This document shows, in pieces, positions 1 to 64,000 of a DNA stretch of 64,000 nucleotides. The notes under the pieces were generated by a model, which was not told the origin of the DNA, did not search any database, and worked only from the letters and a program-made list of their open reading frames with translations. The translations under genes were made by a program, and so were the position numbers. The stretch lies in the NCBI GenBank assembly GCA_001244265.2, contig CDLV01000004.1, positions 1,922,001-1,986,000 on the forward strand. Direction: 5' to 3'. The stretch is from Microbotryum violaceum (Eukaryota). Each line of letters starts with the position of its first letter. Position 1 is the stretch's first letter.

Positions 1-2487
1 GAAACGAGGTCCAGCAGCATATCTGGAGCTGATCAACTCTCACAACCTGGGTCTAGAGGAAACAGGTCAGTCTCGTCGATTCACGTTGGCCGTTTGCCGT
101 CCCTTGTTCCGTGTCCCATTGCTGATCTCTCGGCTCTCGCTTTCGTAGACTAGATCCGGGACAATATGTCTTGGGCTTACGTTAACGACTGGTCAAATCC
201 CTTCAAATCCGGCTCGACTCTTTCCACATCCTCAAGGGATCGAGCTCAACTCTTTTGCAGTCGTCGAGTCGCGCGTCGACCACCCGTCATTCAGCTCCCG
301 CCGCGCCATTGCCCGACCTGGCTTTTAGCCGATCGACCTCGAGCGACGCAAGGAGGTCGCGATCATCTCCGGTACACGCGAATGATCGCAACGGGGGTGG
401 GCTCTTGACACCAGCGGCACGGTCGGCACGTGGCAGGCTGAGTGGCGCTCAGCTAGGGCTCAAGAAATCGACTTCGCGCGCCTCCTCCGCCGCCGAAGCG
501 ATGCAACCGATGCCCACCAGCAAGGCGGAGAGCTGGAAGGGCAAGGGTGTGGCCCACGACCCCAGCACCCTCGTATTCAGCCCCACCTCGCACGCTGGCG
601 TCGTCAAAGCTGCGAACGCCTTCGTCGTCCTTCCCATCCTGCTCAACAACCCGGGATACAACTACACGCACATTGGTAAAACCAAATCGACCGAACTGCT
701 CGAGGGCCAGCTAAAATTCGAGTTTGGCGTCGTTCGTCGCGCCTACCTTCAGTTCAACCTCGCCTTTACCCTGCCTCGGCTCCCTCTCCGCATCATCGCA
801 AGATGTCGATGACGCGATCAACGCGGAGGTTCGAAGAGTTGTTGGCGATCAACATCCGAAGTGCCTGCGGGAACGCCTCAGAGGTAAACGCCTAGGCGAC
901 ATTGATGGCGAGTTCTCGGTTCAAGACTACGAGTAAGATCGTCCGCTGGTCTCTCGTGGCAAGGAAGCATGCTGACGTCTTTTCCGCACCACAGTTACTA
1001 CTACCTTCCGAACACAAGACTCGCAGCTATTTGGGAGCCTTAACCTCTCGACGTGATCCCAAAAGATCATTATCCTAAACGTCCGACTGCACAAGAGCTC
1101 GCAACTCAGTTTGTTGGAAGCCCAGGCGGCTGTCTCGTACTCATGCCCGCACATCGGGACCGAAATTTTCTTTCAGACGCAAAGGTGCTCGAGTTCTGCA
1201 CGATTCTTCACAAGGGCGAGTTGAAGGAACGTCTGTTCAAGAAACGCGTTGGGGTATCGATCGTCGAGCGCAACGGCATGTTCATTCGGGACATAAATCA
1301 AGGTGATCCGGAGGGTGCAGATATTTATGGTGTGCCTTCTTTTGCCAAAGAGGACCGTCCTGCTCGACTTCGGGGCATGTTCTTCTCCCGAGAAGTAATC
1401 TCTTACGTCGATTCGGCGGCGGACGACTGGCGCGATTTTGCCCGCATCCATGCAGTCACAGCAACCGACGACGACGAGGCCTACAATTCCTTCCCAGCGG
1501 ACGACGGGGACGTCGGTGACTCGAATGCCTGGGACTCCAACCCAAACGACCGCTTCGAGGAAGATCGCAGGGCGAATAAGACGTTTTTGCTCAAGCAATG
1601 GAACCGCATGGTAGACGAGAAGATTGCTCAGCGCAAGGCGGAACAAGATAGCGACGGCGACGATGAGGATGATGACGCTACAGCAGCTTCGCTTGGGAAA
1701 CGCGCCAAGGGTTTGCAAACTGAGAGCAAGAAGAAGAAGAGGAAGACTGGGGGAAAAGCGCAAATGTTGATCGGCGTCAGCGCCAGCGCCCGGGATGACG
1801 ACGACGACGACGACGACGACGCGAGCAAGGATGATTTATCTTCGTCTGGACTTTCGGATTCAAGTGCGGAGAAGCGTCGAGTTCAGAACATCCTCGCGGG
1901 GAACCAAAGGATACAGGAGATGATCCTAAGTCCCGGATCCAAGGGTGAAACGTTACCTCCGCCGCCGAACTTTGGTCCGAAGAGACAGCCAGGGCGATGA
2001 GTTTGAGCAGCAGATGCAATCACTTGCCGACTCAAGGGAACATGCTACCGCTAGCTCTTCGACCGAACCTCCAAACGATCACACTCGCCTTGCTACCCCG
2101 CCCTTGTCGAACGCGCCTTCGGAGATTTCTCCCCCGACGTTCGGAACGAACCTCTCGTCCCCCGCGGCCACAAGACTAACCATGCGTTGTCGTAGACTAG
2201 CGAGTTTGGATTGCAAATATAGACAATAAATTGTAACACGTACCAAATCTTGACTCATGACTCTTGTGCGAGACAGAGACGATCGGCGCATCGGCGACAC
2301 TGCGCGGCTGTTACTTTGTCACTCAGACGAGGTCCAGCTTGGACCATCAATTCCAGCCAATGAGCGATAGGGCACGATTAAAACCCTACCACATTGCAAG
2401 GTTCTCTTCCGACCATCGAACAGCCACTAAATACTTCTGCCGCGCCTCCTCAATCTCAAGAGTATCAGATTCAAAACCATGAACTCG
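1..2487. repeat. Near-identical direct repeat, copy A (copy B at 53106-55591); internal part of an IS3EU-like element, runs off the window start
   Basis: Base 1 aligns to 53106. The ORF track repeats at offset 53105 (166/53271, 1053/54158) and at 53104 after a 1-bp indel near 1990. Near-identity stops after 'ccatgaactcg'. Confidence 0.97.
1053..2000 (+). CDS. Largest exon of a multi-exon hypothetical gene, the second convergent gene of the IS3EU-like element; acidic/basic low-complexity C-terminal part
   Basis: 315-codon ORF with GT..AG introns upstream (e.g. 934-994) and an NLS-like KKKKRK. No recognised domain. Present in both repeat copies. Confidence 0.55.
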   Translation: MIPKDHYPKRPTAQELATQFVGSPGGCLVLMPAHRDRNFLSDAKVLEFCTILHKGELKERLFKKRVGVSIVERNGMFIRDINQGDPEGADIYGVPSFAKEDRPARLRGMFFSREVISYVDSAADDWRDFARIHAVTATDDDEAYNSFPADDGDVGDSNAWDSNPNDRFEEDRRANKTFLLKQWNRMVDEKIAQRKAEQDSDGDDEDDDATAASLGKRAKGLQTESKKKKRKTGGKAQMLIGVSASARDDDDDDDDDASKDDLSSSGLSDSSAEKRRVQNILAGNQRIQEMILSPGSKGETLPPPPNFGPKRQPGR

Positions 2488-3886
2488 GATGTCCTCGAAC
2501 AGCGCTGCCTTCGCTTCTTCGTCCAGCAGTTCGTCGTCCACTTCCGTCACTAGGGCATGCTGATCGCTGTCTTGGCGATCACGTTCCTGATAGTCATCGT
2601 CGTCATCGCCGTACTCCGCGAAATCGAGCTCCGCATTTACACCATCAACGTCGAGATCTTGGAGGAATTGATCGTCAGACAAGTCAAAGCAAAAGCCAGC
2701 CTGCTCGGCTCTGCCTCTGCCTCTCATAGAAAAGGGACAAGCGGGTCTGAGCCACGGAAGACTTGAATGGGATATCTGTTTACTGACCTAAGATGAACAT
2801 CGCCCTTGGCGTTCGGCCTTGATCTCGCATCTGCCCCTTTGGTCGTTTCAGGGTGTGGTGATTCCATACACGGATGAATCGATTGACAGCGGCATGAATG
2901 TATGCGCCGAACGCCAGATGCAGGCAACATTGATGAATAGGGTTGCGATGAACAAGGTGGTGTCGGTTCTCGAGGTCGTAGAAAACGTCGCGTATCGATT
3001 CAATCTGCCAACATCGCACATCTCGCCATAGCCGTTCGATACGCTGATTCCCTATCGAAGTCCCCATGATGTGCGATCCTGAATTTTCAAATTCACGTTC
3101 AGATCAGTCCCTCGGAGCCGATGGAACTGGTCCGACTCACCGCGACCGCAACCTCGAGCTTCTTCCATTAGTCGCATGATCCCAACGTTCTCGCCTCCAT
3201 AATCCGAGCGGACCCGACTTGGCCAACCAAACAACTCTACAGCCTCCTTGAGATATTGAAGCACAGTAGAAGCACGATTGTCACGAGACACACGCATGAA
3301 AGTAATCATGCGTGAGTAGCCGTCAATACAACCGTGAATGACGAATCCCCATCGCGAAAGCTTATGATTACCTGTTGAGAACAAGGAAGTGAAGTTCATC
3401 AGTGTCAGGGACCTGTCAGAAATGAGAGCCAAAGAGAGGTAAAGAGTCTGACCATCGAGGTGCCATAGGCTCATTGGGAAAGGGACGGAATACTCGCGTC
3501 GGACGATTCGCCGAGCCCATCGATCGGTGGTGCCTTGAGGGTCCACTGCTTGAAGAGGAGAGAACGAAGGCGCTTTCGTGCCACCACAACCCCTTCCGAT
3601 TTGAGGATGCCGTCGATACCCGATAATCCGGTGAACTCTGACCCATTTTCTTTGAGCCATTGAACGCGTCGCTCGAGATCGGCGTCACAAATGTCAGTGA
3701 ATCTGCCGGGGGTTTGGTACTCCTTGCGACGCCGCTTGATTGTCTTGGACGAGACCCCGGTAAGCAATGCCATTTGGTGATTTGTGAAGCCCTCCTGCAC
3801 CCATTGAGAAAGCTGCGGAGCTGAGATCTCGTACTTCCATCGACCTGCGGTGGTGCGAGTGAGAGGAAGCGTCGTTGATTCAAGAG
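2386..3886 (-). pseudogene. IS3/IS481-like (IS3EU-type) DDE integrase/transposase, C-terminal part, frameshifted and cut at 3886
   Basis: HTH-like 'FTNHQMALLTGVSSKTIKRR'. Core motifs WHLD^GNHKL (intron 3372-3452), GCIDGYSR, RVRSDYGGEN and NQRIERLWRD. Frameshift near 3555. Acidic tail. Confidence 0.85.
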
Positions 3887-5636
3887 CGGAGGGCCATCGC
3901 AACCTCGCCAAGTCTTGGGCGGCTCAACCCTCCTCTTCGTCCCGCACCGATCAACATAATCAGCCCCCCGGCGCGTCATGACAACAATGCAACCGATCTT
4001 GGCATTGCGACACGTATACGAGCCCGCCGTGCAGCTGTGCAGAACGGACAGCGTCGTCAGCGCGATGGCCAACTCGACGCTGGGCTCGCCCCACCACCAC
4101 CACCTCCGCAAAGGCGAGTGCGCCGGGCTCGAATCGCGCTCAAACCCCTCAAGCCCCACGTTTCGATCCGCGACGACCTCGGCCCGCAGACGGCCGTGTG
4201 CACCCACTGCAAGGCTCAGCACTGGGAACTAGGAGCCACCGTGTTTCGCGTGTTTGGTCGCCTCTACCATCGACTCGGCACCCTGATCCCTGCCGTGAAT
4301 CAATGCCCAGCCTTTGCTCAAACATGGCTGATCAACCCGGCCGAGGCCACCGACACTCGACTTGAACCCGACGGCGCAGACAGTCACATGCAACGATCTA
4401 CTTTGACCAAGCTCGAGTCCATGTTGCGTACCAAGAATCACTTTGTGAGGGAGTTCGCATCGGCCAAAGCTCGCGCAGGTTGGGATACGACCAAAGAGTG
4501 GATCCTGCGCCTCTGCCTCCCGCCAGGCCGGGACCGACGCACCCACAACCCTCCTACGTCGAGCACGGAAATGGCGATGCTTATCTGCGGTTCCGACACC
4601 AACACCGGAGATCGTGGACCGCAAGACCTTATTCTCCAGGTGCACGGTGATCGATGTCCCGATGGTCGGCCCAAGTACCAAACCGTTAGCTCGCTCCATC
4701 CGTCTGCGATGCCTCTCCGGTACCCACTACTCTTCCCGCGGGGAAGATGGCTTCCACCCCAACATTCCTCTTTGCGGTTTCAACCAAGCTGGGCCGCCCA
4801 TCGCCAGAAACCGAGAGCAGATTGACAATGGTGTCCAATTGCGCGAGCTACTTGCCGGTCTCGGTCTGGATGACGAAGACGAACAGGAGGACGAAGACCG
4901 CGACAATGAGGATGAAGACGGCGAGGAAGGGGACGAAGAGGATGGTGATGGCGAACGTACGCGTCTTCGGCTCTTCCTCTGATATTCCATTCTGTCTAAG
5001 GCGCAAGCACAGACTGACATTGAACTTTTGAACATCTAGGACGAAGGTCAAGTAAAGGGGTCGAGGTGGTGAGAGTCGCGTTCACCATTCTTTGCGCACT
5101 ACTTGCCAAACGCGACGAGTACTTCTCAATCCCGCATTGCACCCAACGTCCCTTCCTGGAGTTTGTGATTTACGGATGTACTCCCAAGTCAAGACTGATT
5201 GACTCAACACATCCGGTTGCATCAAGAGAACCTACGCCTCACCACGACCCAAGGCATCAACGGCTTGACCCCGAACCAAATTGCGACATCACGCAGCGCG
5301 ATACCAGGATGCGATGGCGTGCGTTGTCAAACATGGAAAGCCTCCGCTGCTCATCACGATGACGTACGACCCCGACTCACCGGAAATCAAGGCTGCACTG
5401 GGGCCGATAAAGCATGCAACCGTCCGGATCTCATTGCACGAGTGTTTGAAGCCAAGTCCGGCAACAAGCGACATGCAGGCTGTTTCGGCAATGAATGTAA
5501 GATGAATGGATTTTGTTTCTTTGCTGTATTTCGTATTATGTTTTCTTAACCTCTGCGCTGATATCATGTAGACTGTTCGATTATCCTGCTATTTTTTGAA
5601 TTTCATCCTCCCGTTAATTTAACGGGTTCCCACTGG
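3887..5636 (+). mobile_element. Non-autonomous Helitron copy A (3' part), truncated Rep N-terminal region
   Basis: Zn motif CTHCKAQHW, 'FRVFGRLYHRLG..P.FAQ' and 'YQDAMACVVKHGKPPLLITMT' (Helitron Rep motif). 3' hairpin cccgtta-a-tttaacggg at 5610-5626, then CTGG (CTRR) at 5633-5636 followed by T. Homologous to 36064-38114. Confidence 0.9.
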
Positions 5637-5771
5637 TACTTTCTAATCATTTGTCACCAGAGGCAGCTCCTGCCAAAGCTTTTCAAGCGACTGGGGTTCG
5701 CCACGAGCGTCTTCCATGCATACGCCCATATCTGGTCCTGCCAAGTCGAGTTCAACCCCCGCCTCATTCCG

Positions 5772-6279
5772 TTTATTTAATTTATTAGTAGGAATACTAA
5801 TAGTTACTGGTTTAGAATGTTCAAATAATTTAGCTTGTGTAGTAACAGATTCATAAGTTCTACGTAAGACTGTTTCAGCAAATAGCGAAATTTCTTACCC
5901 GATAGCAGATTCTGCACCGGCAATGGCAATAATATAGACGCTGTAGGTTTGACCTACAATATCATCAAAGCTGACACGTTGTTGAGGTGTCTGATTGGGA
6001 AAAGGAACCGTAGAATTACAAGTTATTAAACTTAACTATTCAGTTCTAGATAGCAATATTTTTGCACTTTCAAAGAGTCCAAAGGGCTTACCACGTTCCG
6101 TACACACCACGAAGTTTCATTCAACTTTAACAGCTGAACTTTACACACTTAGAGACTAACTTTTCACCGACGGGGAATATAGTCACATTGAAAGTAGAAC
6201 CTGCAAATCTACTCCCCACCCCGCTTCCTCCTCTTAAAGGATTCTTTTTATGTAACGATGTTTTCATACGCCAGTTCGC
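5772..6279. other. NUMT: mosaic of mitochondrial DNA fragments
   Basis: Abrupt AT-rich block flanked by duplicated TCCG (5768-5771, 6280-6283). Contains a nad4L exon fragment and group I intron motifs. Confidence 0.85.
5897..5975 (-). pseudogene. nad4L: Mitochondrial NADH dehydrogenase subunit 4L exon fragment within the NUMT
   Basis: Translates VSFDDIVGQTYSVYIIAIAGAESAIG, matching fungal Nad4L (FDDxxGQ..IIAIAGAESAIGL). Ends in ...GGGT followed by intron-like 'aagaaatttcgctatttgctgaaa'. Confidence 0.88.
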
Positions 6280-7314
6280 TCCGAACTTCGGGTTGACTGA
6301 TGGAGAGGGCTGTGAGCGATTGTTGAGCGGGCTACGGTCGCTCATTCCGAGGAGTAGCAGCTGTGCGCGCCAAGGATCGAGTCGGTGAGGAGAAAGCGCG
6401 GATCGGCGCCGAGGTGCGGCAAGCTTTGGCTTGGATCGAAGACGAAAAGACTCGTAGCACTAGTTTCCAAACACTTTGGACTAACATGTCGGGTAAGTTT
6501 TCGATACAGCGTGCTCCATAACACCTCTTATGTCGCCCTGGCATCTTTCAAACCATCCCAACAGATACCCTTCCTGAATCGATCGACCCAGCTGATGCCG
6601 AGTCCATATTCGGCACTGAAGATGTTGAAGAGATCTGAGACCGCGCGCTCATTATACTGGATTGCCGGATGGAGCTTTTTCAGCTGCGCGAATGTTCTTG
6701 GTCCCAGGACGACCATTTCTTCAATGTTTGGCTCGACACTCGCGGGCAGTCAGAGGGCGATTCCGAGCCCATGCGTCCTGCACTGTCAGAATTTCGTGGT
6801 TTACATCAGCGATTGAACGCGACGGGAAGGATTGTCGAGAAGGCGAAACATCACCAGCTACCTGCACATAATCGATCGGGAACACGCGGTCCTATTGAGA
6901 CATCTGGCCTCGACTCGGCGCGGCCTGCACCGCTGGCCCGTGACGTTCAGCAAGTGCGGGTCATTCAGGCGCAGATGGATATGAGCGACGAGACTCAACT
7001 CGCAAAGGAGATGGGGCCTTTCTTCGCATAACTCCTCGAGCAGGACGGTGAGATGGGCAGCTCTTCAGATGAAAGCTACGGCGATGACTTCGCTGGTCAG
7101 GAAGACGAATACTTCTCGGACGTTTAGACCAGCTTCTGATGTAAATTGAGTTAGTGGAGCAACTTAATGTTGAAACAATGGACATGGTGTTTGCAAACTA
7201 AAGTCGTCTCAGTTGCGGTAGGTGAGAGTAATAACACCGTCTTATAGGAAGAAATATCGTTAGACCTAATCTCTGGGCTGCGCCTGCCTTACTAGGCTCC
7301 CGCCGGGTGACTGA

Positions 7315-7835
7315 CCGGGTGACTTTTCAATCAAAGTGCATGCAACTGCTCGAGTACCTAGAATGTCTTCCACGTGAAAATAGGTGAGTGGATTTGATCA
7401 ATATAGAGAATGTACCTCTTACCTTCGGACAGGGTTGAATAGCAAAGTTGGCATGTGCGTGCAAGCCCTTCTTCCGAACAAGATGGCTCGGCGGTTTCCC
7501 ATACCAGTGCCGGGTGACTTTTCAATGAAAGCGCATGCAACTGCTCGAGTACCTAGAATGTCTACCACGTGAAAATGGGTGAGGGGGTTTGATCAATATA
7601 GAGAATGTATCTCCTACCTTCGGACAGAGTTGAATAGCAAAGTTGGCATGTGCGTGCAAGCCCTTCTTCCGAACAAGATGGCTCGGCGGTTTCCCTTACC
7701 AGTGCCGAGGGTCATTTCAGTCAAAACGCATGCAACTGCTCGAGTACCTAGAAGGTCTACCCCGTGAAGATGGGTGAGTGGGTTCGATCACTACAGAGAA
7801 TGTATCTTCCTCCGAACAAGACGGCTGGGCGGTTC
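7315..7835. repeat. Tandem repeat, 195-bp unit, about 2.6 diverged copies
   Basis: Units start at 7315, 7510 and 7705 ('ccgggtgacttttcaa...gcatgcaactgctcgagtacctagaa'). The third unit has an internal deletion. Confidence 0.93.
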
Positions 7836-8749
7836 ACTCTCTCTGAGAATTCCCGCTCGAAGGACTCGACTTTCTGCCATGGCGCGGCCAAAGAACCTTT
7901 GCACCAATCCCCATCCCTGCTACTGAGACTTTGCGCGTGTTTTAAGAAAAGCTTGGTGTCAACAAGTCTATGCTTGACGGGAAGTCGGAGATCGTTTTTC
8001 CTCACCTCCTAGACTGCGCACACCGGTGACGAACAAGACCTTTCATGGCGTCAAATCAATTAGATCCGCGCATACAGCAAACAGAGATGATGATGCAATT
8101 ATAACCCTTAGTTAGGAGCTTCAGGAGACCCATCCGGGAAGTCAGGTCAACCATCAGTGGACCGCTCGATGCTGCGACACTCTTCGGACGGCTCTCATGG
8201 CCGACAATACATCAGAGCCCGGGTAATATCATAGAGTCATAATCTGAGAACATGCCTAACTCGAAGATCGCGATGAGAGCTGAATGGCCTCATACCGCCG
8301 AGTCTTTGTACATTCGGATTCACCAGAAATGCCATTGACAATTCATCTTAGTGCGGCGAACTTAATGCAAGAATTCTTTCTGCTTTGAGCACTCACCACG
8401 TGGTCTGAGGATTGGCGGCCTATCTCATTGACGAGAAGGGATGTTTCTCAAGTAAGAGGTAGGTATGAGCGGCCCATCGAGAACTTTCCAGTTTCAGACG
8501 CTTTCAAGTCAGCCGCCGGGTACGGCTGCCGATTTGCCACTGCATCGATTACTGTGTCTCGGAGTCAATTGGGCTTTGTGGTTCAAAAGCCTGTTACAAG
8601 CCTAAGCCTTCCATGTTCTCACCGAATATATTATCGAGTACGACCCGCCTCTCATCAAGCACGTATTTCGTCGCTACTTCGCTACTTACGACTGATTTCC
8701 TACGTGTTCTGCTCCGCTTCATTTGCGCGTTCAGGCTCAGCTTCTTCTA

Positions 8750-10360
8750 GGAGCGCGCGCCGCTTGAAGTCAATCGGCCGGGGGTCGTCACCGTGGCCCA
8801 GCAGTTCTGATTGGCACTTTGGCGAAGACCGAGCCCGGCCAGATGCAACCCTTGCCCGTTCACTTTAGTGCTCATAGATGATAAGAAGATGCTAACATAT
8901 ACTGCAATTTGTGGAATCGCGTTGCGAATTCTGTTCATTCATTCTTTTGCTCAAAGAGTCACTTCCGGAAAGTAGACGCTCCGTCTGGTCCACGGATCAG
9001 GGAGCACTCCATTCTCACTGGGCAATTCAACTCTACATAGTACTTCGAGAACAACCCAGCAGAACAAGAAGGATAACGTTTGTGAGCAGGGTTACGTCCC
9101 TGGCACATCCCTTGTCAACAAGGAGAGGTCGGTCTCGAGCGGCCCAGGAGAAGATTAGGTACGAAGGGCAACGAACAATTACCCTCTCCGCCTTTAGTCA
9201 CCAAGAGCCGGATGCATATGAAGCAAAACTATAAAAGAACGATTGTGGTGGCCTGTGTTGTCCAACGAATTCTGGCCCTTCAACAGCCAAGATCTCCGCA
9301 CCGCATGCGCGTCGACGAGTCCGGCTGGCGCTGAAAGCTCGGCCATCGTCACCTCACTCGCTGTACTCGTCGGAGCTCGTGTTCCGAGTCCGCCGGTCAG
9401 CATCGCTGTTGCCGCCTTCATCGCCGTCAACCATTGCCTGGTCTGCACTTGACCCGATTACCTCTTCCTCCAGCCTGAAGCTCAGCTCGCCTGCACGCAG
9501 CAATGGGATGATCCGATCCAGGTCGTCCCAACAACTTGAGCTTGCTACTCGGGCTTCGGAAATCCGCTTTGCGAAGGAGCGCGCCGCGCTGAACAATGAT
9601 TCTGGCGTTGTCCCTGAGGGCCTTTACGTCATAGGCGAACTTGGGCGATTGGATCTTCTCGCCGTCCAGCACGGAGCGTTGGCGCAGCGCGGACTCTGAA
9701 GACAGCGAGCCGGGTCAAAATTAGGCATGCGTATGGAAGAGTAGGCAGGCTACACTTCTTGTACTCACGGAACAGTTCCTTGAGGATGATGTTGTACCAT
9801 TGGCATTTGGTCTCAACGTTTTTTGTCGGCCACGGGTGCGTTCCAAGCTGTGCGCAGACATTCGCTGATACATCCCTCCCTCCTGATGCGCGGCCTCCCT
9901 CCTCGTCTTGGGAAGCTTGTGCGGCCCGCAACTTTTGACGATCGCGAGCGGAAGTGCAGTATTTGGAAAACCTGCCGCGTCACCCGTGCCGCCAGGATTG
10001 TTCCCTCTTTGTTCGACCATGCTTGCGATGCTTGCGAGATTGATGCTTGCTGGCGGAGCTAGATACGGGCCATCGATGCGTCCATGATCGGGGAACGTTG
10101 GGACGGTAAGCTGGTTGGTTGGACGAAGCAGATCCCGGCGACGATTGATAGGTGTACGACGCAGGATTCGAGATGGCCGTTACGCCAGCGAAAGTGGACG
10201 CTGGATCGGGTGCACGACGGTGTAACGTCAGAACAGACCGATGCTGTACGCGATCGACGCGACGGCCACCCACGGACCCGAATAGTCGTTATATGCGGAC
10301 TGATAGGGAGTCCAAGGCAAGGTGCGCGACTCGTACCTAGAGGCAGCTTATGAACCTATG
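8750..10360 (-). pseudogene. Possible degenerate intron-containing gene of unknown family
   Basis: Overlapping protein-like minus-strand ORF pieces (9980-10273, 9721-10020, 9629-9931, 9427-9672, 9354-9596) with frameshifts and splice-like sites. No motif recognised. Confidence 0.3.
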
Positions 10361-11064
10361 TGTCAGATGTGATTGTGAGCCGGTAGTCCAGGCAGAGCAT
10401 CCGTGTCGATCGGCGGCAAACATACTGCTGTTCATCGCCGGAGCGCAGAACGTTGGCTGCGATTCGGGAGGTGGTTAAGTTGATTGGATTGACTCATCAT
10501 GATAGGAGCAGCAGAAGTATGATTGACCCGGCGTTTCGAAGTGGGCGTTCGTTTCAGACTGTCGCAAGGTGACGGATGCTCATTGTATAGTTCGTTACTT
10601 CGAATACGTAGTAGGGGGCGCTTGGGCAAAGCAAAAGAGTCGTGACGCGTCGACGTCCCGGCCAGTCCCGGCCCCAATTATTCCGCGCGACCCGTGCCGA
10701 ATCACGTGTTCGAGGTAGAGCTCTTGTTCAGCTTGCAGAGGACAATAGTAACTCTCAAAAAATATGCAAAAATCCAAATGCACTATTATTCGCCGACTGT
10801 GCCTTTGTTTCCAGGTTTTCCACCGAGTTGTAGTGGGAGTGAACGTCTCGGTAGCTCGACATCGAGGTAGGCATACCTCAACTGGGCCAAGTCGGCGCGC
10901 TGGCCCGCTGGGGCAGTGACTTGGAAGGCGCGTGAGGGGGCGCTGCGCGCGCGCCTGTTGAGGCGTATTTTTAAGGTCTGCCCGAGGTGAACTTGACTGG
11001 CTTCACCGCTAACTTGGCTCCGCTCGCGCGCTCTACGAAGGAGTCGAATCGCGCGAATAGCAGG

Positions 11065-14000
11065 GCACTTTGGTCCCGAGAATGGCAACTCTGGTCCCAC
11101 ATTGGAGGCGACTTTGGGGTCACATCGGAGCGGACTTTGGGGTCACATCCGAGGTCATTCTTGTATGTACCACGTTCATGGGGACTTTGGTACCACATAG
11201 TGTAGACGCCTGTATCTCTTGCAATGTGTGATGTAGCATTCTGGGAACAGTAGTTTGATGCATGTACAGGTCTATAGTACTTCTGGCCGGTGAGACGAGG
11301 CGGACGAAGCAGTAGTTGCTACATCGATGTTCTGCCCCGCTTGTCTTCTCCGCACCTGCAGCTGTGGTGTCAGCGGTCCCGAGCCGCCAAGGCCAACACT
11401 TCCGAACGTGATTGCGCCGACTCGGATTAGACCAGAATTGGCACCGGTCCCTCCCTTCTCCCATCCATGAAGAACAGTTCATAGAGATCGAGCGAAGATA
11501 CAGATTCTAATGAGTCACGCTTCGACATCGGCGGACTTTTGCTTGTATGATCATTGCAGTTGAACGATATTTAAACGTATTCACATGTAAAAACTTGGCT
11601 CGCTTTACCTCTCCTTTTCTTAGTGCAGCTGCTCAAAGTGAACAAACCAGTTGTCAGCTCTTTCTTGGTATGATGAAATACTAGAATGTACCTACTTCGA
11701 GCATGGATGACCTAGATCACACTTCAACTTTCGGTCTCGACATTGCGAGCAAGCTTTCCGCCGACTGGAGCTCGGGTCACGCTTTCCGCTGCCGAATGAC
11801 GCCGTTTGCTGGGAGTAACAACAGCGGAAGGGCTACTCACTTGAGGAACCGCAGAGTACTTGCATTTCTTTGGTAGGTGTTCGATATCGCGTGTGGCGAA
11901 TACTGGCGAAAATGAAGGAAAGGCGAGCGTTGGTCGGTTTAGGGGCGAATCGGATTGGTCCGATGCAAGACGAGTTCGTGCTGTCGACATGTTGTTTCCT
12001 TGTACAGATTCCACGTGTGACAAACCGCCAGGTTGTGGGTGCTGGATAATTACTGTGTCAGGAGAGGACGAAACATTCCTTGCAAGTCTCGACCCCTCGA
12101 AGGTTACGGATCTCGTAGACACAGGGGTGGAAACTAGAGCGGCGCAGACACGAAGAGAGGAAGGATCATTGAGTGACAATCTGGAATCAAGGGCACGAGC
12201 AAAGCCAAGAAGTTGCTTTTTCTGTCCTGAAACTTACTGTGATGTTGTGAGACTTCTTCCACGTCGTCACTGCTGTAGCCTGCGCACGAAACAATGGCCG
12301 GGTGATGAGATCAGGGGTGAGTCATTCCGAAACAACAAGGGACATGAGGAGGAGGAGAAGAGCAGAGCTCCTTAGGACAATAGAGCATGCAGGAGCTTCA
12401 ATATCCTATTCGAACTCACCGACGTGATCTCCAGGCTGTGTATTGCCATGAGGCTTCCTGCTATCCATTGTGTTGTCTGGATCACGAGTAGCACACGAGA
12501 CGGTTGGAGACTCCGGCGAGCCCGAAAACCAAGACGAGCTCATGTCGCATCGTAGACGAGAGTGCAGGGTGACATCCAACATATAGTCTCGAAGCTCCGA
12601 ATAAAATCTTCCCGGCTCAACCTGTGGGCCCCAGCTCCAATCGGGTTCCATTTTGGCGACTGCTGCGCATACCAGGGTTTCCATCGCTCGGCACACGAAC
12701 GCCCCACACGCGTTGCCATCAGTCTGTTGAGGATATCTATCCGGTTGAGGCTGATCGCCGGCCTTCGCCGCTTTGACAATCAATCGCTTCCAATTTCTGT
12801 ACGGGACCGTCGGTCGATCGATGCCTCCAGTGATGCGCTCTATCGGTCCCTCTGCATGAGTTTCCAAGAAAGTGATGATTGACTGGCAGGCAGAAAGGGC
12901 GAATGACGTCAGCAGCTGCGCAGAGTTTGAGCGCCTTTGAAAGTGCTTTGTGATGGTCATGGGGATGAACTCACATCGAGACTTTCGTTTGCCTCCTTGC
13001 GCATGTTCTCCCTGCCAAAAAGAGAGTCGTACACCCGAAATGTACAATCCGAAAGGCGTGCCTCGACAAGTATCCAATGATTGGTGACATGAGTTGGGAA
13101 GAGTAGAACTGGTGTTCGAGAAAGGATAATCTGGTAAAGGGGCAGCGCAAACAAAGAGGCAGGCCTCCTGTCAATAATGATAGAAAGATATGCTCGCGAA
13201 CTCCCATCCGAACTCACCCCCTGCTGCCGCTCGGTTGGTCGAGTGCCTCCAATTCCCTTGGCGCACTTTCCTCCTTGGAGATAGAATGCGTAGCATGTTG
13301 GTTCAAGGTCACGAACCTCTTTTGACCGACCATTGAAAGGCAATTGGCCTTGGAACCGATTGATAGCGCTGCTGAAAGCATCGATGTGCGAAGCCCTCAA
13401 CCACAAATTGGCGTTGGCCATTTCGCACAAGGAGCTCAAGTTCAGGCCTGGTGCGTGGTCGCCGGCGTGAATGTCGAGGAATACGTCCCAATCAACCTTC
13501 TGAACCTCGTTGGGAATGCGCTTGATAATGTCCTTGACGGCGGAAACATTGCTTCGGCGCTCCTCCGGCTGAACTGTATCGTAGATGTCGAGTGGAAGAC
13601 GTCCTTCTTGTAACGGCGCGAGCTGGCATGGTGGCCTCTCGTCGTCGCTCAGTTCTTCGATGTCTATGACCTCGGGAATGGCCGCCATTCGCTTGGCAGC
13701 CGCGTGATCTTTGGTCGAGGATAAGCTGTTGGAAAATTTCGTCTCACGTGGGCGTCCACGGGTCTTCCCAAACTGAGTGGTTCCGTTCTCAAAGATGGTG
13801 TGTTTGGAAGTTTTTGGACGAAGTTGATCAGGATTAAGCTTGTCGCGTATCCAACGTCTAAATGCTGCCGTTGCTTTGCCATCGACTCTCCCCGAGTGCT
13901 CGAGCGTGACCCCTGAATTTGACTTCGATTTTGAGAGTTTTGGTTTGGCTGTCTTCTTGCTACGATGGGGTTTCAATGGCCGATTCCTGGCTGATCTGCC

Positions 14001-17000
14001 TGTGTGACAGAAAAAGACCAGATTGGAACGGAAGTCTCCGTTCCGGCAAGGCGTTCAGACATTGCTCACCTTTGACAGTTGAGCAGTTGGGCTGAAATTC
14101 AGCAACATCGGCTATATCGGCAGCGCGTTCGTCCTCGTCCTCGACGTCCGAATCCACCTCGTCGCGTTCGTCGAGTTCGTCCTCTGACAAGGGCTCGTCT
14201 GGCTCGTTGTCGTCCACCAAAGCCGATGGCATTTTAGAGTCCAATACTTTGTCGACCAAGGCTTCGACGGAGGCGTCGTGGAGCTTGCTTGATTTTGTTC
14301 CGTCCCGCATGTCCGACATTGCTTTTGCCGCTGCTGCTGCTACCATGATGCGGTCTGCAAGAGAAATCCCACACCAATTGTCAGATTGTAGGCTTGTGAA
14401 GCCGCTACGAGGGTGATCAAAGCTTTCGGACGCACTCATCGCTGTGTGGTAGTCGCCATTGTGAACCAGCAGATCGCACGCCCAAAGATGAGCGCATTTA
14501 TTTCCTGTTTGCTTGAATGCGCGACAAGGACAATAAGGCGCGCGAGTATCGAGAGTGATTGATGAATCCATGGATCTGAGTTTGAAATCCGAAGCATTCT
14601 TGCGTCAGTAAGGGCTTGGTAGCCAAGGCACTGGTACCCGTAAAACCTCACCGTAAACTTAGCACCCACTGGCCCTCCTTTTCGGTAGGGCGGAACTGTC
14701 GAAGCTCCCAGATGTCCATCGAATTTGCCAGAGTATCTCGAAGAACATGATCCGGTTTTGCATTCGATACGTCCTTCCAAATGTCATAAACTAGAGCATT
14801 GTCGGGTAAGACCACAACGAGATTGTCGATCCTAGCAGGTGCAGAGCGCAAGCAGAATTGTCAGCTCTTCCGTCGAGATTCGCTCCTTGAGTCCGGTGCT
14901 ACGCAATACCTCTTGTTGGCTCGGCCGTGGAGATGCTCTTGCTGGATGGTCTTGAAGGCTCGTTCAGTCACGTTGTTGGTGTTGATGGCTTCCCGTGAAA
15001 CGCCAAAGGGTAACCATCATCTGTGTATGTTTCTTCAGAATTGTGGAAATGCGTGAGCCAAAAAAACTGTGAGAGAACACGTAAAGAAGGAATAAGTAAG
15101 ACTCACCGATCCACTCTTGTACGAACCAGTCAACATTGAAATACGCCCGAAAGTTATCCTTCTTTGCTTGTAATTGTTCTTCTTCTCGGCTGTTGCAACC
15201 CAGTTCCGACTTCTTGGTGACGTCTGATTTGTTTGCTGCTGGCTTGCGACGACTTCGGAACTCTTCGTCGATCCATGCGTCCGATTTTTCAAAGAACGCC
15301 CGCTTCTTCCCTTCGATCTCAGCCGAGCGCCGAGCTGTCGCCTCGGCATCTGTTTCATGCTCGGTGCGTATGAAACGAAAGCGCTGGATGATGGATCGAA
15401 ATTCGTACAAAATGTTGATCAACGTCTTGCGAGCAATCCGAGAAGGCTTGAGGGTGTTGCCCCTTTCGCCGTCATTCCTGTCACTCGACCACCGAATAAT
15501 GGCCTGAACCACGTGGAATTGGCAAAGGCGTATGTGAAAGTTGAGGTTGTGCTTTTCTTTCCCTATAGTAACGTAGATGCAGAAGACGACGATCATCAGG
15601 AATTCAAAATCGTGAGAGCAGTCTGCACATCTCATATAGTAGCCCTAGCAAGCAGCGGCGCTTACAGAGTGTCAAGGCGTTGAGCTCAGTCCGACCTTTG
15701 TCGATCATGAAATTTGGTGGTTGCCACTGATTTTCCAAGATGAATTCGGCATTTTGGAGAAGATTTGGCAACCTGGGGGACGAGCCGGGTAAATTGGGCC
15801 CATTCTCACGAGCTTCTGAAGTACGCATGCAAATCGTCGACGGTACAGAAGGGCGTGAGCGACTCCTCTCAAAACTGTCGTGACGCGCAGCACACCCTGG
15901 TCAACCCATCTTACAACGCACTCCTTACAAGGATCGCGGCGCGCTCCTTGAACAGCCTCTTTACCGTGTCCAAGTAGATGACAAGAGTATCTGCCTTCAC
16001 ATCACTGGAGAGAAGCATAGGACCTGAAGAAGACAATACATAAGCGATGAAATGAGTCTTTGTACTCGTCCGGACCTTTCTTTTAAGTGCTTCCCGGGCT
16101 CTCACCTAGCGCAAGTTTGTCTTTCAAGCCAGTCGCGACGAGGGCGGTGAGGGGGGCGCGGTTCTCGTTCAGGTATCGCCAGCTTGAGTCAAGTCCAACA
16201 AACCGCGACCAATCGCCTGAATCGTTCCCAACTGTGGCGAAGGAAATCAACACGTCGATGGAGTGGAGGGAGGCAAGGACGCAGATCAACGGCTGCTTCG
16301 TTTTCTCATTAAAAGGTTGAAAGCTGACAAGGGTAAATACCTCCGCCGCTTGTTAGCTCATCAAATCGGCAAGCAGCTTAGATCGTGATCACTCACTAGG
16401 CCACTCCGCGTGTCTCGGGCTCCGTTGCATTTTGAAGGGTGAACGGTCTCAGTTCAGCCGTGCGAGCTAGCGAGTACAAGGCGGATCCATGCTGCGCGTT
16501 CTGTCGACCTTTTGCCCTGAACATATTGCGCAGCTGTTTTGCGCCGACTTTCCTGTACTGCGGGAGAATGATCTCGTTCTGTTTCTCCCAGACCGACTTC
16601 CGCTGGTTCATATCTGTGAAATGATCGAGTTCATCATCGAGCAAGGAACTGATGGTCAGTCTTGAGAAGTGGAAACTTCTTGTGCAAACTTGGAGCACAC
16701 ACTCACTTTGAAATGCAAGCGTGGGCGTGTTGGCCTGCCGAAAGACTTCCTGATGCGCCAACGCACGAATGAAAGGGGCTGGACGTCGGACGTTCGGCGG
16801 TGGTTGGCGTCCTTCATGGTTGCCGAGGGTGTACACCAGCGCCGATGAAAGATCGTCGGCCTGAACGAGGATCTACACAAGGGACGAAGAAGGTAACAGA
16901 GAGTCTTATCAGCCACCCAACCCAAGCTCCTTTGATTTCCTATCCGGGATGATCACCTTGAGTTGAGTAGAGCATGTTTTCCCGGGGTCCTTGTCATTGT

Positions 17001-18959
17001 CTCGTTTCTTGTACCCAAGTTTGCCATCCTTGACCCGAACTCTTTTACAGGCCCCGAGCAACAATGTGTAATCCGTAGAACCTCCGCAACAGGTCGACCT
17101 TCGCCGGGTTGACTCCAAGCTTCTCGAAGGGTGATAGGCACTTCCGGACGCCATTCGATCCCCACTGCCACCTCCGACGGATGTTGATGATGAGTAGACG
17201 AGGGCACGTCACCGTAAGGTCGCTCGACGACAGCAAGACAGCGTTCATATTTGCGTGGAGCCCAGTCATGCTTCTGTTAATAGATTGCACCAATGAAAGT
17301 TAGGTCGTTCACAGGACGAAACAAAACGCAGCGCAGCATGCAGCTTCAACATACCTCTGTAGCCATGAACTTTGGGAGCTCCAGGACAGGAAGTTTGCGT
17401 ACAAATTCCCATTCGGACCTCGGCTTGCGACAATTGAGAACAAGCGACCTGAGACGGAGCTCGTTGTGCTCTGCAGTCGTGAGGATCATGTTTGAGAAAA
17501 TTGCCTCGTGCGTCGTGTTCAATATATCTTTGTCCTGTTGAGAGGGCTCGTACGTGTGCCGGTCAAGGATCTTCTTGTCGTTCCAAGCCAGGAGTAGTGC
17601 CGAGAAGATTTTAGGAACCTGAGGCCCGAGGCACAATGTACGTAAGCACGAGAGCCGAAGAAGATAGTAAAGATAGTTGGAGAAGAGAGAGAAGCGCTAA
17701 GGGCGTGCGCACTTGGAAGGCTAGAGGCGCGCGCGCGGCTAATATCAACAACTAGATACTAAACTATTCTAAGTGGGATGAAACAGTAATACCCTTTTGA
17801 CAGAAGATGATGTCAATTGATTTCTCGTCCGAATTGTCGTCGTCGACTCCGTAGTAACCCTCGTCTGCCGAATCCTCGTCGGAGTCTCTCGAACGGCTCT
17901 TTGGAGAGATTAAAAGCCCCGAGACTGCGGAGGGGCTAGATATCGAGGACTTTGAGGGAACCGGGACCAAAGCTGCCAAGACTTGCAGACTGTCCTCATC
18001 CTCATCCACTTCCGAGTCAACTTCCGATGCGTATCCCTCTGGGGAGCTTTGTTCCTGCAACGCGATGGGTGGTCGGCCCCCTTTGTTTTTGGAGCAGTTG
18101 GCTCATTTCTCCTGTCGACATGATGAGTGCGACTGGCGCCATCTACCTTGAAGGTAAACCCTTCACTGGGCGTCGTTTGCTCGAGATGCACAGTATTTCG
18201 CGCGACTAAGCTGGGGAGGAGTGTTTACGTGAGGACTTTATGTGTAAGAAGAAAGAGAGAGTGGGGGAAAGACCAGTGAGCGTGTGAAGCTCTGAGGAAA
18301 GGAGCTGCTTTCAGGGGCATTCGTGAGTTTGCCGGTGTAGCCCGTCAAAAGACGAGTGCCTGCGAGTTTTGGCGCAGCCCCAGGGCTTTCGCCGAATGTT
18401 TGAATTTTCTCGAATAAGGGTGCTAACGATTGCAGGCCTAAGGAACACTACAGCTCACCCATGTAGTGATTATGCCATTACCGCATAAGTATTCTAGTCA
18501 GCAAGAAAAAAAACATTTGCTCCACCCTATGATATTTTTTGCAAGCTACGCTTGCTGCCTCGTGACGATCGGCGTAAGGTTTAACCGCTGACACGGGCGC
18601 GGAGCGGCACAGCGCGGAAGAACCCCGATGTAGCAACTACTGCATTGTCCGCCTCGTCTCACCCGCCAGAAGTACTATAGACCTGTACATACATCATACT
18701 ACCTTCCCCAGAGTGATACATCACATATTGCAAGAGATACAGGCCTCTACACTATGTGGTACCAAAGTTCCCATGAACGTGGTACAAGAATGACCTCGGA
18801 TGTGATCCCAAAGTCCGCATCGATGTGATCCCAAAGTCCGCTCCGATGTGATCCCAAAGTCGCCTCCGATGTGGGACCAGAGTGCCTCCGACGTGGGCCC
18901 AAAAGCCGACCTTATGTGAGCCCAAAGTGACAAGCGAGTAGAGCGGTTATGTGTGCGTG
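11065..18959 (-). mobile_element. Mutator-like (MULE) DNA transposon with long, internally repetitive TIRs
   Basis: Inverted repeats ~11085-11326 and ~18626-18886, built of 'gatgtgatcccaaagt'-type units. The right terminus ...ttatgtgtgcgtg (18959) is defined by a second copy ending at 26199. The left terminus is eroded and no TSD was found. Confidence 0.85.
11724..18121 (-). pseudogene. MULE transposase with SWIM zinc finger and Ulp1/C48 cysteine protease domain; multi-exon, frameshifted
   Basis: DDE-region motifs VGLDSSWRYLNENRAPLT, FMIDKGRTELNAL and IRLCQFHVVQAI. SWIM CPCRAFKQTGNKCAHL. Protease triad motifs NHWILV, VYDSL and QQTDGNACGAFVC. AT-hook-like RGRP. Confidence 0.87.
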
Positions 18960-19923
18960 TGTAAAAAACGGGGGTATTTCGGGTATGGCTTTGGGAGTGC
19001 GCGCTCTGCCGAGACCATCCCGGCGCCATCCCAGCACCATCCCGGCGCTCGGCGCTCAATTCTAGAACGATCCCGGCACGCGCTCGCCCTCTTGGGACTA
19101 TCCCAGGATCGGGAAGGAATTTCAGGACGGTCTCAGAATCGAAAGTCGGACGCTGGAATGATCTCGGGACGGTCCCGGCGGCGCTAGGTTGCCAGTCCGG
19201 GTATGGTTCTGGAACTCTGGTCTAATCGCCCATGGTACTAGGAGTAGGAGGTAATTCCGGGATGGTGCTGACTGTGTACCAGAATACATAGGCTTCCGGC
19301 TAGTTAGAGGCATGATGTAGGGCTTGTATAGCATGTGCAGAAATTCTACCCCTTGGGTCCAAAGGACGGCTCGGTATGCATGCGCAGTACAGATGAAAGA
19401 TATGGATTGCAATTGCCGTGAATTACGACGGCCGCAGTTGAGGCGGGGTTGGGTCCAGCATGAGCAGGGGCGAGCCGAGAAAGGAGGAGAAAGGCCGAGA
19501 CACGACAAGACAGCCAACGCGAGTCGGTCTTAACAGTCCTTGCCTCTGCTCCACTCACGCGCTCGCTCACCCAGTCGCAAGAGGGTCCCCAGTCATCATC
19601 GGCGAGGCGACGTCCGCTGACCCTTACTCACCAGTTAGCCTCGACTCATATTGAAGGACTATTATTGCCTTCGTACTCTCTTGCCATGGGCATGTTTGGT
19701 ATGGGCGATTTGATGGTGCGACCGACGGGCCACGTTCATGGTCGACCTGACTCGACTTGACCTCGTCTGCATGCTGCTACTACCCTCACTTGGTTTCCAC
19801 CACTCGTCAAACCCACCGGCACGGGTTGAACAACCGAGTCATCAGGTGAGTAGCAAACGACAAGGTCCTTACGGGCTCCCCGACCCACCGTCCGGAGCGT
19901 CGTCACCCTTGTTGTGCACGGTT

Positions 19924-24786
<4,863 letters not shown>

Positions 24787-26045
24787 CGGTTCCCTGTCTC
24801 AACGTGCGGGACTTCTCCTGTCTACGCACTCCCGCCCGTTGCCATTCCACTCTTGACTGTACAGTGTGTGATATGCTTCACTCTCCGCTTATCGAATCTT
24901 CTATCCAATACTTTGCCTAGCTGACTTGCTCTCTGGTGGGCTTTACGTTCCTTCCCCAAATGGGCTGACTGGCTAGCCCCTGTGCCGATTCGGGTTAGTC
25001 TCTCCCTCTCGTCCCACACCTCCGACCTCGTTTGAAGCTCTTCTTCCCTCCTTTTTTCGCTTCCAGCTTTGCTGATGTTCGTGCTGAGATTTGTCAATTC
25101 TCCATCTCTGTCGTAGTTAGATTCGTTTGGACACCATAGTGAGCCTCCTACGCCTCCGCCAGGCTGTTGACGGCTCAAGGCCATACACTGACCATCAACT
25201 AGTTTCGTACAGAACACCAATCATACAAATGCATTTCATGGCCCAACGTGAGTCGCTGCCGGTTCATCTTCGAGCCGCTCGGTCGCTTTTCGACATCAGA
25301 GCCTTGGAGTCAGGGGCTCAGCTGACTCGCTCGCGGTTCACTGACAATGTCCCCGACAGCTTACCATAGCAGCAGGTCTGGGTCAATCACTCTCTCTCGG
25401 CTACTTGCTAGCTATTAGTACTAAAGTCTCGAACATAGAGCAGGCCGTTGACACGCTCTATTGGCCCCGACAGAATGAAGCGTTGGCCGTCATTGGGCGC
25501 AGCCACCACGTCCGGTAGGTGCCTTGTATGCGCGTCTAGAGCAGTTTTGAGTAGCAGATGTCATATTGCTTTTTTTGTTTAGCCTTGTACTGTATTGCAT
25601 GTGAAAACCGCACCCGATTACAGCGAAAGGACGACCGCAAAAGTGATTACAAATGAATCAAGCATTACGAGTATGCATAAGTAAAAATTAAATTGTCTAC
25701 TAATCGATACCACAACTATCCTGGCACCATCTCGGGATCATCCTGGGACCCAAGACTATCCCCGCGCCGTCCCAGCACCGTGCCCAGACCGCCGTCAATT
25801 CCTGGACCATCCCAGGATCGGCGCGGGTCCCGGATGGTCCCCGGACGGTCCCAGCATTGGTGCACCTGTCGCGGGGACGGTCCCAGGACGGTCCCGGGAT
25901 GGTTGCAGAGTTAAGGCGCCCAACTCTGGTAGTGCGCCGTGATCGTCCACGGTCATCCCAGGATGGCAACCATCCCTCGGCCATCCCACGGCCGTCCCGG
26001 CCCCGTCCCAAAGCCATCCTCAAAATATCCACCTTTTTTGCTATG

Positions 26046-26199
26046 AAAGTCCGCATCGATGTGATCCCAAAGTATCCCAAAGTCCGCTCCGATGTGGGAC
26101 CACCTCCGATGTGGGACCAGAGTGCCTCCGACGTGGGCCCAAAAACCGACCTTATGTGAGCCCGGAGTGACGAGCGATTACAGCGGTTATGTGTGCGTG
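26046..26199. repeat. Solo outer fragment of the MULE TIR
   Basis: Diverged direct copy of ~18830-18959, ending in the same 'cggttatgtgtgcgtg'. Confidence 0.85.
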
Positions 26200-26868
26200 C
26201 ATTATAGCGGATTGGTGGAAGGCCGCCAGGTGCCGAGGGCCACGATTCGCGCCCGTCGGCCCATGAAAAGCTGGAAGGGCGGAGGGTGAAACCTGGGAGC
26301 CCCTAATAACGTGGTGGCAGAGCGCACCCGAGGCTGTCATCAAGCATCAAGCCATCAGGCCTCAGGTGTCGCCCGGACTTGTCCCCGCTTACTCCGCTGC
26401 TACGCCTGAACCTCGGCGCCGGGCTAATGATGCCCAATGCAGTTGGCGCCGGCCGACGGAGAAGGCGGAACCCGACTCGGCCGAGTCGCGGCTTTCGGAC
26501 TCATCCACTGCTGCCGCTGCTGTCCGAACTCATCCCGGCGGTCTGTGATCGTAGACAGCTCCTGTGCTGCAGGCAGGTTATTGTTGGAGTGTGCCCCACT
26601 TCAACGCTCAGCCCGCTCAAGCTCCCGCTTCAAAACTTGCTCAACGTCGCCTGGCCCAATCGCCTTCGACTCTCCCGGTGACCCACTGACCCCCCCGTCA
26701 GCTCTCGTCAATCAGTGAGTCTCTGTGAGCTTCTGTTAGTCCAGGTCGCCGCTCGCTCCGGTACTGCAGTGGCGCTTACTAGCTCTTCCGCTCTCTCGGC
26801 ACACCTTCATTGCCTTCTCGCATTGTTCTGACCATCTCCCTGCCTTTTGAATAGCTTCCAGCCTCAAC

Positions 26869-28366
26869 ATGCCTTATCTCAAGCACGCTAAATGTGAGCT
26901 TCTTCTTGTGGGCCGGTGACGTGCTGTGCTCGCCATTGGGCGGCCCGATAAGCCTGTATGGGCTAACTCTGTCTCGTGCACTCCATCCCTGCCGATGCGC
27001 CCTATCCTCACCGAACACAGATGGAAAAGACAAGGTCCGAACATTCCGAATCGTCCGCAACAAGGACGGAATCCATGACATCGCCGAGTATATCGTCCAG
27101 GCTCTGCTCGAAGGGTCAGTCTGCTCCCGCAGTTGCCTCCCTCATCAGTATGTGGGGAACAGTCCTGACAAAAAAAATTGCATCCGCAGTGATATCGAGA
27201 CATCCTATACGAAGTCGGACAACTCTGTGATTGTCGCGACCGACTCGATCAAGAACACAACGTGCGTGAGACTCGCGATTTGGGAGTATGTATCGTACCT
27301 CGGTCGCTTATCAGCACCTTCCCCGTCCTTCCCACGTCCACCCCCTCTTCTTCAGGTATCTGTTCGCCAAGCAATCCCCCCACGTTTTGCAGCCCGAGTC
27401 ATTCGCTCTCGATCTTGCTTCCCACTTTGTTGAGACTTACGTGAGTTGCCTCTTCGAGCTAACCGGACTCCGGATTTAACGGCCCTAATCTCGGATGACC
27501 TCCTGACTACTTGTGGACTAAAATCTCCCCTTCTTCTTTGCTTTGCAGAGCCATATCCACAAAGCGCACGTCAACGTCATTCAACTGAAATGGTCGCGCA
27601 TCCCCGTCGCGGGTAAGGCCCACAAGCATTCCTTCGTTCGGAATGGCGATGAGAAGCGCTTCACGAACGTCACGGTTGATGCCACCAAGGGCAAGAACGT
27701 GGCGACCGCGACAGTCACGTCCGGTATCTCGGAGTTGTTGGTGCTCAAAACGACCGAGAGCTCGTTCGAGAACTATGTTTTTGACAAGTTCACGACTTTG
27801 AAGCGTAAGTCCGCTACTCTCCCGAGTTTCCAAACCTGGAGCACGTTTCTCCTATTCGCGCAGAGGCTGATCATCACTAGGTCTTCCCTCCACAGCCGTT
27901 GACGACCGGATCTTCTCCACCTCCGTCGACTGCTCCTACTCGATTCCCATCCCGACTTCAGCTCTGACCTCCGCCTCGATCCCCAAGCTCGGCATCGACT
28001 TCGAACGCATCTTCAAATCCGTCGAAACGACGACTTTGGAGATATTTGCGACGCACAACTCGGCTTCGGTCCAAGCGACGTTGTATCAGATGTGCGAAAA
28101 GATTTTGGCTGATCACAAGCAGGTCGCGGAGGTGTCGTACAAGCTGCCCAACAAGGTGAGCTTATATGTCTTCGATCTAGGCCTCGCCACCCGCGCTGAG
28201 GACCATAACGCCTCGACGAACTTTGCAGCACTACTTCGCCGTTGACATGGCCTTTTTCGGCCTCAAGAACACGGATCCCAAGGATGCCGAAGTCTTCATG
28301 CCCGTCGATGCTCCGTCCGGTCTCATCATCGCCAACGTCACTCGAGATGCGACCTCCAAGCTCTGA
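26869..28366 (+). CDS. UOX: Urate oxidase (uricase), multi-exon, peroxisomal
   Basis: Spliced product MPYLKHAKYGKDKVR...ATDSIKNT...LLVLKTTESSFENYVFDKFTTL (uricase signature)...SASVQATLY...LPNKHYF, ending -SKL stop (PTS1). About 7 GT-AG introns. Confidence 0.96.
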
Positions 28367-28608
28367 GAGGGCGTGGAAGGCGTGGCTTATACGATCGTAG
28401 AGTCGTGGCACGGCGTATTGATTTTGTGGTCGGGTATAATAAAGTTTTCGTCGTTGATGGGCTTTCACTGTGTAGCCTCTTCTGTGTGTTTTGTGCATTC
28501 CTAGCCTGTTTTTACGATCAATTTCGTTTGTGCTATCGAATACCAAACCTTCTCCTTGCGCAACAAACGTACACTACACAATTTGCAAACAAATCAGACC
28601 CTCAATAC

Positions 28609-31197
28609 TCAATCGACCAAATCGCCCTGCTTCAACAACTCTTTTGCCCTCTCCAGAAGCGCAATCACCTCCCTCGTGAACCTAATCTTCTCCTCTTCCC
28701 CATCGCTCCTCCCACTCCCACTCGCTAACAACCTATCCAATTCCTCCTTGTAGACCTCTGGCTCAATATCCGACTCGACATTATCTGCATTCGACGACGT
28801 CTCGATCGCGTGGAATGTCCCAGGGATCCAATGCGGTTTGTAGTGGTTCTTCTCCGAGGCGGGAATTTGGGTGATCGAGAGGGTGAGTTCGTCTTCGATC
28901 TCGAGGAGGGAGGTCATTTCCCGAGGTAGACGGACTTTGAAGGGGGAGAGCGAACGCAGTTCGTCTTCGTTCCCTTCTTTAGAATCACGGGAGAAGGTGT
29001 TAAAAGACCTTTACGAAAGAGTGACCACTCTCAGTCTGGATGGGCGCGTGGGTAACTCACTCAGATTCTTTCCCCTCAAAAGTACATAGTTTCCCCTCAC
29101 GCGATAGACCTCAAAAGCCCCCGAAACCTTCCTCATGCCCCCCAGGTCTTGAGCCGAATACATTCTCTCTACTTGCTCAATCCATTTCTTGATCCCATAC
29201 GCCAGCTTGGCTTCACGGGGCAAGTAATGGAAGGAGGATAAAGCGTCGTGTACGTCGGTGGTGATCAGTTGACGGTCGCGCAAATAGTCGAACCATGTCA
29301 AGAGGTGTTGCCGCGTTTGGTCGTAGTTAAGGTAGCTCGTGGAGATCGCAGCTAAGGGCCGAGAAGAACGTCGTCGAATGATCAGCTCGCTCTCATGCCT
29401 TTTGAACACCAGGTCGTTGTTAGATGGCTACTGACTATGTGTAAGGAACGTCTTGATAGCAAGGTCGATGTAGTCAGCGGATTCAATGCCCGTTTCGATG
29501 ACCCACACTCCGAAAGCCTTTAAAGTCGATTCGGTCGCAGGGAGCAAGGATCCATTTCTCCGAAGTGTGGCGAGGTGAGCGACGACGAAAGACGAGACGG
29601 TACGCATCTACGTGAAAGGAATACAAATATGAGCACGAAGGCTCTTGGGTAGAGCAAAGAGTTCCACACGACCTACCTCACGAGCCGTCGCCAACGCCTG
29701 TTCCGCCTCTGCTTGTGCCCCACCCCCACCCTCACCGCCTCCGCCCATACCCGGATTATAAGCATCCAACAAAGTCTCGGCGATCGTATCCGATGCCCTC
29801 CTAACCGAAACGGTAAATGGTCCATTCCACCCTTTCGCCGCCTCTATTAAATCCTGCGACCCATACCGACTCGTACTCGAAGCGATCGCAGCTGGAGCTT
29901 CCATGGACGTTGTTAGGGGTCCCATCGAAGAAGCGACGTTGAGCCCTTGAACGAGATTCCTCGTTCTTTCCCTTTCGGTTTGATCGCGAAAGAGGGCTAG
30001 GGCAGGGGCATGTTCACCTAGAGCTCTTTCGAAGGGTGTTTGGACCGTTGATTGAGCGCCGGGGACGATGGGTCGATCGAGAGGGGGTAAGGCGTAGGTG
30101 TGGGATTCGGAATGGGCTGGGAAGGCTAGAGGGGGTAAGGATTGTTGTACGAGTTCGACCATGGAAGGCGGGCCGCCGTTGGAGGAAGGTTGGAAGAGGT
30201 GGTTGATGCCGAGGATCCCGTTGGATGCGGGGTCGACGAGCCCATCTGCGGGGGAGGAACGAACCCTCTCCACCGCCGCTGACGAGGTTGACGCTTGCGA
30301 GTTCGAGGTGTAGGCCGCCGCAGTATTCTGTGAGGAAGAGCCGTCGACCATGATGACGTCGGGTGAGGCGGGCGAGGAGGTCGAAGGCTTTCGTCCTCGG
30401 TTGGTCCTGGAAGTCGAACCGCTCGGCCCGGCGATCGGGGTCGGAGCCGACGAGGTTCGACTCTGTTTTGGTTGTGCGTTATTGCTATTACTCTTTCTTG
30501 CAGATCCTTTCGACGTCAAAGCAACGGGGTTTCGGTTGTCGATGTTGTCGTCGCTGTGGAGCTCTCCATTGAGGGAAGCGGCGATGAGCTCCTTGCCCCT
30601 TCGGTGCTCGACCATCCCTTCGAAACCCGGCGTCGCGTAATGATAGACCAATCCCGACTCGGACACGACCAAGACCAAGCAGTTCGTGCCCGTCAATGTA
30701 CTCAGTTCGAATGCCTGTGCGGAAGGATCGAGTTCAGCGCCAAAGCGCCCAAGTAATCCACTGCCACGCCGACCTGGACTGCACCTTCTTCATCAGCCCT
30801 TGCTTGCGTTTCGTAAAGCTGACGTGCCGCTTCGCCTTGTCATCGATATACTCGATATCGATCTTCCTCCTGCCCGTCGAGGTCGCATTCCGTTTATTCG
30901 CATACCTCCTCTTTCTCTTCCTCGTTCTCCCGATCCCACCTTCCTCGTCGTCGTCGTTCTCATCGCCCTCCCCCCCCGCTTCCTCCTCGTCCTCGTCGTC
31001 GTCGTCCTCTTGTTCGAACGGATCTTCCCTCCCTTTCCCCGAAGCCTGCGCAATCATCGACTGGAATTTGGTCGGTTTCGCCAGGCCCAAGTTGCGCGTA
31101 TCCCCTGCTGAGCCGGGTACGGGCGATTCGAACTTGGATTGTTCGACCGAGGCGATCAGGATCAGCGAGTCCCCATCCGCGGAGGGCGTCACGTCAA

Positions 31198-31233
<36 letters not shown>

Positions 31234-31261
31234 TGTTGTTGGGGTAGGATCGGGGAGGCAT
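28609..31261 (-). CDS. SRF/Mcm1-type MADS-box transcription factor, divergent, with a long C-terminal extension
   Basis: RRKIDIEYIDDKAKRHVSFTKRKQGLMKK ^ AFELSTLTGTNCLVLVVSESGLVYHYAT. Acidic N-terminus with a poly-Asp (GAC)n run. The downstream exons to the stop at 28609 are inferred. Confidence 0.85.
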
Positions 31262-31399
31262 ATCGATGTATGAGGCTTGTGGCGCCGAGAGAAAAATGTG
31301 GCCACAAGTGGGGAGGAGGGGAGGAGATGGTGTGGGCGCTCTTATGAGACGTAAAGAGAGCCCGAGCATCCACCGGGCAGCGCTGGGCAGCCACTGAGG

Positions 31400-31610
31400 G
31401 CCTTTTTGGCCTGGTAATTCCAGGCGCGCGGCTGGAAATACCAGGCGCCTGGAAATACCAGGGGCTTGGGTAATACCCTCGTGAGGTGGTAATACCCGAC
31501 CCACTGGTATTTCCAGCCGCGCGGGTATTACCACTTCACGAGGGGTATTACCCAAGCCGCTGGTATTTCTGTCGGTTGGGTATCAACCTTCTCAGCTGGT
31601 ATTTCCACCC
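31400..31610. repeat. Nested inverted-repeat cluster of ggtaatacc/ggaaatacc units, probably a transposon end
   Basis: 'cgcgcggctggaaatacca' pairs with 'tggtatttccagccgcgcg'. 'gcttgggtaataccctcgtgaggtggtaataccc' pairs with 'gggtattaccacttcacgaggggtattacccaagc'. Confidence 0.8.
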
Positions 31611-31707
31611 GAAAAGTCTCAATAGGGGCTCTTGTGCGGAGCACGACCGAGCGCAGGTTTTTTGTAATGGGTGTCACCTTTGTAGTACTAATGCTCTGCT
31701 CAGATTC

Positions 31708-31783
31708 GAATTTACTAATGCTTACACTGGAATTTACTAATACTTGTATTTGAATTTACTAATGCTCATATCCGAATTGTAAT
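31708..31783. repeat. 22-bp tandem repeat, about 3.5 copies
   Basis: 'gaatttactaat' at 31708, 31730 and 31752, with a degenerate fourth copy. Confidence 0.85.
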
Positions 31784-32218
31784 TTTTCAATGCAGGGTTT
31801 TCTACTGTATTATGATATAGGTACACTACAAAGCAGCAAACTGAGCGTCCACGTCCGTCACAGGCTCCTCCCATTTGTCTGGAATGTCAGATTGATCAAG
31901 ATCTAAACCGCCCTAAGCTCCGGCTGCCGCGGGTACGGTCGAGTGGGCTCCGGTGCGGACAGGGTACTACAGGTGATGTAGGGCCTCTATGGGCGTCTCT
32001 GCTGGCTCTATCATGCTCTACTACACTCAAAAAGTATGTATACGGCAAGGGAAGACGATACATGCTGATTAGCGGAAGCTGTAGCAACTTCGTTTTTTTC
32101 GGGGCGTACCGCACATTTGTTGGCGCAGAGTACGCCTCAAATGGCTCACGCTCCGCCCTAAAAGGCGTGCTGGGTCCGAGGTCTGTACGCCCGGGGCCTA
32201 CGTGAATTGGCACACGTA

Positions 32219-35200
32219 CGCTCCAAAACTTTAGATCGCATTTGTGGCTGTTACGGCGCACTGTATGGACTCTGACAGTCACCAGTTCGGTCTAAGGGTG
32301 TGGCTGTACCACCCTTTAGCAGTTGAAGCAGATACAAGTCGATGTCACAAAGTCGAAGCTGTTACTCGGAGCACCGCGCAACGACTGGGGCCGGCCTGCC
32401 CTAGGCTCTGTACAAACGCTGATATGTGTGCTGTAGCAATCGCAAACCCCCGTAGTAGAGCATCGATTACAGCGCAAAAAGAGGTATGGTACATGAAACG
32501 ATACAGGGGCCGAATCACACAACTGCTATGGTTCTACAGGACGCTGTATGCCCACCCAGTGACTTCCTCTGGTTCAGATTGGATGATCTGGACCAAGGGC
32601 ATTGCAAATAAGTACCACTTCTGCAACATGGGGAAGTAGTGATGTCTCACAGGGCCATCCTCATCGCTATCATTATCGTTGTACCGTTCCGCCGCCAGCT
32701 TATTCGCACTTGAGAATGAGGCGGCTATGTTCGATGTGCAAGAAAGAGCTTGGGGGAAGGATCAGCCTGATAGTTTTTTCTGCGCAAACTGGCTTTTGGT
32801 CACTTGCCTACGTTCAGATGCTTGATGGTCTTTTTGGTGTCTTTGATAAATGTCTTCACCAAACTAGCATTTGTGCCCCAAGTCTTCTTGAGTATTGCCT
32901 CAGTGGGAACCTGCAACTGATGAAGAGTGACAAGTAGGCAATGCCGGTCAGCCAAGCCAGCCCACTCGGCCATGCTATTCAGGATACTGACTCACACTCA
33001 AGTAAAACTCCCGATTCTTGCTTCCTGCCAATTGCTTCGCATTGCTGAAAGACCATGCCAGCTTGTTACCTGGGACCAGCTGGAGATTGACGCTTTCTTC
33101 TGGACATGAGACTTCAGCCAGTGCCCGCACTCCGAGCCCATCCCGATGAACCCCATAATCATGGACCTTAACTAGGCTCCAAGCCTCACTGATGTAAGCC
33201 CATGCGCATGAACGAGCAAGCGAAACACTGTAGTAAAAAGCCGTATTAGCTCTGGAACACAGGGAGTTCCACAAAGCGGCATACATTAGGCCACTTACGT
33301 TCCAGAGAGCTTCCTAAACCTCGTCTGCGCAGATCCTTCGTTGACACCACGTTCACACATATGATGCATCTTGTGGTCCTTTGTTCCTCTTTGGAGATCT
33401 CGGCATGCAACTTATGTAAGTACAATCCGCATAAGTTACAGCGGATGAGGTCCTGAGTGAAGGCGACCGGCGTTCCACACAGCCCTCCCGCGGCACAAGT
33501 TGGGCATCTGAGCTTGACCATGACAGGCTCGTGCGCCCGATATTCGTCCTCGAATAGCGAATGCCCTGGGTGCAAGCTGATAGCCTGTGCACAAAGAGGG
33601 TATGTTCAGAAAACCGATGGCCGTGACACCACCATTGAGGCAGCCAATGCGCCATCATGTCCCCGAACGTACCTTTTCCAGAATCCTTAACTTGTCAATT
33701 TGGTACTTGCGGGCGGAGCCCGCTTCCCTGAATTTTTTGAACGTCTGGCGGCCCGCCTGTGCTCCCTCCTCCACGACGCCCAACTCCATACCCATGACCT
33801 CGTAGCGCTGACGCACCATAGCCACGGTCGGTAGTAAGGGTCCCTCAGCGTTCACATCGGGGTTTCGCCTGCGCGCGCCGTACGTTTGCGCAGCAGATGG
33901 CTCGAGGTCGGTAATCATCAATTCCAGCGAGGTCGTCCATCGCCTTGTTAGAATGGCATTGAGTGATCGCAGCGCATTCCGGTTTGCTTTGTACACCCAC
34001 CAGCTATAAGAAGCCGTGGCGCGCAAATCTGGGACGAGCTCGGTGGCGAGATGCGCAATTGACCCCATTGGATTGAGTCCATCAAATTGATGCCATTGAA
34101 GTTCGCCCTCCGGACTCATTGCAACCCCACTTTTCGTTGAAATCTGTTGATGGCGTAGCTGAGTGACGGCTCGGAATGACCAACGGTGCTCCAAGCCAGT
34201 GTCGTCGCGAAAGACCAGGTTTGAGCTTCGAGCGTCCGGCGTCCAGGGTACGGTGCTTTGCTTCCGTTGTGCTTGATGGTGAAGCACGTGGGTGGGCCCC
34301 TCCAAAGACACATATTGCGGGCACCGGTGAATACGTCTCGAAGCGACAGAAACAAATCGCCGTTATATTCGTATGCGGTTACACCACATGTGGCGGACCG
34401 AAATTTGCTTGGCGATGGCCAGATGGTTGGAACCTCACAGCGATGCACTGTAACAAACGCAGGTTCGTTAGGGCCAAGACGGAAGCATGGGCTACGTGCT
34501 CCTCCCTTTGTGATGAGATTTTTGTAAAGTACCCAGCAGAATGGACTTGAAGGGGCGTGGTGAAAGGCGCTCGGTCACGGATGATGTCACATCGTCGAAG
34601 TCGAGGTCAATTTTGCCAGGGGGAATTTCTGAGGATAGATTCAACGATCGAGTGAGCCTGTATCGCAGTTGCGCATTGAAGACTCGCTCACCTTCCATAT
34701 TCAGAACACTGTCGTCGTGACCCAAGAGGTCATCAGATTCATGGGTGTTCGATTATTCCGAAGAACAAATCGATGACGCGACGCTGAATTGATGAGACGA
34801 AGGCGAGTCGCGAACTGGTGCGGTTTGTACGAGATCCGCGCAGAATACTTTGCTGTCCATTCGAGCATGATCCAACGTGTCGTCTCGTTCCTCAGGATCG
34901 GCCCCAGCAGAACCTGCAACGGTACCGTAATCGCTCGTCTCGCCGTGCGGTCGCGACTCGGGAACAGGCGGGTCCAAAGACTTCGGATTGTCCCCTTGGA
35001 GCGAAGTCATTGACCTCTTCGATTGTAACTAGAGCGCCCAAATGATCGATTTGGGTGGAACGGGCCATGGGTGGAATGAGCCATCACGTCAGTTCAGAAA
35101 TGGCCCCTGACGATGGACAATGAACGGGCAGCCGCGACGATGGGAATGTCCGTTTGCTCACCGAGCTGTAGTCTACTCGTTGGCGAATCTGTGGCTCGTA

Positions 35201-36061
35201 AAGCTTTTTCTCCGATCCAGGGGACAGGTCCGCTTCGTTGATAGACTAGAAGCAGTACAGAAAATTAGGGGTGGAAGTAACGATGGTGACTGACGCAGTA
35301 CGCACCCTTCGCAGTCTGACCGGTGAATGTGAATGGGGCGCATCAACGTCGTCGGAGAAGCCTCGCTGGGAGGATCTGGCGGGCTCAACATCCTCAAACA
35401 CGTCTTCGAAGCTCGATTTCCAAGGAGGTTTCGAGCTCGATTCATGTATGTGTGTTGGCTCCAAGGGGAAAGGAGCTGAGAACGCCGGTGGCGACGCAGC
35501 GGCACCGGGTAGGTCGAGGACTTGGAGACGCGTCCGCCGCGATTGAAGTCTTGCTTCACACTCAGATATCGGAGGTGGGGCATGAGCCTTTAGCGTCCAT
35601 TTCTTTCGTCTTCCACGGGCCATCGTTGGTGGCCTGGGTGGTCGACTCAAAGGAAGCACCTTCCGACGCGGGCCCGCAGATGGCCGCGTGTAGCACTGAC
35701 GCCAAAGTGAGACCTAAATTGTCGGACAAATTAGTCCTCTGAGTCAAGTCGCCAGGTTGACTTATCCGTCACGGCTAAGTGCGACTTTGCAGGGTTGACA
35801 GCAATTAATGCTGGAGCTAGGTATCGTCTTACCCCCTTGATTGCTACAGCACACATATCAGCGTTCGTACAGAGCCTAGGGCAGGCCGGCCTCAGACGTT
35901 GCGCGGTGCTCCGAGTAACAGCTTCGACTTTGTGACATCGACTTGTATATGCTTCATCTGCTAAAGGGTTGTACAGCCACACCCTTAGACCGAACTGGTG
36001 ACTGTCAGAGTCCATACAGTGCGCCGTAGCAGCCACAAATGCGATCTAAAGTTTTGGAGCG
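32219..36061 (-). mobile_element. Element bounded by 223-bp inverted repeats, carrying a degenerate gene with a PHD-like zinc finger and no recognisable transposase
   Basis: IRs at 32219-32441 and 35839-36061, each flanked by TA. Internal minus-strand ORF pieces 32790-35659 include CPTC...CNLCGLYLHKLH...CIIC (33246-33575). Confidence 0.75.
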
Positions 36062-36063
36062 TA

Positions 36064-38740
36064 CCAGTGGGAACCCGTTAAATTAACGGGAGGATGAAAT
36101 TCAAAACATAGCAGGATAATCGAACAGTCTACATGATATCAGCGCAGAGGTTAAGAAAACACAATACGAAATACAGCAAAGGAACAAAATCCATTCATCT
36201 TACATTCATTGCCGAAACAGCCTGCATGTCGCTTGTTGCCGGACTTGGCTTCAAACACTCGTGCAATGAGATCCGGACGGTTGCATGCTTTATCGGCCCC
36301 AGTGCAGCCTTGATGTCCGGTGAGTCGGGGTCGTACGTCATCGTGATGAGCAGCGGAGGCTTTCCATGTTTGACAACGCACGCCATCGCATCCTGGTATC
36401 GCGCTGCGTGATGTCGCAATTTGGTTCGGGGTCAAGCCGTTGATGCCTTGGGTCGTGGTGAGGCGTAGGTTCTCTTGATGCAACCGGATGTGTTGAGTCA
36501 ATCAGTCTTGACTTGGGAGTACATCCGTAAATCACAAACTCCAGGAAGGGACGTTGGGTGCAATGCGGGATTGAGAAGTACTCGTCGCGTTTGGCAAGTA
36601 GTGCGCAAAGAATGGTGAACGCGACTCACCACCTCGACCCCTTTACTTGACCTTCGTCCTAGATGTTCAAAAGTTCAATGTCAGTCTGTGCTTGCGCCTT
36701 AGACAGAATGGAACATCAGAGGAAGAGCCGAAGACGCGTACGTTCGCCATCACCATCCTCTTCGTCCCCTTCCTCGCCGTCTTCATCCTCATTGTCGCGG
36801 TCTTCGTCCCCCTGTTCGTCTTCGTCATCCAGACCGAGACCGGCAAGTACCTCGCGCGATTGGACACCATTGTCGATCTGCTCTCGGTTTTTGGCGATGG
36901 GCGGCCCAGCTTGGTTGAAACCGCAAAGAGGAATGTTGGGGTGGAAGCCATCTTCCCCGCGGGGAAGAGTAGTGGGTACCGGAGAGGCAACGCAGACGGA
37001 TGGAGCGAGCTGATGACTTGGTACTTGGGGCCGACCATCGGGACATCGATCACCGTGCACCTGGAGAATAAGGTCTTGCGGTCCACGATCTCCGGTGTTG
37101 GTGTCGGAATCGCAGATAAGCATCGCCATTTCCGTGCTTGACGTAGGAAGGTTGTGGGTGCGTCGGTCTCGGCCAGGTGGTAGACAGAGGCGCAGGACCC
37201 ACTCTTTGGCTGTATCCCAACCCGCGCGGGCTTTGGCCGATGCGAACTCCCTCACAAAGCGATTGCCAGTGCGCAACATGGACTCTAGCCTGGTCAGCGT
37301 TGATCTTTGTATGCGAGTCTCTGTGCTGTCGGGTCCTTGAAGTCGTGTGTCGGTGGCCTCGGCCGGGTCGATCAGCCATGTCTGGGCAAAGGCTGGGCGT
37401 TGATTCACGGCAGGGATCAGGGCACCGAGTCGATCATAGAGGCGGCCGAACACGCGAAACACGGGAGGTCCTAGAGCTGCCTACTTGGGTTTGGTCCCAG
37501 TGGGCAGCGAGCGAAGTAAAGGATAGTGCGTTGTTGTAAGACCGGGCATTTTCACGGATTGCTCTAAATTCTGTGTAGGTGCATCGCACAGTTCAGTATG
37601 TGGGTCTACTGCAGACGAATGTTGTTCGACGGAGCAACTGACCGCTATCCGAGCCTTGAAGAAGCTGCCGATACTCGAGATTGGGCTGGGGAGGGGGAGG
37701 TAGCCGCACCTTGCCTTGCGAGCAGCACGCGCTGAAGTGTCCGGTCGACTTGGACCTTTCGCACCCCCAGTGCCGAGCCTTGCAGTGGGTGCACACGGCC
37801 GTCTGGGGGCCGAGGTCGTCGCGGATCGAAACGTGGGGAGGAGGTGGTGGTGGGGCGAGCCCAGCGTCGAGTTGGCCATCGCGCTGACCACGCTGTCCGT
37901 TCTGCACAGCTGCACGGCGGGCTCGTATACGTGTCGCAATGCCAAGATCGGTTGAATTGTTGTCATGACGCGCCGGGGTGCTGATTCTGTTGATCGGTGC
38001 GGGACGAAAAGGAGGGTCGAGCCGCGGGGCGCCCAGCAGCGGGCGCTCGAGCAGGCCCATGGTACGCTGCCACCCTCGCGCCCAAGAACTTGGCGAGGTT
38101 GCGATGACCCTCCGTGGCGACCTTGGGACCGGGGCATTACACAGTAGCGAAGGTTTGTTCTTGAATGAGTGTCACTAAAATTGGATGAGAGTGGGAGGGA
38201 GAAAGGAAAGGTTCGAGGGAGTGGCACAGGATTATTTACGTGGTTTGTTTTGTTGTTTAGCCCCTAATGCTGACGGCGGGCGCGCCGCATCACGTGACAA
38301 ATGTTAGCCCTCGCCCCGCGCGTCAGCCGCCAGGCGCCAGGCGGAGCTGTGCTGTAGAAGCAATATCATGCAAAGCCACGCGCTTGCGGTTCATTAAATA
38401 CCATATGAGTGGAAGCATTGTTTTATGTCAGCGAAAAAAAGAAGGAAAATACTGGGAGCGCTGTAGCTTCGTTGGAACGGCGCGGAAAATACAAAAAGTC
38501 ACCACAGGGCTTGTACATGACTTCTGATCGGAACCCCGACGCTACAGGCAGGTGCGGCAGACACAACAGTATGCTGGTACATCCACCACAGGCGGCCCTC
38601 CCGGCCGCAACCTAGTTAAAAACAGCGATTTTAGGTACAATTTTAGGTACAAACTCACACTTTTTTTTTACTAAAGTTAGGGTAAAACGTCCTGAGACAA
38701 AGACAAACCACGTGGCACAAACCACGTGGTGTGACGTCAT
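36064..38740 (-). mobile_element. Non-autonomous Helitron copy B
   Basis: Same hairpin and CTGG 3' end (36064-36090) and the same Rep truncation as copy A. Retains CTHCKARHW..CCSQGKVRLP. 38115-38740 matches 51210-51858. 5' end not defined. Confidence 0.9.
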
Positions 38741-39363
38741 AAGCAGCTCTCGGTCCAGCGTCCCAGCTGGCTAGCGCTGTTTCAGACCGTTTCGCCTACG
38801 TTCGCCGAGGTTCCATTGAATAGCACGTGACTCTCTGTGTCCCGAAGCAGACTGTTTTGCGTGTCTACCACGTCGACGTCTCAGAGAACGGGAGACAAAC
38901 CACGTGTATTTGCGTACGAGGAGCCGGGCTTGCCTGACGCTTTGAAAGCCGCCTCGACGTCTGTCGTCCCTCTCGTCCGTCTGAGGGGTGTGATATATAG
39001 AGCAGAAGGTTTGGAGCGGCGGGACGAAGTGGAATCGAGCCACCCTAGGCATGCCTTTCTATCGTACCGACGCCATAGGGTGGCTGTGCATCTCAACTCG
39101 AAGGAGGGAGGCCATGTCCCCTGTAATCTAGCGCAGGCTCGAGGGAGCTCGAGGGTCACGCCTTGGCTTCTTTCTTATAAAGGGGGGCGGCCAAGCGGCG
39201 AGTACGCGTGCCCAGGAAACCGAGGTGTTGAGTGACGATGATCGTTTTCGGAGTGCGCGAAGCGCGCCCGCCCAGCACCTCCTTGCCCTCAACGCACTCC
39301 GCCACAACCACAGATCAAGTGGCTTCGCGTGTATCACCACAGAAACAACATACTGTGGCTCCC

Positions 39364-42158
39364 ATGACATCGCCATCGTGTCGGCGCCGTCGAGGCCATC
39401 GCTTGTTGGCGCTCACGTTGATCGCGGCCACGGCCTCCGTCTCGACTAATGCCGCGATCATCTCGCCGTTGAAAGCACTTCGCGGCTCGCTCCTTCGGCG
39501 TGGGCCTCAGCCGTTCGACGTCGCCCCTCAACCGTTGTTGGTGGCACGAGCAGGGAATCGTGCCATTCGGTCGTCGCCGCACCCGAAAGCACCTGCCATA
39601 CCGACAGGCGGGGTGCACAACAGCAGCTCGAATGCGACTGTTGTGGAACATTTGCCCAATCCGACAGCCGTCGAAGGTCGATACGGTCATTCGGCCGTCT
39701 ACGTCCAAGAGACGAACTTGCTCTACTTTGTGGGAGGACAGTTGGGCGAGAATGGGACAACTGTGACGAACGAGGTGCTTGTTTTCAACCTTGCCAACTC
39801 GATTGTCTGGAACAGTCGCCCCTCGACCAGAATCCTTGACAACCCGCTCGCCGTTTCGAGCGTTTCGGAAGACCTTGATCCGCTTGCGTGGGCCGCGTCT
39901 GCAGTCGATGATTGCGGCAGAGCTTGGATCATTGGTGGGGTCACAGAGGACTGCGAGCACGATCATACCGTCCATCGGCTGGACATGAGCAATCTCACTC
40001 TCTCTGACGCCATCGAGGTCGGCGCCGAGTGGATCGTACCGCAGATAGTTTCTCATACGCCGCCTCGTCGTCGTCAAGCGCAAGCAGTGGCGATCTACAA
40101 CGCCACGGCACGATCAGATGATATCTACGTCTTTGGCGGCATCGCGGAACAATATACTTGCTCCGACGAGACGATCGGCTACCTCGGTATCGATCGATAC
40201 TCGACGACAGAGAATCACCATGGCCAGAACGAGGTCGAGTCATTTGCGTGGACAGCGCCGAGTGGCACAAGTGCCAAAACGTTTGAACCACCCGTCAGCG
40301 ATTACACGGCGACTGTGCTTGAGGGTGGACGCTTTGTCGCCATTCTGGGCGGCCAGACTGCTCACGGAGGTCTTGCTCCGTTTTCGGAAATTCTTGTCTT
40401 TGATTCGAGACTGAAAACATGGAATAAAAGGGTCAGTTCGAGGCCGCATGCTCCTGGTTCACGACTCATGACACCTGCTGATACAACGCAAGCTCACTGC
40501 AGATCGCAAGAGGCACCCCTCCGTCGCCCCGAATGGGCCATGTCGCGATCGCTCTCCCTTCCGGAGCCGTGCTGGTGCATGGTGGAATCCGCGAAGACCA
40601 CGCCGTCCTGAACGATATTCATCTGCTTACGCCTCCCAGCGACCTCAACTCGGATACCGCTCGATGGACCTGGTCCACTCTAATCCGCAATCGCCACTCG
40701 TCTCTCGCCTCCCCTAGCCGGGCATGGCACACAGCAACCCGACTCGTTTCAGGGACGGTCGTGTTCGCATTCGGAATCGACACGTCGACTGGATCGCCCT
40801 CCGATTCTATCTCGTTCTTTACTATCGACGAAAGCAAGGGCGAGTACTCATTTACACCCCAATTCCATGGGGAGTCCGCAGTCGCGCCTAGGCCCGGAAC
40901 GACGACTTCGTCTGTCCGATCTTCCACATCCTTCTCGAAGCAGAATACGACGAGCCATAAAGCCACGACCAAGTCCAAGAAGAAGAAGAAGAAGAAGCAC
41001 CACCCAACGTCACAGGCCGCAGCCGACACGACCTCGACGATCCCCTGGGCTACAGCAACGTATTTTGCGCAGCCGACTCAAGCCCCTGCGACGACACCCG
41101 CCGAGGACACACTCACGACGTCATCGAGCGCCAGTAGTGTCGCAGCAGTTCCCCCCGTATCTGCTTCTACGCAGCATGACGAAGCGTCGAGTAAGGCCGC
41201 GCAGCAGACGAAAACGATTGCCGCCTCGGTGGGCACACTGGTCGGTCTCGTTGCTCTCGTTGGTGTCGCCGCGATCTTCATCCGGCGCCGCAATTCTCAA
41301 AAGACGCGACACGAAGTACCAGATACACAGCTGGACATGACCCGTGGTGGAGGTAGTCAATTTGCGCCTATAGTTTCGAGCCTGATGTACACCCGACCTG
41401 TGCAAGCTCGCCAGCTCTCGTTAGGTAGCGCGATGTCGGCCAACAATGGTCACGTCGACGATTACTACCGCGGTAAACACGAGCAGGATGGCGATGCGGC
41501 TTCGTCGACGGGTGCGGTTTTTGATGCCGCATCACCAGACCCCTTCTCGGACCACCAGCGCGTAAGCGAGTTGGGTCAGTCCCACGTGGTTGGTCGGGTC
41601 GGTCCAGGAGGTTTCGTCGAGGCCGCTTCAGCAAGCTCGATCGAAACGCAACGCAAGAAGACCTCGATACTAGATGCCATCTCCCCGTCTCTCAGCGCAT
41701 CAGTCAAATCGATTCCTTTCCTCGCTGGCTTGTATCGAGCCGATTCCAATTCCTCCTACGCCGACACCTACACCGTTCGTACACCTTCGCAGCGGTCGCG
41801 CCGCCCGAGCCTCCAGGCTTCCTCTGTAGGCCCTTCGCTCCCACCTGGCGCTGCGGCTCCTGAAGGCCTGCCCTCGGGCACCGAACGCCCCTTACCTTCA
41901 CTTCAAGAATACGGCGTCGCGATGTCAGGCGATTCCGACCTCCCCGAAGCGGCCTTCATGAAGTTCTACTCCCGCTCCGCTTCAGGAAGCCGGAGTTCAT
42001 CCTTCGATTCCCGTATCGGTTGCGCCGGGATCGGAGCCAACGGTGGTGGTGGAGGCGGTTATGCGAGTCATCCTTCCGTCGACGTGGTACGATCCGATAC
42101 TTCGAGGATGAAGCCTTCGCGCGCTTCAACGGCTTTGAGAGTTACGAACGCCGATTGA
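39364..42158 (+). CDS. Kelch/galactose-oxidase-type beta-propeller type-I membrane protein
   Basis: N-terminal hydrophobic signal (LLALTLIAATASVS). Kelch repeats (GRYGHSAV..YFVGG, IYVFGG, RMGHVA..LVHGG, RAWHTAT), a Ser/Thr stalk and a TM segment IAASVGTLVGLVALVGVAAIFIRRR. One intron at 40432-40502. Confidence 0.88.
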
Positions 42159-42355
42159 GCTCGAGCATCTTACAGACATTTCTTTCTCTTGATCAGTTCC
42201 TTCGTCTTCCACCCACTTTTATGGCGGACACGGTCCACCCCTTAGTTTTATCCCCCCCCCCCCCCCCCCTTTCCTCGAATTAGCCTCTTCCCTCTTTCTT
42301 CCCATATTTTTACTATTTTGACCATTCCTGTTCCTTCATTTCATGGCATGAAATT

Positions 42356-43671
42356 TCAATACTCTGGAGCGGCACGACCGAATCGAACGCCGCGTTGATC
42401 AAAGTCCTGAGAGATGAGCACCTCTTCCGCCCAGCCGCTCTTGTTCGATCCGGCGTCGGGGATAGCGCAATTATCGACGCAGGTGAAGACGAGGAGCGAG
42501 TCGAAGGAGAAGTGGTCGTCCTTGAGGAAGGAAAGTAGCGTCGAGAGGATCTGGGATTATAAGTTCAGACCCCAAGCTCTCGTCAGCACGACATTTCCTG
42601 ATAGTTGCTCACGTCCGCAACTCACCTGGAATTCGACCTGTCGTTTGGCCCCACACAACGAACAAGGCTGCACCTGATCCGACGTGACTTTCTTCTTGTT
42701 CGCCCATAAGGGTTGAGGATCCTCTACACCCGGCAATCGATAGAAGCGCAGTACTTGCTTGGGCACTCGTTCGACACGTTCTTGGAATGTGAGGAACACC
42801 TTGTCGACGCCGGATTGGGTGTCGGGCAAGTCGGCGTCTTCGGCGGCGCCTTCGGTGGGTTGTCGATCCGACTCTGTTCCATCTCAAAGATCGATGGTGA
42901 GCAAGCACAAACATTTGCAACGTAAGGACGTCTCCTCAACTCACCTAGGTAGGAATCCTCATAAGGTTCGGACTCGCATATGACATCCCACTCTGGCCAC
43001 ATGGAAGGCGCAGCATGTACCGATCCCGCCAAAGCCGTAGTAGGGTCCAATGCAGCTTCTGCAGGAACCGTCGCATAATTCCCACAAGTCAGCCATATCA
43101 CACATATCTCAGGTCTTTCCCCAATTCGAATCTTACTCACCCAATTCCCTCCTCCTCTTCTGCGTCTCCTCAGTATGCGGATAAAACTCATTCGGACTAG
43201 GCATCTGCACCCTCCACACCTTCATCGCCTTGCCCGCATCCTTACTCGAGCATTCCTTCCTTGGACACGTGAAGACAAAGAGTGATCGGGCTGCGGCATG
43301 CGGTCGGGTGGCGTCGGGGGAATTGACCTTTATCACCAAGGAGGGAGAGATCAGTCACACGTCCAAGGCTGACGATCAGTTACACGTCTGAGGCTGACCA
43401 ACAGCGAAGTGGTACTGACCTGCAACAACATCGCCATCGTCTTCCCACACTTGGGGCATGCGACCTGACTCGTTTCGAGTGGGGACCGAGGATCCAACCA
43501 CACCGGTTTCCCACTGACCTTCCCAATCGCGAAATCAATGTTCCATTCCTTATCTCGCGCCGACATGGGTTGCAGTAGACCCAATTCGACTTCCTCGTCG
43601 TCGTCGTCAAAGTCTTCATCATCGGAATATTCCTGCTCTTCTCCACTCTCCATCTCGACATCATCCGCAGC
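42356..43671 (-). CDS. TSR4: Tsr4/PDCD2-like moiety (uS5/Rps2 chaperone family) of the fusion gene
   Basis: VELG..GKVSGKPVWL..CPKCGKTMAMLLQ ^ VNSP..RSLFVFTC...FQERVERVPKQVLRFYR..PLW..CSLCGAKRQVEFQ ^ ILSTLL..FDSLLVFTC..C..WAEE. Stop at 42356-42358. Confidence 0.88.
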
Positions 43672-46600
43672 ACCTCCCCGTAGTCGCAGTGCATCAGCTT
43701 GCTCATCAACAGCCATGACCGATGCACCCGCAGACATCGAAGCCTCCCGTGCCACCGTAGCTTTGGGCGAATCGACAATGTTCTTAAAGTCTTCCGTCAT
43801 CGTTGAGTCCTCGTAAGGAGGTGCCTCATCATCAATGGCAAGGTCGACAACGACAGGCGAAGAAGGTGTCAAATTCGCCTCGATAGGGGGCAAGATCTCG
43901 ATCACGTCTTCGGCCGTGGTGGGAGGGCCTCTCACGCAGAGGGGCGGTGAAGGAGGCGCAAGCTCCATCTGAGGCGTCGCGGGGCCTGAGAGTCGGTCGA
44001 CCCAGGGTTCTTCTTCCGCCATGGGAGGTGTCGGTGGCAAGCGTTCGAGAGGCGGCGTCCACGTCTCGACAATTTCGGTCGGTAATTCGGAAGCGAAACT
44101 GTGGTTGTCTTGGAGTATGAGGGAACGAAGGACGGAAGGGATCGTGATGGAGGTGTCGGCTCCGGAGCCGTCGTTGCCGTGTGCAAGTTTGGGGTTATCG
44201 TAAAAAAGCAACGTCGCGCCAGCGCTCATCATCAGACCTGACGGATCAGAGACGACTTGCTCGAACGAGACCTGTGGGTGGCAACTACCGCAATCAGCCA
44301 TGATCTCACTCAAAGCAGGGACATTAGCCTTCCAGTCACCTCTTCCTTCTCCAGATCCTTGATTCTCCACCACTTGCCCTCCTCCTTGACCACAGCCCAC
44401 GAACTACCCCTCCCATTCAAACCATTCCTCATCAACACGGCCTTCAACTCATAAGGTCCCCTTCTTTTCCACTCGTCCCCATCGAACGTTGCGTCGATCG
44501 TCTCCCTCAATTCCTCAATGACCTTATCGCACCCTCGAATCTTCTTCTGTACCTCTTGCTCAATCTTCTCATAGGCGATTTTCAACCTCCTTCTCCTCTC
44601 TTTTCCTACATCGTCCACACCCTCCTCTTCCTCGTCCTTGTCCAAATACTCCCTCGTGTCCCTGATCAACCCCAACGCCTCCTTCCCCTCCAGAGTGCTA
44701 CTCAACCTGTTCCTCATCCTCTCCAAATCCTCCACCTGCCTCCTCAAATCATACACCAGAGCTCTCTTTTCCGCAATCTCAAGCCTCCTCGAAGCATCAT
44801 AACGATCCAACCAAAGCGTTTCTTCAAACTTGACGCCTCGTCGACTTCGTTTCCTCGGAGCGCCTACGCTCACGTTCGCCTCGCCGTGTTTGGAAAGTGC
44901 CTTGTGAATCGAAGACGAGCCGAAGCCATCCAAGGACATGATGCCTTCTTCATAACGATCCAATCGTACGATAAGCGATTGAGAGAAATGCGTGATCAGG
45001 CTGAACGAGGCGGGTTTCCCTGTCGAGGGTAATGGTAGTTCATTGAGGTTCGCGTCGATGAATTGGTACAACGTAGGCGCAGAGACACCGACGAAGAAGG
45101 TGGGGACTCGTAGCCGAAGGATCTGTGATTTTCAGAGATGGTCGTTGTGAGTGTAGGTTCCGTCGACGCAGGCCAATTTTCATACGCGTACGGCAATACT
45201 ATCCCCAATCGGGTACGCCATATTCTCGTCCAGCGGCTCAGCAAGCGACACCGGATTGTTATTGAACGTCTTGCCCGACAACGAGAATCTCTGCACCACC
45301 TTTTGAACAGCCAATGGTCGTTCATCCAAAGGCAATGCCTTGGCGTCGAGGGTCGAATACAATCGGAAGGTGTCGATCAACCCTTTGATCATGGTCGATA
45401 CGTCTTCAACTGCACCGATGCGGGTGGGTAGACGGAGGAGGCCGTTGGGGTCGAGGACTTGGGTCGCTTCGGTGATGTGGAGGAAGGAACGCTTCGTTTC
45501 TTGCATCAGGGTAAAGAGGCGTTGGATCGCGATGAGGGCTGCGGGGAGAGTAAGCCTGTGATCAGCCAGGCCAACAGTCTCACCACAAATATTGAACACC
45601 AACTGACCCCATACCGGGTCCTTCTCATCCCTTGCGGTGCCCTCCAAAGCCGGTGGTTCGGTGCCATCCCATATGCCCTGCAAGGATTTGGAGCATCCGA
45701 GGTCGAATTGGTTCGGCCTGAACTTGAGCACGGCTTTGCGCCAAGTCGGAACGGCGTAGAGGCATTGGATGAAGGACGACAAGAGGCCGAGGAGCGCCGA
45801 GGTCGATCGTACGATTACGGGTCTGTGGAGCCAACGGGCGGAGGTCAGACTGGGATCTCCGAAGCAGCGAGCTCCTTCTGAGACTCACCCTTGATCGGGT
45901 TGTCGGATCCTATCCTCTGGCTTGATGGCCGCAATGGGTGCTCCGCCCGGTCCCATTTGATCCCTCAAATCGCCCAAGCTCAACGAGATGGCCTTTTCGA
46001 TATCATCGTCGCCTGCTTCGAGCCCGCGGTTCTGCGTCGACTCCGCCCCGGATTTGCGCTGTTCGTCGGGCCCGATCATCTTGGTATCGGTGCCCATCGC
46101 AGTGGAAGTGACCATATTTGCGTTGGAACTCGCCATTTCAGCCTCCTGCATGCTCATCGCAATCGCTCTCTGATAATCAGACTCCTCATCGTTCGAAGAG
46201 GGACCGAGCGTCGCAGTAGAGGACGAAGCCGGCCCGAGGCTGAATCTCCGTCCTGCTTTGGTCGATTGTTCGAGCGCGTCGGCGAGTTGGTGCGGGTCGA
46301 AACCGCCGTAGGGTTTGATGGGGTCGGTCTCTTCGTCGAGGGTTAGATCAACGTCGGGAGACCACTTCGATCGGGCTATGCAAGGGGGGGAGGAGGGAGT
46401 CAGTGTGCGGAGGGAAGGAGGAGAGGCACGTGCCCGAATCGAATCGCTTACGAGACTTGAAGGGGACGAGTGCGGTCGAAGCAGGTCTTGCTTCATGGTA
46501 ATCTTGAGGGGGGCCAAAGGATGCCGAGCTAGGTCCATAAGGAGGAGGCAATCTGTCCCCGTCGGCATCGGCGTACGGGTGTTCATGGCTGGTCGTCTTG

Positions 46601-46934
46601 GCTGTCGTCGCAGCAGATGCGGCCGGTGCTGGTGATGGTGCTGGTGCCGGTGATGATGATGTATCAACGATGATGTCGGTATCATCTCCAAGGTTTTCGC
46701 CACACAGAAGGGCATCCAAAGCATGATCGAAATTAGTGCCCTTGCGCTGTAAAGGAAGTTCAGAGACAGGCTCGGGCAGCTGATCAGGTTCACTGCGATC
46801 TCGTAGACGGCGACTCGAGCTGGAATGACGATGATGGAACTGACCCGCACAGCTCGGACCGCATCAGCGGCGGGGAAGCCCATCTGCTTCAGTTGCTCGA
46901 CCGTCTTGTCCTCGAGCAAGGTCAGCTGCGTCAT
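42356..46934 (-). CDS. UBA + UIM + catalytically dead USP-fold protein fused in frame, through an LRLRGG linker, to Tsr4/PDCD2L
   Basis: UBA 'VEQLKQMGF'. UIMs DYQRAIAMSMQE and DIEKAISLSLGD. Degenerate Cys box PVIVRSTSALLGLLSSFIQCLYAVPTWR and His box YELKAVLMRNGLNGRGSSW..WWRIKD. Phase-0 intron 44272-44339, then one uninterrupted exon into the Tsr4 domain. Confidence 0.82.
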
Positions 46935-47402
46935 GGCTGAGCGGAGCTGCTGCTGGAGCTTGAGTTGGAGATTGAATTGGAGAGAGAAAGAGACGGGGAG
47001 GGGGAGGGGAGGGAAGGAGCAGGAAGGAGTAGGAAGGGCGGCAGCTCGGCACTCGCGAGCTCAGGCGCTCCTTCCAGTTGGTTCGTAAAGAGTTCGTGAT
47101 CGAGCCTCGCTCCGAGTAGAGCGTACTAGGACCAGTCCAGGATAGGACTCGGGTTAATTCAAAAAACATCGCACATGGTTGGGGTCTTCCAGCACCGGAC
47201 AACCCCAGCAACCCCCGTGCAAGTGCATATGTCTTCGGCGCTCCTTGGCGCTCCTCGGCGCTCCTCGTCGGGAACATGGTTTCGGTCCACTCTTGAATGC
47301 TTCATTGGAGTCCACACAAAATGAATACAACATACATCTCCCAGACAACAAACCCCTTGAACATCGCACAGCAAGTACCCACCACTCGGTCCCCACCACC
47401 AT

Positions 47403-48313
47403 CTACCTCCCCGGAGGTGTGTAATCCTTGGACAGGTCGACCTTGCCCTTCAAGTGTGTATTAGTCAACTTGATCCTCCGATTCGCCGAGCCGGGTCCCT
47501 TGCGCCCTTTACCCCTCGGGTTCTTGTTCTGGTTCCTCGGCAAATCGGACGCGACCGTCGAGGCCGTCGTGAGACCGGCTGTTGAGCGCAGGTACAATAC
47601 TGCATCAGTAGAGTTCACGATCAAAGTAGACCTAGACCGATTGGGTGTGCCCCGTACCTTCGTTCAGTTGGACGCTCAACTCCTCCTTGGTCGGCGCCTT
47701 CAGTTTCTTCCACAGGTTCAAAAACTCGTCGTCGATTCGGGGTCGTTTGGGGAACTCGTTCCGGAAAACGGCCTTCATAGCGCCTTCTCGTTCGGCCGAG
47801 CCTCCCGTCCGAGTGACGTAGACCTTGCCTTCTTGTTCTAGTTCTTCGATCGCGGGGACGACGTTGGGCCAAGACGCGCGCAGGTTCTTGACCGAGAGGC
47901 CACCGCGACTCGAGTAGCGCATGACCAAGTTCTCGAGGTCGAATTTGGATTTGATGTCATAGTCGGGCTGGGATAGGTAAAGAAAGGTCAGCCACGGATG
48001 CGCGTAACCTGGTGCCCCCCAAAAGTGACTCGTGCCGCACCTTGTAGCTGAACAGGCCCGTCTTGTCATCGACCACGACCTTTTCATGACTCCTGAAGTT
48101 GCTCAGCAGTTCCGCATTCGACAATAAAGCCTCGACACCCGAAAGCAATGCCAGGTCCTCGAGTCGGATTGGGTGGGCGTGCTGCTTGAGGAAGTGTACA
48201 GCCGAGACGAGTTGGGTCTTCCAATGCCGTCCGATGCCCGTGTCGGCCGGACCGACTTGGCGCGGTGCTTGGCGGGCGGGAAGTTTGGCCGGTGCGTTCG
48301 AGGGAGGGAACAT
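47403..48313 (-). CDS. TFA2: Transcription initiation factor IIE beta subunit
   Basis: TQLVSAVHFLK..GLFSYK ^ PDYDIKSK..GGLSVKNLRASWP..IEELEQEGKV..IDDEFLNLW..RRIKLTNTHL. Two introns. Confidence 0.93.
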
Positions 48314-48354
48314 TGCCACACGAAGGAGAGGGGAGGAGTGCGCCGTCTCGTTGC

Positions 48355-48385
<31 letters not shown>

Positions 48386-48504
48386 CGGTGGGACCCCCGA
48401 AAGCCCGGCCTGAGGCGCGTAGTGCCCGACTGGACAAATTGTGGGCCTCAGATAGGACCCGGGTACCTCGGGCAGACATAAAAAATACGGGGCGGTACCG
48501 GTGC

Positions 48505-48660
48505 TGGGGGGTGCGCTTGCGCTAACTCGCGCGCGCCAAATTGAGTTGGCGCAATTGAGTTGGCGCAGTCGAGCGCCCGAGTTAGCGCACTTGAGTTAGC
48601 ACACCGCGCGCGCGTGAGTTGGCGCACTTGAGTTGGCGCACTGAGTTGGCGCAATCAGGC
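48505..48660. repeat. Array of 'gagttggcgca' units with inverted copies, probably a transposon subterminal region
   Basis: At least 7 direct gagtt(g/a)gc(g/a)ca units, plus an inverted 'tgcgctaactc'. Confidence 0.8.
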
Positions 48661-48909
48661 GCGCCGCACGCGGCGATCCCCTTGTCTTCATGCTGCAACG
48701 TGCCATATTCTACGATGCAACTACTGTTACGCTTCTTTCGGCAACGAAGCGCCGATAACACGGATGACAAAATGTAGCAGTTGGCAAAGCTATCTGGGGC
48801 AAGGTTGCAACAAGCAAAGGTCAGTTACTACGGACTTGCGCCAGTCCTGGCGCCGGGGCTGGAGCTGATGTATGTATCTCGGACTATCCCCTTTCACTAG
48901 TCCCTTCCC

Positions 48910-50590
48910 CTAGCAAAACTCGGAATGACGTGGAAAGAAGCGGTCCGTTCGCCGGTATGGAATAAGAAGCTTTGGAGACGCGTTCGTCGATGGATCCCTC
49001 CGCCAAGCATTCTCGAGCCTTTGGTCCGGGAGCTCTTTGAGAAGCTCGGTCGATGCGAAGTCGAAGCAACCACTTTTCAACCAAGCGGAGCACGAGGCAG
49101 CGAAGAGATGTCGCGATTCGGAAAGGCCAAGTATCGGATCCAGTTGGCATCGAGCTGTACACCGACCTTGGGCCTTGCGGAGGGCCAGATGGGAAGGCGG
49201 ATGACGGTGTCCGTTTATATTCCTGCCAGCGCGACACCAACAGTCTCGAAGGAGGCATCCATCGGAACCTTCGCCAACGATTTCCAAAGTCTGGTGTTTC
49301 TCCGTGCCATGTCAATGCGTGCATGGCTGACTACGTGCTAGTGCACAATCTCACGGTCAGTCCAACTCCACCATCGCAATTCGAAGAAGCGGCAACCATT
49401 CTCACCCATTCTCCCTTGTATTCGCAGGTTGGGACGTTCAATCGTACCGAAAAACCATTCGTGGGGCACTACGACCTCTGGCTCACTGTGGAATTACATC
49501 GTCTGAGGCGCAAAACCTCGGCATTTTTCCCACGGCACTCAACCACCGTGTCAGATATAGTCAACCCGCTGCTCTACACCCCATCCACCGAAACATTCGG
49601 CATCGTACCTGTTGTTCAGTCGCCAACAGCGCAAATGCGCTTTTTGATCGAGCCCTATCAAGTCGAGCGCGGGACTCTGCGTTTGGAGCCCATCAAGTGG
49701 TCGCCACGAAACTTGCTGCAAACAATACGCCGGCGATACAGCATATGCAAAGCCGGCTGCCGACCGATCGCAAGCTTCGCCACGACTGGCCAGCGGAACG
49801 TCAGGGTACTCGATTCGCTGTATTGTATGTCCATACACCCAGCGAACGAGCGCTATACATATATCTCTCAAGCAAGGTACGACTGGGAGCTCCTCAAAAT
49901 CTTCGGATATTCGAGATTACCGAGCCTTGGAACAAGTATGCCAACGGACTAGACATTTTTTACAAAGTATGTCGTCTGTGTCACACTGAATGGTGATGTT
50001 GAGCTGAAGCGCAATCCTCACACAGATGCCAGAGCACATCAATACATGGGCACCGAGATGGTCGTCGCTAGCAAATGCTCAAGCCACAATGAACATGGGT
50101 GGGAACGACGTCATAGTGATTCAAGCTTTGCTTACCGATCCCTCCCGCGGTCGTGATGTTAGCATGCTAGCGGCTAAGCCATTACTCGGTTACAAACCGC
50201 CTGTCTTGGGGAGGCTTACAGAGGTAGAAGTCGATTCTCGGATCCTCCAACGTCAACCATCCTCCCCTTTGTTGCAACTGCCTCGAGCGACGCTGGTTCG
50301 AGCGCGGACTTGGGCACAAGCAGCGCTTTGACGCGCGCGGGTACCACAAAAAGGGCAAGGCACTGTCGATTATGTGGGCAAACTACTTGTCGACGCAAGG
50401 GGCAAACCTAAGCGATGACGGATCGGTGAATGAGTGTGACGGGGCGTGTTTGGACTGCGGGAAGCCTTTCGGGCTGACAGACAAGATGGATCCGAACGAC
50501 CCACAATCACTCTGTAGAGGACTGACAAGGGCTGAGATGAATGGCCGAGCTTGGCATCAAAAGAAGTGTCACAACTTTGTAGCTGTATGA
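48910..50590 (+). pseudogene. C-terminal fragment of a putative transposase-like protein (RGTNxxEG type)
   Basis: RRVRRWIPPP..G.VSDP.GIELY..LYSCQRDTNSLEGGIH..GHYDLW and a Cys-rich end. Frameshifts, 5' part missing. Family assignment is from memory of repeat-borne basidiomycete proteins. Confidence 0.55.
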
Positions 50591-50728
50591 TACCTGCGTA
50601 ATATGAAGTATGTTGTCAAAATGACTTGTTCCGTACCACTTCCTCTCTTTCTCGTTTTTCACCTCCCCCTCCCTCTTCTTTCTCCAAGTTCTTTCTCTAC
50701 CCTCCCTCTTCTCCTTTCCCCCCTTTTT

Positions 50729-51209
50729 TATGAGGCGCCTTTGGGGACATGAGAAGCGCGCGCGCGCGCAGAAAAGAATTGCATTACACAGCACTGCGCG
50801 CGGGGAAAAAAAATGGTTCGGGGTGGTCAACCCTCGGGAGGCGTCGAGTGGCTGAGTTCTGAGAGTTGACGACGGCGCTTTACGTCTGCTTCGGTCCCCC
50901 TTCAGTTCCCATCGCCCGAGATGGCTACGCTGCCACCCGTTCTCACCAACTTTCGTCCTGCCCAGCTCATTGCACTGACAGATGCCCGCAACACTGCTCT
51001 CGCTAACGTGTATCACCTGGTCAATCTCGACGTGACTGAGCGGGACATTTTTCTGGCCATTCCCGAAGCCATACGCGTTCTTCATTCAGAGATGTTGATT
51101 TTGCAGGGCTACGAACCTCGGATGAAGCGTCGCTACTTCACTGATGCTCTGCGTGAGCTTGACCATGCGATGCAGCGGTTACAGGCAATCACCCGTCAAG
51201 GTCCCACCC
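50729..51209 (+). mobile_element. Left end and transposase N-terminus (ATG 50921) of the IS3EU-like element whose remainder lies at 3886 and below
   Basis: Terminus TATGAGGCGCC (50729-50739) is shared with the reverse complement of 55938-55948. The leader and MATL start are homologous to 55690-55790. The ORF joins in frame to 3886. Confidence 0.82.
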
Positions 51210-51885
51210 TGGCGACCTTGGGACCGGGGCATAGTAGCGAAGGTTTGTTCTTGAATGAGTGTCACTAAAATTGGATGAGAGCGAGAGGGAGAAAGGAAAG
51301 GTTCGAGGGAGTGGCGCAGGATTGTTTACGTGGTTTGATTTGTTGTTCAGCCCCTAATACCGCTGGTCGACTGCCGGAATGACACTCCACCGCCGGCGCA
51401 CCGCATCACGTGACAAACGCCAGCCCTCGCCTCGCACGTCAGGCAGAGCTCTGCTGTAGAAGCAATATCATGCAAAGCCACGCGCTTGCGGTTCATTAAA
51501 TGCAATATGAGTGGAAGCATTGTTTTATGTCAGCGAAAAAAAGAAGGAAAATACTGGGAGCGCTGTAGCTTCGTTGGAACGGCGCGGAAAATACAAAAGT
51601 CACCACAGGGCTTGTACATGACTTCTGATCGGAACATGAACACCACAGGCAGGTGCGGCAGACACAACAGTATGCTGGTAGACCCACCACAGGCAGCCCT
51701 CCAGGCCGCAACCTAGTTAAAAACAGCGATTTTAGGTACATTCCTTAACTCACACTTTTTTTACTAGTTAGGGTAAACTTAGGGTAACTATATAATAAAA
51801 TAGGCCGTCGAGACAAAGAACGTTCTAGAACGAGACAAACCACGTGGCGTGACGTCATGGCGCGCGAAGCGCGCCACCGCACTAG
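51210..51885. mobile_element. Upstream part of Helitron copy A displaced by the inversion, ending in a plus-strand Helitron 3' terminus
   Basis: Matches 38115-38740. Ends ggcgcgc-gaa-gcgcgcc (51859-51875), accgca, CTAG (51882-51885), then T. Confidence 0.82.
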
Positions 51886-51929
51886 TATAGAGGTAGTAAT
51901 ATCCTCCGAGCCAGAACTAACTAACTATC

Positions 51930-52347
51930 TTTTTTATTTATTTATTTGATAGACTTCACTAACAGCACAATTATATTAATACCTAGAAATCTTCGGAAAA
52001 GTCGGAGGGAATGCTGTTACGCACACTGGCAGAAGCCAGTAGTGTAGGGCTCATTGACCCTGAACCAGGATCAACCATACCTACTAAAACCCCCTTTGGT
52101 GTCTTACAGAGACACTAGGCAACCCTTGGACTCCTGGATAGAGGCTCGAAGCCCCTCGAACTCCGTTTCGGTGATCGGTTCCAAAAGATCCGACGAGAAT
52201 CGACGACGGCGACAAAGCTTCCAGATCGAGTGAAAGAAGAGGACTCGTAGTTCGACAAGTCGACGTTCCGAGCGAGACACGACCGGGCATACAAAGTCCA
52301 CAAAGACTGGGTGGGGGTCGGGGACAGAGCAGACCAGAAGCGCCGGG
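51930..52347 (-). mobile_element. 5'-truncated non-LTR retrotransposon (L1/Tx1-like 3' end)
   Basis: A-rich tail (plus strand ttttttatttatttattt, 51930-51947). TSD ACTATC at 51924-51929 and 52348-52353. ORF end with HSIWKLCRRRRF, resembling the L1-clade IWxxRNxxxF motif. Confidence 0.7.
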
Positions 52348-52706
52348 ACTATCAACTATGCCTCAATAGTTGGGATAGTTAGTTAACTATTTGCGGTGGC
52401 GTAGTTAGTTAACTAACTAAGCTTAAGCGTAGTCTTGCATGCCGCAAGGTCGTCCGTCATGACCCATGGCATGGCATGACTTCCCTCCAATCCAGGGGAC
52501 AGAGAAAGCTCTCTTGAATCTCATGTGTAGCCATCAGCTCTTCTGCACCCACCTAGCTGAGCCTGCTGCTGTTACTGCTGCAGCGCTGCTTGACCCTGAG
52601 GCCTGAGGCCCGCACCCTCCCGCACCCAGCGCCCAGGCAACCGCCTCGAGTCCGGCCTGGATTTGCCTCTTTCCCTCCTGCCACTGTCTTCCCCTCGCCT
52701 CTCCTG

Positions 52707-55333
52707 ATGAACATGAACGGATCAACATCTGGCTCGACCGACGATTTGTTCAGCTTGGCCTTGAATTCCGATACGGCTTCTTCTTTTGGCGCTGCAACCG
52801 CTGGCGATGCACCTTCGTTACAACAACATATCGAGCGCGTGTCGGGGCTCGTGCCTGAGTCTTCCCAGCCCACTCGCGCCCTCCTTTTCTCGTTGCTCAA
52901 CCGCCCGCTCAGCCTCAACCTCAACCTCAAGCTTCACTCACTCCAGCTCAACAGCTCGAAATGATGAGCATGGTGGTAACGCTCCAGAAAATGAAAAACA
53001 ATTCGCTGCCATGGCTGCCAAAATCGAAGCTCGCCGAGCCGATCTACGCTCAATTGAACAACGCGCGATGGCTTTCGGCAAGACGGAAGCTAGGGTCGCG
53101 GCTGAGAAACGAGGTCCAGCAGCATATCTGGAGCTGATCAACTCTCACAACCTGGGTCTAGAGGAAACAGGTCAGTCTCGTCGATTCACGTTGGCCGTTT
53201 GCCGTCCCTTGTTCCGTGTCCCATTGCTGATCTCTCGGCTCTCGCTTTCGTAGACTAGATCCGGGACAATATGTCTTGGGCTTACGTTAACGACTGGTCA
53301 AATCCCTTCAAATCCGGCTCGACTCTTTCCACATCCTCAAGGGATCGAGCTCAACTCTTTTGCAGTCGTCGAGTCGCGCGTCGACCACCCGTCATTCAGC
53401 TCCCGCCGCGCCATTGCCCGACCTGGCTTTTAGCCGATCGACCTCGAGCGACGCAAGGAGGCCGCGATCATCTCCGGTACACGCGAATGATCGCAACGGG
53501 GGTGGGCTCTTGACACCAGCGGCACGGTCGGCACGTGGCAGGCTGAGTGGCGCTCAGCTAGGGCTCAAGAAATCGACTTCGCGCGCCTCCTCCGCCGCCG
53601 AAGCGATGCAACCGATGCCCACCAGCAAGGCGGAGAGCTGGAAGGGCAAGGGTGTGGCCCACGACCCCAGCACCCTCGTATTCAGCCCCACCTCGCACGC
53701 TGGCGTCGTCAAAGCTGCGAACGCCTTCGTCGTCCTTCCCATCCTGCTCAACAACCCGGGATACAACTACACGCACATTGGTAAAACCAAATCGACCGAA
53801 CTGCTCGAGGGCCAGCTAAAATTCGAGTTTGGCGTCGTTCGTCGCGCCTACCTTCAGTTCAACCTCGCCTTTACCCTGCCTCGGCTCCCTCTCCGCATCA
53901 TCGCAAGATGTCGATGACGCGATCAACGCGGAGGTTCGAAGAGTTGTTGGCGATCAACATCCGAAGTGCCTGCGGGAACGCCTCAGAGGTAAACGCCTAG
54001 GCGACATTGATGGCGAGTTCTCGGTTCAAGACTACGAGTAAGATCGTCCGCTGGTCTCTCGTGGCAAGGAAGCATGCTGACGTCTTTTCCGCACCACAGT
54101 TACTACTACCTTCCGAACACAAGACTCGCAGCTATTTGGGAGCCTTAACCTCTCGACGTGATCCCAAAAGATCATTATCCTAAACGTCCGACTGCACAAG
54201 AGCTCGCAACTCAGTTTGTTGGAAGCCCAGGCGGCTGTCTCGTACTCATGCCCGCACATCGGGACCGAAATTTTCTTTCAGACGCAAAGGTGCTCGAGTT
54301 CTGCACGATTCTTCACAAGGGCGAGTTGAAGGAACGTCTGTTCAAGAAACGCGTTGGGGTATCGATCGTCGAGCGCAACGGCATGTTCATTCGGGACATA
54401 AATCAAGGTGATCCGGAGGGTGCAGATATTTATGGTGTGCCTTCTTTTGCCAAAGAGGACCGTCCTGCTCGACTTCGGGGCATGTTCTTCTCCCGAGAAG
54501 TAATCTCTTACGTCGATTCGGCGGCGGACGACTGGCGCGATTTTGCCCGCATCCATGCAGTCACAGCAACCGACGACGACGAGGCCTACAATTCCTTCCC
54601 AGCGGACGACGGGGACGTCGGTGACTCGAATGCCTGGGACTCCAACCCAAACGACCGCTTCGAGGAAGATCGCAGGGCGAATAAGACGTTTTTGCTCAAG
54701 CAATGGAACCGCATGGTAGACGAGAAGATTGCTCAGCGCAAGGCGGAACAAGATAGCGACGGCGACGATGAGGATGATGACGCTACAGCAGCTTCGCTTG
54801 GGAAACGCGCCAAGGGTTTGCAAACTGAGAGCAAGAAGAAGAAGAGGAAGACTGGGGGAAAAGCGCAAATGTTGATCGGCGTCAGCGCCAGCGCCCGGGA
54901 TGACGACGACGACGACGACGACGACGCGAGCAAGGATGATTTATCTTCGTCTGGACTTTCGGATTCAAGTGCGGAGAAGCGTCGAGTTCAGAACATCCTC
55001 GCGGGGAACCAAAGGATACAGGAGATGATCCTAAGTCCCGGATCTGAGGGTGAAACGTTACCTCCGCCGCCGAACTTTGGTCCGAAGAGACAGCCAAGGC
55101 AGGTGATTGAGCAGCAGATGCAATCACTTGCCGACTCAAGGGAACATGCTACCGCTAGCTCTTCGACCGAACCTCCAAACGATCACACTCGCCTTGCTAC
55201 CCCGCCCTTGTCGAACGCGCCTTCGGAGATTTCTCCCCCGACGTTCGGAACGAACCTCTCGTCCCCCGCGGCCACAAGACTAACCATGCGTTGTCGTAGA
55301 CTAGCGAGTTTGGATTGCAAATATAGACAATAA
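52707..55333 (+). CDS. Multi-exon hypothetical gene of IS3EU-like copy B, complete counterpart of 1-2229
   Basis: ORFs 52590-52964, 52786-53253, 53360-53917 and 54158-55333 with GT-AG introns. Start and end are approximate. Confidence 0.5.
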
Positions 55334-55850
55334 ATTGTAACACGTACCAAATCTTGACTCATGACTCTTGTGCGAGACAGAGACGATCGGCGCATCGGCG
55401 ACACTGCGCGGCTGTTACTTTGTCACTCAGACGAGGTCCAGCTTGGACCATCAATTCCAGCCAATGAGCGATAGGGCACGATTAAAACCCTACCACATTG
55501 CAAGGTTCTCTTCCGACCATCGAACAGCCACTAAATACTTCTGCCGCGCCTCCTCAATCTCAAGAGTATCAGATTCAAAACCATGAACTCGAATCTCTAC
55601 GAATAGGCCTGTCTTGGCTTCTTCGTCCAGCCGTCCATCAGTTGGTCGCCGATCTTCGTTCCTAGGGCATGCTGACCGCCGTCTTGAAGGTGGGTGGGAA
55701 CAGGCACCAACGTAGCCATCTCGGGGCGTTGGGCACTCAAGGGGACCGAAGCAGACAAAGACTCGTCACCTCTCAGCCACTCGGCGACTCGGAGCTTCAG
55801 AGCTCCCGACTGCTCCTCCCGACTGCTCCGAGGGGCAACGTCCGAGTCGA

Positions 55851-55884
<34 letters not shown>

Positions 55885-55948
55885 CTCGCGCGGCGCGCAT
55901 TTCTTTTTTCTTTTTCTGCGGCGCTCGTGTTAGCAACGGCGCCTCATA
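53106..55948 (-). mobile_element. IS3EU-like element copy B with the transposase internally deleted; the far boundary lies further left (~51900-52500) and was not located
   Basis: Terminus at 55948 and ATG at 55719. MATLVPVPTHL is fused near 55687 directly to QDGGQHAL, the homolog of the acidic tail QDSDQHAL at ~2570. T30 run at 55855-55884. Confidence 0.8.
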
Positions 55949-56119
55949 CGCGGGAGGGTATTCCCTGCGATTGGGGCAGTTTTATCCCGTTTTGCCAATC
56001 ACGAGCGTCATAAAACCCAGCCGCGCATGTCGGGTTTTAAGACGCGCCGCCGTTTTCCTCGCCGCTGTCGTAAAACCCCCGCGAGGTCCGATCGAGGTTT
56101 TATGAGACCAGAGGGTCTT

Positions 56120-59100
56120 TTACCCAAGACGGCGATCATTTTCCCTCACAATTGTCATAAAACCATCGTGTCTACCAGTGTTGAGATTATGTACACCTTG
56201 GGGTGATTCAAACATCTTCATTATATTACATTGCCAAAAGACAACCACAATGATGTCACGAACTATCATCACCGTCGTCAAACACGGCTTGTGCGATGCC
56301 AATCGGTCGATCAAAGCAGAAGTACCAAACGTTGGCGGGCCCGACGTCCGCAATGCGCATCGGTCGTGAAACTAGAATCTAGCTTTTGGTGCAGTCGGCC
56401 AGCGACTGTCAGCACCTGTTGAACAGGCGCTGCCTCCAGTGGACCTTGTTTCTTGTAGTGGTAAATGTTGTGGAAGTGCTGGGCATTTTCCGGTCCGACC
56501 GCAACCAAGCCGTCCGCCTGCCGCACCACAACGACGGTGTGCTGATTCCCAAGGATTGTAAGTTTGGAGTTGGGCACGCTGGTCAGCCAAAGTCATGTTT
56601 CGGGCAAGACGGGGAAGTGTATTTACCTCTGTTTCTCCATGCACCGGGTGCGCTAGATTGAACCGATAAAACTCCAGTGCTTCTCCGTAAAATTTGTGCT
56701 CGACCCCAACGAATGGCCGACTGCGATTGCGACTGCGACGCGCATCTTCGTCCACGAAATGAGTATACTACCCGGGGCAAGCGGGGCACACAGCTCAGCA
56801 ATCGCAACAAGTTTCCTGATGATCCTGATGATCCACTAACCAATATCCACGAGCAATCGTGCCTGGTAGTGCGCACCATGAAAGCCTCTCGGCGAGATGG
56901 GCCCCGGGGCGACGGTTGGCTAGATCCGACGATCCGGCTTCCATTCAATATGTCAAGTCTCCAAAGCCGCTTGCAGTGATTTTTAGCGAGAGGTGATGTC
57001 ATGTTGCAGCGGGGCTCGAGAAACCGAAAGGGACCGTGTCGTAACTAACAACTCGGTCACTATTGAAATGTATCAAAGTAAAAGAGAGACATTAAAGTGT
57101 AAATAGGGAAGGTGGGCGGGAAGCTTAAAGGACCGAGAGATCGCTTTGCGAGGCGTAGCGATCGGGGATGATAAGTAACAGGGCAACTATGACAGAGGCA
57201 CGGCGTAGCATACCTTTGCGAGGCGTAGCACAGGCGTTCAACACAATTGAACGAGCGTCCGGGAAGACTCCGCGGGAGGTAGCCTATGGGATGCTATGCA
57301 TTAGTTTGGTGCGCCCAACTAGGGCAATCCAGGAAAGGGTGGAGATCGTACAGAGAGGTCGCGGAGAGCTACTGCAGGGCAAGTGAGCTATGAGTACGTC
57401 GTGCAACTAGCCGAGCATATTCTGAACACTTACCTCGAGCGCGTGGCAGGCGTGCGTGCGTCGAGGGTTTCTGGAGAGCAGCAGGCTGCTGTAAGGTCCT
57501 GATGAAGGAGACTGCTGAGTGAGCGACGGATCGCTTGGATGAGGATCCAATGTTGGAGGACCAACTGACCCTTGGCAGAGGGTGGCAGTGCTGGAGCAGC
57601 GAGCTGGTCCCAGAACGTGTCGACGGTGCGGAACCGAGGAGAGGGTAAGCGGCGCGGACGCGAGGCACTCGCAGAGGCTGAGGGCTCTGAGGAACTCACG
57701 GAGAGACCTAGGACGCTGAGCGCTCCGGAGAGGCTAGGAATACGCTGAGCGCTCCGGAGAGGCTAGGAAATACGCTGAGCGCTCCGGAGAGCTGAGCGCT
57801 CCGGAGAGCTGAGCGCTCCTGAGAGGCTAGGATTGGCTGACGCTGAGTCAGGACTAGAATGCACGGATGCGCGCTTGAACAATGAGCGTGGAACTCTTAC
57901 CGCTAAAGCTGAACAGACAGCAGTGTAGGCAATCGTCAACTCCTTTGGTAGCAGTTTTCTGGCCGCGGCGAGCTGTGACATGGGCCATCATATCAATGAG
58001 AATGTCACCATGAAAGCACCTGATGAGAAGCCCTTCAGACAAGATTTTGGTACATACCGTCCTTTCGTTGGACTCAAGGGCGTATGTACAATTGATGTAG
58101 GTGATCAGAAGCTTCTTGACATGCACACTCAGTTTCTCTTGCTGAATTGTTTTGGCGCCGATAAGCTCGCAGCCTTCCATCGCCTCAAGCTCAGCCTGCC
58201 CGTCACCAAGTGACTGTTCGACCTGGGGGCCAGGTTGCTCCAATTTGTTCCCAGAAGGTACTTTCCTCTTGAAGCGGAATAGAACACTGCCGGGTACCTC
58301 GCAGCAATTGACTTCATTGCGTTATCCACCATGATGCCTACCGCACGTCCATTTGTGAGAAAGATTGAATTCATCAGCCTCGGCCTGAGTTCGCATCTGC
58401 TCAACCAGCGGGAGAGGTCACTTACCACGCATGATAGCGGAGTAGGGTAATTTCCTGGTAGAAGTCAGTCTCTTGACGTGTTGATTGTATCGCTCGATCA
58501 CGAAGCACCAAGTCGAACATGATGGACCGTGCCACAAAATAAAATCCGCAATGTGCAGGACGGCATGAGAGGAATACGGAAATATCTTCAGATGAGCCGG
58601 CCGTCCGTTGTAGTAAAGCCTGTCATATAAGACCTTGAGCAGCTCAGAAAGGGCTCGACTGGCTCGGTGGCAAAGAAATCTGCTCCGCCTGCTCAGCTTT
58701 CAAATTCCAGGTACCACTCGTTGATCTCGCCCCGGAGCTTGCCTCCGGGCAGGACTTCGGCTTTCTGGATCTCCAGCGCCATGCACGCGCTGACCCAACT
58801 TGAGAGATGTTTGAAGTGCTCGAAGTAAATGGCCGGGAGACGAGCATAGAGAACGCTAGGGCCAACGAACAAGATCCAGTTCGACCAGTCCTCGGCGGTC
58901 ATCTGAGATTGGGTCCGAGCAATATTGCGCATGGCTCGAAGAAATTGGTACGGGGTCGTTGCGGAACAAGCCTTCATCTCGAGCCCGATTTCCTCCCAGA
59001 CTTTATCGCCAATGACCCAGGGATCAGGTTCCAAGCCCTGCGCGACTCGAGCAGCGGTATCTTCTTTTGAGGGGTGCCATAGGTTGACAAGTCGCTTGGC

Positions 59101-61371
59101 AATGTTCTCGAACGCTGCATGCATGAAGTCCAACGCTCCGTCTTTGTGAAACCCAAATCCAGGAATGAAAGCTATGCGGGCGAGGCCGTTCATTCCCATG
59201 TCCGGGTCCTTGAACAGTCGTGCGCGGCCCGTAGTGACTTCCCAGGCAATTTTGCGGATGGACTCTTCCGATCGCATCGGCAGATCATCGACCTGAAGAT
59301 CTGGTCGATCGGGATCGGGTGGTACTCCAGTGACGTTCTCCAGTGGGTAATAGTTCTTCCGGCCTTTGGGCCCTGTGATGCCCTTGATGGTGCAGACCCT
59401 GCACGGCCATTTCGTATTCGGTCCTTTGAATCCAAGCACCTTGGAGATTCCTGGACCGTCACCGCCCACAAATTGAATGTACCAACGTTGACGTACAGAG
59501 CTCTGAAAAGGGGAAAAAACAAACATACTGAGTCAGTCATTTCGCATTGCACTTTGCTTCTAGACCCGATCAAGTGAACTCACCTCAGCGTAACGATCGA
59601 ATACCACATGGCCCATCTCTGCGGAGCGCCGCGCGTCCGCATACAGAGGTTCCAGGGATGAGTCGATGTTCTTGGGCTGTCCTGGACCTGGGATGATCGC
59701 CACGGGAATCAAATGTTGTTTTTGGCAGCGCAAGGTCGGAGGCAGGTTGTACTTGACAAGGATGATCGGCCAGCAACTACTTGCGCCAGAATCGAATAAC
59801 TGAAGGCCATCGGTGAACAGCCCGAGCGCGACGTCGAGCTCGTTCTCGTAGTACTTGTACGAGAAGGTTTTCGTACGATCTGGAACACAGTCACCGGCGG
59901 CGGCGGCCTCCTCAGATGGAACGTTGTAGGACACATACTCGTTGAGGCGATCAAGATGTCGAGAGCCGTCGAACAGATCGGCCATCACCGATGGGTCTCT
60001 GTTGCCGCGTTGGCGATCATATTCCGCGCGGTATCGCATGTTCTTTGAGAGTTCTCTGTCTCGATGATGCACGCGAAGATAAGAATTGGGTGACAGGTAC
60101 GCGAAAGTTGTTTTGGCTCTGCGGTCCGTGTCGCTCACGTAGCGCGAAGAACCGCAGTGGGCGCACTCCTCGTCATACTGAGTAGGGCCATAGTACGCCA
60201 TGCACGATTTTTCGCAATAGTCAATGTGCAAGTACTCCAGGCCTAAATGATTCGGTGGCGAAGATCTGGCTCAGTCAAGGATTCTTGAACTTTGTAGACT
60301 ATGCATGGCACTTGCAGACTCGCCCCCCCACTCTAGGGCAGTTTTTCTAAGCTGCCTGAAGGGCGGTATATTGTGTCCGGCGCAATACAGGTCCGCCATC
60401 TTCCTTGTGATCCGCACCTCGATGAGCCAACTGAAATGATTTAACTCATCACTTTCGAATTCGAGCATCCTACACGCGTCTGGGAGGGGGGGCAACCAAT
60501 AGCAGAGAAGTCAGGTTGGGTCCGGCACTCATGGTTGCAATGAAGGCGACCATGACCTACCCTTTTGCGCATCTAAGGCCTCCAGAATCATGTCGTCACG
60601 CAGTTGATCAACCGGTGATAAAGCCGACCAATTACTGTGGAGCTCATTGTCCGAGGAGTCTTCGATGTCGTCATCACTGGAGGGCATCTCTTCAGCTGTC
60701 TGCGCCGGGCTTGTCGGCTCGGCTCGTCTTCGTCGGATGCGCACCAAAGGTCCCCTTGAAACTCTTGTTCCTCGAAATCCAGACGATCGGGTGAGCGGAG
60801 TTCGGTGTCCTCATCTTGGTCGCTGTCACTACTAAACTCCGTTCCTGAAGGGGATGAGGTGGGAGGGCTGTTGACTCGAGCGTGACGGGTGTGATAGAGG
60901 CCCCTCCGCCCCGGGACTTGCGGAAAAGGGCACAGGGGAGCTGTTCAAGTCGCCTGCCTCGGTCCAATCATACTCATCGGATCCATCTACCCGATGGCGA
61001 GGAGCGAAGCGCAAACCGCCATCAGACGCCAGGTAGGTACCGGGAAAGATGCCAACGCGTGCGTAGCCCTCAACTGTTTGCGAAGCTTGCCTCTTCAAAG
61101 CATATTGGCGCCTCGGTGTGGGCGAGTCGAAGTGTAGGTCATGCTTGTCAAAGGGCGAGCTTCCAGGACTCGGCAATGTTGTACGCTCGGATGAGAATCG
61201 TTCTTGCTTCGAGTGACGCCATATGGTCGAACTTGACACCGATTTGCCTTGTGGACCGCACAGTGGGCAATGGCAGAGAAGAAGATCGGTGACTGGCTCT
61301 CCTGCTGGAGGCGGCGGCGAAGGCGAGATCTCACAGGGGCTGTCGACGTCGGGAGAGAGCAATGATGCCAT
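56120..61371 (-). pseudogene. Tnp2/Transposase_21-family transposase, multi-exon, disrupted
   Basis: CHCPLC..WRH, HIDYCEKSCMAY..CAHCGSSRY, LFTDG..NLPPTLR..IIPGPGQPKNIDS.LEPL, GDGPG..PCRVC, LDFMH and HAVLHIAD..GP...WCFVIER. Confidence 0.88.
57714..57832. repeat. Tandem array of 'gctgagcgctccggaga', about 5 copies with variable spacers
   Basis: Directly visible in the sequence. Confidence 0.9.
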
Positions 61372-61525
61372 GCCGGCAAGTACTATCCGAGAGAAGTCGG
61401 ATATCGGAGTAGGGGGGGAAGTGGTAAGGGAGAACTAGGGTTAACGCGGATCTCGTCACATCCTGGGCGTCACAACGAGCCGTTCACTAGCCGCGCGGTT
61501 ATCCGAACCGTTGAGAGCGCGCCGG

Positions 61526-64000
<2,475 letters not shown>

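What the first reader, a model, noticed from the sequence alone, without database searches (positions are those of the whole stretch)
42356..46934. Dead USP joined to the ribosome chaperone Tsr4 by an exact ubiquitin-tail mimic (LRLRGG): candidate DUB-processed polyprotein
Seen: one exon (44271 down to ~43420) runs without a stop from the end of the USP fold (VSFEQV..ATLLFYD) through a Pro/acidic linker into the Tsr4/PDCD2L N-terminus. Exactly at the domain boundary (43672-43689) it encodes LRLRGG, with no ubiquitin fold in front of it. Known: LRLRGG is the C-terminal hexapeptide of ubiquitin after which DUBs cut. Ubiquitin-ribosomal protein fusions and Sde2 mature by such cleavage, and Tsr4 is normally a stand-alone uS5 chaperone. 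Inference: two unrelated proteins are made as one precursor and split by a host DUB in trans. This would release Tsr4 (starting AADDVEM..) and a ubiquitin-binding scaffold ending in free -GG, which might dock in its own dead USP cleft or be conjugated. I know of no description of this arrangement.
Basis: partly seen in the sequence, partly recalled or inferred. Interest (0 to 1): 0.9.

Follow-up and report, generated by a model that had tools for sequence, protein, structure and literature searches.

The report
Dead-USP–Tsr4 fusion with ubiquitin-tail junction
One fungal gene joins a ubiquitin-binding but catalytically dead protease domain to a ribosomal-protein chaperone, and the joint carries a strictly conserved copy of ubiquitin's tail, which looks like a cutting site but has not been shown to be cut.

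Summary
A minus-strand gene (46934..42356, 11 exons) has one 852-nt exon (44271..43420). It runs without a stop from the end of a USP fold, through a 170-codon linker, into the N-terminus of Tsr4/PDCD2L. LRLRGG sits at 43689..43672.

The N-terminal half is a USP25/28-type protein (UBA, UIMs, coiled-coil insertion) that lacks the catalytic Cys and His.

The fusion is real and old. All 17 hits to the junction exon are fused proteins from Microbotryomycetes. Rust fungi have the fusion too. Three independent genomic contigs show the same uninterrupted ORF.

Spliced RNA contigs of a sister species join LRLRGG to the Tsr4 exons and cover the linker.

The linker diverges to 14-25% identity, while [L/M]-x-L-[R/K/S/M]-G-G-[A/G] stays fixed. 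GG is invariant in all 66 scored sequences, P1' is never Pro, and the codons vary synonymously.

My best reading, at about 50%, is a ubiquitin-tail-type processing site that releases Tsr4. I found no description of this arrangement in four searches.

The parts
42356..46934 (-). Whole gene. 11 exons: 46934-46845, 46746-46452, 46375-45889, 45822-45608, 45538-45192, 45122-44340, 44271-43420, 43327-43141, 43058-42945, 42873-42626, 42550-42356 (stop 42358-42356). About 1270 aa.
   Evidence: Model built. Intron 4 was corrected from the joints. Nine of ten introns are seen as skips or loose ends in spliced contigs X2/X3. Intron 1 has no RNA cover but gives the same protein as P0001.
46845..46934 (-). 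UBA domain (first half; it continues into exon 2)
   Evidence: Pfam UBA, E 7.2e-05, 23.0 bits against a cut-off of 22.4
46140..46190 (-). UIM 1
   Evidence: Pfam UIM, E 2.5e-08, residues 62-78 of the exon 3 translation
45966..46010 (-). Second UIM-like motif (DDDIEKAISLSLGDL)
   Evidence: Read. It aligns to the second UIM region of USP25 in the profile alignment. It has no separate Pfam hit.
44200..45822 (-). USP25/28-type USP domain with coiled-coil insertion (about 44790-44480), catalytically dead
   Evidence: Profile of orthologues against the PDB: USP25 5o71, E 1.8e-27. Window exon 6 against USP28 8p1q, E 3.4e-05. Pfam UCH 28.7 bits on P0001.
45786..45788 (-). Gly codon at the position of the catalytic Cys
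   Evidence: Mapped by hand from the profile-USP25 alignment onto the window sequence. This exon alone finds no USP in the PDB.
44403..44405 (-). Ser codon at the position of the catalytic His (GSSW where USP28 has GHYW)
   Evidence: Residue-by-residue alignment; same result
43690..44199 (-). Linker of 170 codons, Pro/acidic, poorly conserved, open in frame
   Evidence: 18-32 of 128 residues identical outside Microbotryum. An in-frame 3-nt deletion at 43859 is present in the sister species.
43669..43689 (-). LRLRGG plus P1' Ala: the conserved ubiquitin-tail-like junction motif and candidate cleavage site (after 43672)
43591..43668 (-). Acidic tract between GG-A and the ELG motif. It contains ATG 43653.
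   Evidence: across 80 sequences this tract has a median length of 27.5 aa and is 62% D/E. Stand-alone relatives have a similar acidic N-terminus.
42359..43590 (-). Tsr4/PDCD2L half: N-terminal CxxC core in exon 7, PDCD2_C in exons 10-11 (42871-42359)
   Evidence: Pfam PDCD2_C, E 1e-12 and 5.3e-05 per exon, and 86.6 bits on P0001. No MYND domain was found.

Best explanation
The locus is a single gene, ancient in Pucciniomycotina. It makes one polypeptide with this order of parts: UBA, UIMs, dead USP25/28-type domain, disordered linker, ubiquitin-tail-like LxGG-A motif, acidic tract, Tsr4/PDCD2L (the chaperone of ribosomal protein uS5).

The most likely role of the motif is an endoproteolytic maturation site. 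A DUB-type (LXGG-specific) protease acting in trans would cut after the second Gly. That would release a Tsr4 whose new N-terminus is a small residue followed by an acidic tract, much like stand-alone Tsr4. It would also leave a ubiquitin-binding pseudo-USP ending in -GG.

Shown here: one ORF, RNA across the junction, dead catalytic residues, and protein-level conservation of the motif at a fixed distance from Tsr4.

Inferred: the cut itself, the protease, and what happens to the two products.
For: (1) One frame. The exon 44271..43420 is open, and only 89 of 20000 shuffles of the linker stay open.

(2) The same uninterrupted ORF, from post-USP helix through linker and motif into the Tsr4 N-terminus, is present on independent genomic contigs L002 and L003. 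On L001 the frame runs on open upstream of the Met that a stand-alone R. graminis model (P0074) starts with, and it contains the conserved linker islands.

(3) RNA. In two spliced runs (X2, X3) of a species 90-95% identical, a 984-nt contig joins four Tsr4 exons to 43416..43730. That is through ATG 43653 and LRLRGG. Every bin from 42362 to 46705 has cover. Indels inside the gene are 3 nt long (2 of 2).

(4) Conservation. All 17 hits to the junction exon are fused proteins of 1073-1338 aa, and all keep the motif: 10 LRLRGG, 4 MRLRGG, 3 M[Q/H]LRGG. Rusts are fused with LRLSGGA or LRLMGGA. In 29 full-length orthologues, column conservation is L 0.97, R 0.90, G 1.0, G 1.0, A 0.90, against 0.2-0.5 in the flanks. 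Of 85 stored proteins with the Tsr4 N core, 80 have the motif within 90 aa upstream. The 5 without it are stand-alone forms.

(5) Cleavage-like features. GG is present in 66 of 66. P1' is A/G/S/T/M and never Pro (one row, P0002, was mis-picked by my pattern, and its true motif is). The distance from GG to the Tsr4 core is narrow (39-67 aa), while the distance from the USP end to GG ranges from 11 to 191 aa.

(6) The constraint acts on the protein, not the DNA. The motif codons differ among the window, L001, L002 and L003. Both substitutions inside the motif in the sister species are synonymous.

(7) Precedents read in papers. Bare LRGG junctions in a viral polyprotein are proposed cleavage sites of its own DUB-type protease, which hydrolyses the bare LRGG peptide (PMC8348309 passages). 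USP1 cuts itself after an internal GG (PMC4326527 passages). DUBs process FAU, SDE2 and TUG, and Usp25m is cited as the TUG protease (PMC8013793 passages; PMC9556833 listing).
Against: - No experiment or proteomic datum shows two products.
- There is no ubiquitin fold in front of the motif. [quoted passage not shown]
- USP1's internal GG was not cut in trans in the test described in PMC4326527.
- The USP domain encoded in cis lacks its nucleophile, so no cognate protease is identified.
- The R72-equivalent position (-4) varies, and rusts lack Arg at -2. The mimicry of ubiquitin is therefore incomplete.
- Contigs cannot prove a single transcript (tool caveat).
Confidence: 0.5

Rival explanations
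1. The motif is an uncleaved tail mimic. It is a pseudo-substrate that docks, in cis or across a dimer, in the tail channel of the dead USP domain, or in an active DUB. This would latch or regulate the fused Tsr4, and the protein would act as one piece.
For: - The USP25 family already uses a peptide from its own insertion to occupy the ubiquitin site of a neighbouring protomer, and it dimerises through that insertion (PMC6509359 passages).
- The insertion is conserved here.
- A channel that holds GG plus a small P1' residue would explain the same conservation pattern.
- A dead enzyme next to its own 'substrate' invites this reading.
Against: - The spacing is constrained towards Tsr4 (39-67 aa), not towards the USP domain (11-191 aa).
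- In the short-linker forms only 11-17 residues separate the last USP strand from GG. Whether that can reach the cleft could not be modelled.
- The ubiquitin-tail-binding QQD-type box of USP25 is not conserved in the profile alignment (my reading).
Confidence: 0.2
2. The motif serves Tsr4 rather than the ubiquitin system. It could be a client mimic of the RG-rich N-terminal extension of uS5 that occupies the chaperone's binding site until the client arrives, or an RGG site for arginine methylation.
For: - Tsr4 binds the RG-rich N-terminal extension of Rps2 (residues 5-28), which is also methylated (PMC13627120 passages).
- The motif keeps a fixed distance to the Tsr4 core and is followed by an acidic tract.
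Against: - The invariant residues are Leu at -3 and GG, not the arginines.
- Rusts have S or M in place of the Arg before GG.
- The 5 stand-alone forms among the 85 stored proteins with the Tsr4 N core lack any such motif.
Confidence: 0.1
3. Two proteins are made by separate initiation. Tsr4 would be translated from an internal start at the Met (or CTG-Leu) at position -5, or from an internal transcript. The motif would then be simply the conserved N-terminus of that Tsr4.
For: - 28 of 66 sequences have Met at -5.
- One public model (R. graminis, P0074, 345 aa) starts exactly there.
- The window has CTG at that position.
Against: - 32 of 66 have Leu at -5 and others have S/I/A, so there is no conserved AUG.
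- The frame upstream stays open and carries conserved islands, including in the R. graminis-like contig L001.
- The short-linker forms leave no room for a promoter.
- RNA contigs run upstream past the motif.
- This rival does not explain why LxGG is conserved.
Confidence: 0.1
4. It is an artefact: two neighbouring genes joined by gene prediction, with a chance LRLRGG.
For: - Most fused entries are automatic gene models.
- M. intermedium and R. graminis have split or truncated models.
Against: - The frame is open on raw DNA in the window, L002 and L003.
- The shuffle test gives 89 of 20000.
- The motif is conserved from Microbotryum to Puccinia.
- Codon variation within the motif is synonymous.
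Confidence: 0.02

Closest known systems
Ubiquitin/UBL-fused precursors cut by DUBs (ubiquitin-ribosomal protein fusions, FUBI-eS30/FAU, Sde2/SDE2, TUG cut by Usp25m)
   Same: An N-terminal part ends in a ubiquitin-type ...GG and is joined in frame to an unrelated protein. Several of those partners work in ribosome biogenesis. Cutting yields a -GG C-terminus and a new N-terminus (PMC8013793 passages; PMC13572447 passages; PMC9556833 listing). The fused domain here belongs to the USP25 family, and Usp25m is the reported TUG protease.
   Different: All of those have a folded ubiquitin-like domain directly before GG, and it directs the DUB. Here no such domain is detectable. What precedes the motif is a disordered linker and a dead USP. 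The ubiquitin-ribosomal protein fusions themselves are recalled, not read here.
Viral polyprotein junctions that mimic the ubiquitin tail (marafivirus LRGG; LXGG sites of papain-like proteases)
   Same: A bare LXGG followed by a small residue, with no ubiquitin fold, marks the border between two functional units of one translation product (PMC8348309 passages).
   Different: The viral polyprotein encodes its own active DUB-type protease. Here the only protease-like domain in the polypeptide lacks the catalytic Cys and His, so a cellular enzyme would have to act in trans. The coronavirus LXGG consensus is recalled, not read here.
USP1 autocleavage at internal G670/G671
   Same: A USP-family protein carries an internal diglycine site outside a ubiquitin fold and is split there. 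The N-terminal fragment then ends in -GG (PMC4326527; PMC8013793).
   Different: USP1 needs its own catalytic Cys and probably cuts in cis. Here the domain is dead, the site lies after the domain rather than in an insert, and the C-terminal product would be a complete, unrelated protein.
USP25 auto-inhibitory motif (AIM)
   Same: It is the same subfamily and architecture (UBA, UIMs, USP with dimerising insertion). A short peptide of the protein occupies the ubiquitin-binding site of a USP domain (PMC6509359).
   Different: The AIM lies in the insertion, is not ubiquitin-tail-like, and regulates an active enzyme. No docking could be tested here.
Stand-alone Tsr4 / PDCD2L / PDCD2
   Same: Shared features are the PDCD2_C domain, the N-terminal CxxC core and an acidic N-terminal stretch before the ELG motif. 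The known function is as dedicated chaperone of uS5 (PMC7736825 and PMC6648895 listings; PMC13627120 passages).
   Different: Here it is the C-terminal third of a 1270-aa protein. uS5 binding was not tested.

Membership tests
USP (peptidase C19), USP25/28 subfamily | Sequence homology to the USP fold, including the USP25/28-specific insertion and the N-terminal UBA/UIM modules | tested here: met
   Profile of 17 orthologues against the PDB: USP25 5o71, E 1.8e-27, over UIMs, core and insertion. Pfam UCH 28.7 bits against a cut-off of 23.9 on P0001. Window exon 6 against USP28, E 3.4e-05. UBA and UIM hits on window exons.
USP (peptidase C19), USP25/28 subfamily | Catalytic Cys in the Cys box | tested here: not met
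   In the alignment the Cys position is Gly in the window and Microbotryum, Ser in Rhodotorula and Sporobolomyces, and Val in rusts. I mapped this by hand. The Cys-box exon alone finds no USP.
USP (peptidase C19), USP25/28 subfamily | Catalytic His in the His box | tested here: not met
   GSSW in the window where USP28 and USP25 have GHYW. Rust orthologues keep a His there but lack the Cys.
PDCD2 / PDCD2L / Tsr4 | PDCD2_C domain | tested here: met
   Pfam PF04194: E 1e-12 and 5.3e-05 on window exons 10 and 11; 86.6 bits against a cut-off of 30 on P0001.
PDCD2 / PDCD2L / Tsr4 | N-terminal core (GK.GG.P.WL ... CxxC) shared with stand-alone members; no MYND finger, i.e. PDCD2L/Tsr4 type | tested here: met
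   The core aligns with stand-alone relatives. No PF01753 hit, whereas animal PDCD2 hits carry it.
PDCD2 / PDCD2L / Tsr4 | Binds and chaperones uS5 (Rps2) | not testable with these tools
   Known for yeast and human members (papers). There are no data for this protein.
Ubiquitin/UBL-fusion precursors | A beta-grasp (ubiquitin-like) fold directly before the GG | tested here: not met
   No ubiquitin-family Pfam hit on the exon (E<=0.1) or on P0001. No usable hit in the feature search for residues 800-935. The preceding 128 residues are 14-25% identical between genera. No structure prediction could be run.
Ubiquitin/UBL-fusion precursors | ...L-x-G-G at the junction, followed by a non-Pro residue | tested here: met
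   GG in 66 of 66. P1' is A/G/S/T/M and never Pro.
Ubiquitin/UBL-fusion precursors | Cleavage after GG by a deubiquitinase | not testable with these tools
   This needs westerns, N-terminomics or an in vitro assay.
Self-processing LXGG polyproteins (viral type) | An active cognate protease encoded in the same polypeptide | tested here: not met
   The only protease-like domain lacks the catalytic Cys, and outside rusts the His too.

The most novel reading that the evidence does not exclude
This is a cellular 'ubiquitin-fold-less' ubiquitin-type precursor. The dead USP25-like domain would not be a bystander but the recognition module. It would hold its own LxGG tail (or recruit an active DUB through the dimerising insertion), so that a bare tail is cut efficiently. 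After the cut, the pseudo-USP would keep a free -LRLRGG end that either plugs its own cleft or is read by proteins that recognise free ubiquitin C-termini. Release of the uS5 chaperone would then be coupled to the state of the ubiquitin system. That would be a new way of making and regulating a ribosome-assembly factor, and the first cellular polyprotein junction of the viral LXGG type.
Probability: 0.12. Interest if true: 0.9.

Novelty: new variant of a known kind. Interest (0 to 1): 0.74.

Why it matters
Ubiquitin-type processing is thought to need a ubiquitin-like fold. Bare LXGG junctions are known from viral polyproteins and from USP1's self-cut. Here a bare tail motif has been kept from Microbotryum to Puccinia at the exact joint between a pseudo-deubiquitinase and a member of the Tsr4/PDCD2 chaperone family (PDCD2 is essential from yeast to humans; abstract of PMC13127195).

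If the motif is cut, it shows that cells use fold-independent LXGG processing. It would also give a simple natural substrate for finding the protease, and it would link ribosomal-protein chaperoning to the ubiquitin system.

If it is not cut, it is a clear case of a pseudoenzyme fused to its own pseudo-substrate.

Either outcome can be tested with one tagged construct and a GG>AA mutant in a tractable yeast. The finding also corrects public annotation, which has truncated or split models in M. intermedium and R. graminis and a misleading name ('proteophosphoglycan ppg4') in R. toruloides.

Tried and rejected
- Structure and docking. Complex prediction (pseudo-USP domain against the motif segment) was never run. 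So docking of the tail in the cleft, disorder of the linker and absence of a hidden fold were not modelled.
- No RNA holder was listed as RNA for this stretch. X2 and X3 proved to be spliced only after laying.
- X1 (99% identical) gave only short, low-depth contigs, one reaching 16 nt into intron 6. It is uninformative on splicing.
- Depth was not used to compare parts of the gene.
- No whole genome is held. I therefore could not ask whether a second Tsr4/PDCD2 paralogue or an active USP25-like paralogue exists in this organism.
- The USP-domain search found only fused forms (17 of 17), but it is word-limited. Stand-alone USP25/28-like clusters in other fungi appear only as leads, and whether those are active was not checked.
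- The Cys-box exon alone finds nothing meaningful in the PDB.
- Ten metagenomic representatives could not be named, so the taxonomic range beyond Microbotryomycetes and Pucciniomycetes is unknown.
- In one search the pairwise alignment misplaced the P0055 motif (0/7), although one search shows LRLSGGA there. In one search my pattern picked a wrong GG in P0002.
- GC by codon position in the linker (0.64/0.50/0.61) resembles the other exons (GC3 0.63-0.68) more than the introns (0.49-0.53). This signal is weak and was not relied on.
- A hidden autoproteolytic (N-O shift) site was rejected because P1' is Ala or Gly, which is not a nucleophile.
- An alternative catalytic triad was rejected. The invariant His and Ser of Microbotryomycetes are not kept in rusts.
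- Paper PMC6036200 (Usp25m/TUG) is not held.
- Supplements were not consulted. Proteomic tables of R. toruloides studies might bear on cleavage.

Full report
**Observation**

On the minus strand, frame 43351..44403 is open for 350 codons. With GT..AG introns removed, an 11-exon gene runs from ATG 46934 to the stop at 42358-42356.

Exon 7 (44271..43420, 852 nt, phase 0) begins with the last strand of the USP fold. It continues through 170 linker codons and encodes LRLRGG at 43689..43672, followed by Ala. It then runs through an acidic tract containing ATG 43653 into the N-terminal core of Tsr4.

The linker has no stop in this frame and 4 and 8 stops in the other two. Only 89 of 20000 shuffles stay open. 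LRLRGG occurs once in the six frames of the window.

**Transcript evidence**

Of the runs that hold the stretch, X2 and X3 belong to a relative that is mostly 90-95% identical. They turned out to be spliced. They skip 42551-42625, 42874-42944, 43059-43140, 43328-43419, 45823-45888 and 46376-46451, all with GT..AG ends on the gene's strand. The DNA run X6 shows none of these joints.

One 984-nt contig in each run joins four Tsr4 exons to 43416..43730. This contig passes ATG 43653 and the LRLRGG codons. Further contigs cover 43884-44194. Loose ends at 44270/44273 continue into exon 6, and every bin from 42362 to 46705 has cover.

The joints also corrected my intron 4 to 45607..45539, which gives the same protein as the public model P0001.

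Inside the motif the relative differs at two bases, and both changes are synonymous (GGA>GGG, CTA>TTA). The two indels inside the gene are 3 nt long, and one of them (43859) lies in the linker.

Contigs cannot prove a single molecule, and no 5' ends can be read from them.

**What the two halves are**

Pfam finds the following per exon:
- UBA in exon 1
- UIM in exon 3
- a weak UCH match in exon 6
- PDCD2_C in exons 10 and 11

On the 93%-identical M. lychnidis-dioicae protein P0001, all four pass their cut-offs, and no ubiquitin family appears.

A profile of 17 orthologues matches human USP25 (5o71, E 1.8e-27) from the UIMs through the core and the long coiled-coil insertion. It also matches USP28. 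The window's exon 6 alone matches USP28 (E 3.4e-05).

The catalytic residues are missing:
- The catalytic Cys position is Gly in Microbotryum, Ser in Rhodotorula and Sporobolomyces, and Val in rusts.
- The catalytic His (GHYW) is GSSW here. Rusts keep that His but not the Cys.

The domain is thus a pseudo-USP of the USP25/28 type. The C-terminal third is Tsr4/PDCD2L-like and has no MYND finger.

**Is the fusion real and how old is it**

All 17 hits to the junction exon among longer proteins are fused proteins of 1073-1338 aa. They come from Microbotryum, Sporobolomyces, Rhodotorula and Rhodosporidiobolus, and 16 of 17 carry PDCD2_C.

A search of 1.84 billion representatives gave 56 hits. Those that could be named add Meredithblackwellia, Pseudohyphozyma and two unnamed Microbotryomycetes. 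They also add the rusts Cronartium quercuum, Puccinia triticina and P. striiformis. A search with the USP domain found only fused forms (17 of 17).

On raw DNA, metagenome contig L002 carries the whole gene with a single 334-codon ORF from the post-USP helix through the motif into Tsr4. L003 shows the same.

A group of metagenomic sequences has only 11-17 residues between the last USP strand and GG, which leaves no room for an intergenic region.

The one stand-alone public model, R. graminis P0074, starts at the Met of MQLRGG. In the closely related contig L001 the frame continues upstream and contains the conserved linker islands. That model is therefore probably truncated.

**The motif**

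All 17 first hits keep it: 10 LRLRGG, 4 MRLRGG and 3 M[Q/H]LRGG. Rusts have LRLSGGA or LRLMGGA, and other lineages have LRLKGG.

In 66 sequences with the Tsr4 core, the positions are as follows:

| Position | Residues |
|---|---|
| GG | 66/66 |
| -3 | Leu in 63 (64 once my mis-pick in P0002 is corrected) |
| -2 | R 53, S 6, K 5, M 1 |
| P1' | A 53, G 8, S 2, T 1, M 1; never Pro |
| -5 | L 32, M 28 |
| -4 | variable |

These sequences include fragments and some near-duplicates.

In 29 full-length proteins, the conservation of L-R-G-G-A is 0.97/0.90/1.0/1.0/0.90, against 0.2-0.5 on either side. Outside Microbotryum the linker is 18-32 of 128 residues identical to the window, while the motif is 7/7 or 5/7.

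The codons for the motif differ among the window, L001, L002 and L003, so the constraint acts on the protein.

The distance from GG to the Tsr4 core is 39-67 residues. The distance from the USP end to GG is 11-191 residues. The tract after GG has a median length of 27.5 residues and is 62% Asp/Glu.

Of 85 stored proteins with the Tsr4 N core, 80 have the motif within 90 residues upstream. The five without it are stand-alone forms that begin with Met and a short, mostly acidic stretch before ELG. That is roughly what Tsr4 would look like after a cut at GG.

**Interpretation**

The pattern has four elements:
- an invariant L-x-G-G followed by a small residue;
- a position exactly at the domain border;
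- a fixed spacing to the downstream protein;
- a predicted product resembling the free-standing homologue.

This is what a processing site looks like, and LXGG is the specificity of ubiquitin-tail proteases.

The literature I read gives precedents for each element, but not for the combination:
- A viral polyprotein has bare LRGG/LXG[G/A] junctions. Its own DUB-type protease hydrolyses the LRGG peptide and very likely cuts that junction, although the peptide is a poor substrate beside ubiquitin (PMC8348309).
- USP1 cuts itself after an internal GG, probably in cis (PMC4326527).
- DUBs process FAU, SDE2 and TUG after ubiquitin-like domains. USP5 is the protease for SDE2, and Usp25m is cited for TUG. 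The -GG fragments become C-degron substrates (PMC13572447; PMC8013793; PMC9556833 listing).

Against cleavage, there is no ubiquitin fold here, the in-cis USP is dead, and nothing shows two products. I put the cleavage reading at about 0.5.

**Rivals**

1. Uncleaved pseudo-substrate docking in the dead cleft, 0.2. The USP25 family already blocks its ubiquitin site with a peptide of its own and dimerises through the insertion (PMC6509359).
2. A Tsr4-related motif, such as a mimic of the RG-rich uS5 extension that Tsr4 binds (PMC13627120), 0.1. This is weakened by loss of the Arg in rusts.
3. Separate initiation at Met or CTG at -5, 0.1. This is weakened by the lack of a conserved AUG, by the open and conserved upstream frame, and by the short-linker forms.
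4. A prediction artefact, 0.02.

These need not be exclusive.

**Novelty**

None of the following searches returned a description of this arrangement:
- LRLRGG with Tsr4
- PDCD2 with USP25, gene fusion and Pucciniomycotina
- the locus tag of the closest orthologue
- LRGG with non-ubiquitin substrates

A review of uS5 partners mentions no such fusion in the passages found. Subscription papers and supplements were not searched.

I rate it a new variant of a known kind: ubiquitin-type junctions between fused proteins, here without the ubiquitin fold and with a pseudo-DUB attached. Interest is high because the conservation is striking and the decisive experiment is simple.

**What could not be done**

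Docking of the tail, disorder of the linker, and the presence of paralogues therefore remain open.

Noticed in passing
window 39232-42158 (+): The convergent neighbour has two long ORFs (39232-40611 and 40482-42158). It carries Kelch repeats of the KLHDC2/KLHL20/DRC7 type (69.8 bits), then a Ser/Thr-rich stretch and a weak, below-cut-off transmembrane-segment match. Human KLHDC2 reads diglycine C-ends (PMC8013793). Here the Pfam name is generic, and nothing links the two genes beyond adjacency.
   Followed up: partly
window 20856-24316 (-): A copia-type LTR retrotransposon. Gag, pre-integrase and integrase lie in ORF 22079-24316, and the reverse transcriptase (RVT_2, 197.7 bits) lies in a separate ORF, 20856-22220. 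The polyprotein is therefore read in two overlapping frames.
   Followed up: partly
window 42252-42269: A run of 18 G (on the gene's strand) lies about 90 nt after the stop codon, and the DNA contigs of X6 break there. One X1 contig ends at 42255 with a run of T on the + strand. This could be a poly(A) tail marking the 3' end of the mRNA.
   Followed up: no
window 43700-44100 (linker); alignment A2: Besides the LxGG motif, the linker holds three weaker conserved islands in 29 orthologues: W-x-L-P-P-L-x-x-L, E-T-V-x-D-I-x-L-x-S-P-P and T-P-M-S-[VL]-D. Their function is unknown. The last one lies 15-40 residues before the motif.
   Followed up: no
P0047, P0052, P0057, P0082, P0084 (alignment A3): A clade known only from metagenomes has the motif 11-17 residues after the last USP strand. 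It lacks the post-USP helix and the long linker. The organisms are unnamed.
   Followed up: partly
public models P0002/P0076 (M. intermedium), P0074 (R. graminis), P0007 (R. toruloides): Public annotation of this gene is inconsistent. It is split at an intron in M. intermedium, truncated to start at the motif's Met in R. graminis, and named 'proteophosphoglycan ppg4' in one R. toruloides record.
   Followed up: partly
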